IMG/VR virus record: IMGVR_UViG_3300017938_000552
Length of the DNA stretch: 64,000 nt
From: an uncultured virus (IMG/VR IMGVR_UViG_3300017938_000552)
Taxonomy: Duplodnaviria; Heunggongvirae; Uroviricota; Caudoviricetes
Strand: one strand, 5' to 3'
In this document: positions 1 to 64,000 of the stretch, one piece after another
Layout of the letters: the number at the start of each line of letters is the position of its first letter
Position numbering within the stretch: the stretch's first letter is position 1
The notes under the pieces: model-generated
Seen by the model: only the letters and a program-made list of their open reading frames with translations
Databases searched by the model: none
What the model was told of the DNA's origin: nothing
Translations under genes and position numbers: made by a program

Positions 1-3000
1 TTAAACTTTGATATGCTTTTTGATGGCTTATCCGCATAGTCTTTATCTGTTGGCTTTGCTGGTGCGGGAAGTTTCAAAGATGGATATTCTTTTTCTTCAT
101 ATGACTGAGATGATGGTGAGGGTTCACTTGGTTCTGATAATTCAGATATAGATGAAAGTTCACTTGGTTCTGATGTTTCTGACACAGATGAAATTTTACT
201 TTGCTCAGAAATATTACTTACCTCAGATATTGAGCTTATATCTGATGGTGATTTTGCTGATTCTACTGAACTTATATATTTCTCTACCTGATTTGAACTT
301 ACCTTTTCTGATGCAGATTCTATAGAACTTATACTATCTTCTGATTGCACAGATTTAATAGAAGATGCTATTTTTGAACTAATTCTTTCAGATAGATTAC
401 TCTTCACAGACTCTGGTACAGAATTATATATCTTAGAAACTTGCTCTGGACTAGAAATATCAACAAGTTTCTCTATTGTAGGTGCAGATAAAGCATTAAT
501 CGCAGAATCTAACTGTGTGGCTGATAGTTTCCCACTTGAAATAATAGTAGATAAATCATTTATTTGTGACGTTGATAATTTTATAGAGCCTGTGGTTGCT
601 GAGATGCTATAATCGGTTGATAAAACAGCATTGAGTGTTGGTATATACATTGTGTTTGCCTTAATACTAGAAGAACCCGAATCAAGATTCACAATTTTGC
701 TAATTGCATCTTCTGTAACAGTACCTGCATTACCAATTGGTTGCATCATCTGTAGTGGGACAATTCTACCGTTTATATTGACCCACAACTGATCACCAAC
801 TTTTATGAATTTCTGCCCCGGTCCAATGATTATTTGTGATTCCATCCCCTGTTCTGAGGGCATAACACCGACATACTGTCCTGATCTATCCAGTATATCC
901 TGATAAAGTTTTCCTAAGTCTTTACGATCCATCTTACTTATAAAATCTTCATTGGTAACATCATCAATTCCAATTGAGATTACGCTTGCCTTAGCAAATG
1001 GGTTGACAAAAGCACTTGGCAAAGCTACCTCTTCTGCTTGTCCTATACCAGAAAATGCAGTACTCCAACTATGTGATGCCCAAAGTAATGGTGCATCTCC
1101 ACCTGTAACACCGACTTTTGCTAGACTTGCAACTAATTGTGGGTCTTGGGTTCCTGAATATACAATAACTTTCCCCTCCTGTTCCAGTTCAGGTGGTGTA
1201 TAGTTCACACTTAGCATCTTGAAGTTTTCTGGTGTTGCTTTCATTCGTTGTTCTTCAAAGCCCGGATACTTAGCCCTGCCCTCTATAACATTTGCCTCTG
1301 CAACTTCATATGCACTTAGTGGTTGTCCTTTTGTTAGCTTCATTTGAATATAGTTAAAAGGTGTATCACTATATGAGAATCCTACTTGGAAACCTTTTAT
1401 ACCACCAAGGAAAGCAGAAGAATCTACAGCAAATTGACCCAACCAATCTTCTGCCCCTTTTGTCTGTAGCACTTTTTCAAGTCTATCATATTCATATGCG
1501 GCAAGACCAGCCGTTCCTGCTATAGTAACCAGTGGCATTTGTGTAATTGCCGCTAATTGATTTAATGTATCCATCTCAGTAACACCAAGTGATAGTTTGT
1601 CCATACCAATTGTTATAGCATTTTTAAGTTGACCTGTAAGTGTTGGTGCTTTAGTTGTAATACTTTCAACCGTAAGAGGTATAACTTTTCCCTCTTCATC
1701 AGTCACTAATTGTGTAGCCTCATCAATAATACCTAGTTTTGTTAAACCTGCTTTTATTGTAGAAAGAATACTTGATGGTAAACTTGCCCCTGTTGCTGTT
1801 GTTAATGCCATACCACCCCTTTCAGCCAAACCACCAATTGCGGGAATTTTAGCTACAAGTTTACCTGCCGCACCATAAGCAAAACCAAGAACAGCACCTT
1901 CAACCATAGATGTGAAGTATATTTCTGCACCCTCTGTAGCATATCCCATTGCCTTGCCAACAATTACCTTGTCTGGTGTAAGCCCTCTATCCTCTAAATC
2001 TTTATATGTAAAGGTTTCCTGTTCAGGAAGAACTTGGAATAAATAGTTTGATCCATCTGCCTTTCTTGGTAGTAAATTTAAGAATGGTGACAGTTGTTTT
2101 TCTGTAGCTTCTGCAATTATAGCCTCTGCCTGTAAAACTCCCTTGGGATTGTACTCACCATTTTGACCTTTTATTGCCGAAAATGCCGGATAAAGCATAT
2201 CCAACGCAACTTTTAAATCATTTGATTGTGCATACTCAGGTGCTTGTGATGCAAGTTGCCATAATTTATTGCTGAGAACATCTACATTCGCTTTAATTTG
2301 TGTCTCAGATAAACCTTCAATATATCTATGTAATTCATCAGGTGTCTTAAATTGCATCTCTGTTGCGTCTATTTTATTTGCTGTAGAACTCTTTGCACTT
2401 GTATCAAACTTCTGTATAGTAGAACCCTCTGCTGGACTTAAAATCAATGTGCTTGCGGCTTTTGTATTAATATCTACTATAAACTTTTGCATATCATCAT
2501 AATTATTAAATATTTGTGTTTTTTTAACCCCATTATCCGTGTAATTAAGTGTCCAAGAAGTCTTTGCTATAGATGCTGTTTGAAGTGATGATATAAGTTG
2601 TGTTTTCGACTTGGTATAAGTATCAAAGTTTTTCTTATATGTATCTAAGTCTGTTGGTGCTGTTGAAAGTGCCATTTTTAAATCATTCATATCTTTAATA
2701 TATGCTTGTTTACCCGTTCCATTTTTGGTAGATTTATATGAAGAAAAATCATATTCATCCCATTTATGTAGTTTTACTATATCATTATATTGTGCTAGTG
2801 CATCATTTCCATCTTTAATAAAAGTTGTATATGATGCTACATTTTTATCATACTCAGCCGTATTAACTTTAAGAAGAGTTGTTTCTAATCCAGCCCTAAT
2901 TTTTGGATCACTTCTACCAAATTCTGTTGGGGCGGCTTGTGGGCTATCTCCTATAGCAAGTGCTAAAGGATTTGATGTTAGTTTTAATCTACTTTGTTCA

Positions 3001-3317
3001 ATCATATTCTGTGAATTGTCTATCTTTGCCATTATTGATGATACTGGTGGTATTACTTTTACTGGTGTTGAAGATATTACTGGTTTTATTGATGTTATTG
3101 ATGTGTTGTGTACATTTACCCTATTTATTGCATCAACATAATTTGATGGTACGATAGTTGCTTTTTGGGCTTGTATTGGTGTCGATACTATTACTGGTTT
3201 TGGTTGTATTCTAGTTTGTTCTATAACATTTTGTTGAATTAATGCTTGTGATCTATTCAATTCTTGTGTACGTAATGCTTGTGCTTGTTGCTCTGATTGT
3301 TGATATTCTTCTGACAT
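1..3317 (-). CDS. Very large (>1100 aa) putative virion/structural protein, runs off window start
   Basis: Not in ORF track. ATG at 3317 (MSEEYQQSEQQAQALRTQ...); the same frame is open at position 1 (...AKPTDKDYADKPSKSISSF). Gln-rich N-terminus, Gly/Ala hydrophobic middle (GAVLGFAYGAAGKLVAKIPAIGG), Ser/Glu/Pro-rich distal part. Not every internal codon checked. Confidence 0.75.
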   Translation of the reverse strand, partial: MSEEYQQSEQQAQALRTQELNRSQALIQQNVIEQTRIQPKPVIVSTPIQAQKATIVPSNYVDAINRVNVHNTSITSIKPVISSTPVKVIPPVSSIMAKIDNSQNMIEQSRLKLTSNPLALAIGDSPQAAPTEFGRSDPKIRAGLETTLLKVNTAEYDKNVASYTTFIKDGNDALAQYNDIVKLHKWDEYDFSSYKSTKNGTGKQAYIKDMNDLKMALSTAPTDLDTYKKNFDTYTKSKTQLISSLQTASIAKTSWTLNYTDNGVKKTQIFNNYDDMQKFIVDINTKAASTLILSPAEGSTIQKFDTSAKSSTANKIDATEMQFKTPDELHRYIEGLSETQIKANVDVLSNKLWQLASQAPEYAQSNDLKVALDMLYPAFSAIKGQNGEYNPKGVLQAEAIIAEATEKQLSPFLNLLPRKADGSNYLFQVLPEQETFTYKDLEDRGLTPDKVIVGKAMGYATEGAEIYFTSMVEGAVLGFAYGAAGKLVAKIPAIGGLAERGGMALTTATGASLPSSILSTIKAGLTKLGIIDEATQLVTDEEGKVIPLTVESITTKAPTLTGQLKNAITIGMDKLSLGVTEMDTLNQLAAITQMPLVTIAGTAGLAAYEYDRLEKVLQTKGAEDWLGQFAVDSSAFLGGIKGFQVGFSYSDTPFNYIQMKLTKGQPLSAYEVAEANVIEGRAKYPGFEEQRMKATPENFKMLSVNYTPPELEQEGKVIVYSGTQDPQLVASLAKVGVTGGDAPLLWASHSWSTAFSGIGQAEEVALPSAFVNPFAKASVISIGIDDVTNEDFISKMDRKDLGKLYQDILDRSGQYVGVMPSEQGMESQIIIGPGQKFIKVGDQLWVNINGRIVPLQMMQPIGNAGTVTEDAISKIVNLDSGSSSIKANTMYIPTLNAVLSTDYSISATTGSIKLSTSQINDLSTIISSGKLSATQLDSAINALSAPTIEKLVDISSPEQVSKIYNSVPESVKSNLSERISSKIASSIKSVQSEDSISSIESASEKVSSNQVEKYISSVESAKSPSDISSISEVSNISEQSKISSVSETSEPSELSSISELSEPSEPSPSSQSYEEKEYPSLKLPAPAKPTDKDYADKPSKSISKF

Positions 3318-3413
3318 ATATTAGTCACTACCACCAAATTTAGAAATATGATATATATGATCTAGGATCGGTGTAATACCTACTACACATATATCATATA
3401 TACGCATTTTTAA

Positions 3414-3557
3414 TTACTTCTTTACTTTCATTGCGTTCTTCTTTTGTGACGCAATTATCTTCTTTGCTATCTCTGGTGTTGTTGTTAGATAACCAATCGG
3501 TGTAACAACCGTGACCAACTTTGGCTTACTTGTAGCCGTTGCCTTATTCTTTACCAT
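3414..3557 (-). CDS. 47-aa Lys-rich microprotein
   Basis: Read by hand: MVKNKATATSKPKLVTVVTPIGYLTTTPEIAKKIIASQKKNAMKVKKK; GGAGGTGA RBS upstream. Confidence 0.7.
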   Translation of the reverse strand: MVKNKATATSKPKLVTVVTPIGYLTTTPEIAKKIIASQKKNAMKVKK

Positions 3558-3586
3558 TTTTACTTTTTCACCTCCGTAGTCTAAGG

Positions 3587-3892
3587 TTATACCTTACGTA
3601 GAGTAATACGTCTGATTTGCCTATCAGCATATCCTATACCAACTGGTAGTGCTGTCAAATAAGTTTTCTCCTTTAAAATAACCTCTTTAGTATTATCATC
3701 TGCATATTTTATAAGCATGTTGAATCCACCTTTATCTGTACCATTTACTTTTTTCCCTAGGACTTTTCCTGATAGCTTGGGTGTTTTTACTACTACTTTT
3801 GCCTCTCCACTACCTCTAAGATAATCATTTACCACAGTGCCTGTTTGACGCTTATATCTGTGAACCGTGTGTTCAATTGGAGATTTTCTCAT
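3587..3892 (-). CDS. Basic protein with HxVxxYxRxxGxxV-type N-terminal motif, putative nucleic-acid binding
   Basis: HTVHRYKRQTGTVVNDYLRGSG, similar to the N-terminus of 14542..15054; GAGGTG RBS. Confidence 0.7.
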   Translation of the reverse strand: MRKSPIEHTVHRYKRQTGTVVNDYLRGSGEAKVVVKTPKLSGKVLGKKVNGTDKGGFNMLIKYADDNTKEVILKEKTYLTALPVGIGYADRQIRRITLRKV

Positions 3893-3939
3893 TTTTCAGA
3901 CACCTCAGACTACTCTATCATAATGTTCTGTTCGTTCTT

Positions 3940-3956
3940 ATATAAATGTTATGATA
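3940..3956 (-). promoter_or_regulatory. Class II promoter variant (TATCATAACATTTATAT)
   Basis: One mismatch to the 18-mer repeated at 16175, 52070, 52413 and 52864. Confidence 0.7.
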
Positions 3957-4012
3957 AGATACTCATAGAAAGATATATATGTTGGTAATAGGCACATATG
4001 GTAGTGAATATC

Positions 4013-4171
4013 ATGCTAACGGATTATATTTGCCCATACTGTGGCAATCCATCATTGAGTATGGAAGCCGTTAGAAAACATGTAAAAAAGAAGCACCCAG
4101 AAAATTTGGAAGATTTTAATAGGAAATTTTATCCAGACATTTCTGATAAATTTAAAAAACCAAAAGCATAA
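4013..4171 (+). CDS. C2H2 zinc-finger protein (52 aa)
   Basis: Read by hand: MLTDYICPYCGNPSLSMEAVRKHVKKKHPE...; CxxC-x12-H-x4-H. Confidence 0.8.
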   Translation: MLTDYICPYCGNPSLSMEAVRKHVKKKHPENLEDFNRKFYPDISDKFKKPKA

Positions 4172-4210
4172 TCTTTTTATACTCACCTCACACTTATATC
4201 TTTGATTATA

Positions 4211-4378
4211 ATGGCAAAGGGAATGAGCATTGACACACTTTACTTCATTGGTCTAATTTTTATTTCAATAGCTTCTGGTTTCAACGGTGGGCTTGACTCC
4301 CTCTTTTACACGTTTGGTACTGGTGTCTTTGGATATATTGCATTAAAAATAATAGCAAAATATCTTGGGTGGAAATGA
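4211..4378 (+). CDS. Small membrane protein (55 aa)
   Basis: Read by hand: MAKGMSIDTLYFIGLIFISIASG...; two hydrophobic segments. Confidence 0.55.
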   Translation: MAKGMSIDTLYFIGLIFISIASGFNGGLDSLFYTFGTGVFGYIALKIIAKYLGWK

Positions 4379-4380
4379 AA

Positions 4381-5275
4381 TTACTTTTTTTCTAATATAG
4401 TTTGATTGTAGACATTAGTAAATATTTTCACACATTTGTTCATATTCATATAATTATTTATAAATGATATACCAGATGTATTAAGTTGTTTTACATTTTC
4501 TAGCTCTCTCATATGTTTATACACCATGTCATAATCGGTGGCATATAAACAATTTGGAAATTTGTATGACCAGATCACATATCTTCCTCTAGCCAATGCC
4601 TCTTGAACCATTTTTGATAAAGCATCATGTTTGGTTATTCTGAGAAGAACAGTTGTTCGAGAATATATTTCATCCATGTCCTCAACATTAACATGACCTA
4701 AATATTCAATATTTGGTGCTTTCAACACATCCCTCTTGCCAAGAATAATAAATTTATATGGCATTGAAACTAACCTTCTCACTATCTCAAGACCATAAAA
4801 ATATTCTCTATTTCCAAAATATACAAGTGCTGTTGGTGTTTCTGGTAATGGACCTATCTTCTTTGCCCTAATATTCCATGATGGTATGGGAGCAAACTCA
4901 GCCACAACCCCCTTTTCTTTTAATTCATTTACTAACCAAAGGTGCATGAACAAGATTTTTATCTATTAATTTAGAACAAATTAACACTATTTTTTTATCC
5001 GAATCCATGACATCTGATCCAATCCAATAAAACAATATTTTTTTACCAATAATCTTAAAAAATACAAATAAAAAAATCCAAAACATGCCCTCTATACCAT
5101 TAAGTTTAGCAGACATAATTTGAACAATATCTGCACTTAACAAATTCTTAATATTTTCTTTAATACCAGTACCTACAAAATTGAAACTCAAATTTGGAAT
5201 ATTACTTAATAATGAGGTTAAACCATATTTTCTTCCTTTCGCTTTTGGATTACTGTATACCAATATTCTAATCAT
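4381..5275 (-). pseudogene. GT-B (GT4-like) glycosyltransferase split by a 1-nt frameshift
   Basis: ORFs 4925..5275 (YWIGSDV) and 4381..4953 (NIEYLGHV, HDALSKMVQEALARGR) join as ...NLVHAPWLVNEL... if one T is removed from CCTTTGG at ~4936-4942. Confidence 0.75.
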
Positions 5276-5301
5276 AATTATCTAGTATAAATTAAGTTTA
5301 C

Positions 5302-5670
5302 TTAAACCTCTTCACCCAGTTCTTCCATAGCTTCCTGTTTCCAATCTCTCTTAGTTATATTACGTTGTGTCCAACTTGTTGGTTTTGCGGCTTCAATCTC
5401 AGACTCAACGTTAACCGAACCACCACGAGAAACCTGTTCCATACGGATGATGTCACGCCTACCACGACCACCGAAACCAACATTTAGGTTTAAGTACCAA
5501 TCCAAGACAGTTGCCCAACTTGGAGAATTCTTAGCCCTGACAGCCGCATAAAGAACAGCCCCCATCTTGTTGTGTTTCAGGACAGTTAGCCTTCTCATAT
5601 CTACACGACCCATTTCTAGGTCGATTGGGTCTGTACCCAACTGTGGTGATAAACTTTCTTGTTCTGCCAT
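5302..5670 (-). CDS. Hypothetical protein in putative morphogenesis cluster
   Basis: 122-aa ORF with GAGGT RBS, co-oriented with membrane proteins. Confidence 0.7.
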   Translation of the reverse strand: MAEQESLSPQLGTDPIDLEMGRVDMRRLTVLKHNKMGAVLYAAVRAKNSPSWATVLDWYLNLNVGFGGRGRRDIIRMEQVSRGGSVNVESEIEAAKPTSWTQRNITKRDWKQEAMEELGEEV

Positions 5671-5684
5671 TTTACATTACCTCT

Positions 5685-6359
5685 TTAATGTGCTACTCTC
5701 AACCAACCTTGATTGACCATGATATATACTGCCAAAGCACCAATACCAACACCAATAAGAATCTGCTGGAAATCGAACTTACTCTTTTTCTGCTGATCCA
5801 TAGCATCTTCAGCCAATATCTTCAGGATTGCTTCGTCATCCTTCTCTCTAAGTGCCTCAGAGGAAATATTTGGCATATCTTCCCCTTCATACGCTTCGAT
5901 TGCGATTGTAAGACCCCATCGGGTGTCCTCAACCAACTTCCTATTGGATTTTGGCATCCTTTCATATTTGTCATCTCCCCAAAGTATGCGTAATGCCCTG
6001 TCGATTGTTGTGGGTTCGGGTGCTGTATTTTCGGGTGTTCTAATGTCTGCTGTATATCCAACTCCCTCAATAGCAAAGAACTTGGTTACGTTTGGGAAAA
6101 CATATCCGGGTGCAACTTTATAGAATTTACGTGGGACATCTTCGATTGTCTTACAGTATAGCCAGTGTGCTGTTTCCTTCAAAATAGGAATCTCTAAGGC
6201 TCTCTTTTCTCCGGGTCTGATTAGAACTAGTGTCTTTTTGGTTCCACTACCACCTTTTGACATGATATTAGTGTAATAGTAATATACACCAAGACCACCC
6301 AAGACAACTAATAATCCCATCACTCCATATGGAGAGAACAACATATCTACTACAGACAT
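5685..6359 (-). CDS. Membrane protein with N- and C-terminal TM helices, putative virion/assembly
   Basis: GVMGLLVVLGGLGVYYYY and ILIGVGIGALAVYIMV flanking a soluble domain. Confidence 0.75.
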   Translation of the reverse strand: MSVVDMLFSPYGVMGLLVVLGGLGVYYYYTNIMSKGGSGTKKTLVLIRPGEKRALEIPILKETAHWLYCKTIEDVPRKFYKVAPGYVFPNVTKFFAIEGVGYTADIRTPENTAPEPTTIDRALRILWGDDKYERMPKSNRKLVEDTRWGLTIAIEAYEGEDMPNISSEALREKDDEAILKILAEDAMDQQKKSKFDFQQILIGVGIGALAVYIMVNQGWLRVAH

Positions 6360-6530
6360 TACTTTTCAACTCCTACATTCTTTGCTTTCCGTTTCATATA
6401 ACTATCTCTTGATGATATTCTCCATGCTTCGTGTACAGGATCATTATACTTTATTTTAACACCACGTTTGTGTTCTGGTTCTGGATGACAATCTTTATAG
6501 CATCCACATTCTAAACAACATATAGACATT

Positions 6531-7058
6531 TTAATCAGCCCATTTCTCCGTTTTTTGCGGTCCAGTTATAATCAGATAATCAATGAATATGATCATTGTC
6601 AGGAAACAAATAATTGCTGGTATCGGTGAGTCTCTAAGTACGAATATCAAAAGACCTGTAAAGCAGAGCAAAAGAACCGTTGCTATAAGCCTCTTGACAA
6701 CCATAGGACCGGGAAAAGTTCTATCTAAGTTTGGAATAAACCTTGCTTTCTGTGGCTTATCTTCATCCCATTTTTCTTCCTGTTTTGGTTTCCTTGATTT
6801 TTCTGACTTTAATTCGGGTTCTGGTTTTGGTTCTACTTTTGTTTCTACTACTGGTTGTTTCACTACTTGTTCTACTGGTTGTTTCACAGATGAAATATCT
6901 ATTACTACATCATCAAAATTTCTATTTTTCCTCTTTATCCTTTTTCCTCTTTGCTCTCTTGGCTTTCTAGGTGGAAATAGAATAGACTTTACCTTTTTTA
7001 TTATTTTTTGTGAAAGAGTCCATTCCTCATCCTCTTTCCATTCATCGTCAGAACTCAA
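6531..7058 (-). CDS. Membrane protein, charged N-terminus and two C-terminal TM helices
   Basis: LIATVLLLCFTGLLIFVL and AIICFLTMIIFIDYLII. Confidence 0.7.
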   Translation of the reverse strand: MSSDDEWKEDEEWTLSQKIIKKVKSILFPPRKPREQRGKRIKRKNRNFDDVVIDISSVKQPVEQVVKQPVVETKVEPKPEPELKSEKSRKPKQEEKWDEDKPQKARFIPNLDRTFPGPMVVKRLIATVLLLCFTGLLIFVLRDSPIPAIICFLTMIIFIDYLIITGPQKTEKWAD

Positions 7059-7157
7059 ATTAATCTATATATATTAGAGTGTAGACATTTATAAACATTA
7101 CTACTACTATTTATCTATTCGTAACATATAAATATGCCTATATGCCTATATACATAT

Positions 7158-7313
7158 ATGACTAAGAAGAATGATGATCCAACTACTGTTTGTATTACCA
7201 ATGATGTTTGGTGCATAATGAATAGTCTCAAAAGAAATCCAAGAGAATCGCCAAACGATGTTTTTAGAGAAGCTATTCTTTTACTACAAGAGAAAAGGAA
7301 AAATGGTGTTTAA
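7158..7313 (+). CDS. Small ribbon-helix-helix/antitoxin-like regulator (51 aa)
   Basis: Read by hand: MTKKNDDPTTVCITNDVWCIMNSLKRNPRESPNDVFREAILL; matches the archaeal TTIxIxxxxWxxLxxLK..ESxxDV pattern. Confidence 0.65.
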   Translation: MTKKNDDPTTVCITNDVWCIMNSLKRNPRESPNDVFREAILLLQEKRKNGV

Positions 7314-7315
7314 AA

Positions 7316-8317
7316 ATGGCATATAGTAGAGACTTTGAAGAAACACCTGTTGATGCAGAATTTAAACAGAAAGTCAATGTTGAGTATCTTGTACTGAAAC
7401 AGATAGACCGTTGCAATAATGCCGCACTAGAGGGAGATGAGATAAAGTTCTCAAATGCTGTTGAATCTCTCTTGGCAATGTTACCAAAGGAGAACAGACT
7501 TAGGATAGAAAATGACAAGACTAGAGAACAATACACAGCTAAAGTTGAACAGCCTGTATATAAATATTCCTGTGGCAAACCAATGGGAACTTTGGAAAAT
7601 CCGATTTTCCGTAACAAACCAACAGATTGGAACTATGACGGTGGAGAACCTATCAGAATTTCTCCGATGGTTGAGGAAGTCGAACAGACAGACTACCAGA
7701 AATTATACAAGATAATACTCAATGAACTACAGGATGTTGGCGTGACTTGGAAAATCGAACCGAGAGGTAATGTGGAAAAGAAGATCGACCCACCACCAAT
7801 ACCACTGTTAAGACTCAAGAATGGAAGTTTTGTTAGAGTATTGGTTGAAAGAGGTATTGAGGGTGTGAAGGAAGGTATAATTGTGGATAAAGAATCAGCA
7901 TCACTAGAACCCACACCACCAGAACCAATAATGGAACCAGAATCTGATGATGAAAATGAGGACATTAATGATGATGAGGATAAGGATATGAATGAACCAA
8001 AAACGTCACTAGAACCTATAAAACACGAAGTATATGAGGAAACCATTGATGAGGTAACCAAGGAATTAGAGAAAGAGGAAGATAAGGAATTTGCAGAATA
8101 TAAAGTAATATTAGAAGAAAGAAAAGATAAAAAATTAAAACAAAAAATAGATAAAGAAAAGTTTGATAACGAGACACAACAGAAATTAAAAGAAACGGAG
8201 ATAGGAAATATTATATTAGTTAGTGAAGAGATACCAACTACAAATACACAACCAGAAGCAATTATGTCAAAACCAATAAAAAAGAAAAAATTAACAATGA
8301 AAAACATAGATGAATAA
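7316..8317 (+). CDS. Hypothetical protein with acidic low-complexity C-terminal half
   Basis: 333-aa ORF, closely coupled to downstream ATPase. Confidence 0.75.
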   Translation: MAYSRDFEETPVDAEFKQKVNVEYLVLKQIDRCNNAALEGDEIKFSNAVESLLAMLPKENRLRIENDKTREQYTAKVEQPVYKYSCGKPMGTLENPIFRNKPTDWNYDGGEPIRISPMVEEVEQTDYQKLYKIILNELQDVGVTWKIEPRGNVEKKIDPPPIPLLRLKNGSFVRVLVERGIEGVKEGIIVDKESASLEPTPPEPIMEPESDDENEDINDDEDKDMNEPKTSLEPIKHEVYEETIDEVTKELEKEEDKEFAEYKVILEERKDKKLKQKIDKEKFDNETQQKLKETEIGNIILVSEEIPTTNTQPEAIMSKPIKKKKLTMKNIDE

Positions 8318-8319
8318 AC

Positions 8320-9414
8320 ATGAGTACAAAATCTAAAAGAATTTTTAAAAGAACCACAATAAGAAAAGTTGGTGGTGATGAATTCGTTGATCCACCAAAG
8401 GGGTACAAGGGTGCAAATCGTTGGACAAATTGGCATGGGGTCAGGGCTGAGTTTGGTTCGGGTTATGGCACTTTCTTGCTCGATGAGCTACAGGAAAAAA
8501 GGGATAATATTGAGGCTTGTATTGTTGTCGTAACAGGCGGTGGTGGAAAAGGGAAAACCTATTTCACTCTGAGACTTGCAGAAATTTTAGACCCTAAGTT
8601 CGATGTAGACGTTCAAGTTCCATTTGGTCCAGATGAATTCATGGAACTGATTGGTCCAGATAGTCCTTTGGGTATTGGCAGGGTAATAGTGGTCGATGAA
8701 AGTCAATTTGCGATCTCTAGCCGGGACTGGTATGCAGACATTCAGAAGGACTTGATGAAGCAACTTGAGGCTATTCGTTCAAAGGGATTCATAATCTTCA
8801 TAGTCTGTTTGTCAGAGGCAACTCTAGATGTTATAGCAAGATCGTGGGTCATAACACATAAAATACATCTAATGAAAAGAGGTAGAGCTAGAGTGTATTC
8901 ATATCAAACCGGACCTTTTTCTACGAAGCCTTATCCCCGAACAATCAGCAAGGATGAGAAAATGACACTTCCGGGTGCGGAATACTGTGAACACTCTTCG
9001 TGTTTAAAATGCCCATACTCTGGTGTAGCACAGCCACAATGGAAACTTAGAAACAGATGGGAAGAACTAAATACACCATTATGTCAAACAATAAGAGCTT
9101 TATATGAGAGGAAAAAGAAATTCTTCCTGACAGAGATGGCTGAGATCGCCAATGAGAAGAGAAGGGAAGCCCAAATGAAAAAGACACAGCTTTCTGATAT
9201 AGTTGCCACATTGAAAGAACATACTACTATGCTCAGAAAGACCAAGAGAAACCGCATAGACATAAACTCTGCGTCTGCCATAATACGCCAATTTCTGGGA
9301 AGTGGGATTCCAGACAATTTTGTTAAAAAGGCGTGTAGAGAACTGGATGTAGATACCGATACGATGGACACGGTGCAGATGTTAAATTATTTAGTCAAAC
9401 CAAAAGAAAAATAG
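8320..9414 (+). CDS. P-loop ATPase (Zot/virus assembly or packaging-like)
   Basis: Walker A VVVTGGGGKGKT, Walker B VIVVDESQ, conserved Arg (EAIRSKG), Cys cluster CEHSSCLKC. Confidence 0.8.
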   Translation: MSTKSKRIFKRTTIRKVGGDEFVDPPKGYKGANRWTNWHGVRAEFGSGYGTFLLDELQEKRDNIEACIVVVTGGGGKGKTYFTLRLAEILDPKFDVDVQVPFGPDEFMELIGPDSPLGIGRVIVVDESQFAISSRDWYADIQKDLMKQLEAIRSKGFIIFIVCLSEATLDVIARSWVITHKIHLMKRGRARVYSYQTGPFSTKPYPRTISKDEKMTLPGAEYCEHSSCLKCPYSGVAQPQWKLRNRWEELNTPLCQTIRALYERKKKFFLTEMAEIANEKRREAQMKKTQLSDIVATLKEHTTMLRKTKRNRIDINSASAIIRQFLGSGIPDNFVKKACRELDVDTDTMDTVQMLNYLVKPKEK

Positions 9415-9450
9415 AATGATCTATCCCAAAAATTTTTGTAATACAGGAGA

Positions 9451-9471
9451 TTTTTAGTTTTTTGTTTTTTT
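9451..9471 (+). terminator. Oligo-T archaeal terminator
   Basis: TTTTTAGTTTTTTGTTTTTTT just after the ATPase stop. Confidence 0.55.
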
Positions 9472-9559
9472 CACAGAAAGGATGCCAGCATATACTATAT
9501 TATATAGCCTGTCATACAAGACAATCGCATACTCATAAACTATGGTTATATATCAGTAT

Positions 9560-9588
9560 ATTTATGAGAGTAGGTAACTCTCATAAAT
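9560..9588. repeat. Perfect 12-bp inverted repeat, candidate recombinase site or operator
   Basis: ATTTATGAGAGT-aggta-ACTCTCATAAAT, 53 bp upstream of the tyrosine recombinase. Confidence 0.7.
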
Positions 9589-9641
9589 TTTACGTAACAT
9601 ATAAAAAGGCTCGATTTGGTATATAATACAGGGTTATAATC

Positions 9642-10352
9642 ATGGATCACAGAAGTGTAGAAACGTTCAGGCTGGATATTGGGGGCTGGAAAGGATGGGA
9701 GTGGTTTGATGCTATTTACAATAAATGTAAAAATTTGGAACAAAAGGCAATTTTAATAGGGCTTTTAAAAACAGGTTCGAGAAGTAATGAATTAAACAAA
9801 TTAACTAAACAAATGGTAGATGTGGATACCTATAAAGAAAAAGGTAAAGAAATGATTCTTATAAAGTCACAACCACTAGAGAAACAAAAAAAGGCTATAC
9901 AATTAGTTGATAAAGATGGTAAATATATGTATGATGGAATGAGAAGGCTATACAGATTTGAGCATATTGAGGGATGGAGAACTTATGCGTTCCCAAAGAA
10001 TGAAAAATACTCTAAACAATTTTTAAAATTTGTCGATCAAGTAGAAAACCCAAAAGATCAGGTATTTCCATTTACTTACAGCCAAATCTATTATAGAATT
10101 TGTACCATTGGGATGGAGTTACCAGAAGGTGTTCCTATGAAGGATTGGGCATATCATTTGGATGAAGGGTGTGGGCTGTTCCCGCATGAATTACGAAGTA
10201 TTCGTGCCTGTCAACTTTTGAGGGATTATGAGTATAACAACCAGAAATTACGTAAGTTCTTTGGATGGGCAGAAGATAGCCCAATGCCTGATCACTACAT
10301 GGAACTAACAGCAGATGACTTGATACCATCACCTGAACGTATGCCTAAGTGA
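9642..10352 (+). CDS. Tyrosine recombinase/integrase (catalytic domain only)
   Basis: LKTGSRSNEL (R), PHELRSIR (HxxR), GWAEDSPMPDHY (W, catalytic Y). Confidence 0.88.
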   Translation: MDHRSVETFRLDIGGWKGWEWFDAIYNKCKNLEQKAILIGLLKTGSRSNELNKLTKQMVDVDTYKEKGKEMILIKSQPLEKQKKAIQLVDKDGKYMYDGMRRLYRFEHIEGWRTYAFPKNEKYSKQFLKFVDQVENPKDQVFPFTYSQIYYRICTIGMELPEGVPMKDWAYHLDEGCGLFPHELRSIRACQLLRDYEYNNQKLRKFFGWAEDSPMPDHYMELTADDLIPSPERMPK

Positions 10353-10420
10353 TGAGGTTGAAATCTTTCATATAAAAAAAGATATAGTAAGACTTATATA
10401 GTAGTTTTACACTCTGTAGG

Positions 10421-11389
10421 GTGATTGAAATTATGAAGAAAGGAGAGAAGATGTCTGATGAGCAGAAATTAAAAATGAGTGAAACACGTAAACGTAGAGG
10501 TGTTGCATCTGGTGAGAAAAACCCAATGTATGGTAGGTCTGGGATATTAAGCCCTGTGTATGGTAAGTCGCAAACACCAGAGCATAAGAAAAAAATAGGT
10601 GACGCACAAAAAGGTGAAAAAAACCATATGTTTGATAAAAAAGGGACGTTAAATCCTAACTATGGTAAACACCCATCAGAAGCTACAAGAAAAAAACAAA
10701 GTGAAGGAGGAAGGGGCAAACATAGTGGTAAGAATAACCCTATGTGGGGTAAAAAACGCACACCAGAGTGGTGTATACAACACAGTAAGGATATGAAAGG
10801 TAGATTTTCTGGTGAGAAAAATCCATTTTATGGCAAGAAACACACACCAGAGACTATAAAATATTTAAGTGACATTACATCTGGTGAGAACCATCCCCAA
10901 TATGGTAAACATAGATTACCAAATACTGTAAAAAAAATAAGTGAAAAAAATAAAGGCAGACCCTCTCCAATGAAAGGAAATACCTCCCCCATGTTCGGTA
11001 AACATCACACACCAGAGTCAATAATAAAAATGAGTAAATCCCAACAATTACGAACCGACCACAACAAAGGTGGAAATACACCACACACAGTCACCATAGC
11101 CCTCATTAGTAGCCAACTTGAAAGGCTTGGTTGGAAAGTACAAAGCTGGTCTACCACAGGTGAGAGATTTGTTATAATAAACGGACACAGATACTCACCA
11201 GACATCTATGCTACAAGAGGTAATGAAATACTGATAATTGAGGTTGGGGGTTGTGATAATCCAGAAAAACTACCTGATCTTATGACCAAATACGCCATTG
11301 TATTACAAGTACCCAAAATGTCGGTGGAACTCAGACCTATTGATCTTAAAGATTTAGTTAATTGGCAACACTTCAGCCACAACTTTTAA
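10421..11389 (+). CDS. NUMOD3-repeat protein with C-terminal PD-(D/E)xK-like nuclease (homing-endonuclease-like)
   Basis: Many GEKNPMYG/GKKHTPET-type repeats; C-terminal YSPDIYA...IIEVGG. Confidence 0.8.
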   Translation: MIEIMKKGEKMSDEQKLKMSETRKRRGVASGEKNPMYGRSGILSPVYGKSQTPEHKKKIGDAQKGEKNHMFDKKGTLNPNYGKHPSEATRKKQSEGGRGKHSGKNNPMWGKKRTPEWCIQHSKDMKGRFSGEKNPFYGKKHTPETIKYLSDITSGENHPQYGKHRLPNTVKKISEKNKGRPSPMKGNTSPMFGKHHTPESIIKMSKSQQLRTDHNKGGNTPHTVTIALISSQLERLGWKVQSWSTTGERFVIINGHRYSPDIYATRGNEILIIEVGGCDNPEKLPDLMTKYAIVLQVPKMSVELRPIDLKDLVNWQHFSHNF

Positions 11390-11509
11390 TCACTCCCAAT
11401 TCATATAATAGAAAAAGCATTTTCAAGATATATTTAATATTTCTAGTATCAAAAAACTACTTGTGATAGATCGAAAGATATATAAACATTTCTAAAGTAC
11501 ATAATACCA

Positions 11510-11998
11510 ATGAACAAGAATACCTTAGATGTAATGTTCTCAAAGAAGTCCGATAACTGGGAAACCCCCCAAGATTTCTATGATGGACTGAACAAAGAAT
11601 ACCATTTTACCCTAGACCCATGTGCCATAAAAGAGAACGCAAAATGCCCAAAATTCTACACAATCGAAGATGATGGTCTAATTCAGAATTGGAAAGATGA
11701 AATAGTATTCGTAAATCCACCTTATGGAGATATATCGAGTTGGGTAAGTAAGTGTTATTATGAATATACTCTTTATAATGCAACTGTTATCCTGTTAATT
11801 CCTGCTAGAACAGATACAAAATATTTTCAAGAATATTGTCTGAGATGTACAAGCCTTGGGTTTGTTGAGGGTAGACTGACATTTGGAAATTGTGAATCAC
11901 CAGCACCATTTCCATCGGTTATTGTGGTGTTTGATCCAAAGGAAAAAGATAAAACACAAAAACTATTTCGGATAAACCGACGGGGCATCCGAATTTAG
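11510..11998 (+). CDS. Phage-type DNA N6-adenine methyltransferase (Dam_phage family)
   Basis: WETPQ, FTLDPCA, FVNPPY, LIPARTDT, APFPS motifs. Confidence 0.92.
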   Translation: MNKNTLDVMFSKKSDNWETPQDFYDGLNKEYHFTLDPCAIKENAKCPKFYTIEDDGLIQNWKDEIVFVNPPYGDISSWVSKCYYEYTLYNATVILLIPARTDTKYFQEYCLRCTSLGFVEGRLTFGNCESPAPFPSVIVVFDPKEKDKTQKLFRINRRGIRI

Positions 11999-12009
11999 AA
12001 AATTATATA

Positions 12010-12047
12010 CCAGATGTTTATGAATATTCCAGATGTTTATGAGTATT
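12010..12047 (+). repeat. 19-bp tandem direct repeat x2
   Basis: CCAGATGTTTATGAATATT / CCAGATGTTTATGAGTATT, between convergent genes. Confidence 0.8.
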
Positions 12048-12093
12048 CCACGTTTCGAGTAATTTAAAGTTATATTTTAATTATCATAAGCCT

Positions 12094-12240
12094 TTATTTT
12101 GAATGTAGTTTATGAAAATCGTCTAGCTTTAAATCCACCTCATAAATTTGTATGTCCAGCTTCTTGGCAATCTCAGCCGCAGAGAAACCTTCATCATGTA
12201 GCCTCAAAACATCGGCTTCTTTATCCTTTGTCCATATCAT
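12094..12240 (-). CDS. Small helix-turn-helix protein (48 aa)
   Basis: Read by hand: MIWTKDKEADVLRLHDEGFSAAEIAKKLDI... Confidence 0.7.
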   Translation of the reverse strand: MIWTKDKEADVLRLHDEGFSAAEIAKKLDIQIYEVDLKLDDFHKLHSK

Positions 12241-12259
12241 TTTAAAACACACCACTGAC

Positions 12260-12568
12260 TTACTTTACTCTTTCCAACCAACGACACTTGGGGCACTTGA
12301 AATAGTTGTTTGTGTATCGGTATCCTTTGACAGATTTATACACCATGTTTGCCCCACACTTTGGGCAGACCTTTTTTGGTGATAGTTGTTTCTTTGGTCT
12401 GTACTTTTCTCGTTGCTTGATTCTATATTCATCATCCACACCATCTGGATTGGTAATCTTTTGCGGGTATCTCTCACAACCATGCTTTAACTTCTTGTCA
12501 TAGTTGTCATAACATTCACCGCATGGTATTCCACAACGACTATAACCCATAACCTTTTTACTTACCAT
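12260..12568 (-). CDS. Cys-rich Zn-ribbon protein
   Basis: CGIPCGEC, CPKCG...CPKC; start moved to MVSKK. Confidence 0.7.
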   Translation of the reverse strand: MVSKKVMGYSRCGIPCGECYDNYDKKLKHGCERYPQKITNPDGVDDEYRIKQREKYRPKKQLSPKKVCPKCGANMVYKSVKGYRYTNNYFKCPKCRWLERVK

Positions 12569-12728
12569 AGTGTGCCCTTCCTTGTATATAATCTTCAATA
12601 TGCTCTGGATGCTTTGCTACTATATGTCTTCCATATCTGGTTTCTCCCTGTAAGACATCTATGCAATATTTACACTGGATAGGTTTGCTTCCCTTTCCCT
12701 TAACATACTTTCGACCAGTTCTGCCCAT
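12558..12728 (-). CDS. C2H2 zinc-finger protein (56 aa)
   Basis: Read by hand: MGRTGRKYVKGKGSKPIQCKYCIDVLQGETRYGRHIVAKHPEH; same spacing and HPE ending as 4013..4171. Confidence 0.7.
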   Translation of the reverse strand: MGRTGRKYVKGKGSKPIQCKYCIDVLQGETRYGRHIVAKHPEHIEDYIQGRAHYGK

Positions 12729-12771
12729 ACATTATCCAATAAAGTATATGTCAGGTTACTTATAAACTTTT

Positions 12772-13029
12772 CTAGTTCTCATCGGAACTGAATTTACTTG
12801 CACACTCGTCACACATGCCCTGTTTGATATAATAATCCATAAATGGCATTTTTTTGTGACACTCAGAACAGCGTTTGTCTGGAAGTTTAAAATATGAAAG
12901 CATCTCAATGACTGGTTGATACCAGAATTGACCAACATTCACATCGACTTCACCAAGAGCATCCATTAATGACTCACAGGCATGAACATCATGCAGACTT
13001 GGTTTAAATTTTATTTTACGATCCACCAA
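12772..13029 (-). CDS. Zn-finger protein
   Basis: CSEC...CDEC; own TATA box at ~13061-13070. Confidence 0.65.
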   Translation of the reverse strand: MVDRKIKFKPSLHDVHACESLMDALGEVDVNVGQFWYQPVIEMLSYFKLPDKRCSECHKKMPFMDYYIKQGMCDECASKFSSDEN

Positions 13030-13061
13030 TATCTCTCAAAATACACAGCTATCTGTGTTGC

Positions 13062-13340
13062 TTATAAGCCTTTTGTTTTTCGGCTGAGAAATTCCCAACC
13101 ATCCATATTTTTGTCAATCAGGTTAAGCCAACGACCATCGACCCTTGACCAACCAGTACCATAACCAACCTGTATTGTGATGAATGGTTTTCTACCTTTT
13201 ATGATATTATACCTTGCTTCAACACGTGTATGCTTGGGTATGTCTTTGAACTTTTTTAATGTGAGGGCAGTGCCTAGATTTTCATATGTTACCTTTACAA
13301 GTTTGTGATTCTTATAAAAAGAATACTCAGGCATCTTCAA
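13062..13340 (-). CDS. Basic hypothetical protein, last gene of basic operon
   Basis: 92-aa Lys/Arg-rich ORF abutting eS30. Confidence 0.65.
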   Translation of the reverse strand: MKMPEYSFYKNHKLVKVTYENLGTALTLKKFKDIPKHTRVEARYNIIKGRKPFITIQVGYGTGWSRVDGRWLNLIDKNMDGWEFLSRKTKGL

Positions 13341-13580
13341 TCACATTTTATATTCTGTTCTAGTATTTGTATCTTTCGGCTTGTGTGTGAACCTGAAATA
13401 CTTTTCCCTGTTTTTCTTCAACGGACCAGAGTGTTTCTTGAGGTTGGACTTGGCTATTTTCGGTGTTTGATCTCTGACTTTCCCCGCCTTGGTAATTGAA
13501 CCGTGCGTTCCCCGACCACCCTTCTTACCAGAAGATTGCTGTGCCTTTTCTAGCTTTTTATTTAATTTGGTTTCGGACAT
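13341..13580 (-). CDS. rps30e: Ribosomal protein eS30 (S30e) homologue with ~24-aa N-terminal extension
   Basis: THGSITKAGKVRDQTPKI...KKNREKY matches the eS30 signature HGSL[TA]xAGKVRxQTPK[IV]...RNRxxY. Confidence 0.92.
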   Translation of the reverse strand: MSETKLNKKLEKAQQSSGKKGGRGTHGSITKAGKVRDQTPKIAKSNLKKHSGPLKKNREKYFRFTHKPKDTNTRTEYKM

Positions 13581-13768
13581 TACCTCTTACCCCTACCATG
13601 TCCTGTTGGTTCATAACAATCCCCAACCCATTTAACATAATGTATTCCACCATCTTTAGATTCAATCCATATATTACCATTATAAGGGTCTTGATAAACT
13701 GTTCGTTTTATCATTTTACCATTAAAAAAAATATTCTTTTTACCTATTTTTCTTATTTTTTCTATCAT
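13580..13768 (-). CDS. Small basic hypothetical protein
   Basis: 62 aa; TAATG overlap with eS30. Confidence 0.7.
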   Translation of the reverse strand: MIEKIRKIGKKNIFFNGKMIKRTVYQDPYNGNIWIESKDGGIHYVKWVGDCYEPTGHGRGKR

Positions 13769-13966
13769 TTATTTTCCCGTCCTCAGCCACTTATTGTAGT
13801 TTTTGGTTTCCTTGTAGTAAACACCATACCCTTTCTTGGTACGCTTTACCTTTATACCAACATAGGTCTTATGTTTCATAACACCATGCTTGGTTTTTCT
13901 TAGACTCTTTGCATGTTCATCGGCTTCTTTTTTGGTTTCCCAAACATACGCTAATTTATATGACAT
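13769..13966 (-). CDS. Basic microprotein, repeated family member
   Basis: MSYKLAYVWETKKEADEHAKSLRK...KKGYGVYYK; start moved to 13966 (GAGGTGA RBS). Confidence 0.7.
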   Translation of the reverse strand: MSYKLAYVWETKKEADEHAKSLRKTKHGVMKHKTYVGIKVKRTKKGYGVYYKETKNYNKWLRTGK

Positions 13967-13970
13967 TTTT

Positions 13971-14243
13971 TCACCTCTTTTCCCATTCTGCTTTTCCAGT
14001 TTTCTGGTTATATACCTTGGTTGGTCTGTGCCTGTACAATACATAAACCTTGATTCCCTTCTCCTTTGTTGGGAAGGTTTTTACTATGGTTTTGTGCCCA
14101 CGTTTTCTATCAGACTCTGCCCATTCTAGAGCATGTGGTCTGTATGTGCTATGAGATGACATAACCTCATAACGTTTACCTCTGTAGATAATATATTCTG
14201 GAATTTCGAGTTTCATACCGCGTGCAATAATTGTGTGTGTCAT
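13971..14243 (-). CDS. Basic microprotein, repeated family member
   Basis: YRGKRYEV...ALEWAESDRKRGHKTIV...VYVLYRHR. Confidence 0.75.
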   Translation of the reverse strand: MTHTIIARGMKLEIPEYIIYRGKRYEVMSSHSTYRPHALEWAESDRKRGHKTIVKTFPTKEKGIKVYVLYRHRPTKVYNQKTGKAEWEKR

Positions 14244-14359
14244 TTACTTTTTACCACTTTTTTCTTACTCTTTCGTTTTCTGGTTTTTTTCTTCTTAGGA
14301 AATGCCATCCTAAACCCTTTTTTAGCAGAATCTCCAAATGCTTTGAATATCTCTGCCAT
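14240..14359 (-). CDS. 39-aa protamine-like peptide
   Basis: Read by hand: MAEIFKAFGDSAKKGFRMAFPKKKKTRKRKSKKKVVKSK; fills the gap exactly, ATGA overlap. Confidence 0.7.
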   Translation of the reverse strand: MAEIFKAFGDSAKKGFRMAFPKKKKTRKRKSKKKVVKSK

Positions 14360-14360
14360 T

Positions 14361-14540
14361 TTACTTTTCTCTCCAATAAACTACGTATTTATGATCTTCA
14401 ACCACAATACGTGCTAAATCTCCATAATCATGCAAATGTTTTACGCTTTTCTCTGCAAGTTTCCTTGTAGGATATGCTTCATGGAACTTATAAGGCTTTC
14501 CATTAAAATCCTTATATGGAAATTTAGACTCTAGTTTCAT
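14361..14540 (-). CDS. Basic microprotein, repeated family member (59 aa)
   Basis: Read by hand: MKLESKFPYKDFNGKPYKFHEAYPTRKLAEKSVKHLHDYGDLARIVVEDHKYVVYWREK. Confidence 0.75.
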   Translation of the reverse strand: MKLESKFPYKDFNGKPYKFHEAYPTRKLAEKSVKHLHDYGDLARIVVEDHKYVVYWREK

Positions 14541-14541
14541 T

Positions 14542-15054
14542 TTACTTTTTTTCCCTTAAGTTTACTTTCCAAACCTTTACCTTCACAGTCTTTGTTTTAG
14601 CAAGACCAGCACCCATGAAACCATGTGGGAAATATTGGAAAGTCTGATTCTTCCATCCTGCTGGTTTCATTCTTGAGGCTTTTATATAGAAGGCGGGTCC
14701 ACCTGAAGATTGAACAAACCCCCTGTCCCACCAAGGTGCAGGAGATGGGTTGAATGTTACCATGTACTCTGATTTACTTTTACCAATTGCTCCCTCTATA
14801 ACGCCATATGAAGTTGATCTAACAAGCATATCCTGAGAATTGATTGGCTTAACTACATCTCCGGGCATTGGTTTACTTCCACCAATACGCTTTGTCTTTT
14901 TAGAGTCTAAGTATAGTGGGTTTTTCTCCATTTTTTTATAGCTACCCATACGTATACCAAAGCTACCTCTGGTGTGTGGGCTTATCTTTTTCCCACTCTT
15001 TGTCTTATAACCGCTTACAATGTGTCTAAGTGGTGGACTTCTTTTTGTTACCAT
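14542..15054 (-). CDS. Basic protein with HxVxGYxxxxG N-terminal motif
   Basis: RHIVSGYKTKSGKKISPHTRGS, similar to 3587..3892. Confidence 0.75.
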   Translation of the reverse strand: MVTKRSPPLRHIVSGYKTKSGKKISPHTRGSFGIRMGSYKKMEKNPLYLDSKKTKRIGGSKPMPGDVVKPINSQDMLVRSTSYGVIEGAIGKSKSEYMVTFNPSPAPWWDRGFVQSSGGPAFYIKASRMKPAGWKNQTFQYFPHGFMGAGLAKTKTVKVKVWKVNLREKK

Positions 15055-15072
15055 TTTTGTCTTTTCCTCACC

Positions 15073-15276
15073 CTACTTTTTTCTTCTGTTTTTGGAAATG
15101 TATGACTTTTTACCTTCTTGTGCAAGTAGTGTTTTCCAAATATAGTTAGCTTTCCGAGCCTGTGCTGGTTTCAAACGATGTCCAAACAGAATACCATACA
15201 AACCTTCACTTCCTAGATAGTATCTATAATCAGCATCTATAGAAATACCTTTTCTACGAATATACTTTGTTACCAT
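15073..15276 (-). CDS. Basic microprotein
   Basis: MVTKYIRRKG...SKNRRKK; start moved to 15276. Confidence 0.7.
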   Translation of the reverse strand: MVTKYIRRKGISIDADYRYYLGSEGLYGILFGHRLKPAQARKANYIWKTLLAQEGKKSYISKNRRKK

Positions 15277-15278
15277 TT

Positions 15279-15653
15279 TTAGTCTTTTCCTCTCTTCCTT
15301 CTCCAAACACCATATCCGTGTGGATGTTTTATCAGCTTGTAGTTACCCCTTCCATAAATGTCCTTACCCATCTTGACAGCTTGCGTTTTTAGGGGTGCTG
15401 AACCAGCCATCTCAAATCGTGTACCCTTGAGGATACGATCTGTAGTTGAGTGATGAATGTAGATAGCATATACTGTTTCTCTAGCATATGGAATCTTCTT
15501 AATGTAAATCATAGACTCTTTGAAAAGTTTGCGATCTTTACCTATTCTCTTTGCATCTGACATGGACTTTGCGTTCCATTCATGCCTGTAAATTAACCCG
15601 TTATGGGTTACTTCTTTGGGAATCTTCCCACCAGTTTGATATATAAATACCAT
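15279..15653 (-). CDS. Basic protein with two copies of the repeated family domain
   Basis: HNGLIYRH...AKRIGK...VYAIYIH and LKGTRFE...AVKMGK...GYGVWRR; start moved to MVFIY. Confidence 0.7.
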   Translation of the reverse strand: MVFIYQTGGKIPKEVTHNGLIYRHEWNAKSMSDAKRIGKDRKLFKESMIYIKKIPYARETVYAIYIHHSTTDRILKGTRFEMAGSAPLKTQAVKMGKDIYGRGNYKLIKHPHGYGVWRRKRGKD

Positions 15654-15654
15654 T

Positions 15655-15741
15655 TTACTTAGACATCCTCTGCTTTTTTCTTCTTCTAGCTTTCTTTGCC
15701 CTACTTTTGTCACCCTTCCGTGACATTCCTCTATTTTTCAT
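15655..15741 (-). CDS. 28-aa Arg/Lys peptide (eL41-like in size and composition)
   Basis: Read by hand: MKNRGMSRKGDKSRAKKARRRKKQRMSK; tiles exactly between its neighbours. Confidence 0.6.
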   Translation of the reverse strand: MKNRGMSRKGDKSRAKKARRRKKQRMSK

Positions 15742-15743
15742 TA

Positions 15744-15908
15744 TTACTTCTTTCTCCTTGTTTTTTTAACCTTCTTTTTTACTGATTTTATTTTGGGAAT
15801 TGGTATGGGTTTGTTTTTTATGGTAGTTACCTGTAAAACAGGTGATTGTTTTGGCACAAACAACTTATTTAAAGTTGTTGGTTGTGTTGCTAACATACCT
15901 TTTGGCAT
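15744..15908 (-). CDS. 54-aa peptide with poly-basic tail
   Basis: Read by hand: MPKGMLATQPTTLNKLFVPKQ...KSVKKKVKKTRRKK. Confidence 0.7.
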   Translation of the reverse strand: MPKGMLATQPTTLNKLFVPKQSPVLQVTTIKNKPIPIPKIKSVKKKVKKTRRKK

Positions 15909-15910
15909 TT

Positions 15911-16102
15911 TTACTTTTTCCTCCTATATACATCAAATACAGACTTACCATCATCAGTCTTGCGTTCAGCAACGATAGCTTGATATTTTCCAGATTCCAT
16001 AATTTCTATTACCCTAAGTGCTGAGTTTTGTTTTTTTCTGAAAGTGGAATCATATCTGTAGAATTTACGTCTATATGTGGCTGTTAATGGATGATCTTGC
16101 AT
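15911..16102 (-). CDS. Basic microprotein, repeated family member, first gene of operon
   Basis: YRRKFYRY...ALRVIEIMESGKYQAIV...VFDVYRRKK; GAGGGTGA RBS. Confidence 0.75.
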   Translation of the reverse strand: MQDHPLTATYRRKFYRYDSTFRKKQNSALRVIEIMESGKYQAIVAERKTDDGKSVFDVYRRKK

Positions 16103-16174
16103 TTACTTTTTCACCCTCACGTAAATTACATAACGCTTTCCCAATTTAATCAATATAGTATTGTGTTCAGTAGT

Positions 16175-16192
16175 ATTTAAATGTTATGATAT
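16175..16192 (-). promoter_or_regulatory. Class II promoter (ATATCATAACATTTAAAT) driving the basic operon
   Basis: Exact 18-mer also at 52070, 52413 and 52864; contains TTTAAAT TATA box. Confidence 0.8.
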
Positions 16193-16392
16193 AAAAACCA
16201 CGATGAGGTTAATGAAAAATAAGTAAGTAAGCTACAACCAGAGCTACAATAGTAAAAATAACAACCATTACACTTACAGCAATCACGATGCCTTCAATAG
16301 CACTTTTGATAATATCATCAGACATGTTGATCATATATAAAATATATGCAGTTACCTATAAAGTTTGTGGTAATTAATATAAAAAATGGATT

Positions 16393-16713
16393 TTAATCTA
16401 AAACTAGACCTAACAGAACACAGGAACCACAATGTTTCTTGGTATCGTGAGATACCTTACTCCATTTCCAGACAGTGATTTTTCTGTAATGGCTGGATGG
16501 AATTTCTGATCTAACCATCTTACCAGTCGGTACGATGTGACCATACATACTCAGGTATCTAAAGAAACCACCAATACTAAAGGTTTCATTGTCAAGATAC
16601 TGTTCAAGTCCAAGTTCCCTAAAATCATCGGATGTGATTGTAGGTTGATCCTTTGTCTTTGTGTAAAAAACCTTACCCAACAAACTATAGTTGTTTTGAA
16701 TAATCTTATTCAT
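16393..16713 (-). CDS. Putative winged-helix protein
   Basis: ITSDDFRELG...IGGFF...GHIVPTGKMVRSEIPSSHYRKITVW; own promoter at 16741-16760. Confidence 0.55.
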   Translation of the reverse strand: MNKIIQNNYSLLGKVFYTKTKDQPTITSDDFRELGLEQYLDNETFSIGGFFRYLSMYGHIVPTGKMVRSEIPSSHYRKITVWKWSKVSHDTKKHCGSCVLLGLVLD

Positions 16714-16797
16714 TGTTTATCAAACCATAATATTTAACAACATATATAAACATTTCGGTTTAGAAAAAAAAAACAAAAACTGGAAAGATTACGGCAG

Positions 16798-16950
16798 TTA
16801 TTTCTTCTTTGCTCTCCTTGTTTTCCAAGCCTTTTTAGCTGTGTTGCTTCTTGCATTGTGTCGAATTGTTTCCCAAGCCTTCTTAGCCGCATTGCTTCTT
16901 GCGATATGCTTATCTGGAAGGATTACTTTTGGTTTTCCCATATTGACCAT
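16798..16950 (-). CDS. 50-aa basic peptide with duplicated RSNxAKKAWxT motif
   Basis: Read by hand: MVNMGKPKVILPDKHIARSNAAKKAWETIRHNARSNTAKKAWKTRRAKKK; own promoter (16969-16987) and T-rich terminator. Confidence 0.75.
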   Translation of the reverse strand: MVNMGKPKVILPDKHIARSNAAKKAWETIRHNARSNTAKKAWKTRRAKKK

Positions 16951-17054
16951 ATGCGAATGTACATGTGAGTATATAAGTGTTTCGGTTGCCCATCTAATGC
17001 CAAGATTGAGAAAGACAAAGGTTTAAATACTAAACTTATATTTAACTATCGTTT

Positions 17055-17789
17055 ATGTTAAACCAGATTATTAATGGTGATTGTTTTGAAATAATGTGTT
17101 CAATACCAGCTAATAGCATAGATTTAATTATATTTGATCCACCTTATAATATTGGTAGTGATTCAAAACTCACTATGATTGGCAACAATCCAATGTCTAC
17201 AAATGTTGCTTGGGGAGATGATGGGTTTGTCGATACTTTTAACAAAGAAGATTATAATGATATAATGGAAAAATCGGCTGTAGAATTTTCACGTATTCTG
17301 AAACAAGATGGTTCTGTTATTGTTTTTTATAATAGAGGATACGATGAGTGGCTTTCACCACTAAAACTGGCGTTTAAATATAGAAATCTTTTTGCATTTA
17401 TAAAAAGAAATCCTGTACCGCACATACGTAAAAATAATTACAGAAGTGGTTTCGAGTTAGCAATGTGGCTAAGTAGGGAGAAATACAAACTGAATTTCTT
17501 TAGCCAAGATGAAATGATAAATGTTTTTTATGGAAATATTGGTGAAAAAGAGACAGAACATCCAACAGAAAAATATAGGTGGATGATTCAACCACTTATA
17601 GAAAGACATAGTAAAGTTGGAGATTTAATTTTAGACCCTATGTGTGGTTCAGGAACGACTTGTGTAATTGCCAAAGAGTTGGGTAGGAATTTTATAGGAA
17701 TTGAATTAGATAAGAATTATTATGAGATGGCGTTAAAAAGGGTAAATTTAACCATTGCAGATGATACAGCCTCTTTTTTTAATGACTAA
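17055..17789 (+). CDS. DNA N4-cytosine/N6-adenine methyltransferase (beta class)
   Basis: IINGDC, IDLIIFDPPY, HPTEK, LDPMCGSGTT, FIGIELD. Confidence 0.93.
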   Translation: MLNQIINGDCFEIMCSIPANSIDLIIFDPPYNIGSDSKLTMIGNNPMSTNVAWGDDGFVDTFNKEDYNDIMEKSAVEFSRILKQDGSVIVFYNRGYDEWLSPLKLAFKYRNLFAFIKRNPVPHIRKNNYRSGFELAMWLSREKYKLNFFSQDEMINVFYGNIGEKETEHPTEKYRWMIQPLIERHSKVGDLILDPMCGSGTTCVIAKELGRNFIGIELDKNYYEMALKRVNLTIADDTASFFND

Positions 17790-18849
17790 ATATAGAAAAC
17801 CTTTTATACTACATAATACCACCTATGTCTGGATCGATATGAATAAAGAAAATGTAATCAGAGAAATACCAAAGAAAGATGTGTATGTATTACCATCTGA
17901 GATAAATATTACTTATTTTAAAAATCTCAGATCAAAACCCGAAATTGAAACACTAAAACAAAGTGTTTTGAGGTGTGGTATAGAAAGACCCATCATTGTT
18001 GTAAAAGATAAATTTGGTAATTTTTACGCATTAGATGGTGTAACAAAAACACTTATAGCAAGGGAAGTTGAAAAAGGTTTACACCTCAAACCAGATGGCA
18101 CACCATATACCTTGGAAGATATTAATTGGAGAATATTAGTTGACAAAAAGCCGTTTGAGGAATATGATGAAATATCTATTGGGAAGGCAAAATTAAGATA
18201 TAATTTAAGCACACCAAATAAACTAGATGATCCCGGTAACTTTGTTTATAGTACAATTGCACCAAAAATTGCTATTGATACATTTGGTAAACCACTCGAT
18301 GATCTATCCAGAAAGGAACGACATTTTGTAATAAATGCGGCTAAACAAGACCTGTTAGCAGATGGTACTTTTAGTGAAAATTACATAAATAAATCAGTAA
18401 AATTAGCCGTTCAAAAAGGGCTAAGAAATGTTGATGAAGAAATGGAAGAGATCATTAGTGAGGGTAAAATAAAAGACTCAAATATTCTCTCTCAACTTCA
18501 AAAAGTACCAAAGTCACCGCAAAAGAAAGAAATAGTAAATATTATAAGAAATATGGTATACCGTGATGGTAAAAAAGAAGATGTTAAACAAACACAGGAC
18601 ATACGTAACACATTGGAATTTTTGAGACAAAATTATGCAAGAAAAAAGTTTCCATTAGAAGATTATGCAAACGAGTTTAGAAAAAGACTACCTATACAAC
18701 ATACACTCAAAAATAAGTTAATTACAAACATACCCAAAGAATTGTTAGACAATATATTTAAACGTGCAAAGGAAACAAAGCGAACACGTAGCGAAGTTAT
18801 AATTGAAGCACTCGACTACTACTTTAATAAATATATACCAACCAACTAA
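17782..18849 (+). CDS. ParB/Srx-like N-terminal domain plus C-terminal ribbon-helix-helix
   Basis: LKQSVLRCGIERPIIVV...YALDGVTK; C-terminal NIPKELLDNI...TRSEVIIEALDYY. Confidence 0.7.
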   Translation: MTKYRKPFILHNTTYVWIDMNKENVIREIPKKDVYVLPSEINITYFKNLRSKPEIETLKQSVLRCGIERPIIVVKDKFGNFYALDGVTKTLIAREVEKGLHLKPDGTPYTLEDINWRILVDKKPFEEYDEISIGKAKLRYNLSTPNKLDDPGNFVYSTIAPKIAIDTFGKPLDDLSRKERHFVINAAKQDLLADGTFSENYINKSVKLAVQKGLRNVDEEMEEIISEGKIKDSNILSQLQKVPKSPQKKEIVNIIRNMVYRDGKKEDVKQTQDIRNTLEFLRQNYARKKFPLEDYANEFRKRLPIQHTLKNKLITNIPKELLDNIFKRAKETKRTRSEVIIEALDYYFNKYIPTN

Positions 18850-18873
18850 AAATTTCAAAATATTTAATATTTA

Positions 18874-19701
18874 TTATATTATATCTATCATAATTCGCTC
18901 TCTATTAGGTATGTATTTATTCAGAATTTTTAATTTAGTGATTACAATTATATAGTCACCATGATTTGTTTTTAAAGCATAAGCATTATAACCAATATCT
19001 CTAAAATGATAAATAATAATTTCCACCAGATCATATAAAGCACCTTTACCTGTTGGATATGGATGACCATATATTGAAACATTATTTTTATTACCATACA
19101 TACTTGTTGGCAATCCACAGAGACTTGAAAGAAACCAGATTGTACTATTACTATGTTTCACAACCTCTTCCATAAAGGGTGAATGTGCTTTTTCTATTCC
19201 ACAAGCATCCCAAACAGAACAATCAGCATATTTTCCCAAATTATCAAAAGATATTTCACCTATAAATCGTGACTTAGTAATATCTGGGTTTACCCAAAAC
19301 GTAAGTTTTTTTTGACTTTTCATTTCACTTACATCATTACCACAAGCAAAAACAAAAAACCCAAAACTTAGAGCCAAACCAGCCGTTGACAATAAAGTAT
19401 CAGAACGTTTGCAACATAAATCTCTAAATGTTCCGTATGATTTAAGACCAGAATCAACTAGGATATGTAATATATATTTGAGTATATTATATTTATCTAT
19501 ATTCTCTTCTCCGCTATATGGTTTTATTTTTGGCAATCCTTTCATACTTATAAACGGTACTAGGTCTGTGCTAATTGGTTTACCACCGCATTTGTCCAGT
19601 AATCTAATGTTTAGCTTTTCTTTATCTAAAGTATGTCGTGATGGCATATTTTCATATGGCTTGTATTTATACGGTTCTTCCCACGTTATCAAAGATGGCA
19701 A
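18874..19701 (-). CDS. Hypothetical protein, possibly divergent class I methyltransferase fold
   Basis: VFACGND and ADCSVWDACG resemble MTase strand motifs; weak. Confidence 0.4.
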   Translation of the reverse strand: MPSLITWEEPYKYKPYENMPSRHTLDKEKLNIRLLDKCGGKPISTDLVPFISMKGLPKIKPYSGEENIDKYNILKYILHILVDSGLKSYGTFRDLCCKRSDTLLSTAGLALSFGFFVFACGNDVSEMKSQKKLTFWVNPDITKSRFIGEISFDNLGKYADCSVWDACGIEKAHSPFMEEVVKHSNSTIWFLSSLCGLPTSMYGNKNNVSIYGHPYPTGKGALYDLVEIIIYHFRDIGYNAYALKTNHGDYIIVITKLKILNKYIPNRERIMIDII

Positions 19702-19754
19702 CTTCTATATCACCTTGAACATATATAATATGTAGTATAAAAGTTTTTCGATCA

Positions 19755-21122
19755 CTACTGATCTCCCACCTGCTGAGACAGAGATTTTTCGTAACTTTCT
19801 CTACTTAATATTGGGTATGATTTTACCACACGGTCTAACTCAGCCTTGAACCTATAGTTTATGTTATTTTCAATGAGATATGTTATGAGTGTTGGTACAT
19901 ACACTCTGTAAGATTCGAGTTGGAATCCCATATAGTTTGCGACACCAACTATCCAACGGTCAACAAAAGGATGTAGTTGTTTTATGATTTCAAGTGGGTC
20001 TGTATGTCCTATGATCCAAGGCTCAATTGAAACGAGTGTCTTTATTCCCATTTCCTTGGCTTTTTTCAACACCCTAACCTTCTCCGATGGTAAACTAGAA
20101 TTTGGTTCATATTTCTTATATGTTATATCATCCAGAGAGGTTATAGTGAAGCCAACTTCAACATTTTTATACTGAGATATGAGATCAAAATCATCTTCAA
20201 CATCAGACGATTTTGTGAGAATTAATATGTGGTGTTTAGATTTGAGCATAACTTGTAAGACTTCTCTAGCCCATTTCAACGTCTTGTTTAAAGGTTGATA
20301 TGCATCACATGTGGAACAAAAGAAGAAAACTCCGGGTGGAATACCCTCTAGAGCCTTTTCCAAAGCAACCAAATCTAGATTTCGCTTTTTAGGTTCATTC
20401 CACACTTCTACCCACTTGAAACGATCATTCATTAGTTTTGCATAACAGTATGTGCAATTGTGGAAACAGCCCTCATAGATATTGATGCCATAATCACACC
20501 ACTCAACACCACTATCAAAGTTGAATTTTTTTATAAGGTTGTCTTTCTTATCTTTCTCTCCTTTCTCCTTTGTTTTCTTCACTTTTTTATAAGCACCAGA
20601 AATTGATGTTTCACCACTATACATATCTTTTTTAACTTCGTCTGTAGCATTTTCAATAACATACAATGCTCTCTGTGCTGTGGCTGGACTCATACCAACT
20701 TTTTCTGCTAAAAGTTCTCTTGTATTTCCAATTGGTGTATCACTTGATACACCTCTTATATCTACATGTTCTTGGCGTGTCTTTCGTAACCATTCAATAT
20801 AATTTGATTCGACTTTTAATTTTTGTGCTGGCGTGAGTTGCCGTCTTAGAAGATTATCGTTCTTAGCATATTCCATTATTTCCTCAAAATCCTTGAATTC
20901 CTCCAAAATATAAGGAAATTCCTTTCCTAGCTTTGTGGCAAGTGTATGACGTTTATCACCACATACAATCGTACCCTTATACTCTTCAGGTGAATTAGCA
21001 ACAACACCTTTAACCAAAATGCCACGTTTCTGAATATCTTTTTCTAACTCATCATATATTTCTCTTTCATCTAAACCAGCAAACAAACTACGAATTGTTT
21101 GATTAACCTTTAGTTCAATCAT
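19755..21122 (-). CDS. Fusion: ParB-like + HTH + SPL-like radical SAM domain
   Basis: LEKDIQKRG...IVCGDKR, DNLLRRQLT, LAEKVGMSPATAQR; then INIYEGCFHNCTYCYA, STCDAYQP, ILTKS, VSIEP. Confidence 0.85.
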   Translation of the reverse strand: MIELKVNQTIRSLFAGLDEREIYDELEKDIQKRGILVKGVVANSPEEYKGTIVCGDKRHTLATKLGKEFPYILEEFKDFEEIMEYAKNDNLLRRQLTPAQKLKVESNYIEWLRKTRQEHVDIRGVSSDTPIGNTRELLAEKVGMSPATAQRALYVIENATDEVKKDMYSGETSISGAYKKVKKTKEKGEKDKKDNLIKKFNFDSGVEWCDYGINIYEGCFHNCTYCYAKLMNDRFKWVEVWNEPKKRNLDLVALEKALEGIPPGVFFFCSTCDAYQPLNKTLKWAREVLQVMLKSKHHILILTKSSDVEDDFDLISQYKNVEVGFTITSLDDITYKKYEPNSSLPSEKVRVLKKAKEMGIKTLVSIEPWIIGHTDPLEIIKQLHPFVDRWIVGVANYMGFQLESYRVYVPTLITYLIENNINYRFKAELDRVVKSYPILSRESYEKSLSQQVGDQ

Positions 21123-22002
21123 TGAAACATATAAGCATCATAGTTATTTATAAGCATTTCGGTTGTTTGCCTAATATTTTATTAAAAAAGCTCATCAAAA
21201 AAGATGAGTATTACACTATCTAAGCCTAGAGAAAGTCCAAGAGTAATAAGGAAGCCACCAACACCACGTTCATAGGTATTGGCAAAAACCATAGCGTTGG
21301 TATAAGTGCCAATACCCGGCATTTCATACCACATACCAAAGAGGAAGATATCTATCCCCAACATCATAAGGATTGGAATTATTTTTCGATCCATTTTGCA
21401 TCACACACTACAACGGCTGTGGTGTATATAAGAGTTTCGGTTTCATAACCACAACCTTTTTAAGCAAGGTTGATAATGCAATATACGATATAATGACAAC
21501 TAGAAAAACAGTATCTTTGATGTGGGAAACAGATTCCTATGATGACCAACCAAAAAGAAAAATTTGGCGTAGAGTTGCATATTCACATGCTATATCCTAT
21601 GAAGATGCTCTATATAAATTACTTCCAAAATTATCCCAACATTGGGGATTACCACTTGAGGATAGATATTTTCTAGTTTGGGGATTATCACCAAACTATG
21701 AAAACATTACTGATGTTTCTAAGGCTGTTGTCAATAGATTAAAGAAAAATGCCGAAAGATCAGCTAAAAGGATGATGAAAGTACTTGAAAAGAGTTAGAA
21801 TTTATAAGGGAAAGAAGTACACCTGTGACCCGTATTATTCCAAGTCCGTGAGGTTGTGGATTTGTACACTCCGTGATGCTGAGACAGACGATGAGGTTGC
21901 AAAGGAATCTGGTTACGGAATGACCATGCACGAAGCTATTGATGATGCTTTCTACAAATTAAGAAATATGCCTTTGGGTTAATTTTTTTATAAACATTTA
22001 TA

Positions 22003-22305
22003 TTAGGGCAACCACCAAGCACCCTTATTATGATAGAGTTTATCATAGCTCTTTGAAACCTCCCAATTCTCTAAGTCTGCAATAACAGAATGTAATGATT
22101 CGTGCCCTATGACATCTACTAAACGATCAAAGAAATTAACATCAAATAGTCTGTCACCATTTGCTTTTACAAAATTTACTGGCTTATCCACATCTACACC
22201 AGAAAGAGATAACCAAATTGACTTGTAACCATCCTCTTTCCTTAGACATACAAAACCAAAATCTTCTGGTTTACGTTTATAGATTGTGAAATTATCACAT
22301 ACCAT
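22003..22305 (-). CDS. Small HExxH zincin-like protein
   Basis: VIGHESLHSVI. Confidence 0.5.
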   Translation of the reverse strand: MVCDNFTIYKRKPEDFGFVCLRKEDGYKSIWLSLSGVDVDKPVNFVKANGDRLFDVNFFDRLVDVIGHESLHSVIADLENWEVSKSYDKLYHNKGAWWLP

Positions 22306-22669
22306 TTTTAGACACCACGAATTAATTTATGTTTTTTGATACTCATCAACAACCAAATAAGCCAAACTCTCTGATTCAGGACATCTCTCGCAATATCGGA
22401 GATGTTTATTCACAATTTTCCACTTATGACCAAGTATTAAACATACTATATTCATTCCCACACACTCTTCCCAGTTATATCATCTAATGTAGGATATATT
22501 ACAGTGATATAAAAACCTTCCGATATTAGTAGTTATCTTATATAAATATAATATAATTCTGGGGTTTCTACTCCATCTACGCTTCCACTTTCTACTCCTA
22601 TTGTATGATATAACCTATAAACCGAAACACTTTTATATAAGTTCGGTATTTTCATATACGGTAGAAAAC

Positions 22670-23479
<810 letters not shown>

Positions 23480-23580
23480 ACCATCTATCTTCCCTTTTTT
23501 ATTTTTATTATCATATAAATATTTCTAACCAACCACAAAGTTTATAAATGAGAACGGTTTTCATATATAACTGATAGAAG

Positions 23581-24438
23581 ATGTTTAACAAACTAAGTTT
23601 AGGAATGTTTATTATACTTATACTAGGCGTAATGTCTCTGGGTTTAGCTTCAGCTACACCATCACCTACGATCATGTTGAATCCATCTACAGGTGTGACA
23701 ACAACAATTATGGGTTCTGGATTCCAAGCCAACCAGACTATCAAAATATATTGGAACACAACACAGATGGTTACAATTCCATATAACATCACCTCTGACT
23801 CTCTGGGTGGTTTTGTATGCATGGTCACTGCTCTAGATCAAATGGGTGGGAACTTTACAATTACTGCTGTAGATACTGCCCTCACTTCTGATACAACTTC
23901 AGCAAACTTCACCGTGCCTATTCTAAAAGGTGTTACAGGTTCTAACGGTACAAATGGATCAACATGGTATAGTAGTGCTACAATACCAAATGTAAATTCA
24001 ACAGGTGTAAATGGTGATTTCTGCCTCTATACAGGAAATTCAACTGTTTATGAGAAAATATCTGGTTCATGGGTTTTCACAGCAAACATTAGAGGATTAA
24101 TAGGTAGAACTGGTGCTACAGGTGCTAGAGGTGCAACAGGAGCCACCGGAGCCAAAGGTGCTACTGGTACAACTGGACCTGTTGGACCAATAGGTGTTAC
24201 AGGAACTACAGGAACAATAGGTAAAACTGGTCCTATTGGTGAAACGGGTGCTACGGGTTTACAAGGACCAAAAGGTGACACAGGCACAACAGGTTCAATA
24301 GGAGCAAAGGGTGACACAGGTGCTACAGGGGCTACGGGTGAAAATGCAGACTTAACCTTAGTATATGCCTCTCTAGTATTGGGTGCTGGGGCTATAATCG
24401 GTGTACTCTACCTAAACCACAGAGAAAATGGATATTAA
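23581..24438 (+). CDS. Membrane-anchored collagen-like protein 2 with Ig-like N-terminal domain
   Basis: Signal peptide, beta-rich domain with many NxT/S sequons, GSTWY...GVNGDF motif, Gly-X-Y run, C-terminal TM. Confidence 0.9.
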
Positions 24439-24443
24439 AAAAT

Positions 24444-24974
24444 TTACTCAATAATGATGTGATGTGTCTCTTTACCTATATTTTTAGCATAGTTCATTGC
24501 CCACATTCCCCCAGACCATTTTCTTCCTTTTGGGTCGAGGCAATAAAGAACATCACACATTTCTGCTACCTCTATGTTTCTAGACTTATATCCCTTCATT
24601 TTTTTAGTATTATAGTGACACGTTTCATCTGGGTATATTTTACTCAACATTGTTGGTTTCTCAACATCTTCAAACTGGTTAATTTCTGGATATTTTATAT
24701 CTTTAGGAATTCCTAAACTATCAGCTATAATTTCTGCCCATTCATCTATCCCACCACAGAATTTGATTTTTTCATTTTCAGAAGTTGCACCACCACAGCC
24801 ACCAGAAACTAGAGTTATATCTGTCCTATCCTTATATTCACCATCATATCCAGTAGGATCAATTTTTCTTGGTGTTTCATCAATAAGAATTTCTCTGATC
24901 TTTTTTACAGCTTTTGTTCTCTGATTCGGTGTCCACTCACCACCTTCTGATCCAACAATTGCAACATTTCTCAT
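24444..24974 (-). CDS. SLOG-superfamily (YspA/DprA-like) nucleotide-binding protein
   Basis: VAIVGS, LVSGGCGG...GGIDEWAE, YKSRNIEVAEMCD, SGGMWAMNYAK. Confidence 0.75.
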   Translation of the reverse strand: MRNVAIVGSEGGEWTPNQRTKAVKKIREILIDETPRKIDPTGYDGEYKDRTDITLVSGGCGGATSENEKIKFCGGIDEWAEIIADSLGIPKDIKYPEINQFEDVEKPTMLSKIYPDETCHYNTKKMKGYKSRNIEVAEMCDVLYCLDPKGRKWSGGMWAMNYAKNIGKETHHIIIE

Positions 24975-24979
24975 TGGAA

Positions 24980-25564
24980 CTACTCTTCTTGATTCCAAGT
25001 ATTCTGCATATCTTTACCAGTTATAACTGTGAATATTTGGGAACCTGTGTAGAACGGGTTGTTCTCACCAATATAGGTATCATACTTTTTGATAATCAGC
25101 TTATAATCATAAGTCTCAAAGTCAAATATGTGTCCTGTTTGATCTTCCATGTTAATTCTTTCACCCATCTCATAGAACGCCTTGCGTAGACCCACAGACT
25201 TACAATCTATATAGAAGATTGTTGGCTCTTTAAAATGGTGTAACATACTTTTCATGGTGTTGGCTATGAGTCCTATGCAATCTTCCATCTTGTAAAAGTC
25301 CTCACCATGCTTGAACACTCTATATGCCTTGAATTGTCTCTCACCTAGAATGAACGCCTGTACATCTACCTTTTCCTTTGAACGAACCTCAACGAGCATC
25401 GGAAGTTGATAAGCACTCCTTTTTATATCTGTAACGATTGGCTTCATTTTACTAACATAAATTCCCCAAGCACCAAGTTTGTATGCAAGATAGTTGGGTT
25501 GTGCATTTTCGGTAACTAAAATCTTGGAAACTTCCCAATTCTTTTCGATATCAGATAGGTTCAT
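24980..25564 (-). CDS. Hypothetical protein
   Basis: 194-aa ORF with own TATA box at ~25594-25609. Confidence 0.7.
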   Translation of the reverse strand: MNLSDIEKNWEVSKILVTENAQPNYLAYKLGAWGIYVSKMKPIVTDIKRSAYQLPMLVEVRSKEKVDVQAFILGERQFKAYRVFKHGEDFYKMEDCIGLIANTMKSMLHHFKEPTIFYIDCKSVGLRKAFYEMGERINMEDQTGHIFDFETYDYKLIIKKYDTYIGENNPFYTGSQIFTVITGKDMQNTWNQEE

Positions 25565-28500
25565 AACTGTCGGAAGATAGGGATATATCAGAGTATTTAA
25601 GGGTTTTGGTCTTTATCCCCAAACCAAGCCCATTTAGGTATCTTTCTACCTTCAGCCATGTCACTAGCAGATGTGATTTCACTATGACTAATAGCAAAAT
25701 CATAATGAATATCTGTCTTTTCTAATTTTCTCTTTATAACTTGTTCTGTCAATTTATCAAAACGATCACATTCGCCTGTGGCATACATACTCCTACCACA
25801 TTTTCTACAAATGTTTGTAACACTTGATTTATATCCACATTTTGGGCATCTATATACTGGATAGAATATATTCTCCTTAGTCTCTATACTTTCTTTAATA
25901 CAACATCACCCAACCTTTGTTTGTGTGCAGAAATCAATTGAGAACAGGGATGTAAAACACATTGTCTCTTATTACACCATTGCCCATAGAATTTTGATTT
26001 TAGTATGTTGCATTTCAAATTAAACCCTTCCCCTTGTGCCAAGTGCCCTATCTAACATACCCAGAAGTGATCTTGCATCGTCTTTGCCTAGTAGATTATA
26101 TAAGAACTTTTCGCTGAAAAAGGGTGCATCCTCATCACCATCACTGTAATAACCACTCTCCTTGAAGTTCACACCAGCTTGGAATTCCTCTGGTTTCCAC
26201 TTGTATAGTTCTTTAACAGCCTTCTCTGTACCAAACATTTCAGGATGAAGTCGTGCTAGAGTCCAACGCATTGCATCTAAACCTTCTTTCATATGATGCA
26301 GGGTATAGTATTCATCATCCTTATCCTTCCTCTTTACCTCTAGCTCTTTTGTAAGTGCTTTACCAATTTTTGGTGGTAACTCTACATATTCGCCCTCATA
26401 TTCTAGCATAGTGACTTTCTTATCAGTGAATTTCGGTAGGATTCTTACTCTCTCTTCAATGTCACTCATATCATTCACCCTTGAGTTTCCTGAAATATCT
26501 TTTCGGCTTCAACCAAGTCTTGGTCGAATACCATACCAGCTAGTTCATCGGCTATTACTTCACTTAGATCACTGCACTCATCCAAGGTGACATTCATCTT
26601 GGAAAGGTGCATAGTCTCAAAGGGATTTGTCATATGCTTGAAACAGACGGAAGCATATGCCAACAGCTTTCTATATCTTGTTTTGTCCATTTTTCATCAC
26701 TTTTTCTTTCTCCTAACTTCTATAAATTTTCCATTAACTAGATAATCGCTGATTTCATCCGAAACATATGTGATACACAGTGTTGCATTTGTGAAGAGAT
26801 TTTTATTAACCTCATCATTATCTGTTGTAATTATAACATCTGGGTCGTGGTTAAAAAATATTGAGTCGAGTGTGAATAGTTTACCATTTATTCTAATTAT
26901 TTTTTCATCTTCCATTTTTCATCAATCCGCATTTGACCAATCTGTATTTGCTTCTACAACGTCATATACCATACTATACAGATGTTTAAAATTGGTACGG
27001 TCATAGACTCCAAGCAGACCATCACCATAACCATTAAGCCCATAATCAGGAATTATTATTGTCCCAATCTGATACCAACCATTCCTTATGATAAACCCAT
27101 TTTGGATGTAAGTGCCTCTGGAATCTGCACCAAATATTGTTTTATATAACTTTTTCTTTAAATCTATCTCCAATCCTTGAGAGATATATTCGACACGACT
27201 AATATCATACTTGTCGTGTGGAATGATTTTGCCATCTTTACCAATCTTGTTGAGTGTGCTACGGTTGGATAAAACAACCAAATCAGAATACTTCATTTCG
27301 TTTCACCATTTACTTTCTCAACCCAAGCATATGTTAATGCTGGGAAGTGCTTTATCTCCTTTATGTTTTCGAGCAGTACTATTTTTTCTCCTGTCTGATG
27401 GTAAACAACACCATACGTCAATATTTTTTGGTCGGCTTGTTTCCATTCTGGTGGTGCTTTTGGATTGAATAATTGCCATCTTGGTGGTCTGCCATAGAGT
27501 CCTCTATATTTTGTAAGCCACCAGCCTTGTTTGAGTTTTTCTAGAACTTCTTTGTATTTCATCTTAGATCACTTTGTTGGTCCAGTTCAAGAGACATAGT
27601 TACGTTCTTCTTGATCTTGTAGATTGCTTTAACTTCAACAATAATATCATCTTCAGCCAAGCTACCATCCTTGAGCCATTCTTGAAGTTCCTTATCATCC
27701 TCTATAAAGCACCAATCCTTGTCGTAACTGTGCCCAAGATGGACATACTTACCAGAATCTTTTATGGTCATTTATGCTTACCATCATACCTATCCACGTA
27801 GGTAGTATTTAAATTTTTTGGTTCAACGATTCCTCAAACATTTTACATGATGTACTTTTCCATAATAACATTTGTGTTGCTTATGATCTGCTGTGGCACA
27901 ATACATACCACACAAATCACTGTAAGCAATATTACATGGCTTTTTTCTTATTTTTCCAAATAAAACATATGCTATTACACTCATCTTTGTTGTTCCTCTT
28001 CCTTGAGTCTTTTTTTCATACGCCTTTCTTTCATTTCTTTCTTGGTATGTGGCTTTGGTTTAGCATTTCTGCTTAACACTTGTCTCTCTTTCTTTGAAAC
28101 ACCAGACTTTCTCTCTTCTATACTCTCTGGTGTTATCTCTTTAGGTTCTCCTTTTTCACCCATTTATTTTCTCACCTCTTTACCGATACATCCCAATAAA
28201 CATCATACTTCCCAAGCAAAATAAAAATAAGCAACCTGTACCATACCACGCCAAACATATCAAAAGTTCAAACAATCTATGTTCTTTATTTTTATCTTTT
28301 AAATAATCTCTAAATGATTGATAGCAATATAACCATGTCCAACCAATGAAAACTGTCCCAAGCATCCCCCACAATAAAAAGACGATAAAATAAGAACATC
28401 CGGTTGTCAATCAACTTCACCCTCTTCTCTCTTCAATCTAGCCATTGTATCAAAATGTAGCTCTACGATTGACCTATGTGCCTTCTGGTTTGGTGGTGTC

Positions 28501-29057
28501 CAAGGGGCTGTATAATATATGTAACCATTTCTTGACAATTCGAAGAACCTACCTAATATAGTTGTGTTCGGATACTTAATTAATATTTTGTCGTTGAATT
28601 GTAATTTTTTAGCGGTTTCTAAATCCATTTTATGTCAACCACTGCCCACTTATTAGTCTAAAACTTGCATCTTCAATGTGGAATAAATTGTCATACAATA
28701 CTTCACTATCAATATCTGGATCGGTGAGATATTGCATCACGAAAAGTCGTGCTGTGTACCGATCTGGAACATTGTCAAACAATTCATTCATTTTATCATG
28801 TATTTCTCTAAGTTTGATTGATATTGTTGTATTTGGTGCTATATAGTGGTATTGTTTGTAGACCATAGAATTTGGTACTTCATCTCTTGCCCAACGTACA
28901 GAATGTATAGTTGTAATATCAACAGCCATAGCCCACAATAAAGTTGGGAAGTGTTTTAAATCTGGTATGAGTTTAGCTTCACGTTTCAATTCACGAATTT
29001 CAATCACAAGTGCTAATATTTCACTATTTCTTTTTAACATATCTTGAGACATTGTTA

Positions 29058-29918
29058 TCACTCCACGATCCTAACGAAGTGATGTTCACCACCCTTGCGA
29101 CAGTAGAGGCTCCCGGCGATAGGCTCCTGCGAGTCTGTTTGAAATTCTATCACAGCCTTGGGTTTTCCATCGACCATTATTGGTGGATATTTGAGTCCCA
29201 ATTGTTGTTGACCACCATTCTGTCCGTGCCAATTTGTGGCATCCTCAGATTTGCATAAGTCCAGAATGATATGAAACCCACCTGACGTTTCCGTGACCAT
29301 GAACTTTTTATAAGAGGAAGTATGATCCATAACATCCTTAGCGATAGTTGGGTCAAGTGTATCAACATCAACGGTACAGAAGTGTGTTCCCTTAGCCTTG
29401 TTCTTGTGCAAATCACCAAAGAAACGGGAATTCTCCATTCCAAGGGCTATATCTGAACTTTGGTCACGTGAGAGCATATGAGTGACATTATCCTTCATAA
29501 GCTGTGCAACAGCCTGATATACACTTCTTGGGCTAAGTGTAGCTAGTATGCCCATAGCCTCTTTTGGCATCCTTGGAATTGACTTCTTTTCTGTCTTTAC
29601 ATCATAGAAGCCGTAATGTTGTAGAATCGCTAAGTTGTGAATTTTTGTGAAGTACCTGTCACGCCATGTGGCTCTGATCTCTCCATAGTTGAATTCATCC
29701 TGTTCGCCAACAGTATCTGGGTTGGTCATTATAGCACGAATTATGTCCCGTTCAACTACAAGATCGCTAAGTTTGTAGCCAAGCAATTCCTTGACCTTTT
29801 TTGACCTGACACAGAGCATTGCAAGATGTACGGTTGGTGGACTTACTGTTAAGTCTGGAAGGCGTTTTATGAATTCTTTAACATCTGATTCAACGTATTC
29901 CACAGGCATAGCTATCAC
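29058..29918 (-). CDS. Putative AEP (primase-polymerase) fold protein
   Basis: TVDVDT (DxD) followed by TETSGGFHII (SxxGxH-like). Confidence 0.45.
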   Translation of the reverse strand: MIAMPVEYVESDVKEFIKRLPDLTVSPPTVHLAMLCVRSKKVKELLGYKLSDLVVERDIIRAIMTNPDTVGEQDEFNYGEIRATWRDRYFTKIHNLAILQHYGFYDVKTEKKSIPRMPKEAMGILATLSPRSVYQAVAQLMKDNVTHMLSRDQSSDIALGMENSRFFGDLHKNKAKGTHFCTVDVDTLDPTIAKDVMDHTSSYKKFMVTETSGGFHIILDLCKSEDATNWHGQNGGQQQLGLKYPPIMVDGKPKAVIEFQTDSQEPIAGSLYCRKGGEHHFVRIVE

Positions 29919-30349
29919 AGGCTCAATATGACGATGTTGTTTATAAGTGTTTCGGTTACTTTATTATTCGTATGTGCATATAACTACTGGATTCGATTTG
30001 GTCCCACGATTCTTCTATTGAAAGATAATCATCTTTACGATTGTAGTTTATATTTGCCTTTTTCAAAGCCATTTCTAGTTTATCTGCCGATAGGTCATTC
30101 ACAAATGAAAGATGATTATTATATTTAACTTTATAGCCTTTCACAAGTTTATATCTATAACTTGCCTCATAAATATCAGGTTCCTTGACTAATTTGGTTT
30201 TGTGTGATTTATCTAAAACTTCCATATAATCAACACGTTCCAGTATTTCATTATCTGCAAGTACTTCTAACGGTTCACGGTAATTTGGGTGTTTCTTCCA
30301 GAATATTGGACTATCGGATAACATACAAATTGATTCAAGATCAGCCATT

Positions 30350-30535
30350 TTAATATACTCTCCCCTCTGAATCATGCCAACCAGCCAGTGTGATTTTCAC
30401 AGGTCTAAAGCTATTACATTTTTCACACATATCAGTATTTACCTTATTTACATGTTGACATTTAGGGCATGTCCAAGGCTTTTCATCCTCTATTTCATCA
30501 AACATATCTCTATAAACATGTGGTGGTATTGGCAT
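30350..30535 (-). CDS. RanBP2-type Zn-finger protein
   Basis: WTCPKCQHVNKVNTDMCEKCNS (W-x-C-x2-C-x3-N-x6-C-x2-C). Confidence 0.7.
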   Translation of the reverse strand: MPIPPHVYRDMFDEIEDEKPWTCPKCQHVNKVNTDMCEKCNSFRPVKITLAGWHDSEGRVY

Positions 30536-32584
30536 TTTATTTACTCACCTGTTCTTTTAATGGTTTTGGATAAACTTTCTTACCACACACATTGATTGTG
30601 ACATCATATCCAGCATCTTCCATGCCTTCACGTAGGAGTGTGACAAGGCTCTTATTTTCAAGTTCCTCTTCCGTGAATTTCTTTTTTATACCTAATAGGT
30701 TTCTTAACAAACTTTCTTCACCCGTTTCTTATGATTATGATATGATGTTAATACTTCCCTAAGTGTTACCTCTGGTTGTACAACACCATCCTTTTTATAG
30801 TAGATTGTGTTCGTGTCTGTGTCGGGTACATTTCCAACACCCATAACGATGAACTTTGGTTCTGTTTCCATCACATGTGTTTCCTTTAATGGATAGGCAT
30901 AGATAACCTCATGTAACTTTTTAATTGCCATATCTTCAGCAACAACACCCTCTGCATGTCGTTTCTTCTCGTATGCCTTACGTATTTCTAAGAGGTTTTT
31001 GTACAAGTCTCGTAGCTCTGGACACTGACAGAACGTTTGATCCTCATCATCAAAGTGGAAAAGACCATCTAAATCGGCTTGATATGTATCTGATTTGCCT
31101 ATTACTGATTCTCTAAATTCTTTATTCTCTAGCAGAGTCTTGATAAAATCTGGTGTTCCCTCACCCGTTACAAAATATCGTCTTTCCCATCTTCTGTCTT
31201 TATTCATTATCCAGAATCCTCTGGTAGCACCAATCATTTCCATCTCACCAACTGCCTTTGCAACTTCTAGTTTGGTGTTTTTGGAAAATATGTCACATAA
31301 CTCATGGAACGTAAGACCTGTCTCTTTGTATGTGTTAATTTTCAACAGAACTTCATACTCAAGTTTCATCCTTTTTCACCAACCCCTTGCAATAAATTCA
31401 ACTTTGTCGATGATATACTCTGTTTTACCGATATCATGTATTCTATGTTTTGGTGCAATATGGTCATATTGGTGTTTGTGGTTATAAATTAGATTCTCTA
31501 TTTCCTTTAGTTTATCTTCAGCAGTTATAGCCCTTTCATAGAGTTTATTCATTGCCTCTCCTGCCGCATATTGATCACTAATTCTCTTTATTAGTTTTGA
31601 TTCTCTACATACTTCACATTCTCTGCATATCTCACATTGCACACTGTAGTCCTTGCAGTACCAGTTTCCACCTTGAATATTACCACCTTTTTGACCCCAA
31701 ACCCAACGCCAACCTTGTTTGTTGGCTGGTAAACCTCTCAGTAGCTTACATTCATCCATCCTTTTTCATCTCCAACTCCATAAGTTTTATCTTCTCATCA
31801 TTTGACAGGTTAGATTTTAAAATTTGTCTTACTTTATATTTCTCACCAATATCCCTTGCCATTGGCTTATACAAGAACTTTACTGTACTAATAAAAACCA
31901 ACGGAACGAACAAAATAAGACAGAAACTCATAAATGTATCATTCGTCTTGAGAGTTGGTGAAAATAATGTAAGAAAGAACGTGAAATCTATTACAAGCAT
32001 ATTTCCCCAGAAAATAATATCCGTTTTGTTCATGTTTTTAACTCCATCTTACTCAAATAACGATCCTTCATAATTTTCTTTTTAATCAAAAAATATGGAA
32101 CTTCGATATATATAGTGAAAAATGCCCAGCCGCCAAATAATATTGGTCCAAATCCAAGTATCATTATCAAATATTGGCTTCTTGTTAATACTTCTGTGGA
32201 AAACAGTTGGCTGTTGTACCAACTAGGCATTAACAACCAAAAGATTATATGTTCTATAAACAAACCCATAAAGGTTTTAGAAAAATCCCATCCTGTTATG
32301 TTCATTTCTTCAACTCCTATCGTCTAGTGTTCCATCCCTCTCACCACAGCCATACATATAACCATACCACCAAGAGCCACAGGTCTTTATATGATCATAC
32401 ACAGTTCCATTACATTTTGTGGAACAATCGCTCCAAAGTCCACATCCCCAGAAACAGCATTTAACATCCTTATGTTCCTCATCGTACTTTTTTGAATATT
32501 CTCTAAGTTCCTTTTTCAAGGTTTCCATTCTTTCTTTTATCTCTGGTTTTAACTGAACTGGTGCTAGTGGTGATGATTTGTAGG

Positions 32585-32815
32585 TCATTCTTCCGATTTT
32601 TCCCCTTTTTTCAGTTCACTAATTGGAATATAGCCCATACCCATACATCGGAAACATCTTCGATAATCACTCACAGATGGATCATTTAATCCACTTGGCT
32701 CACTCCACCTGAACCTATATCGACCAGTTCCCTTACAACTAGGGCATCTGACATTCCCCTCTGGGATTCTCTCTTCCTCATAGGAAATTCTTACCTTTCT
32801 TCTAAGGACACTCAT
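32585..32815 (-). CDS. DnaJ-type CxxCxGxG Zn-finger protein
   Basis: CPSCKGTG and CFRCMGMG. Confidence 0.75.
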   Translation of the reverse strand: MSVLRRKVRISYEEERIPEGNVRCPSCKGTGRYRFRWSEPSGLNDPSVSDYRRCFRCMGMGYIPISELKKGEKSEE

Positions 32816-35235
32816 CTATTTCCTCTCCTGTCTCTTCAGAATCGGCATCGTCCCATTCTTTTTGCTCTAAGCAGAGTGAACCCAAGGGACATTTATCACA
32901 TTTGGTTGTTTCTGTATATTCACCATAGCAACTTGGTAGCTTTTCAGCCATGATAAATCAACACGATATGTTATTCTATGTGGTATTTAAATGTTGTGGT
33001 TATGCACCACCCCACCAATAGTAATCATTGATCCAAATAATATATATTAAATCTTTGTTTCTAAGTTTCGTCAGTGGATAAATATCAACTTTTATACTAT
33101 AAGTGACACCATTCACAATAGCACTACATTTTAATGGTCTTGCCAATGTGATTTCTTGACCATAAGGGTTTGCTGTAGTTTTCAATGTGATTTTATCTGC
33201 TAGAGAAGTATATACAACAGTCTTATTACTCAAATGGGATAAAAAGTCGATCCTTGTGGTGGTGATTGTTGTTCCTGATGAAATTGTGCCATTTACGATT
33301 TTACTACCCGTTACCTTTATATCTGAAAGTATATAATTATTTGACTTTGTTTGATTTTCATTCCAAGAAGTTATTAAGATGTTTGCTGATGAAGGTTGAT
33401 TTAAAGTTGGAGATTGGTTTGTTTGTTGTGCATTTGTAAAGAGAGAGAAAGAAATTGCACCTATACCAATAATTACAATGGTAAAAAAGAGAAGAACAAA
33501 AACATTACCCCAATGTACTCTGTTACTGAGTCTGTTTCTATTGAGCCTTTCTAGCATTATTACACCTTCTCGGTGTCTTTGTTATCATTCCCAGTTATGA
33601 AGAATAGGTACAACACCACCATTCCAAAGGAAGCTATACCCGGACCCCAGAACATAACATACCAATCTATGCTCTCATAATATGCTAAATGAAAGAAGAA
33701 TGGTCCTAGCCCAGTTCCAATCCCAACTGGAACCGAAATCAAAACACTGAGTACAAACGCATGAGCAATCCTTTTTACATCATCTGAAAGTTTCATTTTT
33801 TTCAGTCACCATTTCTGCAATTACTACGGTGTAAGAAGTTATATTTAAGTGTTGCGGTTTTTTTCAGGTAATTTTGCTGGATTGCATCTCAATTTATCAT
33901 CATACCAACAATCTAGACCATAATTTCTTGGGTCTTTCCCCAATCTAACATTTTCCCATACTTCCATATATATGAAAAAATAAGAAGAAATAAACACTAA
34001 TACAACAAAAAACCAAAACAAGACTTCTATCATTATTTTCCGTACACCTCAAAAAGACGAATTATGACATCACTTACTTCCTTACCCATTCTATCCATAA
34101 AGTCCTTCTTATCATCTATGGTTACAGGTATGTCATTATTCTCAAACTCTTTCTTGATACACTCTAATCTAACATCTACCATTCTAGATTCCAGTGTATC
34201 TTTTTCAAGTTCCTTGTTAAAATCTTCAATTATGATTGTTACTTTCATGTTAATTTCACATCAACCTATTTCAAACGATACTGACTTATTGTTCTTATAT
34301 GCTTTATCCAACACCAACACACCAAATGCTCTGCAAATCTTTTCCCTATTCATACGATGATCGTAACCATTACCAGCACATGCAGATTGCAAGACACCAT
34401 GTTCAGTAAATATACATGTCAAATCCTCAGTTGGAAGTTTTTTGTACATATTAACAAGTTCGCTGAGTTTGCATCCACAGGATAGGTTCTCTTCTAACCC
34501 ATAATCCAAGCATTTGTTATACAGTTCATCACTGGTTACAGACTTAGCCAATTCTTGAATATCTTTCGATGTCATTTCCTGTTCGTGTGTGTACACATAT
34601 CCGGGTGATAATGAAAATCCACTTACCATTTTAATTGCTCTCCTTAGCTTCTGGGTGTTCTGGTGGTATTTGATATTGAACATTATGTTTCCAAATGGTA
34701 TATTCATCTTCGGTCATTGGTTCCTCTCTTATAAGTTCTCCGTTTTCTCTTTTCACAGGTCTTACACCATATTGGATGTTGGCAATTCTGGTTATATTCT
34801 TTACACCTTCAAAGTATCTTTCAATAACATCTATCAACTCATTTTGAAGCTGGTTTGCTGTATTCCACTTGGCTGGATAATAGATGTTGATTTCCTGAAC
34901 ATACAGGAGTTTTTCATTCATTTCCTCTTTAGTTAATACCATTTTCTTTTTTCTCCGTTTCTTTTATAACAAATTGTGAACCACATGATTCACATAGGAT
35001 AAATTCTCCAAAGGCATAATCCGTTTCCCACTCAAGTGTGGGTGTTGAGTGACACATCCAGATTAGTTGTCCAAGTCTCTCATTACATTTTTGACAACTT
35101 CCTTCAATATGATCTGGTTTTTTCATTAAAGAAAACCGCATGGGAAACAAGACGTTTTTTTCTTGGATAACCTCAACCCCATCTATATCTTTCATTTTTT
35201 CACCTCAGACATACCCTTTATATCAATTATAAGAG

Positions 35236-35829
35236 TCAAATTTTACCCTCCAAACGAGCTAAACAGGCGTAGGCATAGAACTCAGCATTTTTCTCACTAT
35301 CTGAATTCATAGGGATGATGCCATGCCTCTCTAAAGCATGATACATCTCATGGAAGGCTACCCGCTTGTCTATTGTTTTTTCTTTCGTGTAAACTATATT
35401 AGTAGTGGGATAATAACAAGCGATAGCACCCTCTGGAACTTTTGAAGCATCAAAACTATAAGGCGGTGTTTCAATACCATAATAATCACCTAGAACTTCG
35501 GGGAAGCCTTTATATTTTTCCTGATCATCAAGAGCCTTTACTGCGTTTTTCAAGACATGAATTGGTGGTATTGCACTCCAAGGATTAGAATAAGGATACC
35601 TTTTTGGTTGATTAATTATTTCCCATTGTCGAGTTTTTTTAAGTTCATTTATCTTTTTTTCAGCATCAAAATAATATTTACGATATTTGGCTAGTTCCAA
35701 AGTTGTATCAACTAGGTTTCCATTTTCTAATTGCCACCAACAGTCCCAACAAAGCATCTTAATACTTCGATTAACAAGTCTCTTTTTCCTTCTTCCGTGA
35801 TCTTCTTTGCATAATTCACATTTTGGCAA
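35236..35829 (-). CDS. Zn-finger + HExxH metallopeptidase-like (ImmA/IrrE-like) protein
   Basis: CELC...CWDC; VAFHEMYHALE...SEKNAEFYA. Confidence 0.65.
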   Translation of the reverse strand: MPKCELCKEDHGRRKKRLVNRSIKMLCWDCWWQLENGNLVDTTLELAKYRKYYFDAEKKINELKKTRQWEIINQPKRYPYSNPWSAIPPIHVLKNAVKALDDQEKYKGFPEVLGDYYGIETPPYSFDASKVPEGAIACYYPTTNIVYTKEKTIDKRVAFHEMYHALERHGIIPMNSDSEKNAEFYAYACLARLEGKI

Positions 35830-36065
35830 TTTTTAGTCACCCATTATTTGTATCTTTTATAGGTTTAAATATCTGAGTTAGTAACCTCCCATTTGTTACC
35901 ACATTTCCGACAGGTTATGATCTCTGTCCATCTATGACCAGAAAAAGAACCATCATAATAGCTATGATAACTATCTTTTTTAAACTCTAGGAATTTACTT
36001 TTTTGTGTATCAGAAATGTAAGACATATCATGTTTACATTTTGGACAGATAAGATCATCAAACAT

Positions 36066-36320
36066 TTATATTCCTTCAATTTCCGCTAAAGTCTTTTTGT
36101 ATCCACATGGCTTGGTTGTGAGACACCCTTTTTCCTTTGAATATGGTTCAGAACAGTGAGGTGCAAATATTGGTGCTGTACATTCATATCTCTCTTTCTG
36201 TGATGGTAGGGAGAATTGTTCCAGATGTTTAAGTTGAACCTGTTCGTGATCTTCCCATAGATGTGTGTCTAGCTCAGACCAGAATTCTCCAACCTCTTTC
36301 TTACAGATTTTACATCTCAT
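36066..36320 (-). CDS. C2H2 zinc-finger protein
   Basis: CKIC...LDTHLWEDH. Confidence 0.6.
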   Translation of the reverse strand: MRCKICKKEVGEFWSELDTHLWEDHEQVQLKHLEQFSLPSQKERYECTAPIFAPHCSEPYSKEKGCLTTKPCGYKKTLAEIEGI

Positions 36321-39300
36321 TTTTTCACCCGTCCAATGTGAAATCTAATATTTTTTGAAGCATTTTTATGTGATCTTTTCCGCAGAACATCCCATTCTCT
36401 TTTATATAATCTATCTTGAACTTCAGTCTTTGAATTATAAGGTCATATCGATCTGGGAAGCCCTTATCAAATATCTGTCTTTCTTTTGAGTCTATATATC
36501 CTAGTAAAGTCATAGCATCAATGAACCAAGCAGAAGTTCCATCTTGTGGGTCTGGGTGGTATGATTCTTCTTCTTTCCATACTTCGTGTCTAACCTCAGA
36601 GATTTTCTTTTCAAGTTCTTCCAATGTTACCATTTTTTTCACCTTTTTTCTCCACCTTTGGGCTTGAAATTGTTATAGTAAGTAATATTAGTATCCCACC
36701 ATTAATTGCAACGGTAGTCCAGTTTTGATTATAGAGTGCTGTTAAGATAACTGGGAAGCTAATCAATAGAATAATAAATGTAAATATATCTAACTTTCTA
36801 CCCATGCCACAACATCTCCATATTAGATTGTGAACGGTCTATATAAAGTTTCTGGTAGGATCATAGTGGATTCCCTCTTTTATCGAACCTCTTCTCTCTA
36901 ACGAAAACAACAGGATTTTCTTTCTCCAACTGTTCTCTGGTTTTCTTTGAGCCTATCCAGAACGTGTTGAGCATTAAGTCCCTAATATCATCGAAACATA
37001 TATCACAGAGATATAAATTGTGCCTATAACTGAAAACAAGCCTTCGCTTGGCTTTTCTTATTTTACAGGCATCACAGAGATGTTCACCGACCTTTTCATC
37101 TAAGTCTATGTTGCTCATTTATACACCCTCAATGATTCTTTCAATACTGTCTTTATCTGTCAATAATCTTTGTAAAGTGCGGTTCTGATCTCTTGAGCAA
37201 TGGAGTTTAGACCAGCCCCTTGCATTTTCAATGCGATCTTCCAGTTCCTTGTTCTTACGATGTAGGTCTACAAAGTCCTTCTTGAATCGTTTTTCATAAT
37301 CTTCGATTACCTTATATCCTGTTGGATCATCTCTATCCAATTCTCTTAGATAGTGTGCTTTCACAGCATATATATTTGACGGGAAAGATGGATGTTCAAA
37401 TCCCCTTTCATCCTGACAGAAAACTATTGTTACACCGTTGAAGTTTGTTATTATGGTTTCTTTTTTCTCAATGGCTCTAAAGTAAAGATTATGTAAGAAG
37501 TCACCAGCATTTTCTCCGGGCAATGGTGCAACTATCCTCATTTTTACATACTCTCCTTTGGATCGTGAATTCTCTCTTCTCTGGTATAAACCTCATTTAC
37601 AGGTAGCAAAGACTTTCGTTTTAGAATTGACAAAATTTCTCCCTCTTCTCTGAGGCTATAGATTTTTCCACCATCTACTAAGATTTGCCAATCCTTTGGT
37701 TTTTTGATCTCATCAACTATCACAACAGGAATCCCCATTGCTGAGAATTCAACAAAAGCAACAAAATCTATATATGACTTTTTCATGTTAATATCTCCTT
37801 AATATCATCCTCCACCATCTGGAATGAGTTATCAATATCTTCCTGTGATGGCTTATATCCATAGGTCATTCTCCGCAACCCCTCAAGTTGCTTTGCCCTA
37901 ACCCACTCTATGAGCTTATTGAAGTCTCTCTTGTTTTTTACCTCTGGTGGGATTCCTGTATTCCAACCACACTTGGTGCAGACTTGCCACTGATACGCTA
38001 TAAAATGAGCAAGACCCATATTTGGTATAAATGGTACAATTGGAATATTTTGAAAGAAATGTGTGAATTCTATTCCCTTGCACTTTGGACAACACATTTG
38101 ATGTGGGCTACTATCTATTTCCTCTTTCTTGGTCATTTACATCATCTACACCTTACATCGTGGCGGGTATTTAAGTTTATCGGTTTTCGTATCTAACTTT
38201 TACCATCTGAGGGCAATAATTTTTTATAAAACTCTTCTTTCTGATCAGAATAAACCGCATAAGAACCAATAGCAACTGCAAAGACAAAGAAGAATATAAT
38301 TCCATAAAACGATTGGAATAAAACTACAGACCAACCAACTACAATTAACCAGAAAAAGAGGGCTGTTTGTTTCATACCCTTTAATGTCCAGCCGTGTTGT
38401 TTTATGCGTTTATCTTCGTGCCCAAATAAAGCTGAATTAATGATGTAGAAACCGATTATAATACCCCTAATCATAAAGTAGAAAACTTCACAAACTTCCT
38501 TGACTTTATTATAGAAATCTGTTACCCCAACTTTAAAAACTTTGTAAATGCCTTTGCCAATCCAAACAGGATAAGATGGGAAGGAATTTATCATTTCTAT
38601 TTCTCCTGTAGAACCTTCTTCATTTTCTTTTTCCATGTATTTACATCTGAGTAATTATAGTAAGTCATCGTATTAGTTTGTGTTTCTATAGGAAACTTAA
38701 CAAGGACTTCTTGAGCCTCTATCAACTTATCCTCAAGTTCCTTAACCTTCTTGCCTTTTTCATCATTACCTACTTTATATGAACATACTTCTTCTCTAAA
38801 GTTACAATAGTTTTTACTCATTTTTTCACCAACATCAATCCGTGCTAATCATCTCGATAACCAGATTTCCCGATGGTTTTTCAATGGAAACGAAATGATA
38901 GAGGTAATTTCCAGAGTTGTCTTGAACACACAAATCCCCACCAATGTGGATAAAATAATTCGTTCTAGATTGACATATAACTATTGTGTCGTTATCAAAA
39001 TAACCTGTATAAACACGATCTTCATACATTCCAATTTTATGTGGATATGGTAAAGAAACGCCTATTTTTATTTTTTGTTGGTATGTAGGGAAGTATCCTG
39101 TAGGATATGGTTGGGTACTGGGGAGATAAGTAAACAAATAAAACATCGATCCAAGAATAACCACAACAACAATAAAGAAGGCAACAACTGTAATGTTAAA
39201 ATCATTACCATCAGGTTCAGCCATGTGTTTTTTCAACCTCAATACGTTCATCCTTATGTTCCAGAATGAAATTGACTATCTCTTGTTGGCAACTAGCACT

Positions 39301-39499
39301 AAACACCCTTTTTGGTTGTGGAAAGAAACAGTATTCTCTCCAAAATGGATACCATCGAATATATCCAAGTAAATATCTTGATTTTATATTGATTACAGAC
39401 CATATCTTTGTATTGTGTGGTTGAATGTTTGGAACAAACTCGATGTATTTGTTTAGTTTTGGCATTTTATAGTATCAGACTATAGAAACACAAAGGTAC

Positions 39500-39515
39500 T
39501 TAAAAGCCTTTCGGT
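39500..39515 (-). promoter_or_regulatory. Class I BRE-TATA promoter repeat (ACCGAAAGGCTTTTAA)
   Basis: Exact 16-mer, copy 1 of 4, ~35 nt upstream of ATG 39465. Confidence 0.85.
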
Positions 39516-40753
39516 CTATTTAAGTTCTTAAATAGATTTTAATACCTTTTCTGCCCTATCTGCAAAGGCATCCCATTTATCAAGATCAGAATTTGCCTCT
39601 TTCAATTCTTGTTCACAAATCTGTAACTTTTCCTTGGTTTCACGAAGTTCGTTGGATTGATCTTCTTTATGTGGTATTAATTGCTCTGTTCGATATTCAC
39701 TAAAACCCCTACGTTTAATCAAATCCCTTTCTCTTACAAACGTATGCTGGTGTCCAAAAAAACATTCGTTTGGTGTTTCTTTTGGTAGGTAGTTCATCCA
39801 CTCTTTTTTGCAATTTATACAAATATACTTGGTCGGTCTAAACATTTTTATCATCTTTTACCAATATTAACTTTGTCTGTTTACAGCAAGCTGGGTTGGG
39901 ACACATAAATTTATCAAATGGTGATTGTGTATCCCATACAAAACCACAAAACTCACATTTTACCCTACGCTTTGCCATTTTATAATATGTAAATATATGA
40001 TCATTTAAAAGGGTTTCGGTTACAAATCTGCAATTGAATATTGCATATAACCAAGGAAGAAACACGACATAACTTGTACGACAAAAACACCCGTCCACTT
40101 GCCCATACCAGCAAGTTCCATAGAGCCTGTTTGTACTGTGTTAAATATATACATACTTCCTAAAACAACACCAATGAGTATTGTAATAATTCCAAGTGCT
40201 TTCTGTATATTTATCTTCATTTTTTGTTCATTATAAAGAAGATAGAAGATACTTAAAAAGGTTTCGGTTCATCCTATGGTGTTTTTTTCTCAGATAAATG
40301 TTCTTTGTACCATTTTAATTCAAAGTCTGTGGCTTGACGTTCACAGGAATGGGAGTAATTACATATATCACCATTGGTCATAAATTTACATTCTTTTGGA
40401 ACTTTACAGTATAATATAATCATCGTTGCCACTCCTTATTCATCACTTTACTTATTATTATATCGTCTTTAACTGCACCTTCTAATATGGATATTGCTAA
40501 CTCTTCTAACTCATAATCATGGAAAGATGTTACATGTTCCCATTTTGTGTACACATTATTTAGTACGTGTCTAACATGTAATTGATATTCATTATCTCCT
40601 GTATTGACTATCATTATAGTTGAATCATTCTTATCGTTTTTATCTATCCACACTATACCTTTTGGATACCCTTCACCAACAACATATGATGGCTTCACCC
40701 ACGTAGCACCAAGTTCACCTGCTGTTGTACCCTTCACTTTCTCAGGTAACTTT

Positions 40754-41338
40754 TCAAGCGTTTTTCCAGACATTCTCAATATTCACCATTTTCTCACTGT
40801 CTGGTGTTGTCTCATAGATAAAACAACCACCACAATACTCAGGATCACGAATACTAGACCTTGGTGCAGAGGAACAATCCCTGCACATGTCATATCTTAT
40901 ATCATTTCTAATTTTCATTATCAAATTTCCAAGGTGGTTTGCACTATTTGGTAAAGCACCACCCCAGTAAGAATCGGTGGGTGAGTTTTCATAGAGATAT
41001 GCATCGCCTGTGGCTAGGAGTTTTTGTCTAAGGTTTGGATCAAAGAATTTTGCTCTAAGTCCACGTTCCATGTAGACAAGTTTCTGTGGGTTTGTTGGAT
41101 CATCCCAATTCTCTCTAAGTTCTCCCTTTGGTAAAGATCGACCCATTTTCAGAGCCATGTATGGCGTTGGTAACTGTCGAATCAACTCTGCTTTTTCTGG
41201 GTTGATTGATTTCATCGACTGATAATAATGTTCATTGGTTATGTATTTTTTATCATCTATGGTTTCCATACATCGGTGGAAGTTACTTAACCAACCATAT
41301 TTTTCATCACGACTGTAAAAACCAATGGAACCTGTCAT
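40754..41338 (-). CDS. NADAR/YbiA-family N-glycosidase
   Basis: WLSNF, EHYYQSMK, LRAKF...LRQKLLATGDAYLYENSPTDSYWG...NHLGNLIMKIR. Confidence 0.92.
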   Translation of the reverse strand: MTGSIGFYSRDEKYGWLSNFHRCMETIDDKKYITNEHYYQSMKSINPEKAELIRQLPTPYMALKMGRSLPKGELRENWDDPTNPQKLVYMERGLRAKFFDPNLRQKLLATGDAYLYENSPTDSYWGGALPNSANHLGNLIMKIRNDIRYDMCRDCSSAPRSSIRDPEYCGGCFIYETTPDSEKMVNIENVWKNA

Positions 41339-41369
41339 TTTTGAACGGTGTATAAAGGTATAATGTCAC

Positions 41370-41385
41370 TTAAAAGCCTTTCGGT
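41370..41385 (-). promoter_or_regulatory. Class I BRE-TATA promoter repeat
   Basis: Exact 16-mer overlapping the TAA of 41385..41810, upstream of NADAR. Confidence 0.85.
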
Positions 41386-43404
41386 TAATCTCTATACTTG
41401 GGGGATGTATCAAAAACTTTTGTCTTTTTGTTACACTCCGTTATCAACAATTTAAAGCCTGTCTCATAACTACCCGATAGAGTCATTGAAAGAGCATCTT
41501 CAATGTGAATGTAAAGACCATCATCTTCCTCATCAATATGAAGGGCAAAGTCTTTGTCTGGTTTTCCACCATTATATGCTGTGTAGATTGGCTCTATCCA
41601 AAGTCCATATGAATGTAGAGTCACGGCTAGTGGTCTGCGTTCATAGTCTAGTAAAGGTAATATGAATGTTGTTTCATCTAGCAAAACAGGTGTATCTTTC
41701 CACCTTGAATCCTTGAGAATTTTCTTTATCTTTTCCTCTGTCTCAATCTTCTTAGCGGCTAGTTTTATAGCCTCTGGTGGGAATTTTGAGATTATATCTT
41801 CAACACTCAAGATGAATTCTCACGTTCCAATTCCGCTATTTCTAGTAGATGTTCAGGTGTAATCATATAGGAATCTACTGGTTTACCATCCTGAGCCATT
41901 ATCATTTCCTCATCATCATTATGAGGAATTAACAATAACGTTGAACGCCTTCCTGTGTTCCTCTCCCAACTACAGAGTGTGTCTAACAGCCGAATTATGG
42001 CTTTGTTTACTTCTGGGTCTTTATGGTAACTCATTTTTTACCTTCTCCGCATATTTTTTACAGTATTCTAGGTGCTTTTCATTGGCTTCTTTGGGTGTCT
42101 CATATCTATCCACTTCCAAAGCAGATAGATGAACATCTGGTAGACCACATCCACACTTACATCTAGAACCATTTAACTCGAAAACCATAGTTTCATAGAA
42201 CATGTTTGGTGTGGTGCTGAGAGATTCCATTGGCTTGTCTATACCATCTGGGCGATATTCTCCAACAGTTGAAATTAAATATTTACCAACTTCAGTACAG
42301 AGGTGGAATTCACATTTTCTACATCCACAGAAATGCCCAGCATTACCATACCAGATCATCTTGACTTCTTTTGTATCGTCTATCATGCCAATACGTCTTT
42401 TTATGTTGATTGATTTACATTTGGGACAGCAAAAATCAACATCAAAATCATCCTCAGCATTTTCAATTTTAGTAAAGTCTCTGGAATTGCCTTTAAACCC
42501 GCAATCCTGACACTCAAACCAATATGTTTCTATCATTTTTTCAGTTCACCTATCATTTTATTTTCTTACTTTGTTTTATTTCATCCACATAATCAAGACC
42601 ATCTACAAACCCCTTGACATAGGCTAAGAAAGCCTTGGAAAGTATTGTTCCATCGGCTGTTTCAAGATGGTTCTGTGCCCAATAATCAACAAACTTTTCT
42701 TTCAACATTTCATAATATGCATCATTTTTTGTATCCATTTACTTTCTCTCCCATTATAATTCACCATCTGAAACTATGGGCACTATCTTATCAAGCACTT
42801 CTTTTAATGCTTTTGCCTCTTTTATATTAAATGAAAAACCATCTTCCGAAAGCCTATCCAGACAAAACACAGCTTTACCGTCACTACTTTCATCTTCATC
42901 TACATATCTAAAATCAAGTGTTTTGGATAATTTGGTTTCAATTCGTTTTATTGACATTTATCACTCACTCTTCTTTGTTATAAGTGAACTTGCGGTTGTC
43001 ATACCCTCAATTAGAATGATCAGCAAAATAGTCCTCTGAAAGTCAAGTCCAGAAAGCTGTGAATAACCAAGGCTCATTACAGCACTTTGATAAACTGGTA
43101 TACCCCAGATGAACATAACTAAGTCGATTATACCAGATATTACATAGGTTGTTTTACCAAAAAGCATATAGACAATTCCTATAATAAAGCCAAAGAAATA
43201 TAGGAATCGAGCAATAATCATAACAACTGGGAACCAATATGCAAAAGCATCCCACATTCCAAAGATAAGTAAAATAGCTGGTGCAAAGGTAAGAATTACA
43301 ACTGTAAATAACAATATTAAAATAGCAACAAGACCACTAACCGCTAGAACAATTTTAGCCTCATCACTCAAGGTTCAATCAGTACTATACAAATATAAAG
43401 GTAT

Positions 43405-43420
43405 TTAAAAGCCTTTCGGT
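43405..43420 (-). promoter_or_regulatory. Class I BRE-TATA promoter repeat
   Basis: Exact 16-mer; also encodes the last codons (PKGF*) of 43405..43629. Confidence 0.85.
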
Positions 43421-44060
43421 TGTTTTGTATTGGTAGGTAGTGGTTTCACCCAAAATGTTTCTGGGGCAGAACAATGAAATCGTGGGCTGTAGATCATTTT
43501 TCTGGTTTTAATATAGGTTCGATAAAAATATTTCCAAGAACTATCTTTCCTCAATACCTTCTTTTGCCATCCTGCATCAAGCATCTGTCTTTCAAAGTCC
43601 TCTAAACTTATCTCTCTATCAGAGTACATTTTTTTCTGCCTCAGACTTCTCCTTTAATCTACGCCAAAACTCAGGCTTATCCCATAGGTAAATATCGAAA
43701 CAATCCTTACATAGAGGACCGATGTTGGTCTGAGTGATAATTATATGATCACCAAGTTCGACATCACAGAGGATACATTTTTCTGTCATTTTTATATCAT
43801 CCTATCTACATTTGGTTTGTGAATCAATAAGAAAAAGAAAACCACACCACTAATTATAGTGAATATACCAATTAACCACCAATTTGGAACCAGTGCCCAA
43901 TATAAATTAAGTTTCCAAGTTAGACTTGGATCAAATAAAGTTCCGTAATTCTGAGAATAAATAGTTTGAACCACAGCATAAATCCAAGCCGTTACAGCAG
44001 ATAATCCTGCAAATACTACAAATATCAAACCACATATTTTATAAATAAGTTTATACTCAT

Positions 44061-44354
44061 TCATGTCGTAATCATCTCTGATAGTTTGGGAATATCATGC
44101 TCCATGAAATAGTCCGTAGCATATTTCTCATCGAGACAGATTCCAGTTCCAGCCCAACCCTTTTTATTTCTAAGTTTTCCTACTGATTGTTCTCCTGTAA
44201 AACCCCAACTTCTTAGGCTGTTCAACGCATAGAGTAATTTTTTTGTGTCCCAACCAATATCTTTTTGTAAATCACTAGTGGCTATGAAATTATACTTGTA
44301 ATGATCATAGATGAAACGAAGCAAATAAACATCTCTTGTTACTTTTTTACTCAT
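44061..44354 (-). CDS. Winged-helix DNA-binding protein
   Basis: LLRFIY...IATSDLQKDIGWDTKKLLYALNSLRSWG. Confidence 0.6.
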   Translation of the reverse strand: MSKKVTRDVYLLRFIYDHYKYNFIATSDLQKDIGWDTKKLLYALNSLRSWGFTGEQSVGKLRNKKGWAGTGICLDEKYATDYFMEHDIPKLSEMITT

Positions 44355-47300
44355 TATTCAACCACCCCAATCACAAGGAGGTATAATATAGGGTTGACAT
44401 ACTTTTAAACAATATTCTGTAGTTCCAACCTCATTCTGTGGCACTATTCCATAGGGACACACTTTTTCAGGTTCTGAGAGAACAGCATCACGGAGAGCCT
44501 TAAACTTGATTAAAAGATCATCCCTGATTTCTTGTGAACCTCTCAAATTCATAATTCCTGATTCAAGAATCACCCATTCAATAGAGCCTATCTTCCTAGC
44601 TTTCTCTGCTATTTCATGGTCTGTCATTTTTTCCAACTTCCTTAAAACCACAAACTACTGTACAACCATTTTTTTCTGAGCAAGTGCCATCATTGTAATC
44701 AATATTAACAGTTATATATCCATTAGAATAAAACTCCTTTCTACAGCACAAGGCTCTCTGCAAGACCAATCAAGTGGTATAGAAAACGTTGTAGCTTAAA
44801 AGTCTTACGGTCTATTTTATAGAACACACTTCTGGGATGTAATAAAATCCCTCTGAGTCCTTTACATAAAACCTCTTTTTACGTGGAATCTTAACACCAG
44901 AAAACCACTCTTCTGGTCCAGTTGATGTCTCATATACAATTGTCATAGGATATTTATTATGCCCACAGCAACATGCAAGTGTCCTGATACCACTATCACG
45001 AATAGGAATGAGTATCTTTTTCATACATGGATCAACTCTGAATATATGACCATAGAGGTTTAATATAGCAGTATTACGTTTTTGGCACATTAAATCAGCA
45101 CCATCCCTGAATCATAGCCCAATCAAGAAAACTTAAACATTCTTCTTTCCTCTTTAACTTTCTAATGACACGACCTCTACGATTGAAGCCTCTCTTATAC
45201 CATCTTAGGTTATTCTCTAAGTTCTGAACCCTGTGATTAAGATATTTGATTATTTGTTCATCACTTGGGGGTTCTTCCCAATGTGGTGTGGGAATTTCTA
45301 AATCCATTATTTTATCTGTCATAGACACCTCAAGTAAATCTTTAGGAAGAATTATAACAAAATCTTCATCCTCTCTAATTTCTCTTTGACATTGTAGGCA
45401 AACTTTCCATGAAAATGGTGGGGATATCGGGCAACCTTTACACGGTTCTATTATTTGTTCTGTTACAGTATCACGTTTCATTTTGAATCATCCTGCTTAT
45501 CCTTTCTGGCTGGTGAATAATCATCACACCAACCACGTAGGCTGACAAGCCTTTGGTGTTTGAGACAAAAACAACGACCTGATAACTCATCATACCTATC
45601 ATATGCTCTTTCAATACAGTTCTCGCAGAGTGTTTCATCAATCATTCTTCAAACATCTCCATCAGATTTTGGCACATCTCTAAATGTGAAATGGTAGCCA
45701 CAAACCTTACATTCATCGTATGGTTCATCAGACCAGAGTACAGGTTCCCAATCATTTGAGCCACATTTTGGGCACGGATATTTACCGATCATTTTTGTAT
45801 CAATCTTCCTCTCTTTACGTGGTTTATGGATTGGAAAAAGACTAATATTATTCCTTGGTGGATATTTTGCATTTATTTCATTGTAAAATGGTCTTAGGTC
45901 GCTGTGTTCCTTCCATAGTCTATAATCTTTCTCTAAGAAATCATCTAATATTTGTTCAAACTCATCCCACAACTTTTCTTGATTTTCTGCGATTACATCA
46001 AGTTGTTTCATATATGGTGTTACTGGAATTTCATGTTTTTTGAGTTTACAAACACCAAACCCATTATATAGACGTTTATCAAGTGGCTTCTTTTCTGTAT
46101 TTATTTCAGGCATATTACTTTTCCACCACAGCATCAACAGGAGATTCATAAGTTCTCCCATCTCTTCCCCTGAATCTAACTCTCGGTTTGAAACACTCAA
46201 AACAGATGTTATAGAAGCCCCGATTGGCACTCCCAAACATACCATAGGCTTCTATCTTACGAACCTTCACATTTTCCTTATGGCAGTTTTCACAGGTTCC
46301 TATATTGGCACTATCATAATCTGTTTCGGGTGGTTTAAAATGACATCTATTAGTAGTCCAACCCTTGAAAACAGTGAATCCGTGTCTACCCTCTTCCTGT
46401 GGCGAGTTGGGGCTGTTTCTGGTTGCCACTAAACCATTGATACAAGCAAGATCATCGTGGTTGAATCTACAACCTTCACAGTCTGGTGTCTTTTTCTTGG
46501 TCATTTTGATTTTTCCTCATCCACTTTTTTGAATATCATTATCGTTGTACCTTCTCTAATAGGAGAAACCCCAAATGAAGAATCTGCTATTTTGTTAAGT
46601 CTAGCGATTCTATTAAGTTCATTTAGTCGTTTATTCATTCTTCCACTTCCTCTGGTTTTGGAACTATACCATGTTCTATAGCTTCTTTACATTTTTGACA
46701 ATCTGGGTATTCACCATGTCCAAAATACCATTCGTGCCAATGATTACATTCGCATGGAAATATAGAATTGTCAAACTTCCAGCTACAGTTAGCGGTGTAG
46801 AATTTGAATTCATCTTTTTTATCTTCTGCCATCAATCAATACACCAACATAACCAGTTTTGATTTGGGTGTCATATCTTCACCAACCTGACATCGGCAAC
46901 CAAGTTTTCCGTTTCTAATATAAATGTAAAGTAGACTCTGTTCGTGTGTTTTACAGTAAAGTTTACCTTCTTTGTTGGCTATAATTGCACAGGGTTTTCC
47001 CGATTTATTTGCCTCATCTATAAAATCCATTTTTCTTCACCTTGGCTGTTTCTTCAAGTTCATCAGCACAATGTGTTAGAGTATAATTTTCTGGTGTCTC
47101 ATCATACATGAGTTGATCATGAGTTCTTTTATCACGCCACTTCTCTGGAAGTTTTTGCACATTATCAACAACGGTTTCGAGTGCCTTAATATCTCCAAGT
47201 ATCTCACTAGCATCGTTTGAATTGTAATTACCCGAACAACACTTGTCGAAGAAACGTATGGCTCTCACACTTAATTTCTCAACCATAATTAACACATCCA

Positions 47301-48718
47301 ATTAATTTTCTCCTTAGCCATACCTAAAACGAGTTTATCACATGCTTTCTTACCTGTTTTATCGATCCATTTCTTGAAGGCTTTTCTTCTCTTTACCTGA
47401 TCTGTCAAAAGCTCATCGTTATCTATAACCTCAAAGAACCAGAAGTCGAACAACAAACGGTGATATGCACAGGTTGTATCTATACCAAGTCCCTCTGTGA
47501 CATCTACAGGATTGGGGCATCCTTCAACAGAACACATTGGATTGTTTGGATAGTCTCTTCTAAGGTTCTGATATCTAACCTCAAAGTCTGCCAACGTCAC
47601 TTGTTTGGTCATTTCTGAGATTTTCTTTTTACGTCTAGGAAAATGGACAATATTATTGCAATTAGGGCATAAAGAGAATCTTTCGCCTGTACCAATATTT
47701 TCACAGGTATGTATTTTTGAACCACATTTATGACAATATCCTTTCATCTTCTCACCTTTTCGCCTTTCGTATCTTCTTGAAGAATGTATACATCATATTC
47801 AGTCATCATTCTAGGAAACCAATTTTCTCCCTTTTCATCTACCGCAGAAAATTGACAAAGGCAATAACCATTTCCACCTGCTAAGAACGATGCCTCATAT
47901 TCTGTTTCAGTTAAGACATCACCACAGGTAGGACAGCGATATAATTTCTTTTCGGTTCGTTTAGACATTTTTAAGATTCTCCTTTATTACAATCAATCAT
48001 TATACCTCCCTGACAGGAACCGCATACCGCACAATACCAAGTATAATCTGACTGTCCTTTTTTTTCCTCATAGTCTTTTTCTTTCCGAATATACATCAGG
48101 GGGCTACCACAACTATAACAGTGTTCTACCGATACTCTCTCACTCATGGACTCTTTCTCATCGAAACAGCCATCAGATATTACTTCAAAGACAGGTTTTA
48201 CCATTACTTTTATTTCACTCATTATATCACCTTTGTTCATTTTTAATTAGTTCTCTCATATCTTGTAGAGCCTTGAGATATCCCTGTTTGAAGTCAGAAG
48301 GATTGTCACGAAGTTTAGTTTTTGCATATTCTATTTGGTTATCTATATCATAAAGATTCATTTTTTCACCTTCAAGGTTTCTTCGATTCTCTTCAAACGT
48401 TCTTCCAATTCATCTATTCGTTTATTAATAGTGTCTGGATCACGTTTATTTCTTACGTAATTGTCATAATCCTCATCAGCATCAGACTTGAATCTTGGAT
48501 CAACTGGCATCATTTTTCACCTTTAGTGCCACTACACCATAGATAGAATATACCATTATCCATAGATTGACCATCCTGTGAATTACATGAGGAACAATCT
48601 ATGACATATTTTAATTTTTTTGTTTTTGGGCATCTAACTTGCCAGTTTTCATTTTCTTTAAGTAGCATTTATGGTTCCACCAGACATGTTGTTTCAAACA
48701 ATAACACTTGAACGTTAC

Positions 48719-48734
48719 TTAAAAGCCTTTCGGT
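48719..48734 (-). promoter_or_regulatory. Class I BRE-TATA promoter repeat
   Basis: Exact 16-mer, copy 4. Confidence 0.85.
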
Positions 48735-49294
48735 TCTACTCAAAGTTAAATTGATCCATCAAACACATCTGCCACAAATATTGCAAACAAAGCTAACCCT
48801 AATGACATTGCTATACTTCCCACTATCATTAAAATAGCACCCAATAGAGTTTTACCATTCCAACCCAAATTTGCCACATAAATTATCAAGAAACATATCA
48901 AAGTAGTTGGTATGCACACCGCTTCTATTTTTTCAAATAAGCTGAGAGTCAATATAGAATCATCTCATTTTTTTCAGGAAGCCCCAACTCTCTACAAACA
49001 CACTTTGCTGACTCAGTATCAGTTACTTTCTGGATACAAAGTCGGTCTGCTTTCTTTTCTCTCCAATATTTTCCTCTACCCGGATGAATTATCTCATTAT
49101 CTTCATTATCCATAAGCGAGTACTCTTCATCTTTACTCTCTAGGATTCTTTTTCTTTCATCTTCATAGAATTGAAGGGCTTGTTTAGGGTTGCTAAATCC
49201 CCTGAGAATATTGTCTATCCCCTCATATCCAACTTCAATAACTAAATAAATTTCCATCTAATTTTCACCTTTCCTATATATAGAAAACAACATC

Positions 49295-49336
49295 ATATAA
49301 AAACATTTCGGTTACAAAACCGAAAACCTTATATAC
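49295..49336. promoter_or_regulatory. Back-to-back divergent class I promoters
   Basis: ATATAAAAACATTTCGGTT (minus) and AACCGAAAACCTTATATAC (plus) between 49257 and 49367. Confidence 0.75.
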
Positions 49337-49366
49337 TTTATAGTACATATTTGGAACCTGATACAT

Positions 49367-50657
49367 ATGGGTTTAAGTGAAATCAAGTTGAATAGAAAGC
49401 CTGAGAAACCAGTAAATGATTTGCTGGATGATATTGTAAATGAGATATTTACAATGCCTATAACTGGTAACGTGGTTGTTACCGAAAAGCACAGCCATAT
49501 CATCAGTGATGTAGCAAGGATCAAAGATGCTCTGGGTCTTACGCTTGACATCAAGCAACCCGAAAAAAATCCTGAGTTGCGTGTTTTTACTCATAATTTT
49601 CAACTTAGCGACACCTACTTTGGTGCTTTCAAAAACGAGACATCATTCATTAAATTTGCTATGAAAAGGTGGGGAATTAATTTCCGTATCGAGAACCACG
49701 AAATCAAATCTGACACTGAGGATGTTCCTGATAAAGAAATGTACAAATATGCTATGCAACATCCAAACTTGGTTTTTTACACACCTGTACGCTTTATGCA
49801 GTACGGCTTCAAGCCTCTGCTATGGGTTGAGTGATAAAATGAAGATTGATAAGGATACTGAACATTTTTCGCTTGCTGATTATAGGGATGCAGATTTCTA
49901 TAATGAAAATGACAGGGGGATAACAATCTCTGCTGGTAATGGGGATGGTTTATATGCAATGGATGAGGCTGAACTACACGAACTTCGTGATCTTGTTGAT
50001 TGGGCTATTGCATTATTAGCATTGGAGAAAAAAATGAAAGTTGATTGAATTAATACATAAAGTTTATATGTAAGTTTACATATTATATAACTCGATAGAA
50101 ATGACCCCAACAAATATCAAAGCTGGTTTGACTTCTAGACAGATCGAAAGGCAGAAAGTTAGAGAAGGTGGGAAATATTCAAAATACCCAAGGTGTGAAC
50201 TTTGCGGTAAAATGGTAGTTTCTGGTGAACACTGGTCTGACTCAAGATGTAATGCAACAGGCGTAGGATTGATTCTACACAAAAGATGTTGCCACAAGTC
50301 CGAACAGATGAATAATAAAGAATTTATGAAAACCTTCGGAAAGGGTTTTGACTTAGAACAGAAAAAGAAATATCTCACAAGACTCAATAAAGAGTTTCCT
50401 GATCGAGAGTGAAATGCACGAAGAAAGAGAGGACAGAGATTGAACAACTCTGGTATGATGCGGGAAGTCTTTTTACGTGTATTGTAATAGTGGGTATATT
50501 TGGTTGGATTTTTGATATGTTAATTTCATTGGGTATTTTACCCTTGCAAGCACCACAAACAGGACTCTTTGGTGCGTCTGCTTTTATTTCAATAATTATT
50601 ATATGTTCCTACATGCTATATGAAAATTTGAAGAAAATAGAGGCATATAAGAAATAA
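49367..50657 (+). other. Plus-strand island of four small hypothetical genes
   Basis: 49367..49834, ~49839..50048, 50101..50412, 50409..50657. Confidence 0.65.
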
Positions 50658-51401
50658 AGATTTACATCCCAAAAAACTCATATCTGAGTAGTAAGAATGG
50701 TACTATATTTGAGACATCCTTGGTTTTCAGGATCACAAAATCCGTGAGATAATAGTGTGAATGTACACCAACACTTATATTACAAAGTTCTTTTTCCAAG
50801 GTCGTGCCATATCCTATGTTTCCAATGGTATGAAGTTCATTGTGACCAATATGCTCTGTTTCAGTCAAGAAGTTCAGCCTCACTTTTTCTGCCTCTTCCT
50901 CTGTCAACATCTTAGGGTCTGAATAGAGAAGTCGATGTTCATATATACCTTCAACAGTATGAATCTCTCTTATTCTATCAAGAATCTTTACCTTGACTGT
51001 CCAGAAACCATCATTGAGTTTCTTTATTCTTACGGTTTCCTTACCTATACCAAAGTCATTTACAAAAATAGCAGATTTACCATAGTATCTAAAACTCCAA
51101 TTGTCACAGAACATACTATGTAAGTTCTGTACCAAATCTTCATCTATGGACATAGCACCAGATACATAGTGCATATAGTATATAAGAGTTGTGGTAAAAT
51201 GATGCTATGACTCAAAGAATTTAAAATTTGATAGTGGTTCATACCCAAACTTCCACAGGTTGGGATTGAACGTTGTATCCCACATCATTTCCCTCTTAGC
51301 CTTTCCCTTGGTCTTGGTCTTTCTCTCAGTTCTGTTTATCATTTTAGGTCATATAACAAAGGATACGACCTTGTATTTAAGTTTTGTGGATTATGGTAGA
51401 A

Positions 51402-51463
51402 TGGTGATAGCCTTCCGTGAGATAATTGAAATGTAGTTGTGGGCGGTTCTCTTTCCGGCTATC
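51402..51463 (-). ncRNA. Putative 62-nt tRNA-acceptor-stem-like small RNA ending in ACCA
   Basis: 5' GATAGCC pairs with 3' GGCTATC, followed by ACCA; inner GAGA/TCTC stem; no start codon; TATA box 23 nt upstream. Confidence 0.55.
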
Positions 51464-51485
51464 GTATAATATGTTTCAGCCTGAG

Positions 51486-51500
51486 TATAAAAAGGTTACT
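51486..51500 (-). promoter_or_regulatory. TATA promoter of the putative small RNA
   Basis: AGTAACCTTTTTATA; same CTTTTTATAC core as promoters at 61135 and 63234. Confidence 0.65.
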
Positions 51501-51508
51501 AAGACTTT

Positions 51509-51709
51509 TTACCACTCATGCTTCTTACTCTTATCAAACTTTCTAGCAATTACACCGAAGTCTGGAATTGATTTTGGATTGCCAAAAGTCCAATTATCTT
51601 CACTAAAACCTGTGCCCCAAGGATCATCTTTTTTAGGTTCTTCCTTCTTTTCCTCTATATGAGCTTTGGGGTGTCTAACACCATGATGATGACTGTGTAC
51701 CATTTTCAT
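51509..51709 (-). CDS. Small His/Lys-rich hypothetical protein
   Basis: 66 aa, coupled to 51710..52039. Confidence 0.6.
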   Translation of the reverse strand: MKMVHSHHHGVRHPKAHIEEKKEEPKKDDPWGTGFSEDNWTFGNPKSIPDFGVIARKFDKSKKHEW

Positions 51710-52039
51710 TTACCTCTTGTATGGATAGAATGTCTCACCGCAGTTACGACACAGATACTTTTCGTATGATGGTGAATATTCCGTGAAACGAGACTTGCAC
51801 TTTGGACACCTATATACATGTGGTTTACTTACTTTCGTGGTTCTGTATGTGAATTTCACGTTATGATCCTTCAAATATGTTTTTACATTAAGAACCACAG
51901 ACTTTGGAGAACTTGTGTCTATGGCGATTGTATCATCTGTATAAAGCACAATTGTGCCTAAGTTACGAATTCTACTACCAAGATGTTCCTTCTGTGGATG
52001 GGGCATCCTGTTTACCTTGAATATAACTCTGCTAGTCAT
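51710..52039 (-). CDS. Basic protein with C-terminal Zn ribbon
   Basis: CPKC...CRNCG; class II promoter 31 nt upstream. Confidence 0.75.
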   Translation of the reverse strand: MTSRVIFKVNRMPHPQKEHLGSRIRNLGTIVLYTDDTIAIDTSSPKSVVLNVKTYLKDHNVKFTYRTTKVSKPHVYRCPKCKSRFTEYSPSYEKYLCRNCGETFYPYKR

Positions 52040-52069
52040 TACTATCGGTAATAGTTATAGCATACTAAT

Positions 52070-52087
52070 ATTTAAATGTTATGATAT
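52070..52087 (-). promoter_or_regulatory. Class II promoter repeat
   Basis: Exact ATATCATAACATTTAAAT. Confidence 0.85.
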
Positions 52088-52095
52088 AAAAATAG

Positions 52096-52383
52096 CTATG
52101 AATTTAAAACTTCCCAAACAGCATACTTGGTTACAGCCTCAGAACCAAGCAACTTTCCACTCTCATTGTAAATAAATCCCAAAACAGCACCACCGAACAT
52201 TCTAGCGGAATGGTCTAAGAATCCCTCTATAATTCTACCAGATTTTAAGTCTCTAACTCTGTACCATTTTCCAGCCGTTGGAGAATATTTTATTATTGTA
52301 TATTTGTGCCCACTTGGTTTCTCACGTGGATACTTTAACCTCTTGTATTTATCATCACTACTACTGTTTTTGGTTTTTACCAT
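52096..52383 (-). CDS. Basic hypothetical protein
   Basis: MVKTKNSS...; class II promoter 30 nt upstream. Confidence 0.75.
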   Translation of the reverse strand: MVKTKNSSSDDKYKRLKYPREKPSGHKYTIIKYSPTAGKWYRVRDLKSGRIIEGFLDHSARMFGGAVLGFIYNESGKLLGSEAVTKYAVWEVLNS

Positions 52384-52412
52384 CTACATCAAATAGTATT
52401 AACTCTGGAAGA

Positions 52413-52430
52413 ATTTAAATGTTATGATAT
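52413..52430 (-). promoter_or_regulatory. Class II promoter repeat
   Basis: Exact ATATCATAACATTTAAAT. Confidence 0.85.
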
Positions 52431-52441
52431 GAAAATTTATA

Positions 52442-52834
52442 TTACTTTAAATATTCAGAAACTGAAACGACCTTTTTGCCCTTTTCATAATCCACAACTG
52501 TTGCATCGTGATCCTTCATAATTCTAAATACTTTACCCATGAACTTTTTGCGTAAATCTCTCTGTGCATCCATATACTTTTTTTCATCATTTGCTGTATC
52601 TCTCATAGAAATTGCATATCCAATTGAGGGAGGACTTACACTTATTTCAGTAACACGTTTTCCCTTTTTAACATATACTTTTTCAGCATTTGCCATACGT
52701 GATCTAGCACCATATGGTCTAACCCTACTTATCGCAGAAGATACCTTTTTTAAATCCTTAGATGGTATGTGGAATGTCGTGAATGTTGCTTTTTTATCTG
52801 AAATAGAAATTGCTTTACTTCTTTTTCCAACCAT
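52442..52834 (-). CDS. Basic hypothetical protein
   Basis: Start moved to ATG 52834 (MVGKRSK), 30 nt from the class II promoter like its neighbours. Confidence 0.75.
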   Translation of the reverse strand: MVGKRSKAISISDKKATFTTFHIPSKDLKKVSSAISRVRPYGARSRMANAEKVYVKKGKRVTEISVSPPSIGYAISMRDTANDEKKYMDAQRDLRKKFMGKVFRIMKDHDATVVDYEKGKKVVSVSEYLK

Positions 52835-52863
52835 AGCTATCACTTATTTATAGATACCAGAGT

Positions 52864-52881
52864 ATTTAAATGTTATGATAT
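52864..52881 (-). promoter_or_regulatory. Class II promoter repeat
   Basis: Exact ATATCATAACATTTAAAT. Confidence 0.85.
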
Positions 52882-53394
52882 AAAATCAACGTGCTGGAAT
52901 TGGGGCAAACGGATTGTAAATCTTATATATTATAAAACCGAATATAAGTAATACCATAAGTATATCTATAACCGTTTGTGATGGATTCACACGATACCAA
53001 ATTCCTCTGCCGATCCTCTCTGCAATATTCATAAGCCAACTACCCAACATCAGGGAACCATTCACAAGAACATAACCAACAAGACACAATGTAAAAAGAA
53101 GCATAATGGATATTCCACCATCTGTGTTTAACTTGAAAGTCATATTAAATATTTCTGGTTCAAATGCATCTATAGCAAGGATAATAAACATTAAACCAAC
53201 CACCATTTCAACCATATTATATTGAAATGAATCTCTAAACGAATATTTTACTGGTTCTGTTTCTGGGTCTGTTTCATCTTCCTTTAGAATCTCTTTTACC
53301 TTCTCTTTCAGTTCAGCAAAGTTCAACTTATGTCATAATATGATATTGATTTCTATATATAAATCTTTCTTTTTCAGAAGTATATTTGATATAA

Positions 53395-54021
53395 TTATAC
53401 CTGTGAAACTGACCTTTTTGGCAAATATTCCCAACCAATCTCATCCAGTATCCATCTTTTTGTTTGATTGGTTAGTGTTTCAAGCATCTCGGATTTCACA
53501 CTTCTAAGGTGCATCTCACTTAGCTCATCCTCATTTATTTTAACTCTTTGTGGTGGTCTAGTCACTGTGACACCAACCATATGATAGCCATACCAAGGTG
53601 GTTTGTCACGTATTATCTTGAAATTATCCAAATCCACTTCAATTATACCAATGCTTTTGTGTACCTGATCAGGTTCAATCAAATCCTTCGGGATTAGTAG
53701 ATAGTTATAGTGGCAACTATTGTGAATAAATCCATTATTAAAGTCAGACTTTGAAATCTTGACCTCTATACCCCTAAGTATTTCCCTCTTATTTGTCTGG
53801 TATGTCTCTTTGTTCGGTGGCAGATATTCCCACCCTATACCAAGAATGTCGATATGATAGTGTGCATCGTTTTTTATTGGATTTTGAAAATCCCTAAAAT
53901 AATATGAATAAACAGGAACCTCTGTTGAGATTTCGTGACATCCCATCTTTTCAAGGAAAAGAAAACCTATTTTTGTTAAAATCTGGGTTTTCTTTTTGTT
54001 ATATATCCAGTTCTGTGACAT
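53395..54021 (-). CDS. PD-(D/E)xK nuclease, MmcB-like
   Basis: TEV...IDILGI...GIEVKISKSDFNNG...CHYNYLLIP...GIIEV. Confidence 0.75.
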   Translation of the reverse strand: MSQNWIYNKKKTQILTKIGFLFLEKMGCHEISTEVPVYSYYFRDFQNPIKNDAHYHIDILGIGWEYLPPNKETYQTNKREILRGIEVKISKSDFNNGFIHNSCHYNYLLIPKDLIEPDQVHKSIGIIEVDLDNFKIIRDKPPWYGYHMVGVTVTRPPQRVKINEDELSEMHLRSVKSEMLETLTNQTKRWILDEIGWEYLPKRSVSQV

Positions 54022-54440
54022 TATTGATCATCTAACCTAAAAACACTTCTGGTGCAAATACAGTATATGTCACCAGAACCAAGCAATAAAACCAATAATA
54101 AATATTGAACCAAAGTAATGTTAAGAATAGAAAATAATTGAATTATGATTGGTGCAAACATTAAATTAGCTAATATTCCAGATATGTAATTTATTGGCAT
54201 TAGATTTTTTGGTATTAAAGATTGATTAATTATTGTTGTCGGGTTGCCATTATGAATTGTAAACCCCCAAAATGCTCCAAACCAAGATGCTGTGAGTGCG
54301 TGTCCCAATTCGTGAGAAGCCACAAATATGAACAAACCAATAACTAATAAGGGTGTTTTTATGCTATCAACTATTATAGCTATCAATACAAATGGAATTA
54401 TGAATTTATATACATCAACAAGTTTCATTATTTTAAACAC
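54021..54440 (-). CDS. M50-like membrane metallopeptidase
   Basis: SHELGHAL within a TM helix, ISGILANL, GSGD. Confidence 0.65.
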   Translation of the reverse strand: MFKIMKLVDVYKFIIPFVLIAIIVDSIKTPLLVIGLFIFVASHELGHALTASWFGAFWGFTIHNGNPTTIINQSLIPKNLMPINYISGILANLMFAPIIIQLFSILNITLVQYLLLVLLLGSGDIYCICTRSVFRLDDQ

Positions 54441-55535
54441 CTATTCTGTCATATTCATCCCCTAAAAGCACTTTTGATACTTTATACCGTAAAATGAACC
54501 ACGATTTTCTTCCTCAAAATCGAAGTAAAGTTTCCTCTGCTGATTCAGGTCATTCAAAGCACGACTCCAATCACCAACACCGACAAGGTGTGTTTTTTTC
54601 CCCGTTAATATGAAATCTAATATTTTTTTCTTTTCCTTTGCATTAACAGTTGTTGCAAAATGAAGATTTGTACGTTTGTTAAATATAGACTCAAGATAAA
54701 ATTCGGTATATCTTCTCATACCTTTGTCTGTTTTCGGATGTATTTTTAGCATCACACCATCATCGTTTACCCACCATAATTCAGATATTTGTTTCCAGAC
54801 CATTTTAAGCACCTATGTATTGATAGTATCCACGACTTTCAACTGTCCAAGTTCCATCCTTGTTGTCCCTTAGTTCAGCACCACCGACAAAGTAGGAAAT
54901 TGCTTCCATCATAAACTCTGCATCTTTCAGGTTTCTCACCGTAACGGGTTTTGTTGGAAGTTTCCACTGTTTGTCGTTTGATACGTTTTGAAAGATTCGC
55001 CTGTACTTCTTAATTAAAACATCATCTACCATTTCAGTTCAATTTATAGTAGATATGAACTTATATAAAAGGCTTGTGGATATGTTTTATATCCTTCTCT
55101 TTCTGTGATAACCTATAACACCATTTTCAATGGTTGTGTAAAAGGCATCGTCAACGGGTGTAGGATAATTATTGATTGATTCTTTTGACCTGTCTATTAG
55201 CTTTTGTGGTTCTTCTTCTATGAGATCAACTCGCTGTCGAGTTTTATCGGATTCATTCATACGAGCAACTTGTTCCCAGAAGGTATTTTTATCGGATTCT
55301 CTTTTTGTTGCATCCATGTTTTGTTACCAAATACAAAGGATACATATCTACTATAAAAGGTTTACGGATTTTAGTATCTACTAAAGTAAAACCCAAATAA
55401 CACAAGAAAAACCCAAAATACCATAACGGAAAGAGCAGGAATATAAATCTCTAGAAGAAATTCCTTGGTTATTTTATTCATCTTTAACACACCTGTGTCT
55501 AATGATAGTTAATGAACTTATAAACATTGCCTTTT

Positions 55536-55877
55536 TTATAGTTTTATCACAGGAACACTCTTTAAATTATAATAAATTTTTAGCTTCAATTCCTTTGCTC
55601 TTTCAAGTTCAGCATCTGCACCGGGGCTGTGACAGATTAAGTAAAAAGCATCACAAACATCTAACCATTCAAAATCCATATCTGTCCATTTTTTATAATC
55701 GAAATCTCCATCTGGATGTGTCCAAATGTAATGACTGAGATGTGGAATAAAAGGTGTCCATCCCTTATGTATCAACTGACATCCAACGGATATTGCTTTA
55801 TCAACATTCATTTGAACACACCTAGCATCTTTGGCTGAATAGGGTCCAGCAACATATATTTTCATTTCTTTCACCAA
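55536..55877 (-). CDS. Nucleoside 2-deoxyribosyltransferase-like (DUF4406/DUF1937-type) protein
   Basis: IYVAGPYS, PFIPH, WLDVCDA, SPGADAELERA. Confidence 0.8.
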   Translation of the reverse strand: MVKEMKIYVAGPYSAKDARCVQMNVDKAISVGCQLIHKGWTPFIPHLSHYIWTHPDGDFDYKKWTDMDFEWLDVCDAFYLICHSPGADAELERAKELKLKIYYNLKSVPVIKL

Positions 55878-56368
55878 TATATTTTAACACACCATTAAGT
55901 AGTGTTTGTGGGTTTTTGGCTTCTGTTCACAAGGACATGGGTTTGTATGCCCTGTATGGAATTTTGGTTCTTCGCTGATTTTCCAGTTAGAACTTGTCCC
56001 TGTGGGACACCTCATGTTGACAAGCATCTCAACTCGTTCTGGGTCTTTAATATTCGTGCAAACTGAACAGTGAACAATCCCCAGACTATAAACTTCAAGT
56101 TCATCTTCCATCTTAAATCCACTACACATTTTAATTGTGTGACTTATATCTAAGATTTGCGGTTATTCTAAAAGTTCTCTTATTGTTCTCAAAAGGTTAG
56201 CATTTTCTGGTCTTTTGGATGTTTTTATTGTCTGAGCAAACGACACGGAGTCCCATGCGATAAGAACCTCTTGGTTTGTGTATCCTTTTCCAGATAGTTC
56301 TTTCTCAAAGAAATCCCACATCTTTGTGGTTAGTTCTTTAAGTTTTTCCTCTCTTATAGGTAATGACA

Positions 56369-56875
56369 TTATCCTTCAACATCTCCATTGTGGTATTCTT
56401 CTATCCAAGGTCCATACTTCAAGAACTTACAATCAAAGCTATCTTCTGAAGCAAGTCTACGCAATACACGAATCATACCGGGATCGTCATCTATGTAGAG
56501 ATCGGAATCAAGTTCCTTGATAATGTCATATTTTGCCTTTCCAACCTTCTCTTGATATTCTGTACCCCAGTTATCAGTACATTTTGGAACTGTAAAGAGG
56601 GATATGCGATCACCATAAAAATGGTTTAACCACTCTCGTTTTCTCCGAACATCAACATCTGTATAACACCTAGTTAAGCAGTATAGTTGATCCTCTGGAA
56701 GTGCTAAAAGCATGGGATTAAGCAATGGCTTTGTTGCTGTTAGAGAATTTACCTCAAAGGGTCTGAAATCTTTTATAATTTCACATACATGTATCATGGA
56801 CAGGTCTAATTCACGTAAGACCCCATCTAGATCGAAACCTATGGTTAAGGATTTTCTATCATTTTCATGCATCAT
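56369..56875 (-). CDS. HAD-superfamily phosphatase (5'(3')-deoxyribonucleotidase-like)
   Basis: IGFDLDGVL, LTR, K, YIDDDP. Confidence 0.8.
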   Translation of the reverse strand: MMHENDRKSLTIGFDLDGVLRELDLSMIHVCEIIKDFRPFEVNSLTATKPLLNPMLLALPEDQLYCLTRCYTDVDVRRKREWLNHFYGDRISLFTVPKCTDNWGTEYQEKVGKAKYDIIKELDSDLYIDDDPGMIRVLRRLASEDSFDCKFLKYGPWIEEYHNGDVEG

Positions 56876-57378
56876 AATGTATCATCTATTATATGTAGTT
56901 TATAAGTCTTACGGTTTCTTAATTCTCTTGATTATTGGTATTCTTATTTTACAATCCTTGGAACAGTGGAAACCGACACCATAGCCATTGTCAGAGCCTA
57001 TGCCCTGATTTGTGCCACAAACCAGACTCAAACGCCATTCACCTTCTCTAATATATCCGGGTGGGAAGAGATCAAATACGGCTTGAAACCTTTCACAATC
57101 AACTTCCTTCTGCTTTTCAACAGCCTCACGTAGTAGAGTCATTGGTGGTTGAACAGTTACATTCATTATCAAATCAATCAACTTCCAGTATGATATTTCC
57201 AATTTTGATAGAGTGGACAGATTTTTGGATCACATGGATGTTTATAATATGTATGGTCTATCCTATCACCAATCACACAACTAAAATCAACAAGTTCTTT
57301 TTCTGTTGAAAATAAACCTGTTTTCTTATCTTCATACATTCCTTTTTGAAAGGCACATACTCTTTCTGGTGATGACAT

Positions 57379-58209
57379 TTACCTAACCTCTTCAAACCTT
57401 ATATCAAGAATATCTCTGTCTCTTGTGCCATTTAGGAACGGATGAACTTCCAATCTCACAGAACCAATTGCTACAGGTGGTAGCATCTTACGGCTGATAT
57501 ATGTACTTTTCGGTGCTACAAAGCCTTTCTGATATCCACCTGTGAGAACAAAATATTGATCCATATCCACCATTTCATGTAACCTTTCATCGGGTTGGAG
57601 ATATTGTTCATGCAACCACCCAAGTCTATGTACATGTCCCATTGCGAAAACTGCTGGTGTTCTGTAAACATCAACTGGATTATGGATTTTATTGAAGCTG
57701 GAACCAGAGGTTCTTCCACCCCCATCACCATGCCACAATACAAAATCTACGTTTCTCCGTGCCTGACTGTTCTTGACCTTGACCTTGTATCGAACATAGC
57801 TCTCATAGTCACCATAGGGCATTTTAAGTTCTGCACATAGCCAGTTTACATAGTTTACATTCTCAGCCTTTACCCAATCCCTATCATGGTTTCCGATGAG
57901 GGCACAATCCACCTTTGGTGCTATTGGCTTTATGAAATCCCTGAATTCCGTATAGAGTGTAAGTGGGTCGGGTTTTTTGTAGTCACCTTCTTCTCTTCGT
58001 GAATCATTTTTTGGGAAAGAATAACAGTAATCACCCATAAGATTTACTCTTGTGTTCTTATCCTTCATGTCCTCAACAACACGGTCACGGAATCTGTACA
58101 TGGCTTTTTCATCTGTGGTTAATGCACCATAGTGATCATCACCATGCAAATAGACAGTGAACGTATCTCGATGAGATTCTAGTTCTATGTTATAAACAAA
58201 TAACTGCAA
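57379..58209 (-). CDS. Calcineurin-like metallophosphoesterase
   Basis: GDDHYG, MGDY, IGNHD, WHG, MGHVH. Confidence 0.88.
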   Translation of the reverse strand: MQLFVYNIELESHRDTFTVYLHGDDHYGALTTDEKAMYRFRDRVVEDMKDKNTRVNLMGDYCYSFPKNDSRREEGDYKKPDPLTLYTEFRDFIKPIAPKVDCALIGNHDRDWVKAENVNYVNWLCAELKMPYGDYESYVRYKVKVKNSQARRNVDFVLWHGDGGGRTSGSSFNKIHNPVDVYRTPAVFAMGHVHRLGWLHEQYLQPDERLHEMVDMDQYFVLTGGYQKGFVAPKSTYISRKMLPPVAIGSVRLEVHPFLNGTRDRDILDIRFEEVR

Positions 58210-58307
58210 CTTTAATCTATGGAGAATACATTATATGTATTTATAAACCTTTGTGTTTTAGAAACGGAATGGTTATATACTAGTTCCGTGCTTACTGTTT
58301 TGATACT

Positions 58308-59304
58308 ATGTTAGAGGTTCAGATAACGCCAACAAAGCCTGAATATGCAAAATACGCCTTTGAACTTAGGTTCATCTGTAAGCGTATTTGTTTTGCAAAT
58401 GACAATATAGAATTCTTCACCGTATGGGGAGAAGAGGGGTGGGATAGAAGTATACCAACGACAAATGGTTACTTTAATATAGAAATTACAGAAGTGAACT
58501 AAATGAGGGAAAAAGTTGGATGTCAAACAAGAAATAACCATAGGAGAAATCTATAATGGTATTTGGATTAGGTAATAAAGATAATGATAATCAACCAAGA
58601 ACAATTATTATAAATTTCGGTGATAGGGTCTTTCTCGACAATTTTGTTTTAACAAACTCTGGGTTAAATCATGGTGAACTTGTGTTATCAGTGTATTACA
58701 CAGAAGGTACATATGAAGGATATACTTTTAGGTCTTTTATTTATTCACTATTTCCCACATATAATTCTAAGTTTACCATTGGACATCATCAAATAGAAGT
58801 ACAAAGTATAGTAGGAGATACAATTACCATAGAATCGACTATAATAAAGGAATGATGAAGTAAATGAGAGAAAGAACAGGGGTAAACACAAAATTCCAAA
58901 ATTTGATAAAATTCCCAGAACTTGGTGGAAAGTGGACTAACACTGGTGAGGGTGGATTAAATGTTTACGCAGTAATACTTCAGCCTGAAAAGTTGGAGAA
59001 CTATTATGCAAAGTGCCTAACGGGTACTCCGGGCTGGGAAGATATGGAAGGTGTACTTTTCCCCGAGAAATACATAGAAATCAGTGATGCTATGCATGAA
59101 CAAGAACAAATAAATTATTCACCATCATTTGAACCTGCAAACTTGGTAATGTTGATTGGAACGACTAAGATCGCTTTCTGGGATGGAAATTTCTATTTCA
59201 CAGCCAAGATGAATGATCTCACAGACCACGGTAAGGACTTGTTCGATATAATTAAATTTGCTTATGGTGTGTATCCAGACATAGTTACTCTGTTGGATAC
59301 TTAG
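58308..59304 (+). other. Plus-strand island of three hypothetical genes
   Basis: 58308..58502, 58556..58855, 58864..59304. Confidence 0.6.
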
Positions 59305-59528
59305 TTATTCTTATGGTCTAAGAAGGTTCATACGTGGATTTTTAACTAACACTATACTTCTTATTTTATAAGGATAATCTTTCTCGAATTTACATCTTGC
59401 CTCTTTTTTATTCTGAGCAATAATATATTTACCAGAACACATTATAATTGCTTTTTCTGGATGAGCATAGTGCATAGAATATGAAAGCATATACAATTTA
59501 TCCCTATGCTTTCTAACCATTCACAAGC

Positions 59529-59870
59529 CTACTTTTTCTTAGCCTTGCCGAATTCTCTTTCCATTTCTTTATAGATTTTGCTCTCAGATTTTCCTCTAAA
59601 ATTATCTGCCATATGTCTGCCTATAGAATTGGTTAAAAATCTATCTTCGATGAACTTATCTGTTTTCTTAGCATCCTTGAAGTATTTCATAACAGGCTTG
59701 TCAGTTCCCTTTCGCCTATTTATGCTACCGACATACCCAAACGGAAAGTCATTCACATATTTCTGAAGGGTTGGTCGTTTCCAAATCCTATCAGGAATCA
59801 GACCTTGCTTTGCGTGTACTGTTCCTCTTTTTTCTTTCTTGTTGTAATCATACTGAACATACTTGACCAT
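59529..59870 (-). CDS. Basic hypothetical protein
   Basis: 113 aa, Lys-rich; class I promoter at ~59900-59916. Confidence 0.7.
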   Translation of the reverse strand: MVKYVQYDYNKKEKRGTVHAKQGLIPDRIWKRPTLQKYVNDFPFGYVGSINRRKGTDKPVMKYFKDAKKTDKFIEDRFLTNSIGRHMADNFRGKSESKIYKEMEREFGKAKKK

Positions 59871-60621
59871 TGTTTATCATAACAATTATATAGCCAAGTA
59901 TATTTAAACGTTTCGGTGGTTACTTTATCTTCTCTATCTTTACATTTCTTTCTATGTCTCGTTCCATGATTTCAGTACCACATCTGAAATGTTCGGTCAA
60001 CTTGTCTATTACAGCACTCAGAATTTCAGATTCCAAGTCTACATTAATTACATCAGCCAAAATGTCTAGTTCTGGTGATATTTTTACTTTGTATTCTGTC
60101 ATTTATTCCACTTCCATTTCGTTATAAATATATCCTTCATCCCCTGTTCTATATCCAGTCGGAAGTTCCTCAATTTCCTCATTTTCATCTTTATGAAAAA
60201 TGTTCTCATGTACAAAACCAATCTTCTGTTTGCAAAAGGCTAGTGCATCCTCTTTGTGCTTGAAAGCCTTTATGAACTGGGAACCTTCATGGTCCGTGAA
60301 ATGCTCAACCACATATACCATCATTTCTATCAGATAACAATATGATAGGAACTAATATTTAAGGGTTGTGTTCTACCACAGAAATATAATATTTATCTCA
60401 ATACCACATTCTAACAAAGAAAAGAATCAGTGAAATAGCAAATGCAACAACAACCAACCTTAAACTTCGTGACAATTATCCCAATTCCCTTTCTATTTCT
60501 TTTTTAAACCTTTCAGCTTCTTTTTGTTGTTCTGGTGTGAGTTGGGCAGAGCTATCCTTCTTGGGTTTCTTCTTTTCTATTGATGTCACTATCCACTCTG
60601 GGACATCTTTCACAATTCCTT

Positions 60622-60900
60622 TCACAGCCTTTCAAGTGGTTTATCCTCATCCATACTATCTACAACATTTAATAGAACTTCACAATCACAGTACCCGCCA
60701 TGAAACATAAGCGTGTCACTAATGGTTTTGAAGTTTAGATTGTGATCCTTACAGTACTGTTCGGTCATCGTAAGTCTACCATCACATTTCCAAGTGGCTT
60801 TTCCATTTATATCATGGAAGTTGCACTCTCTTTCAAGATGGTCGAACAAATCCCTATAGGTCGGTTCGTACCTATAAACTTCAGCATTACACATCATCAA
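60622..60900 (-). CDS. DUF2695-like protein
   Basis: CDG.L...HGGYCDCEVLLNV. Confidence 0.75.
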   Translation of the reverse strand: MMMCNAEVYRYEPTYRDLFDHLERECNFHDINGKATWKCDGRLTMTEQYCKDHNLNFKTISDTLMFHGGYCDCEVLLNVVDSMDEDKPLERL

Positions 60901-61346
60901 TCACCATTCATAGATATATACTTCTTTAGCCGAATCACTCTCAGTAACCTGCACACGTTTGTGACAGATTGAACACTCTGCTGTCCGTTTCCAACCCATA
61001 ACTGTGGCTTGATCATATTGAGAAGGCGTATATATCCTGTAGTTGTTATGAAAACAGCCAATCAAGCCAAAGTCTCTTTGAATCTGGGTTTTTCCTTCCA
61101 TTTGAGAACAGCATTAAAGTATAGTTCTGTTAGAGTATAAAAAGGTTTTGGTTTATTTCACTTAAAGTGAAATCTCTTTTTTATCAGATTTTTTATTATT
61201 ATTTTTTACATTTTGATATTGCCATTCTGCCCATATCCCAATTATAAAGAAGCCAATTCTATTACATAAAATGGTTTCAATTCGATAACCAATAATTAGG
61301 CATCCTATTAGACCTATAATTAGGATTATGAGTGATTTTTTATTCA

Positions 61347-61982
61347 TTACTCCCAATACTCCTTATATTTTTCATCAAACACTTCTGCGGATATGACTTT
61401 CAGTTGTTGATATATCATTTGAGCAACCTGTCTTATTTCCCATTGGGATGTTCTATCCAGCCTCAATTTCAGGAAATGTAACCAACTTCTAAAATTCATA
61501 GTTACAACAACCAGTGTTTCTGTTGCATTTGGTAACAGGAATCTAGCATCTTCTGACGGAATCCCATACTTTTCTATAAGTATTTTATAGGAACTTTCAC
61601 AGGCATCTATGGTGGCTACATAAAGTTTAAGTGCATCTGAATTTATCGTTGGTGGAATAATATATCCCATTTTTTCAACAGGAACAACTCTTTGGCTCAT
61701 TTGTGCGTAGGATGCTATTCGATGCCTGACTAACTGATGGCTAAATGCCCTGCTAACACCTGTTATCTGGAACGTTGCCGATGCATGTTCCAACACACCT
61801 AGATGCCCAAATTTAAATATATTTTCAATCCGTTTTGAGAATTTTAAATTCTTCCTCTTTTTCTCTATGTTGTCATAACTCTCTTGACATTGTAAGAGGG
61901 CTGTTTCAATAACCTTGTTCGGATCGGGTGTATATGCAATTAAATTAACTCTTGGTACAGTTACCTTCAAGCCTTCAACCAC
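61347..61982 (-). CDS. thyX: FAD-dependent thymidylate synthase ThyX
   Basis: GHLGVLEH, VSRAFSHQLVRHRIASYAQMSQR (RHRx7S), EDARFLLP, MNFRSW, SQWEIR. Confidence 0.96.
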   Translation of the reverse strand: MVEGLKVTVPRVNLIAYTPDPNKVIETALLQCQESYDNIEKKRKNLKFSKRIENIFKFGHLGVLEHASATFQITGVSRAFSHQLVRHRIASYAQMSQRVVPVEKMGYIIPPTINSDALKLYVATIDACESSYKILIEKYGIPSEDARFLLPNATETLVVVTMNFRSWLHFLKLRLDRTSQWEIRQVAQMIYQQLKVISAEVFDEKYKEYWE

Positions 61983-63301
61983 GCATCCATAGCCCTGTCG
62001 ATTCGTTCCTTATATATACCATAAAGTTTCTCAACCTGACCAGAATCATTGACTATTCTAGACACAGAGGACAAACCACCTAAATTTGCAATGTAAATTA
62101 TATCGTCTTTGACTGTGATTAGCTTTGTCTTTTCAAGGTAGGAAACATCTGCTTTTAGATCGTCCAAACCTTCCCAGAATGTCAGATGCTCACCCATCCA
62201 CAGGAATTTACTGTGAAAGTTATAAAGTTCAGAAATTAATATTTTAGTTTTACCAGTTGATTCCCAATACCTGTCAAGAATGTATGCTAAGTATGTCCAC
62301 ATTTCAAATGTTATTGTTGCAGGAGTATAAAAATGTTTTGGTTTGGAGTATTTTATAATGTTCTTTTTAGTACAATATAATTTTGTGTAATTTCAACAGT
62401 TGTAAAAGTAAAATCGGTTTCACTATGAAAACCATAAGAACGCCAAGAAAATTCTGTGCCTTTATTAACAATTGGATAGGTATAATTAAATGGATCAACA
62501 TACCATTGAGATGGCTGATCACTAGAATAAGACATTCCCCCAACCACATAAGAAACAGAGACTATTCCATCCTTGTAATAACTGAATTCATAGGAACCAA
62601 TATATTTAGTATTTCCTCTTTCTATTGTTACAGAATCTCCAATAGGAAAACCATGAAATATAAAAATATTGGATATAATAGCAATAATTCCAATGGTGAT
62701 TAACATGCTACCAATAGCTAATTGATATTTTTCTTTCATGTTTTTTACCTATTTCAGTATTGTATTATACGTTCACTTTCCCTTGCCATACATCGACCAC
62801 AACATATCTCTTGTCAATTTAGCATCTTCACTCAAAAACATATCCTCAAGCCCATCAAACCAAGCCTTAACTTCACGACTATCTAAAACAAGGGCATATT
62901 TACAGTCAACACTTTTGGAATGTGGAAATGTGGAAGTTTTAAAAGTAACGTAGTACTCTACCTTAGCCAGTTTATCCTCTAATTCCCCTACTCTGTGGCT
63001 CAAAGCATCACGTTCCTTTTGAAGTTCATCTACATCACGATAATGACTATCCATTTTCAATCACCTTAATTCAACATATTTATCGAGTTTCGGATTTGGT
63101 GTCACATCAATCCAGACTTTGTGCTTAGAGTCATAGAGCATGTGTTTTCCCGTTTTTGTGGTGTATTGACCTTTTTTTCGTTCCCAAATCATCTCATTCA
63201 CCCATACTATGTTATGTTTTAACATACCCTGTAGTATAAAAAGGTTTCGATTTATGAGAAAGGTTTATATATCAACCAATAGGAAAGTTATGGATTGTTA
63301 T

Positions 63302-64000
63302 ATGAATCCAGAAACCAAACTCCGTATTTGTGGCATCGAGAGCATGTCCACAATAGATTGGTACGGTATGGTTAGTATGGTGGTTTTCTGTGCTGGTTGC
63401 AACTTTCGATGCCAATATTGTCAAAATTCAGCACTAATCCCGATGGATTCTGGTGAAGATGTTAATCTCTACTATATTATGGATAGGATAAAGAAAAACA
63501 GGCTTGTGTTAGATTCGATTGTATTTACTGGTGGTGAACCAACCCTCCAACCAGATGCTGTTATCGAGTGTGCCAAACTCGCTAAGGAAATCGGACTCAA
63601 GGTTATGCTTAACACAAACGGAACTAACTGGGAGAACTTGAGAAAGATTCTTTATAGTGGATATATTGATAGAGTTGCACTTGATGTCAAAGCACCACCA
63701 GAAACAGATGAATACAGAATCTTCTCAGATAATCCTATCGGGACTATATGGTCTGTCGATACGTGCCTCAAGGTCTGCAAGAGACTTGGAATAGAGATGG
63801 AAGTTAGAACCACAGTTGCACCAGATATTTCCGATTCACCAGACTATATCAGAAAGATTGCCAACTTCATAAAGGATCGGTGTGATGTTTACTATCTACA
63901 GCAATATGACAATCTTGGAGATGTGCTTAATCCAGAAATGAAGAAAAAATCATCACCAACCAGAGAAAAAATGCTTGGTCTTGCTCAGGAAGCATTGAGT
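63302..64000 (+). CDS. nrdG: Anaerobic ribonucleotide reductase activating radical SAM protein, runs off window end
   Basis: Read by hand: STIDWYG...VFCAGCNFRCQYCQN...FTGGEPTLQ...LNTNG...VALDVKAP...EVRTT. Confidence 0.85.
   Translation, partial: MNPETKLRICGIESMSTIDWYGMVSMVVFCAGCNFRCQYCQNSALIPMDSGEDVNLYYIMDRIKKNRLVLDSIVFTGGEPTLQPDAVIECAKLAKEIGLKVMLNTNGTNWENLRKILYSGYIDRVALDVKAPPETDEYRIFSDNPIGTIWSVDTCLKVCKRLGIEMEVRTTVAPDISDSPDYIRKIANFIKDRCDVYYLQQYDNLGDVLNPEMKKKSSPTREKMLGLAQEALS

Follow-up and report, generated by a model that had tools for sequence, protein, structure and literature searches.

Thirteen consecutive genes for small basic proteins, one of them coding for a long form of the ribosomal protein eS30, form a compact chain in the genome of an uncultured virus. 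Our analysis confirmed that this clustered array of basic mini-proteins around a viral eS30 is real, with eS30 itself a known kind of ribosomal protein. As an explanation, we propose with a probability of about 40% that the operon encodes a co-regulated battery of candidate nucleic-acid-binding proteins, which would be lineage-specific apart from eS30. The window analysed here spans 64,000 nucleotides of a viral genome of at least 214 kb. Its BRE/TATA promoters and its eS30 gene point to an archaeal host with ribosomes of the eS30 type, belonging to TACK or Asgard. The cluster region has DNA methylase genes on its flanks.

Gene chain and class II promoter

The thirteen genes (g1 to g13, Table 1) lie on the minus strand at 16102-13062, encode proteins of 28-170 aa and are separated by intergenic gaps of -4 to +18 nt. 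Every ORF listed in the preliminary description was present on this strand. Four of them (g8, g7, g3 and g2, at 14240, 14361, 15655 and 15744) had fallen below an ORF cutoff and were said to tile the gaps, and each indeed has an ATG, a Shine-Dalgarno (SD)-like motif and a stop codon abutting the next start. Overlaps occur at g8/g9 (ATGA) and at g11/g12 (TAATG). Four gene starts were refined to ATGs with an SD-like motif upstream; for g4, some gene callers use an alternative GTG start at 15713, which gives 144 aa. A 4-nt SD core is found at -16 to -4 in 11 of the 13 genes, compared with 17.9% of minus-strand ATGs (binomial P = 3e-7).

The chain had been described as preceded by a class II promoter. 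The 16-nt motif ATCATAACATTTAAAT stands ahead of g1 and recurs three times exactly and once with one mismatch, giving four exact copies and one imperfect copy in the window, all on the minus strand. Its 11-mer core occurs 8 times, compared with 0.57 in shuffles, and it is distinct from class I, for which there are 25 BRE/TATA sites against 1.7 expected by chance. All five class II copies (0 or 1 mismatch) precede genes for proteins with a pI of at least 9.8. Class II is a virus-specific promoter class and, in the window, is used only for basic-protein genes.

Packing, SD sites, pI values and the single upstream class II motif support the view of a promoter-led, nearly gap-free operon of small basic proteins, and we infer that the thirteen genes are co-transcribed. 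In the proposed mechanism, the class II promoter would fire the operon in a virus of an archaeon, the thirteen genes would be read off one transcript, and strong SD sites, together with stop codons that abut or overlap the next start, would couple their translation, so that the whole set would be made together and in quantity. Speaking against a single transcript, a T8 run within g11 (13731-13724) could stop archaeal transcription ahead of eS30.

Transcription of the chain may extend into four same-strand genes downstream of g13; the zinc-ribbon and HTH matches among them are weak and below cut-off. A class I-like promoter with two mismatches, at 12774-12758, may open a new unit there.

Table 1. 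Positions and properties of the class II motif, the thirteen clustered genes, the other class II units and the downstream genes in the window
Feature	Position	Strand	Description
Class II motif of the cluster	16190-16175	minus	ATCATAACATTTAAAT, 16 nt, 73 nt ahead of the g1 start codon, inside the longer block TTTTATATCATAACATTTAAATA
g1	16102-15911	minus	63 aa, pI 10.1, C-terminal RRKK; SD-like GAGGGTGA upstream
g2	15908-15744	minus	54 aa, pI 12.0, zero acidic residues, tail KKTRRKK; SD AGGAGG upstream
g3	15741-15655	minus	28 aa, pI 12.0, K/R 15 of 28; SD AAGGAGA upstream
g4	15653-15279	minus	124 aa, pI 10.2; ATG 15653 with SD-like AGAGGATG, 1 nt after the g3 stop
g5	15276-15073	minus	67 aa, pI 10.4, tail NRRKK; SD-like GAGAGGAAAAG upstream
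g6	15054-14542	minus	170 aa, pI 10.5; basic N-terminal tag, linker, predicted beta-barrel core
g7	14540-14361	minus	59 aa, pI 9.4; SD-like AGGGA upstream
g8	14359-14240	minus	39 aa, pI 11.4, tail KKKVVKSK; SD-like TGGAGAGA upstream
g9	14243-13971	minus	90 aa, pI 10.1; start codon overlapping the stop of g8; clear SD lacking
g10	13966-13769	minus	65 aa, pI 10.1; strong SD AGAGGTGA ahead of ATG 13966
g11	13768-13580	minus	62 aa, pI 9.8; SD GAGGA upstream; T8 run inside
g12	13580-13341	minus	79 aa; long-form ribosomal protein eS30
g13	13334-13062	minus	90 aa, pI 10.0; predicted SH3-like barrel and C-terminal helix
Second class II unit	3955-3587	minus	motif at 3955-3940 (1 mismatch); 101-aa basic protein (3892-3587)
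Three single-gene class II units	52879-51710	minus	proteins of 133, 95 and 109 aa (the last with a zinc ribbon), pI 10.2, 9.9 and 9.8, respectively; motif without mismatch at 52879-52864, 52428-52413 and 52085-52070
Four downstream genes	13029-12094	minus	85-aa Cys-pair, 56-aa C2H2-like, 102-aa zinc-ribbon and 53-aa HTH proteins

The eS30 homologue and its twelve neighbours

The earlier identification of eS30 holds. The g12 protein matches Pfam PF04758 over residues 25-66 (41.1 bits, cut-off 27, E 2e-10) and 65 eS30 sequences in the PDB, with E values from 5e-7, and it contains the core HGS-x-x-KAGKVR-x-x-TP. In an alignment with its 20 homologues (21 sequences, long and cellular-type), H26, G27, K31, A32, G33, K34, V35, R36 and T39 are among the invariant residues. 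Its score against the NCBIfam equivalog model NF006817 is 48 bits, under the cut-off of 75; on these matches, g12 is therefore a true yet divergent long eS30 homologue and not a certified equivalog. The cellular archaeal eS30 of PDB 9fhl (chain e, 52 aa) shares HGS(I/L)TKAGKVRxQTPK with g12 (phmmer E ~3e-6). Cellular archaeal forms measure ~50-60 aa, whereas g12 has 79 aa, with 24 extra residues at the N-terminus and a divergent C-terminus unlike theirs. Long eS30 forms make up a graded family in the metagenome alignment, and the type found here also occurs on three viral contigs (L006, L027 and L066) with acidic or neutral neighbours. Because the ribosome-binding core is invariant and long eS30 occurs elsewhere without basic neighbours, we reject the earlier proposal that charge was the reason for co-opting eS30. 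Since g12 keeps this core, it is probably built into the small subunits of host ribosomes.

The other twelve proteins gave no match to ribosomal-protein families (Pfam E <= 5, NCBIfam E <= 1) or to archaeal chromatin families (Sul7d, Cren7, Alba, histones; Pfam E <= 5). In the PDB (phmmer/hmmsearch), the sequences of g3 and g8 and profiles built for g6 and g13 had 0 matches at E <= 10. No match was obtained for g1 in Pfam, NCBIfam or PHROG, and no family match for g2 in Pfam or NCBIfam; g4 had no family match and no usable match in the Atlas. By these searches, nearly all of the twelve are orphans and appear lineage-specific. In public collections, an identical g1 protein is found on 39 contigs, and g2, g7, g8 and g9 on 37, 39, 40 and 38, respectively; g3 has no gene call there. 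The frame is kept in g4 variants of at least 90% identity, length is unchanged in a g7 variant with two conservative changes and in a g9 variant with one change, and g10 variants are conserved.

Within the set, pairwise BLAST gave nothing solid, and leave-one-out HMMs missed the left-out member. As far as sequence comparison can tell, the thirteen proteins are a mixed set of unrelated small proteins and not a gene family. Two of the twelve, g6 and g13, belong to conserved families with confident beta-barrel models. The models of g13 and of the g6 core (~residues 62-165) both predict a generic SH3-like barrel with basic extensions, and in g6 the conserved core follows a basic N-terminal tag (~residues 1-35) and a linker. 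The tag, ~30 aa long, is common to g6, the 101-aa protein of the second class II unit and a 247-aa protein of contig L012. It is missing in five of seven g6 homologues and thus behaves as a portable address label. A search for an N-terminal motif shared among the thirteen proteins found none, the tag occurring in the cluster on g6 only.

Under the preferred reading, the twelve would be small domains that fold and bear Lys-rich tails, with SH3-like barrels predicted for the two modelled ones. Such an architecture would resemble that of proteins coating or clamping nucleic acid, and the twelve would be putative nucleic-acid binders produced at one infection stage. As their putative target, we rate viral DNA, whether in replication or in its packaged state, slightly above rRNA. 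The genomic setting adds to this reading, with zinc-finger and HTH genes following on the same strand, DNA methylase genes around the region and class II-like sites ahead of ORFs of 1160 and 1420 aa. Against a DNA target, the position of eS30 inside the operon, its coupling to g11 and the occurrence of a g13 relative near eS30 in 1-2 distant viruses point to an RNA or ribosome link.

These last observations would be expected if the twelve were new ribosome-binding proteins or chaperones, made with the viral eS30 and turning host ribosomes over to viral translation. Ribosomal proteins typically combine a small globular domain, such as an SH3-like barrel, with a basic tail, an architecture that the modelled barrels and their basic extensions fit. 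The conserved core of g12, a real ribosomal protein, and the TAATG overlap with g11 also argue for this explanation, as does the report of eL21 and bL19 in archaeal viruses in the available text of PMC10541130. However, the twelve are without any ribosomal model match up to E 1-5 in Pfam and NCBIfam, the four PDB searches remained empty although ribosomes are plentiful there, individual genes are gained and lost between close relatives, and the other viral contigs with long eS30 lack basic neighbours. On balance, we consider such ribosome conversion unlikely. We regard as quite improbable a ribosome add-on kit in which an altered eS30, together with as many as twelve new ribosome binders, would be produced in a single burst under a promoter class dedicated to them and would yield virus-specific ribosomes; if true, it would be the first case, in any virus, of ribosome remodelling by a multi-protein system.

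Charge and gene turnover

Calculation of pI along the window bore out the extreme basicity of the cluster. All thirteen proteins have a pI of at least 9.4 (range 9.4-12.0), and 11 of 13 reach at least 10, a value attained elsewhere in the window by only 6 of 153 greedy ORFs. The naive probability of this basic run, with independence assumed, is ~1e-10. Lysine and arginine account for 25.2% of the 990 residues in the cluster (13.4% in the remaining window), aspartate and glutamate for 7.7% (12.5%), and the per-gene net charges sum to +173. The proteins contain 173 lysines against 76 arginines, and 107 of the 990 residues (10.8%) are aromatic, which favours folded binders over mere counter-ions.

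Proteins of the protamine-like or adenovirus core type, which are Arg-rich, of low complexity and unstructured, were considered and rejected, given the excess of Lys over Arg, the aromatic content and the confident folded models of g6 and g13. The protamine-like character proposed in the preliminary description therefore fails for most of the set, which is Lys-rich, aromatic-rich and mostly not of low complexity; a tail-like build is limited to g2, g3 and g8. That most of the proteins end in poly-basic tails is only just correct, with at least four K/R among the final eight residues in 7 of 13.

Comparison with relatives (run X21) located several differences within the chain. On one relative's contig, 13580 is joined to 13769, so that exactly g11 is absent. 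The g5 region is partly replaced in a relative, with joints at 15048/15134 and 15277/15292. A relative's 5.5-kb contig matches only at 15656-15742, that is g3, where it differs at 9 of the 87 nt; on either side of g3, similarity drops under the matching threshold. Elsewhere, a variant contig has lost the middle (~52.4 kb) class II unit by deletion between two motif copies. Close relatives gain, lose and swap single genes precisely at gene borders, and the cluster acts as an accretion zone with addition, loss and exchange of one-gene cassettes.

This variability resembles that of the internal-protein loci of T-even phages, which are variable. It thereby favours an interpretation of the proteins as internal or core components of the virion, packaged as charge neutralisers or injected as cargo like those of T4, with eS30 merely sharing their timing. 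The net charge and the polybasic C-termini suit such a role, as does the portable-label behaviour of the tag carried by g6 and the 101-aa and 247-aa proteins. After the tagged basic protein of the second class II unit comes a long ORF, with 1105 aa inside the window and 1160 aa in contig L179, for which a homologue search found none. A 1420-aa ORF lies behind a class II-like site with two mismatches; ORFs of ~1160-1420 aa usually encode virion parts in tailed viruses. On the other side, the 74 kb examined yielded no recognisable gene for a capsid protein, portal or terminase, which leaves a "late/structural" assignment as a guess, the thirteen proteins have no common N-terminal motif, and g1, g7 and g11 are only mildly basic and look folded. 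We regard a virion role as unlikely.

Turnover of cassettes, the near-complete orphan status and the lack of detectable mutual homology would also fit a set with no joint function, made up of small, rapidly evolving genes unrelated to each other (such as genes for host takeover or counter-defence) whose basicity is a by-product of a locally A-rich sequence and a shared promoter. The sense strand of the cluster is 40.4% A, compared with 35.3% for other minus-strand genes. This explanation is hard to reconcile with thirteen basic proteins in a row, given their rarity elsewhere in the window, or with tight translational coupling, which suggests joint dosage. Moreover, all five class II units encode basic proteins, which points to selection on charge itself. 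We find an absence of joint function quite improbable.

Comparison with known systems

The T4 internal proteins IPI-III all share a capsid-targeting sequence that is removed by the head protease. T-even loci resemble the cluster described here in grouping small basic proteins, in their variable gene content and in a portable N-terminal label on some members. They differ in that the targeting sequence is common to the T4 proteins, whereas no motif is shared by the thirteen. T4-type internal proteins with a common N-terminal targeting sequence were rejected on this motif comparison, the tag being carried by g6 and two proteins outside the cluster.

Sul7d and Cren7, the chromatin proteins of TACK archaea, are similar to g13 and the g6 core in their size of 6-10 kDa, their lysine richness and their SH3-like barrel, which is predicted for the viral proteins. 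However, they have no Pfam sequence match with the cluster. They do not figure among the fold matches listed for the g13 and g6 core models, an absence that does not count against the resemblance.

The preliminary description recognised no equivalent of this array, and the available portions of the literature likewise describe none for a 13-gene basic operon. Phages carry the ribosomal proteins bS21, bL12, bL9 and others (Mizuno et al. 2019, PMC6375957). In the available parts of that article, the only eS30 ascribed to a virus is that of a murine retrovirus, derived from FAU, and the main text never uses the word "archaeal". The accessible text on Bathyarchaeia viruses names only eL21 and bL19 as ribosomal proteins of archaeal viruses (PMC10541130). 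Like these proteins, g12 is a small ribosomal protein of host type borne by a virus; its binding core is conserved, and it probably serves to alter or sustain host ribosomes. It is set apart by its long form and by its place within an operon of thirteen basic-protein genes.

A densely packed operon behind a repeated promoter

The cluster is a genuine operon: its 13 minus-strand genes, g1 to g13, are densely packed and stand behind a special promoter. The preliminary description had reported a chain of small basic ORFs, a class II promoter ahead of it and poly-basic tails on most of its proteins, and all three hold: the chain is present between 16102 and 13062, the promoter is a real element (ATCATAACATTTAAAT) repeated in the window, and 7 of the 13 proteins have at least four K/R among their last eight residues. 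With the starts of g4, g5, g10 and g13 set at ATGs with Shine-Dalgarno (SD)-like motifs, the intergenic gaps from g1 to g13 are 2, 2, 1, 2, 18, 1, 1, -4, 4, 0, -1 and 6 nt. Among minus-strand ATGs as a whole, 17.9% have a 4-nt SD core at -16 to -4; in the cluster, 11 of the 13 genes do (P = 3e-7). Since the reading frames are mixed and every ORF starts at an ATG with a separate SD, a decayed long gene was ruled out as the origin of the chain.

The proteins have pI values of 9.4 to 12.0, and only 6 of the 153 ORFs outside the cluster reach pI 10. Lysine and arginine (173 Lys, 76 Arg) account for 25.2% of the 990 residues and aspartate and glutamate for 7.7%, compared with 13.4% and 12.5% elsewhere in the window; 107 residues are aromatic and a single one is Cys. 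Gene packing suggests that the cluster is co-transcribed and expressed. A single transcript would be expected to start near 16150, about 25 nt downstream of the TTTAAATA box, and to extend to 13062; a T8 run within g11 could serve as an archaeal terminator ahead of eS30. Scans for sigma-70 promoters and hairpin terminators gave counts no higher than shuffled sequence. A same-strand 50-aa ORF of pI 11.9 with an internal duplication (ARSNAAKKAWETIR / ARSNTAKKAWKTRR) is located upstream of the cluster.

The class II motif is present in four exact copies and one with a single mismatch, all on the minus strand and embedded in a longer conserved block, TTTTATATCATAACATTTAAATA. Within the window, this promoter is used exclusively for basic proteins (pI of the first genes behind the five sites: 10.1, 10.2, 9.9, 9.8 and 10.2); a looser copy with two mismatches precedes an acidic 49-aa protein. 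The single-mismatch site leads into a 101-aa gene and then a giant ORF of 1160 aa, and class II-like sites with two mismatches, left of the window, precede a 1420-aa ORF and another gene block. Both giant ORFs may encode virion proteins. Neither of them has a counterpart in Pfam, PHROGs or PDB sequences, so the idea of class II as a late promoter class is a guess. Scanning IMG/VR with the class II 16-mer returned 82 stretches, of which only six, all from the same virus, carried relatives of window proteins. The general promoter class I (CCGAAANGNTTWTAWRT) combines an archaeal BRE with a TATA box; the window has 25 copies against 1.7 expected, mostly just 5' of minus-strand genes. Two small proteins, one of them behind a class II promoter, gave weak TFIIB-type zinc-ribbon matches below the cut-off; a virus-made factor for the class II promoter is conceivable.

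Coordinates of features in the window and in other contigs
Feature	Location	Strand	Remarks
g3	15741-15655	-	28 aa
g5	15276-15073	-	
g6	15054-14542	-	170 aa
g6 tag	15054-14950; 3892-3790; L012 1415-1520		C-terminal parts unrelated in all three
g11	13768-13580	-	
T8 run	13731-13724		within g11
g13	13334-13062	-	90 aa
Class II, exact	16190-16175; 52879-52864; 52428-52413; 52085-52070	-	
Class II, one mismatch	3955-3940	-	
Class II, two mismatches	33000-32985		
Class I, examples	41384-41368; 48733-48717; 39514-39498; 16758-16742		last one downstream of the 50-aa ORF
50-aa ORF	16798-16950	-	
101-aa protein	3892-3587		class II-driven
Giant ORF, 1160 aa	3-3317, continued L179 9814-13296	-	Ser/Gln/Thr-rich, Gly/Ala-rich hydrophobic stretch
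Giant ORF, 1420 aa	L179 3825-8087	-	
TFIIB-type zinc-ribbon matches	51710-52039; 35865-36065	-	
95-aa gene unit	52107-52413		at 52.4 kb
95-aa eS30 form	L027 590-877		
NUMOD3-type genes	10421-11389; L179 3017-3733; L179 8335-9189	+; +; -	three within ~20 kb
Collagen-repeat proteins	22601-23479; 23581-24438	+	Pfam E 1e-29, 2e-14
455-aa protein	19755-21122	-	
Additional radical SAM gene	63209-64000		

eS30 and the twelve orphan proteins

The eS30 claimed for the operon, g12, is genuine and divergent. It scores 41.1 bits against Pfam PF04758 (cut-off 27) and 48 bits against NCBIfam S30e, under the equivalog cut-off of 75, and it matches 65 distinct PDB eS30 sequences (best E 5e-7). Its metagenomic homologues (n=20) form a graded series with an N-terminal extension in most and an invariant core. 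Similar viral eS30 genes are also found in a 136-kb IMG/VR contig, L006 (56 aa), and in two further contigs, L027 and L066 (95 aa), and basic neighbours beside eS30 are absent in all three. The 95-aa form, on these two viral-looking contigs, has an extra C-terminal part, and one collected variant (P0018) carries an extra zinc-ribbon-like C-terminal tail, CxxC...CxxC.

No families were found for the other twelve proteins in Pfam, NCBIfam or PHROG, even at loose thresholds. The first ~35 residues of g6 form a tag with a motif of ~30 aa, KRSPxxHxVxxYKxxxGxxVxxHxRGS, which also heads the 101-aa protein and a 247-aa protein of contig L012. Missing from five of the seven homologues of the g6 core, the tag behaves like a portable module. 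Modelling predicts two SH3-like barrels with basic extensions, in g13 and the g6 core. A by-eye pattern (Y...TK.EA...AK.LRK.G...Y.VY.R) had suggested a paralogue family of g1, g4, g7, g9 and g10; it was dropped, as in leave-one-out HMMs the left-out member never ranked above background ORFs. All-against-all BLAST of the cluster proteins gave a single pair (E 7e-4, without composition correction), and mutual relatedness of the 13 proteins was not detectable at the sequence level. An eL41-like identity considered for g3 was likewise dropped after zero PDB sequence matches at E <= 10.

A metagenome scan with the eS30 alignment gave at least 80 loci; those whose neighbours were examined were mostly cellular-type, and among the matches listed L012 alone carried a relative of another cluster protein. 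IMG/VR scans with g12, g6 and alignment A2 returned five identical contigs plus L006 and nothing further. Scanning species genomes for divergent relatives gave one weak match of 33 residues, tblastn against GenBank phages gave none for g12, g6, g4 or g13, and the ESM Atlas yielded no usable match for g4 and, for g13, only matches with TM < 0.5 to an Atlas model of poor quality.

Genome, host and gene turnover

In the region examined, five IMG/VR contigs (38-82 kb) match the window at 99.99-100% identity, and a near-identical stretch is present in 24 runs, all DNA, from peat and wetland metagenomes. The cluster proteins recur unchanged on 20-40 public contigs apiece; the longest of these, at 213,709 nt, puts the genome size at 214 kb or more. 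Almost all of the ~150 window ORFs lack Pfam or PHROG matches; recognisable are two DNA methylases, ThyX, radical SAM proteins, an Mre11-like exonuclease, NADAR, NUMOD3 homing endonucleases and collagen-repeat proteins. The two adjoining collagen-repeat proteins may be fibres, and in a 455-aa protein a radical SAM/DUF5131 domain is joined to an N-terminal region with a weak match to ParB. According to the accessible text of PMC11698992, eS30 is restricted to TACK and Asgard archaea; this restriction and the enrichment of the BRE/TATA-type motif in the window indicate that the host is an archaeon. The available part of a preprint (10.1101/2025.08.23.671958) describes a 228-kb Nitrososphaeria "jumbo" virus with many radical SAM genes, which may be the same kind of virus.

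Public data include gene calls for nine of the ten cluster ORFs looked up; the exception is the 28-aa g3. Variants of at least 90% identity preserve frame and length, with conservative substitutions. In one metagenome run, X21, a relative occurs at about one-tenth the depth of the main virus. One of its contigs joins 13580 to 13769, an exact loss of g11, and parts of the g5 region are replaced at two joints. Another contig, of 5.5 kb, matches 15656-15742 alone, the g3 ORF give or take one base; 9 of the 87 nt differ, and as both flanks match below the 80% threshold, g3 is conserved above its surroundings. Exchange thus takes place at gene borders, and the genes of the cluster turn over cassette-wise. 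A further contig of the same virus, L121, lacks a 95-aa gene unit. The ends of this deletion fall in two class II promoter blocks, which suggests that the repeated promoter acts as a recombination site for gene cassettes.

Possible targets and comparison with known systems

Our tentative reading, with a rough probability of 0.40, is that the cluster proteins would bind nucleic acid and be made together, with DNA slightly ahead as the target. That they act on ribosomes seems unlikely: in its favour are the link to eS30 and the conserved proximity of eS30 and g13, whereas the lack of ribosomal-protein similarity, the member turnover, the neighbouring genes connected with DNA (methylases, zinc-finger and HTH proteins) and the promoter shared with giant ORFs point instead to DNA or the virion. 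These same four observations also speak for packaged core or cargo proteins, a reading we regard as doubtful. A cluster with no joint function at all is quite improbable. Under the preferred reading of nucleic-acid binding, partners that coat DNA would amount to new viral chromatin or packaged cargo in archaeal tailed viruses; should they act on ribosomes, the operon would represent a viral takeover of translation by several components in the archaeal lineage nearest eukaryotes. Whichever the target, an archaeal jumbo-size virus carries an altered eS30 of its own among twelve orphan basic proteins in a tightly coupled operon, a small, defined gene set for expression and testing, and the class II promoter offers a way to approach the timing of gene expression in an uncultured archaeal virus.

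Virus-carried ribosomal proteins are known, for the most part from bacteria and usually as single genes. The available excerpt of Mizuno et al. lists eS30 for a murine retrovirus only (PMC6375957), and that of a Bathyarchaeia virus paper gives eL21 and now bL19 as the ribosomal proteins of archaeal viruses, with no others seen (PMC10541130). S30 goes unmentioned in the accessible text of the recent archaeal-virus surveys searched, whose supplementary tables could list one, and a literature search for PF04758 returned unrelated papers only. The earlier statement that there is no described equivalent agrees with the accessible literature searched, where the combination, the promoter class and the jumbo-virus setting were not found described. 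Ribosomal proteins of viruses are a known kind, as are viral clusters of small basic proteins; new are the combination of eS30 with a basic-protein cluster, a promoter class tied to basic proteins, and the archaeal jumbo-virus setting.

Follow-up and report, generated by a model that had tools for sequence, protein, structure and literature searches.

Ribosomal protein eS30 is, according to Bourgeois et al. (2025; PMC11698992), one of three small-subunit proteins that eukaryotes have in common with TACK/Asgard archaea alone, and no archaeal role is yet assigned to it there. A gene for such a protein lies among orphan genes in the 64,000-nucleotide stretch of DNA analysed here, listed as viral in IMG/VR (the window), which raises the question of whether the product is a true eS30 and, if so, what its altered N-terminus would do to the ribosome of an archaeal host.

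The eS30 homologue and its N-terminal extension

The gene is an intact minus-strand reading frame (Table 1). Its coordinates had been given exactly in an earlier note on this DNA, and the core quoted there, HGSITKAGKVRDQTPKI, corresponds to residues 26–42. Comparison of the 79-residue product with the Pfam profile PF04758 (Ribosomal_S30), the check proposed for the earlier assignment to eS30, gave a score of 41.1 bits (E = 2e-10) against a gathering cut-off of 27, with ORF residues 25–66 aligned to profile positions 2–44 of 58; the assignment was confirmed. At E ≤ 0.01, a phmmer search of the PDB gave 65 distinct chain sequences of eS30 or FUBI-eS30, among them eS30 from S. solfataricus (9fhl_e, E = 2.8e-6, residues 25–67 on 3–44 of 52). 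The archaeal S30e equivalog model NCBIfam NF006817 gave 48 bits, under its cut-off of 75. As the Pfam cut-off was passed and eS30 chains in the PDB were matched, while the equivalog cut-off was missed, the ORF is, by sequence comparison, a genuine but divergent eS30 homologue.

The core of the protein contains the pattern HGS-x2-KAGKVR-x2-TPK followed by the distal Pro and Arg. The AF2 model of the ORF had pLDDT values of 80–87 at residues 31–70, with a helix at residues 53–66; a Foldseek search of this model against the PDB gave no match at E ≤ 0.001, the top rows being eS30 chains with E > 3. The C-terminal tail had been called diverged, which proved overstated, since the alignment with a Bathyarchaeota eS30 (L008) runs to residue 74 with 56% identity over residues 22–74.

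The extra N-terminal arm claimed earlier is real: 25 residues with a net charge of +5 lie ahead of His26, and Met1 is the sole ATG, GTG or TTG in the open frame upstream of that histidine. AF2 gave this head a pLDDT of only about 50, with a short low-confidence helix at residues 4–13. No Pfam domain was matched in the 25 residues, and they contain no ubiquitin-like domain.

The head was compared with those of cellular archaeal eS30 proteins, using the 80 best loci of at least 600 stretches from a species-representative genome collection. These loci include Bathyarchaeia, Thermoprotei, Nitrososphaerota, Methanomethylicia and Asgard archaea. In all 80 the histidine lies 3–4 residues from the start (MPTHGS, MPSHGS or MPGSHGS), and a Gly-x-Gly-Thr/Ser-His junction or a basic extension was present in none of them (0/80). 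The window eS30 does not have the short head, defined as His at position 4–5 with Pro2; Gly-Thr stands for Pro-Thr before the histidine, and the order is a Gly-Gly pair, three further residues and then His.

A separate observation concerns the start codons of the cellular genes. The codon at the start position was ATG, GTG or TTG in 61 of the 80 best genome loci and another codon (ATA, TTA, ACG and others) in 19. Among the matches listed, ATA stood three places before His in 6 of 80 genome loci and in 21 of 80 metagenome loci; further codons at the start position were ACG, ATT, TTA, CTG and GTA, especially in Bathyarchaeia and Nitrososphaerota. This codon usage suggests non-canonical initiation of cellular eS30.

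Table 1. Coordinates of the long eS30 gene, its neighbours and other features of the carrier element (window positions unless a contig is named).
Feature	Location	Strand	Details	Evidence
Long eS30 gene	13341..13580	(-)	intact, 79 codons + stop, ATG start	ORF listing, Pfam PF04758
Basic N-terminal extension ending in GGRGT before His26	13506..13580	(-)	codons 1-25	
eS30 core HGS..KAGKVR..TPK..GP..NR and C-terminal helix	13383..13505	(-)	codons 26-66	Pfam match, AF2
Purine-rich SD-like stretch before eS30 start	13581..13596	(-)	TAATG stop/start overlap	sequence reading
Upstream neighbour	13580..13768	(-)	62-aa orphan ORF, stop overlaps eS30 start	no Pfam/PHROG family
Downstream neighbour	13062..13340	(-)	92-aa orphan ORF, starts right after eS30 stop	no Pfam/PHROG family
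Packed same-strand array of small orphan genes	12094..16713	(-)	eS30 internal	ORF maps, gap statistics
NUMOD3 homing endonucleases	window 10421-11389; L090 14108-14962; L090 19564-20280	(+); (+); (-)		
ParB-N-like + DUF5131/radical-SAM fusion	19755-21122	(-)	455 aa	PHROG 13321 on C-terminal part
Adjacent collagen-triple-helix repeat proteins	22601-23479, 23581-24438	(+)		PHROG 'tail fibre' from repeats alone
Sugar/glycosylation cluster	L096 12015-20497, L180 10714-20101, L182 10744-13507		about 25 kb, left of window	

Family, selection and host lineage

Twenty relatives of the window protein were found in a collection of 5.8 billion proteins, all of them metagenomic, 63–98 residues long and carrying PF04758. 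The heads of the resulting 21 sequences, window included, are 12–31 residues long with net charges of +1 to +10, and the GGRGT-His junction is present in 18. Identity within the family falls to about 40% while the residues that define eS30 stay invariant, these being H26, G27, K31, A32, G33, K34, V35, R36, T39, P53 and R58 in all 21 sequences. Some relatives had already been labelled 'ribosomal protein S30' by database pipelines. When 1.84 billion cluster representatives were searched exhaustively with HMMER, 43 clusters were obtained at E ≤ 1e-3, comprising 27 long forms, 14 canonical archaeal forms and 2 eukaryote-like forms, with a GxG[TS]-His junction in 22 of the 27 long-form clusters. 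The share of long forms, 27 of 43, indicates that long eS30 is a diverse family and not a one-off. A metagenome scan returned at least 596 stretches, and in five short contigs with long forms among the matches listed (L098, L108, L113, L152 and L160) all neighbours of the gene are orphans. Two metagenomic homologues, one long-headed and one normal (P0018 and P0042), bear a C-terminal four-cysteine addition resembling a zinc ribbon.

The invariance of the core bears on whether the protein is still ribosomal. A very basic protein that lies among other small basic orphan proteins in a non-ribosomal viral genome context, and that misses the NCBIfam equivalog cut-off, might have been repurposed as a small non-ribosomal protein that binds DNA or RNA, with genome condensation or regulation as conceivable tasks. 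This is unlikely, however, as the eS30-defining residues are invariant throughout a family of such low identity, and a core so conserved is better explained by fit to the same rRNA pocket than by generic nucleic-acid binding.

A natural variant of the gene allowed selection to be estimated. One DNA run (X19) contains a contig identical to the window and also a 590-nt contig, of depth 3.9, that matches only positions 13364–13580 and differs from the window at 36 of 217 nt. Third codon positions account for 21 of the 29 listed differences. The variant has 19 synonymous and 5 non-synonymous codon changes, giving a Nei-Gojobori dN/dS of about 0.05, a value derived from one low-depth contig and from 29 of the 36 differences, seven near the ends being unlisted. 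Head codons 14–24 carry 4 synonymous changes and 1 non-synonymous change. Each of the five replacements also occurs in an independent metagenomic protein (P0001), and they are therefore not assembly errors. Upstream of the start codon the variant contig is wholly unlike the window, showing that eS30 is conserved and its neighbourhood is not. On these codon changes, long eS30 is under purifying selection, extension included.

The earlier note had taken the gene as a pointer to the host lineage, and both markers examined do point to a TACK host, with their best matches in Bathyarchaeia. Among the matches listed, the best cellular eS30 sequences were from Bathyarchaeia, with 56–62% identity over the core. 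The archaeal SAM synthetase of the element gave 343 bits (45% identity) against a Bathyarchaeota genome and 280 bits (42%) against a Desulfurococcales genome, with 224–237 bits (39–43%) for Methanomethylicia, Asgard and Nitrososphaerota; its best identity among 101 sampled Bathyarchaeia genomes was 48%. The host assignment is nevertheless weak, because none of these genomes exceeds 48% identity in the synthetase and the comparison was confined to TACK/Asgard genomes. The whole stretch was found in peat and wetland DNA runs; as every one of these is a possible source of this DNA, the finding describes its habitat only. The 24 runs listed include no RNA run, and contigs of 102–116 kb are present among them. 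From these sequence matches the host is most likely a member of the Bathyarchaeia or a related TACK archaeon of peat and wetland. An eS30 tree of 108 rows and 53 columns grouped 19 long forms with no cellular member (SH-aLRT 84); the sister group or donor lineage of this main long clade was not recovered, and the other long forms scatter among cellular groups.

The carrier element

The window contains about 140–166 small ORFs, mostly on the minus strand, and is about 90% ORF-covered. The stop/start overlap with the preceding ORF and the abutting start of the next one place eS30 inside a packed same-strand array. Across the window, 62 of the 108 same-strand gaps do not exceed 30 nt. SD-like 4-mers were found upstream of 53 of 140 ORFs compared with 23.9 ± 4.6 at random places. 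With such short gaps and an excess of SD-like motifs, coupled or SD-led translation looks common; the very short leaders that had been claimed for many genes here were not borne out by these counts. Paralogy tests among the small neighbours of eS30 gave weak results (E = 0.15 and 0.011), the latter a BLASTP value for small basic orphans at 13769–14243 (-) beside eS30, which are at most weakly paralogous. For a 91-aa ORF within the same interval an internal Met is the probable start, and from there it would no longer overlap the following gene.

The Pfam cut-off was reached by only 11 of the 139 window ORFs of 59 aa or more, these being NUMOD3, Dam, an N6_N4 methylase, two radical SAM proteins (one of them with ParB-N and DUF5131), two collagen-repeat proteins, NADAR, DUF7768, DUF2695 and ThyX. 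Comparison of 135 window ORFs with PHROGs added a nucleoside deoxyribosyltransferase and a repair exonuclease. No other ribosomal protein was found among these 139 ORFs and 42 further, mostly small ORFs, in agreement with the orphan surroundings free of a ribosomal protein operon described previously. No tRNA was detected in the window or in the stretch to its left, and no Rfam family, rRNA included, in the 64-kb window.

Five IMG/VR contigs of 38–82 kb carry a 100% identical eS30. One of these five, of 81,992 nt, allowed the sequence to be followed for about 49 kb past the left end of the window, and the walk to the right of the window end found no relative in IMG/VR. The sequence inspected, the window together with L090, L096, L180, L182 and L197, amounts to about 113 kb. 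The leftward stretch has an even GC content of 0.28–0.38 and encodes two large orphan ORFs of 1160 and 1420 aa, three more NUMOD3 endonucleases (four in the element), a primase-like ORF, two clamp-loader subunits, a Cas4-like nuclease and a dCMP deaminase. Its glycan cluster (Table 1) encodes a GHMP kinase, a SIS-like protein, a transaldolase, three GT2 enzymes, epimerases, a DegT aminotransferase, a UDP-GlcNAc 2-epimerase, an STT3-like transferase and many methyltransferases, and is followed by the archaeal SAM synthetase (PF01941); this synthetase and the STT3-like transferase are archaeal signals in the element. By its gene content the cluster is a possible virus-encoded glycosylation pathway.

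The mobile character of the element is better established than its class. Comparison of window ORFs and 78 leftward ORFs with Pfam and PHROGs revealed neither capsid nor portal nor terminase in the roughly 113 kb, and Terminase_6N had no match in an IMG/VR record of 59,210 nt. In the ESM Atlas the 1420-aa ORF had no usable match, and the 1160-aa ORF matched only hypothetical proteins of Uroviricota with scores below 0.9. The 59,210-nt record is classed as 'provirus' with a CheckV completeness of 33%, from which a genome near 180 kb is inferred. By coordinates this record stops immediately before the glycan cluster, some 7 kb to the left of the window. As other IMG/VR contigs span the cluster and extend to the genes for clamp loader, primase and dCMP deaminase, the 'provirus' edge may reflect trimming of a host-looking block and not an integration site.

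The element is clearly archaeal and mobile and is probably a large virus; lacking a recognised capsid, portal or terminase, it may also be a giant plasmid or Borg-like element. The IMG/VR listing and the virus-like content make the viral setting of the earlier note likely, although none of the three types of virion gene was recognised in about 113 kb. The note also stands in that its HMM match is significant and that in the same 113 kb no tRNA, rRNA or housekeeping operon points to a host chromosome.

Two other IMG/VR contigs, of 76.7 and 136 kb, encode a short-headed eS30 in orphan-rich one-strand arrays. One of them (L006) also encodes TBP (13860–14381) and NrdD, and the other (L007) TFIIB (4707–5594), UDG, RNase H and an intein-bearing methylase. 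As judged from these genes, the two contigs would supply basal transcription factors of their own (TBP or TFIIB).

Proposed function and comparison with known systems

The position of eS30 on the ribosome suggests where an extended head would act. In the S. solfataricus structure reported by Bourgeois et al. (2025; PMC11698992), eS30 sits within the mRNA entry channel, where it touches h16, and its Pro2 is packed on h44 (G1448/A1449) beside the A site; the same account describes contacts of the eukaryotic eS30 tail with eIF1A, A-site tRNA and eEF2. According to Shao et al. (2016; PMC5119991), the conserved histidine of eS30 extends into the space between the backbone of the anticodon and the decoding bases in their flipped state. 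Both accounts agree with the earlier description of eS30 as a TACK/Asgard/eukaryote protein with its N-terminus at the A site.

The favoured reading, held at a probability of about 0.5, is that the gene encodes a functional long eS30 on an archaeal element of about 180 kb, likely a TACK virus, and that this protein retunes the host 30S subunit. The viral eS30 retains the histidine and the core, the part by which eS30 binds 16S rRNA at the entry channel for mRNA, and a 25-residue lysine-rich arm on a flexible GGRGT hinge replaces the short Met-Pro-Thr/Ser head. During infection the viral protein would be built or exchanged into the host 30S at the eS30 site. The arm would then lie in or next to the A site and the mRNA entry region, the place of action of aIF1A, A-site tRNA and aEF2, and initiation or decoding might be biased to viral mRNAs or ribosomes kept working after host shut-off. 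More tentatively, long eS30 may be a ribosome-specialising subunit with which a whole family of large archaeal viruses reprograms initiation or decoding in TACK hosts, for instance through recruitment of aIF1A or through the hold on the mRNA beyond its start codon.

The conserved hinge can also be read as a processing site. In that case the head would be cut off after Gly-Gly, leaving a near-normal eS30 that the virus supplies when host synthesis stops. The GGRGT-His junction is kept in 18 of 21 members, and the best PDB alignments enter the C-terminus of FUBI (viral ..KKGGRGTHGS, FUBI ..RMLGGKVHGS), although this likeness comprises a few glycine-rich residues and may be chance. The eukaryotic FUBI-eS30 precursor is reported to be cleaved after GG (PMC8354635), and the equivalent cut would leave three residues before His, like Asgard eS30 (MPGSHGS); the viral head, however, is about 20 residues and not a ubiquitin-like domain, nor did the inspected element yield a protease of the JAMM, Ulp or USP type. 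The rest of the head is basic and under purifying selection, which would be needless for a mere leader, making a cleaved pro-protein decidedly unlikely.

A 25-residue arm at the A site could also block translation instead of tuning it. Cellular Pro2 is described as packing tightly on h44 at the A site (PMC11698992), and uncleaved N-terminal fusions of eS30 are reported to harm human 40S maturation (PMC8354635), so that an arm plugging the A site might shut down or hibernate host translation or block subunit maturation. Such a plug is nonetheless quite improbable in a virus that depends on the same ribosomes. The flexible Gly-rich hinge suggests that the arm can swing aside, and other virus-borne ribosomal proteins are thought, according to Mizuno et al. 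(2019; PMC6375957), to favour viral translation. Finally, the 'provirus' label, the cellular-looking 25-kb glycosylation cluster with its SAM synthetase and the lack of recognised virion genes in about 113 kb would suit a host chromosome or integrated island carrying the cell's own or a second eS30, but this is highly improbable given that the same 113 kb contain no tRNA, rRNA or housekeeping operon, that so few window ORFs reach the Pfam cut-off, that contigs of uniform GC continue beyond the end of the 'provirus' record and that this head occurs in 0 of the 80 best cellular loci.

A probable virus family in which the eS30 core is retained and precisely the decoding-site tip is rebuilt suggests that translation is controlled at this tip. 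The long forms are natural variants for testing by S. solfataricus 30S reconstitution and cryo-EM, and eS30 would serve as a compact marker linking large uncultured viruses to eS30-bearing hosts.

The earlier note knew of no archaeal virus with eS30, and none has come to light in publications: searches of the main text of articles found no report. A tblastn search with eS30 against 50,697 GenBank phage and virus records likewise gave no match, so that the search of virus databases proposed earlier succeeded in IMG/VR, with its five contigs, and not in the GenBank phage collection. Mizuno et al. (2019; PMC6375957) list eS30 for a single case, the fau insert carried in antisense by a murine retrovirus, which is likewise mentioned in PMC11499249. 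Virus-borne ribosomal proteins as such are already known. L21e of Hafunaviridae was called the first ribosomal protein of archaeal viruses by Liu et al. (2021; PMC8651126), Duan et al. (2023; PMC10541130) describe bL19 in Kunpengvirus of Bathyarchaeia and name only L21e and bL19 for archaeal viruses, and a 2026 provirus survey lists S6e, L15, L15e and L30 (PMC13573593). The new features are a different protein, a different host domain and a rebuilt functional tip.

Long eS30 resembles Hafunaviridae L21e and Kunpengvirus bL19 in being one ribosomal protein homologue on an archaeal virus, and Kunpengvirus shares the presumed host class, Bathyarchaeia. L21e and bL19 are large-subunit proteins, however, and neither was described with an added extension at a functional site; long eS30 extends the very short list of such proteins from archaeal viruses to one of the small subunit, located at a functional site. 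Compared with cellular archaeal eS30 (e.g. 9fhl chain e), the viral form has the same core motifs and a predicted C-terminal helix, and its tail resembles the Bathyarchaeia copies. The cellular proteins are about 52–65 residues long with 3–4 residues before His, whereas the viral protein is 79 residues long with 25, and the proline that packs on h44 is replaced by glycine of the GGRGT hinge. The viral gene also differs in lying on a mobile element away from ribosomal genes and in scoring below the NCBI equivalog cut-off.

The eukaryotic parallel is FUBI-eS30 (FAU) of holozoans, in which an N-terminal addition is likewise joined by Gly-Gly a few residues before His (PMC8354635), and FUBI-eS30 chains gave the best-scoring PDB alignments of the window protein. 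FUBI is a 74-aa ubiquitin fold, whereas the viral addition is about 20 basic, low-complexity residues; two residues separate GG from His in FUBI-eS30 and three in the viral protein, for which no processing enzyme was found in the element. Removal of FUBI is described as necessary for 40S maturation, which non-cleavable FUBI-eS30 impairs in human cells (PMC8354635). If long eS30 is a ribosome-specialising subunit, it would offer a test case set up by nature for the question of why eukaryotic eS30 is made as a fusion whose N-terminal part can be removed.

The phage proteins bS21 and bL12, as presented by Mizuno et al. (2019; PMC6375957), are likewise encoded by a single small ribosomal protein gene in a large virus-like genome, and they share purifying selection and a presumed incorporation into host ribosomes. 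They differ from long eS30 in the protein itself, in its site (mRNA entry channel and A site for eS30) and in the domain of the host. As a ribosome-specialising subunit, long eS30 would correspond in archaea to phage bS21, with its site of action at the other end of the mRNA channel.
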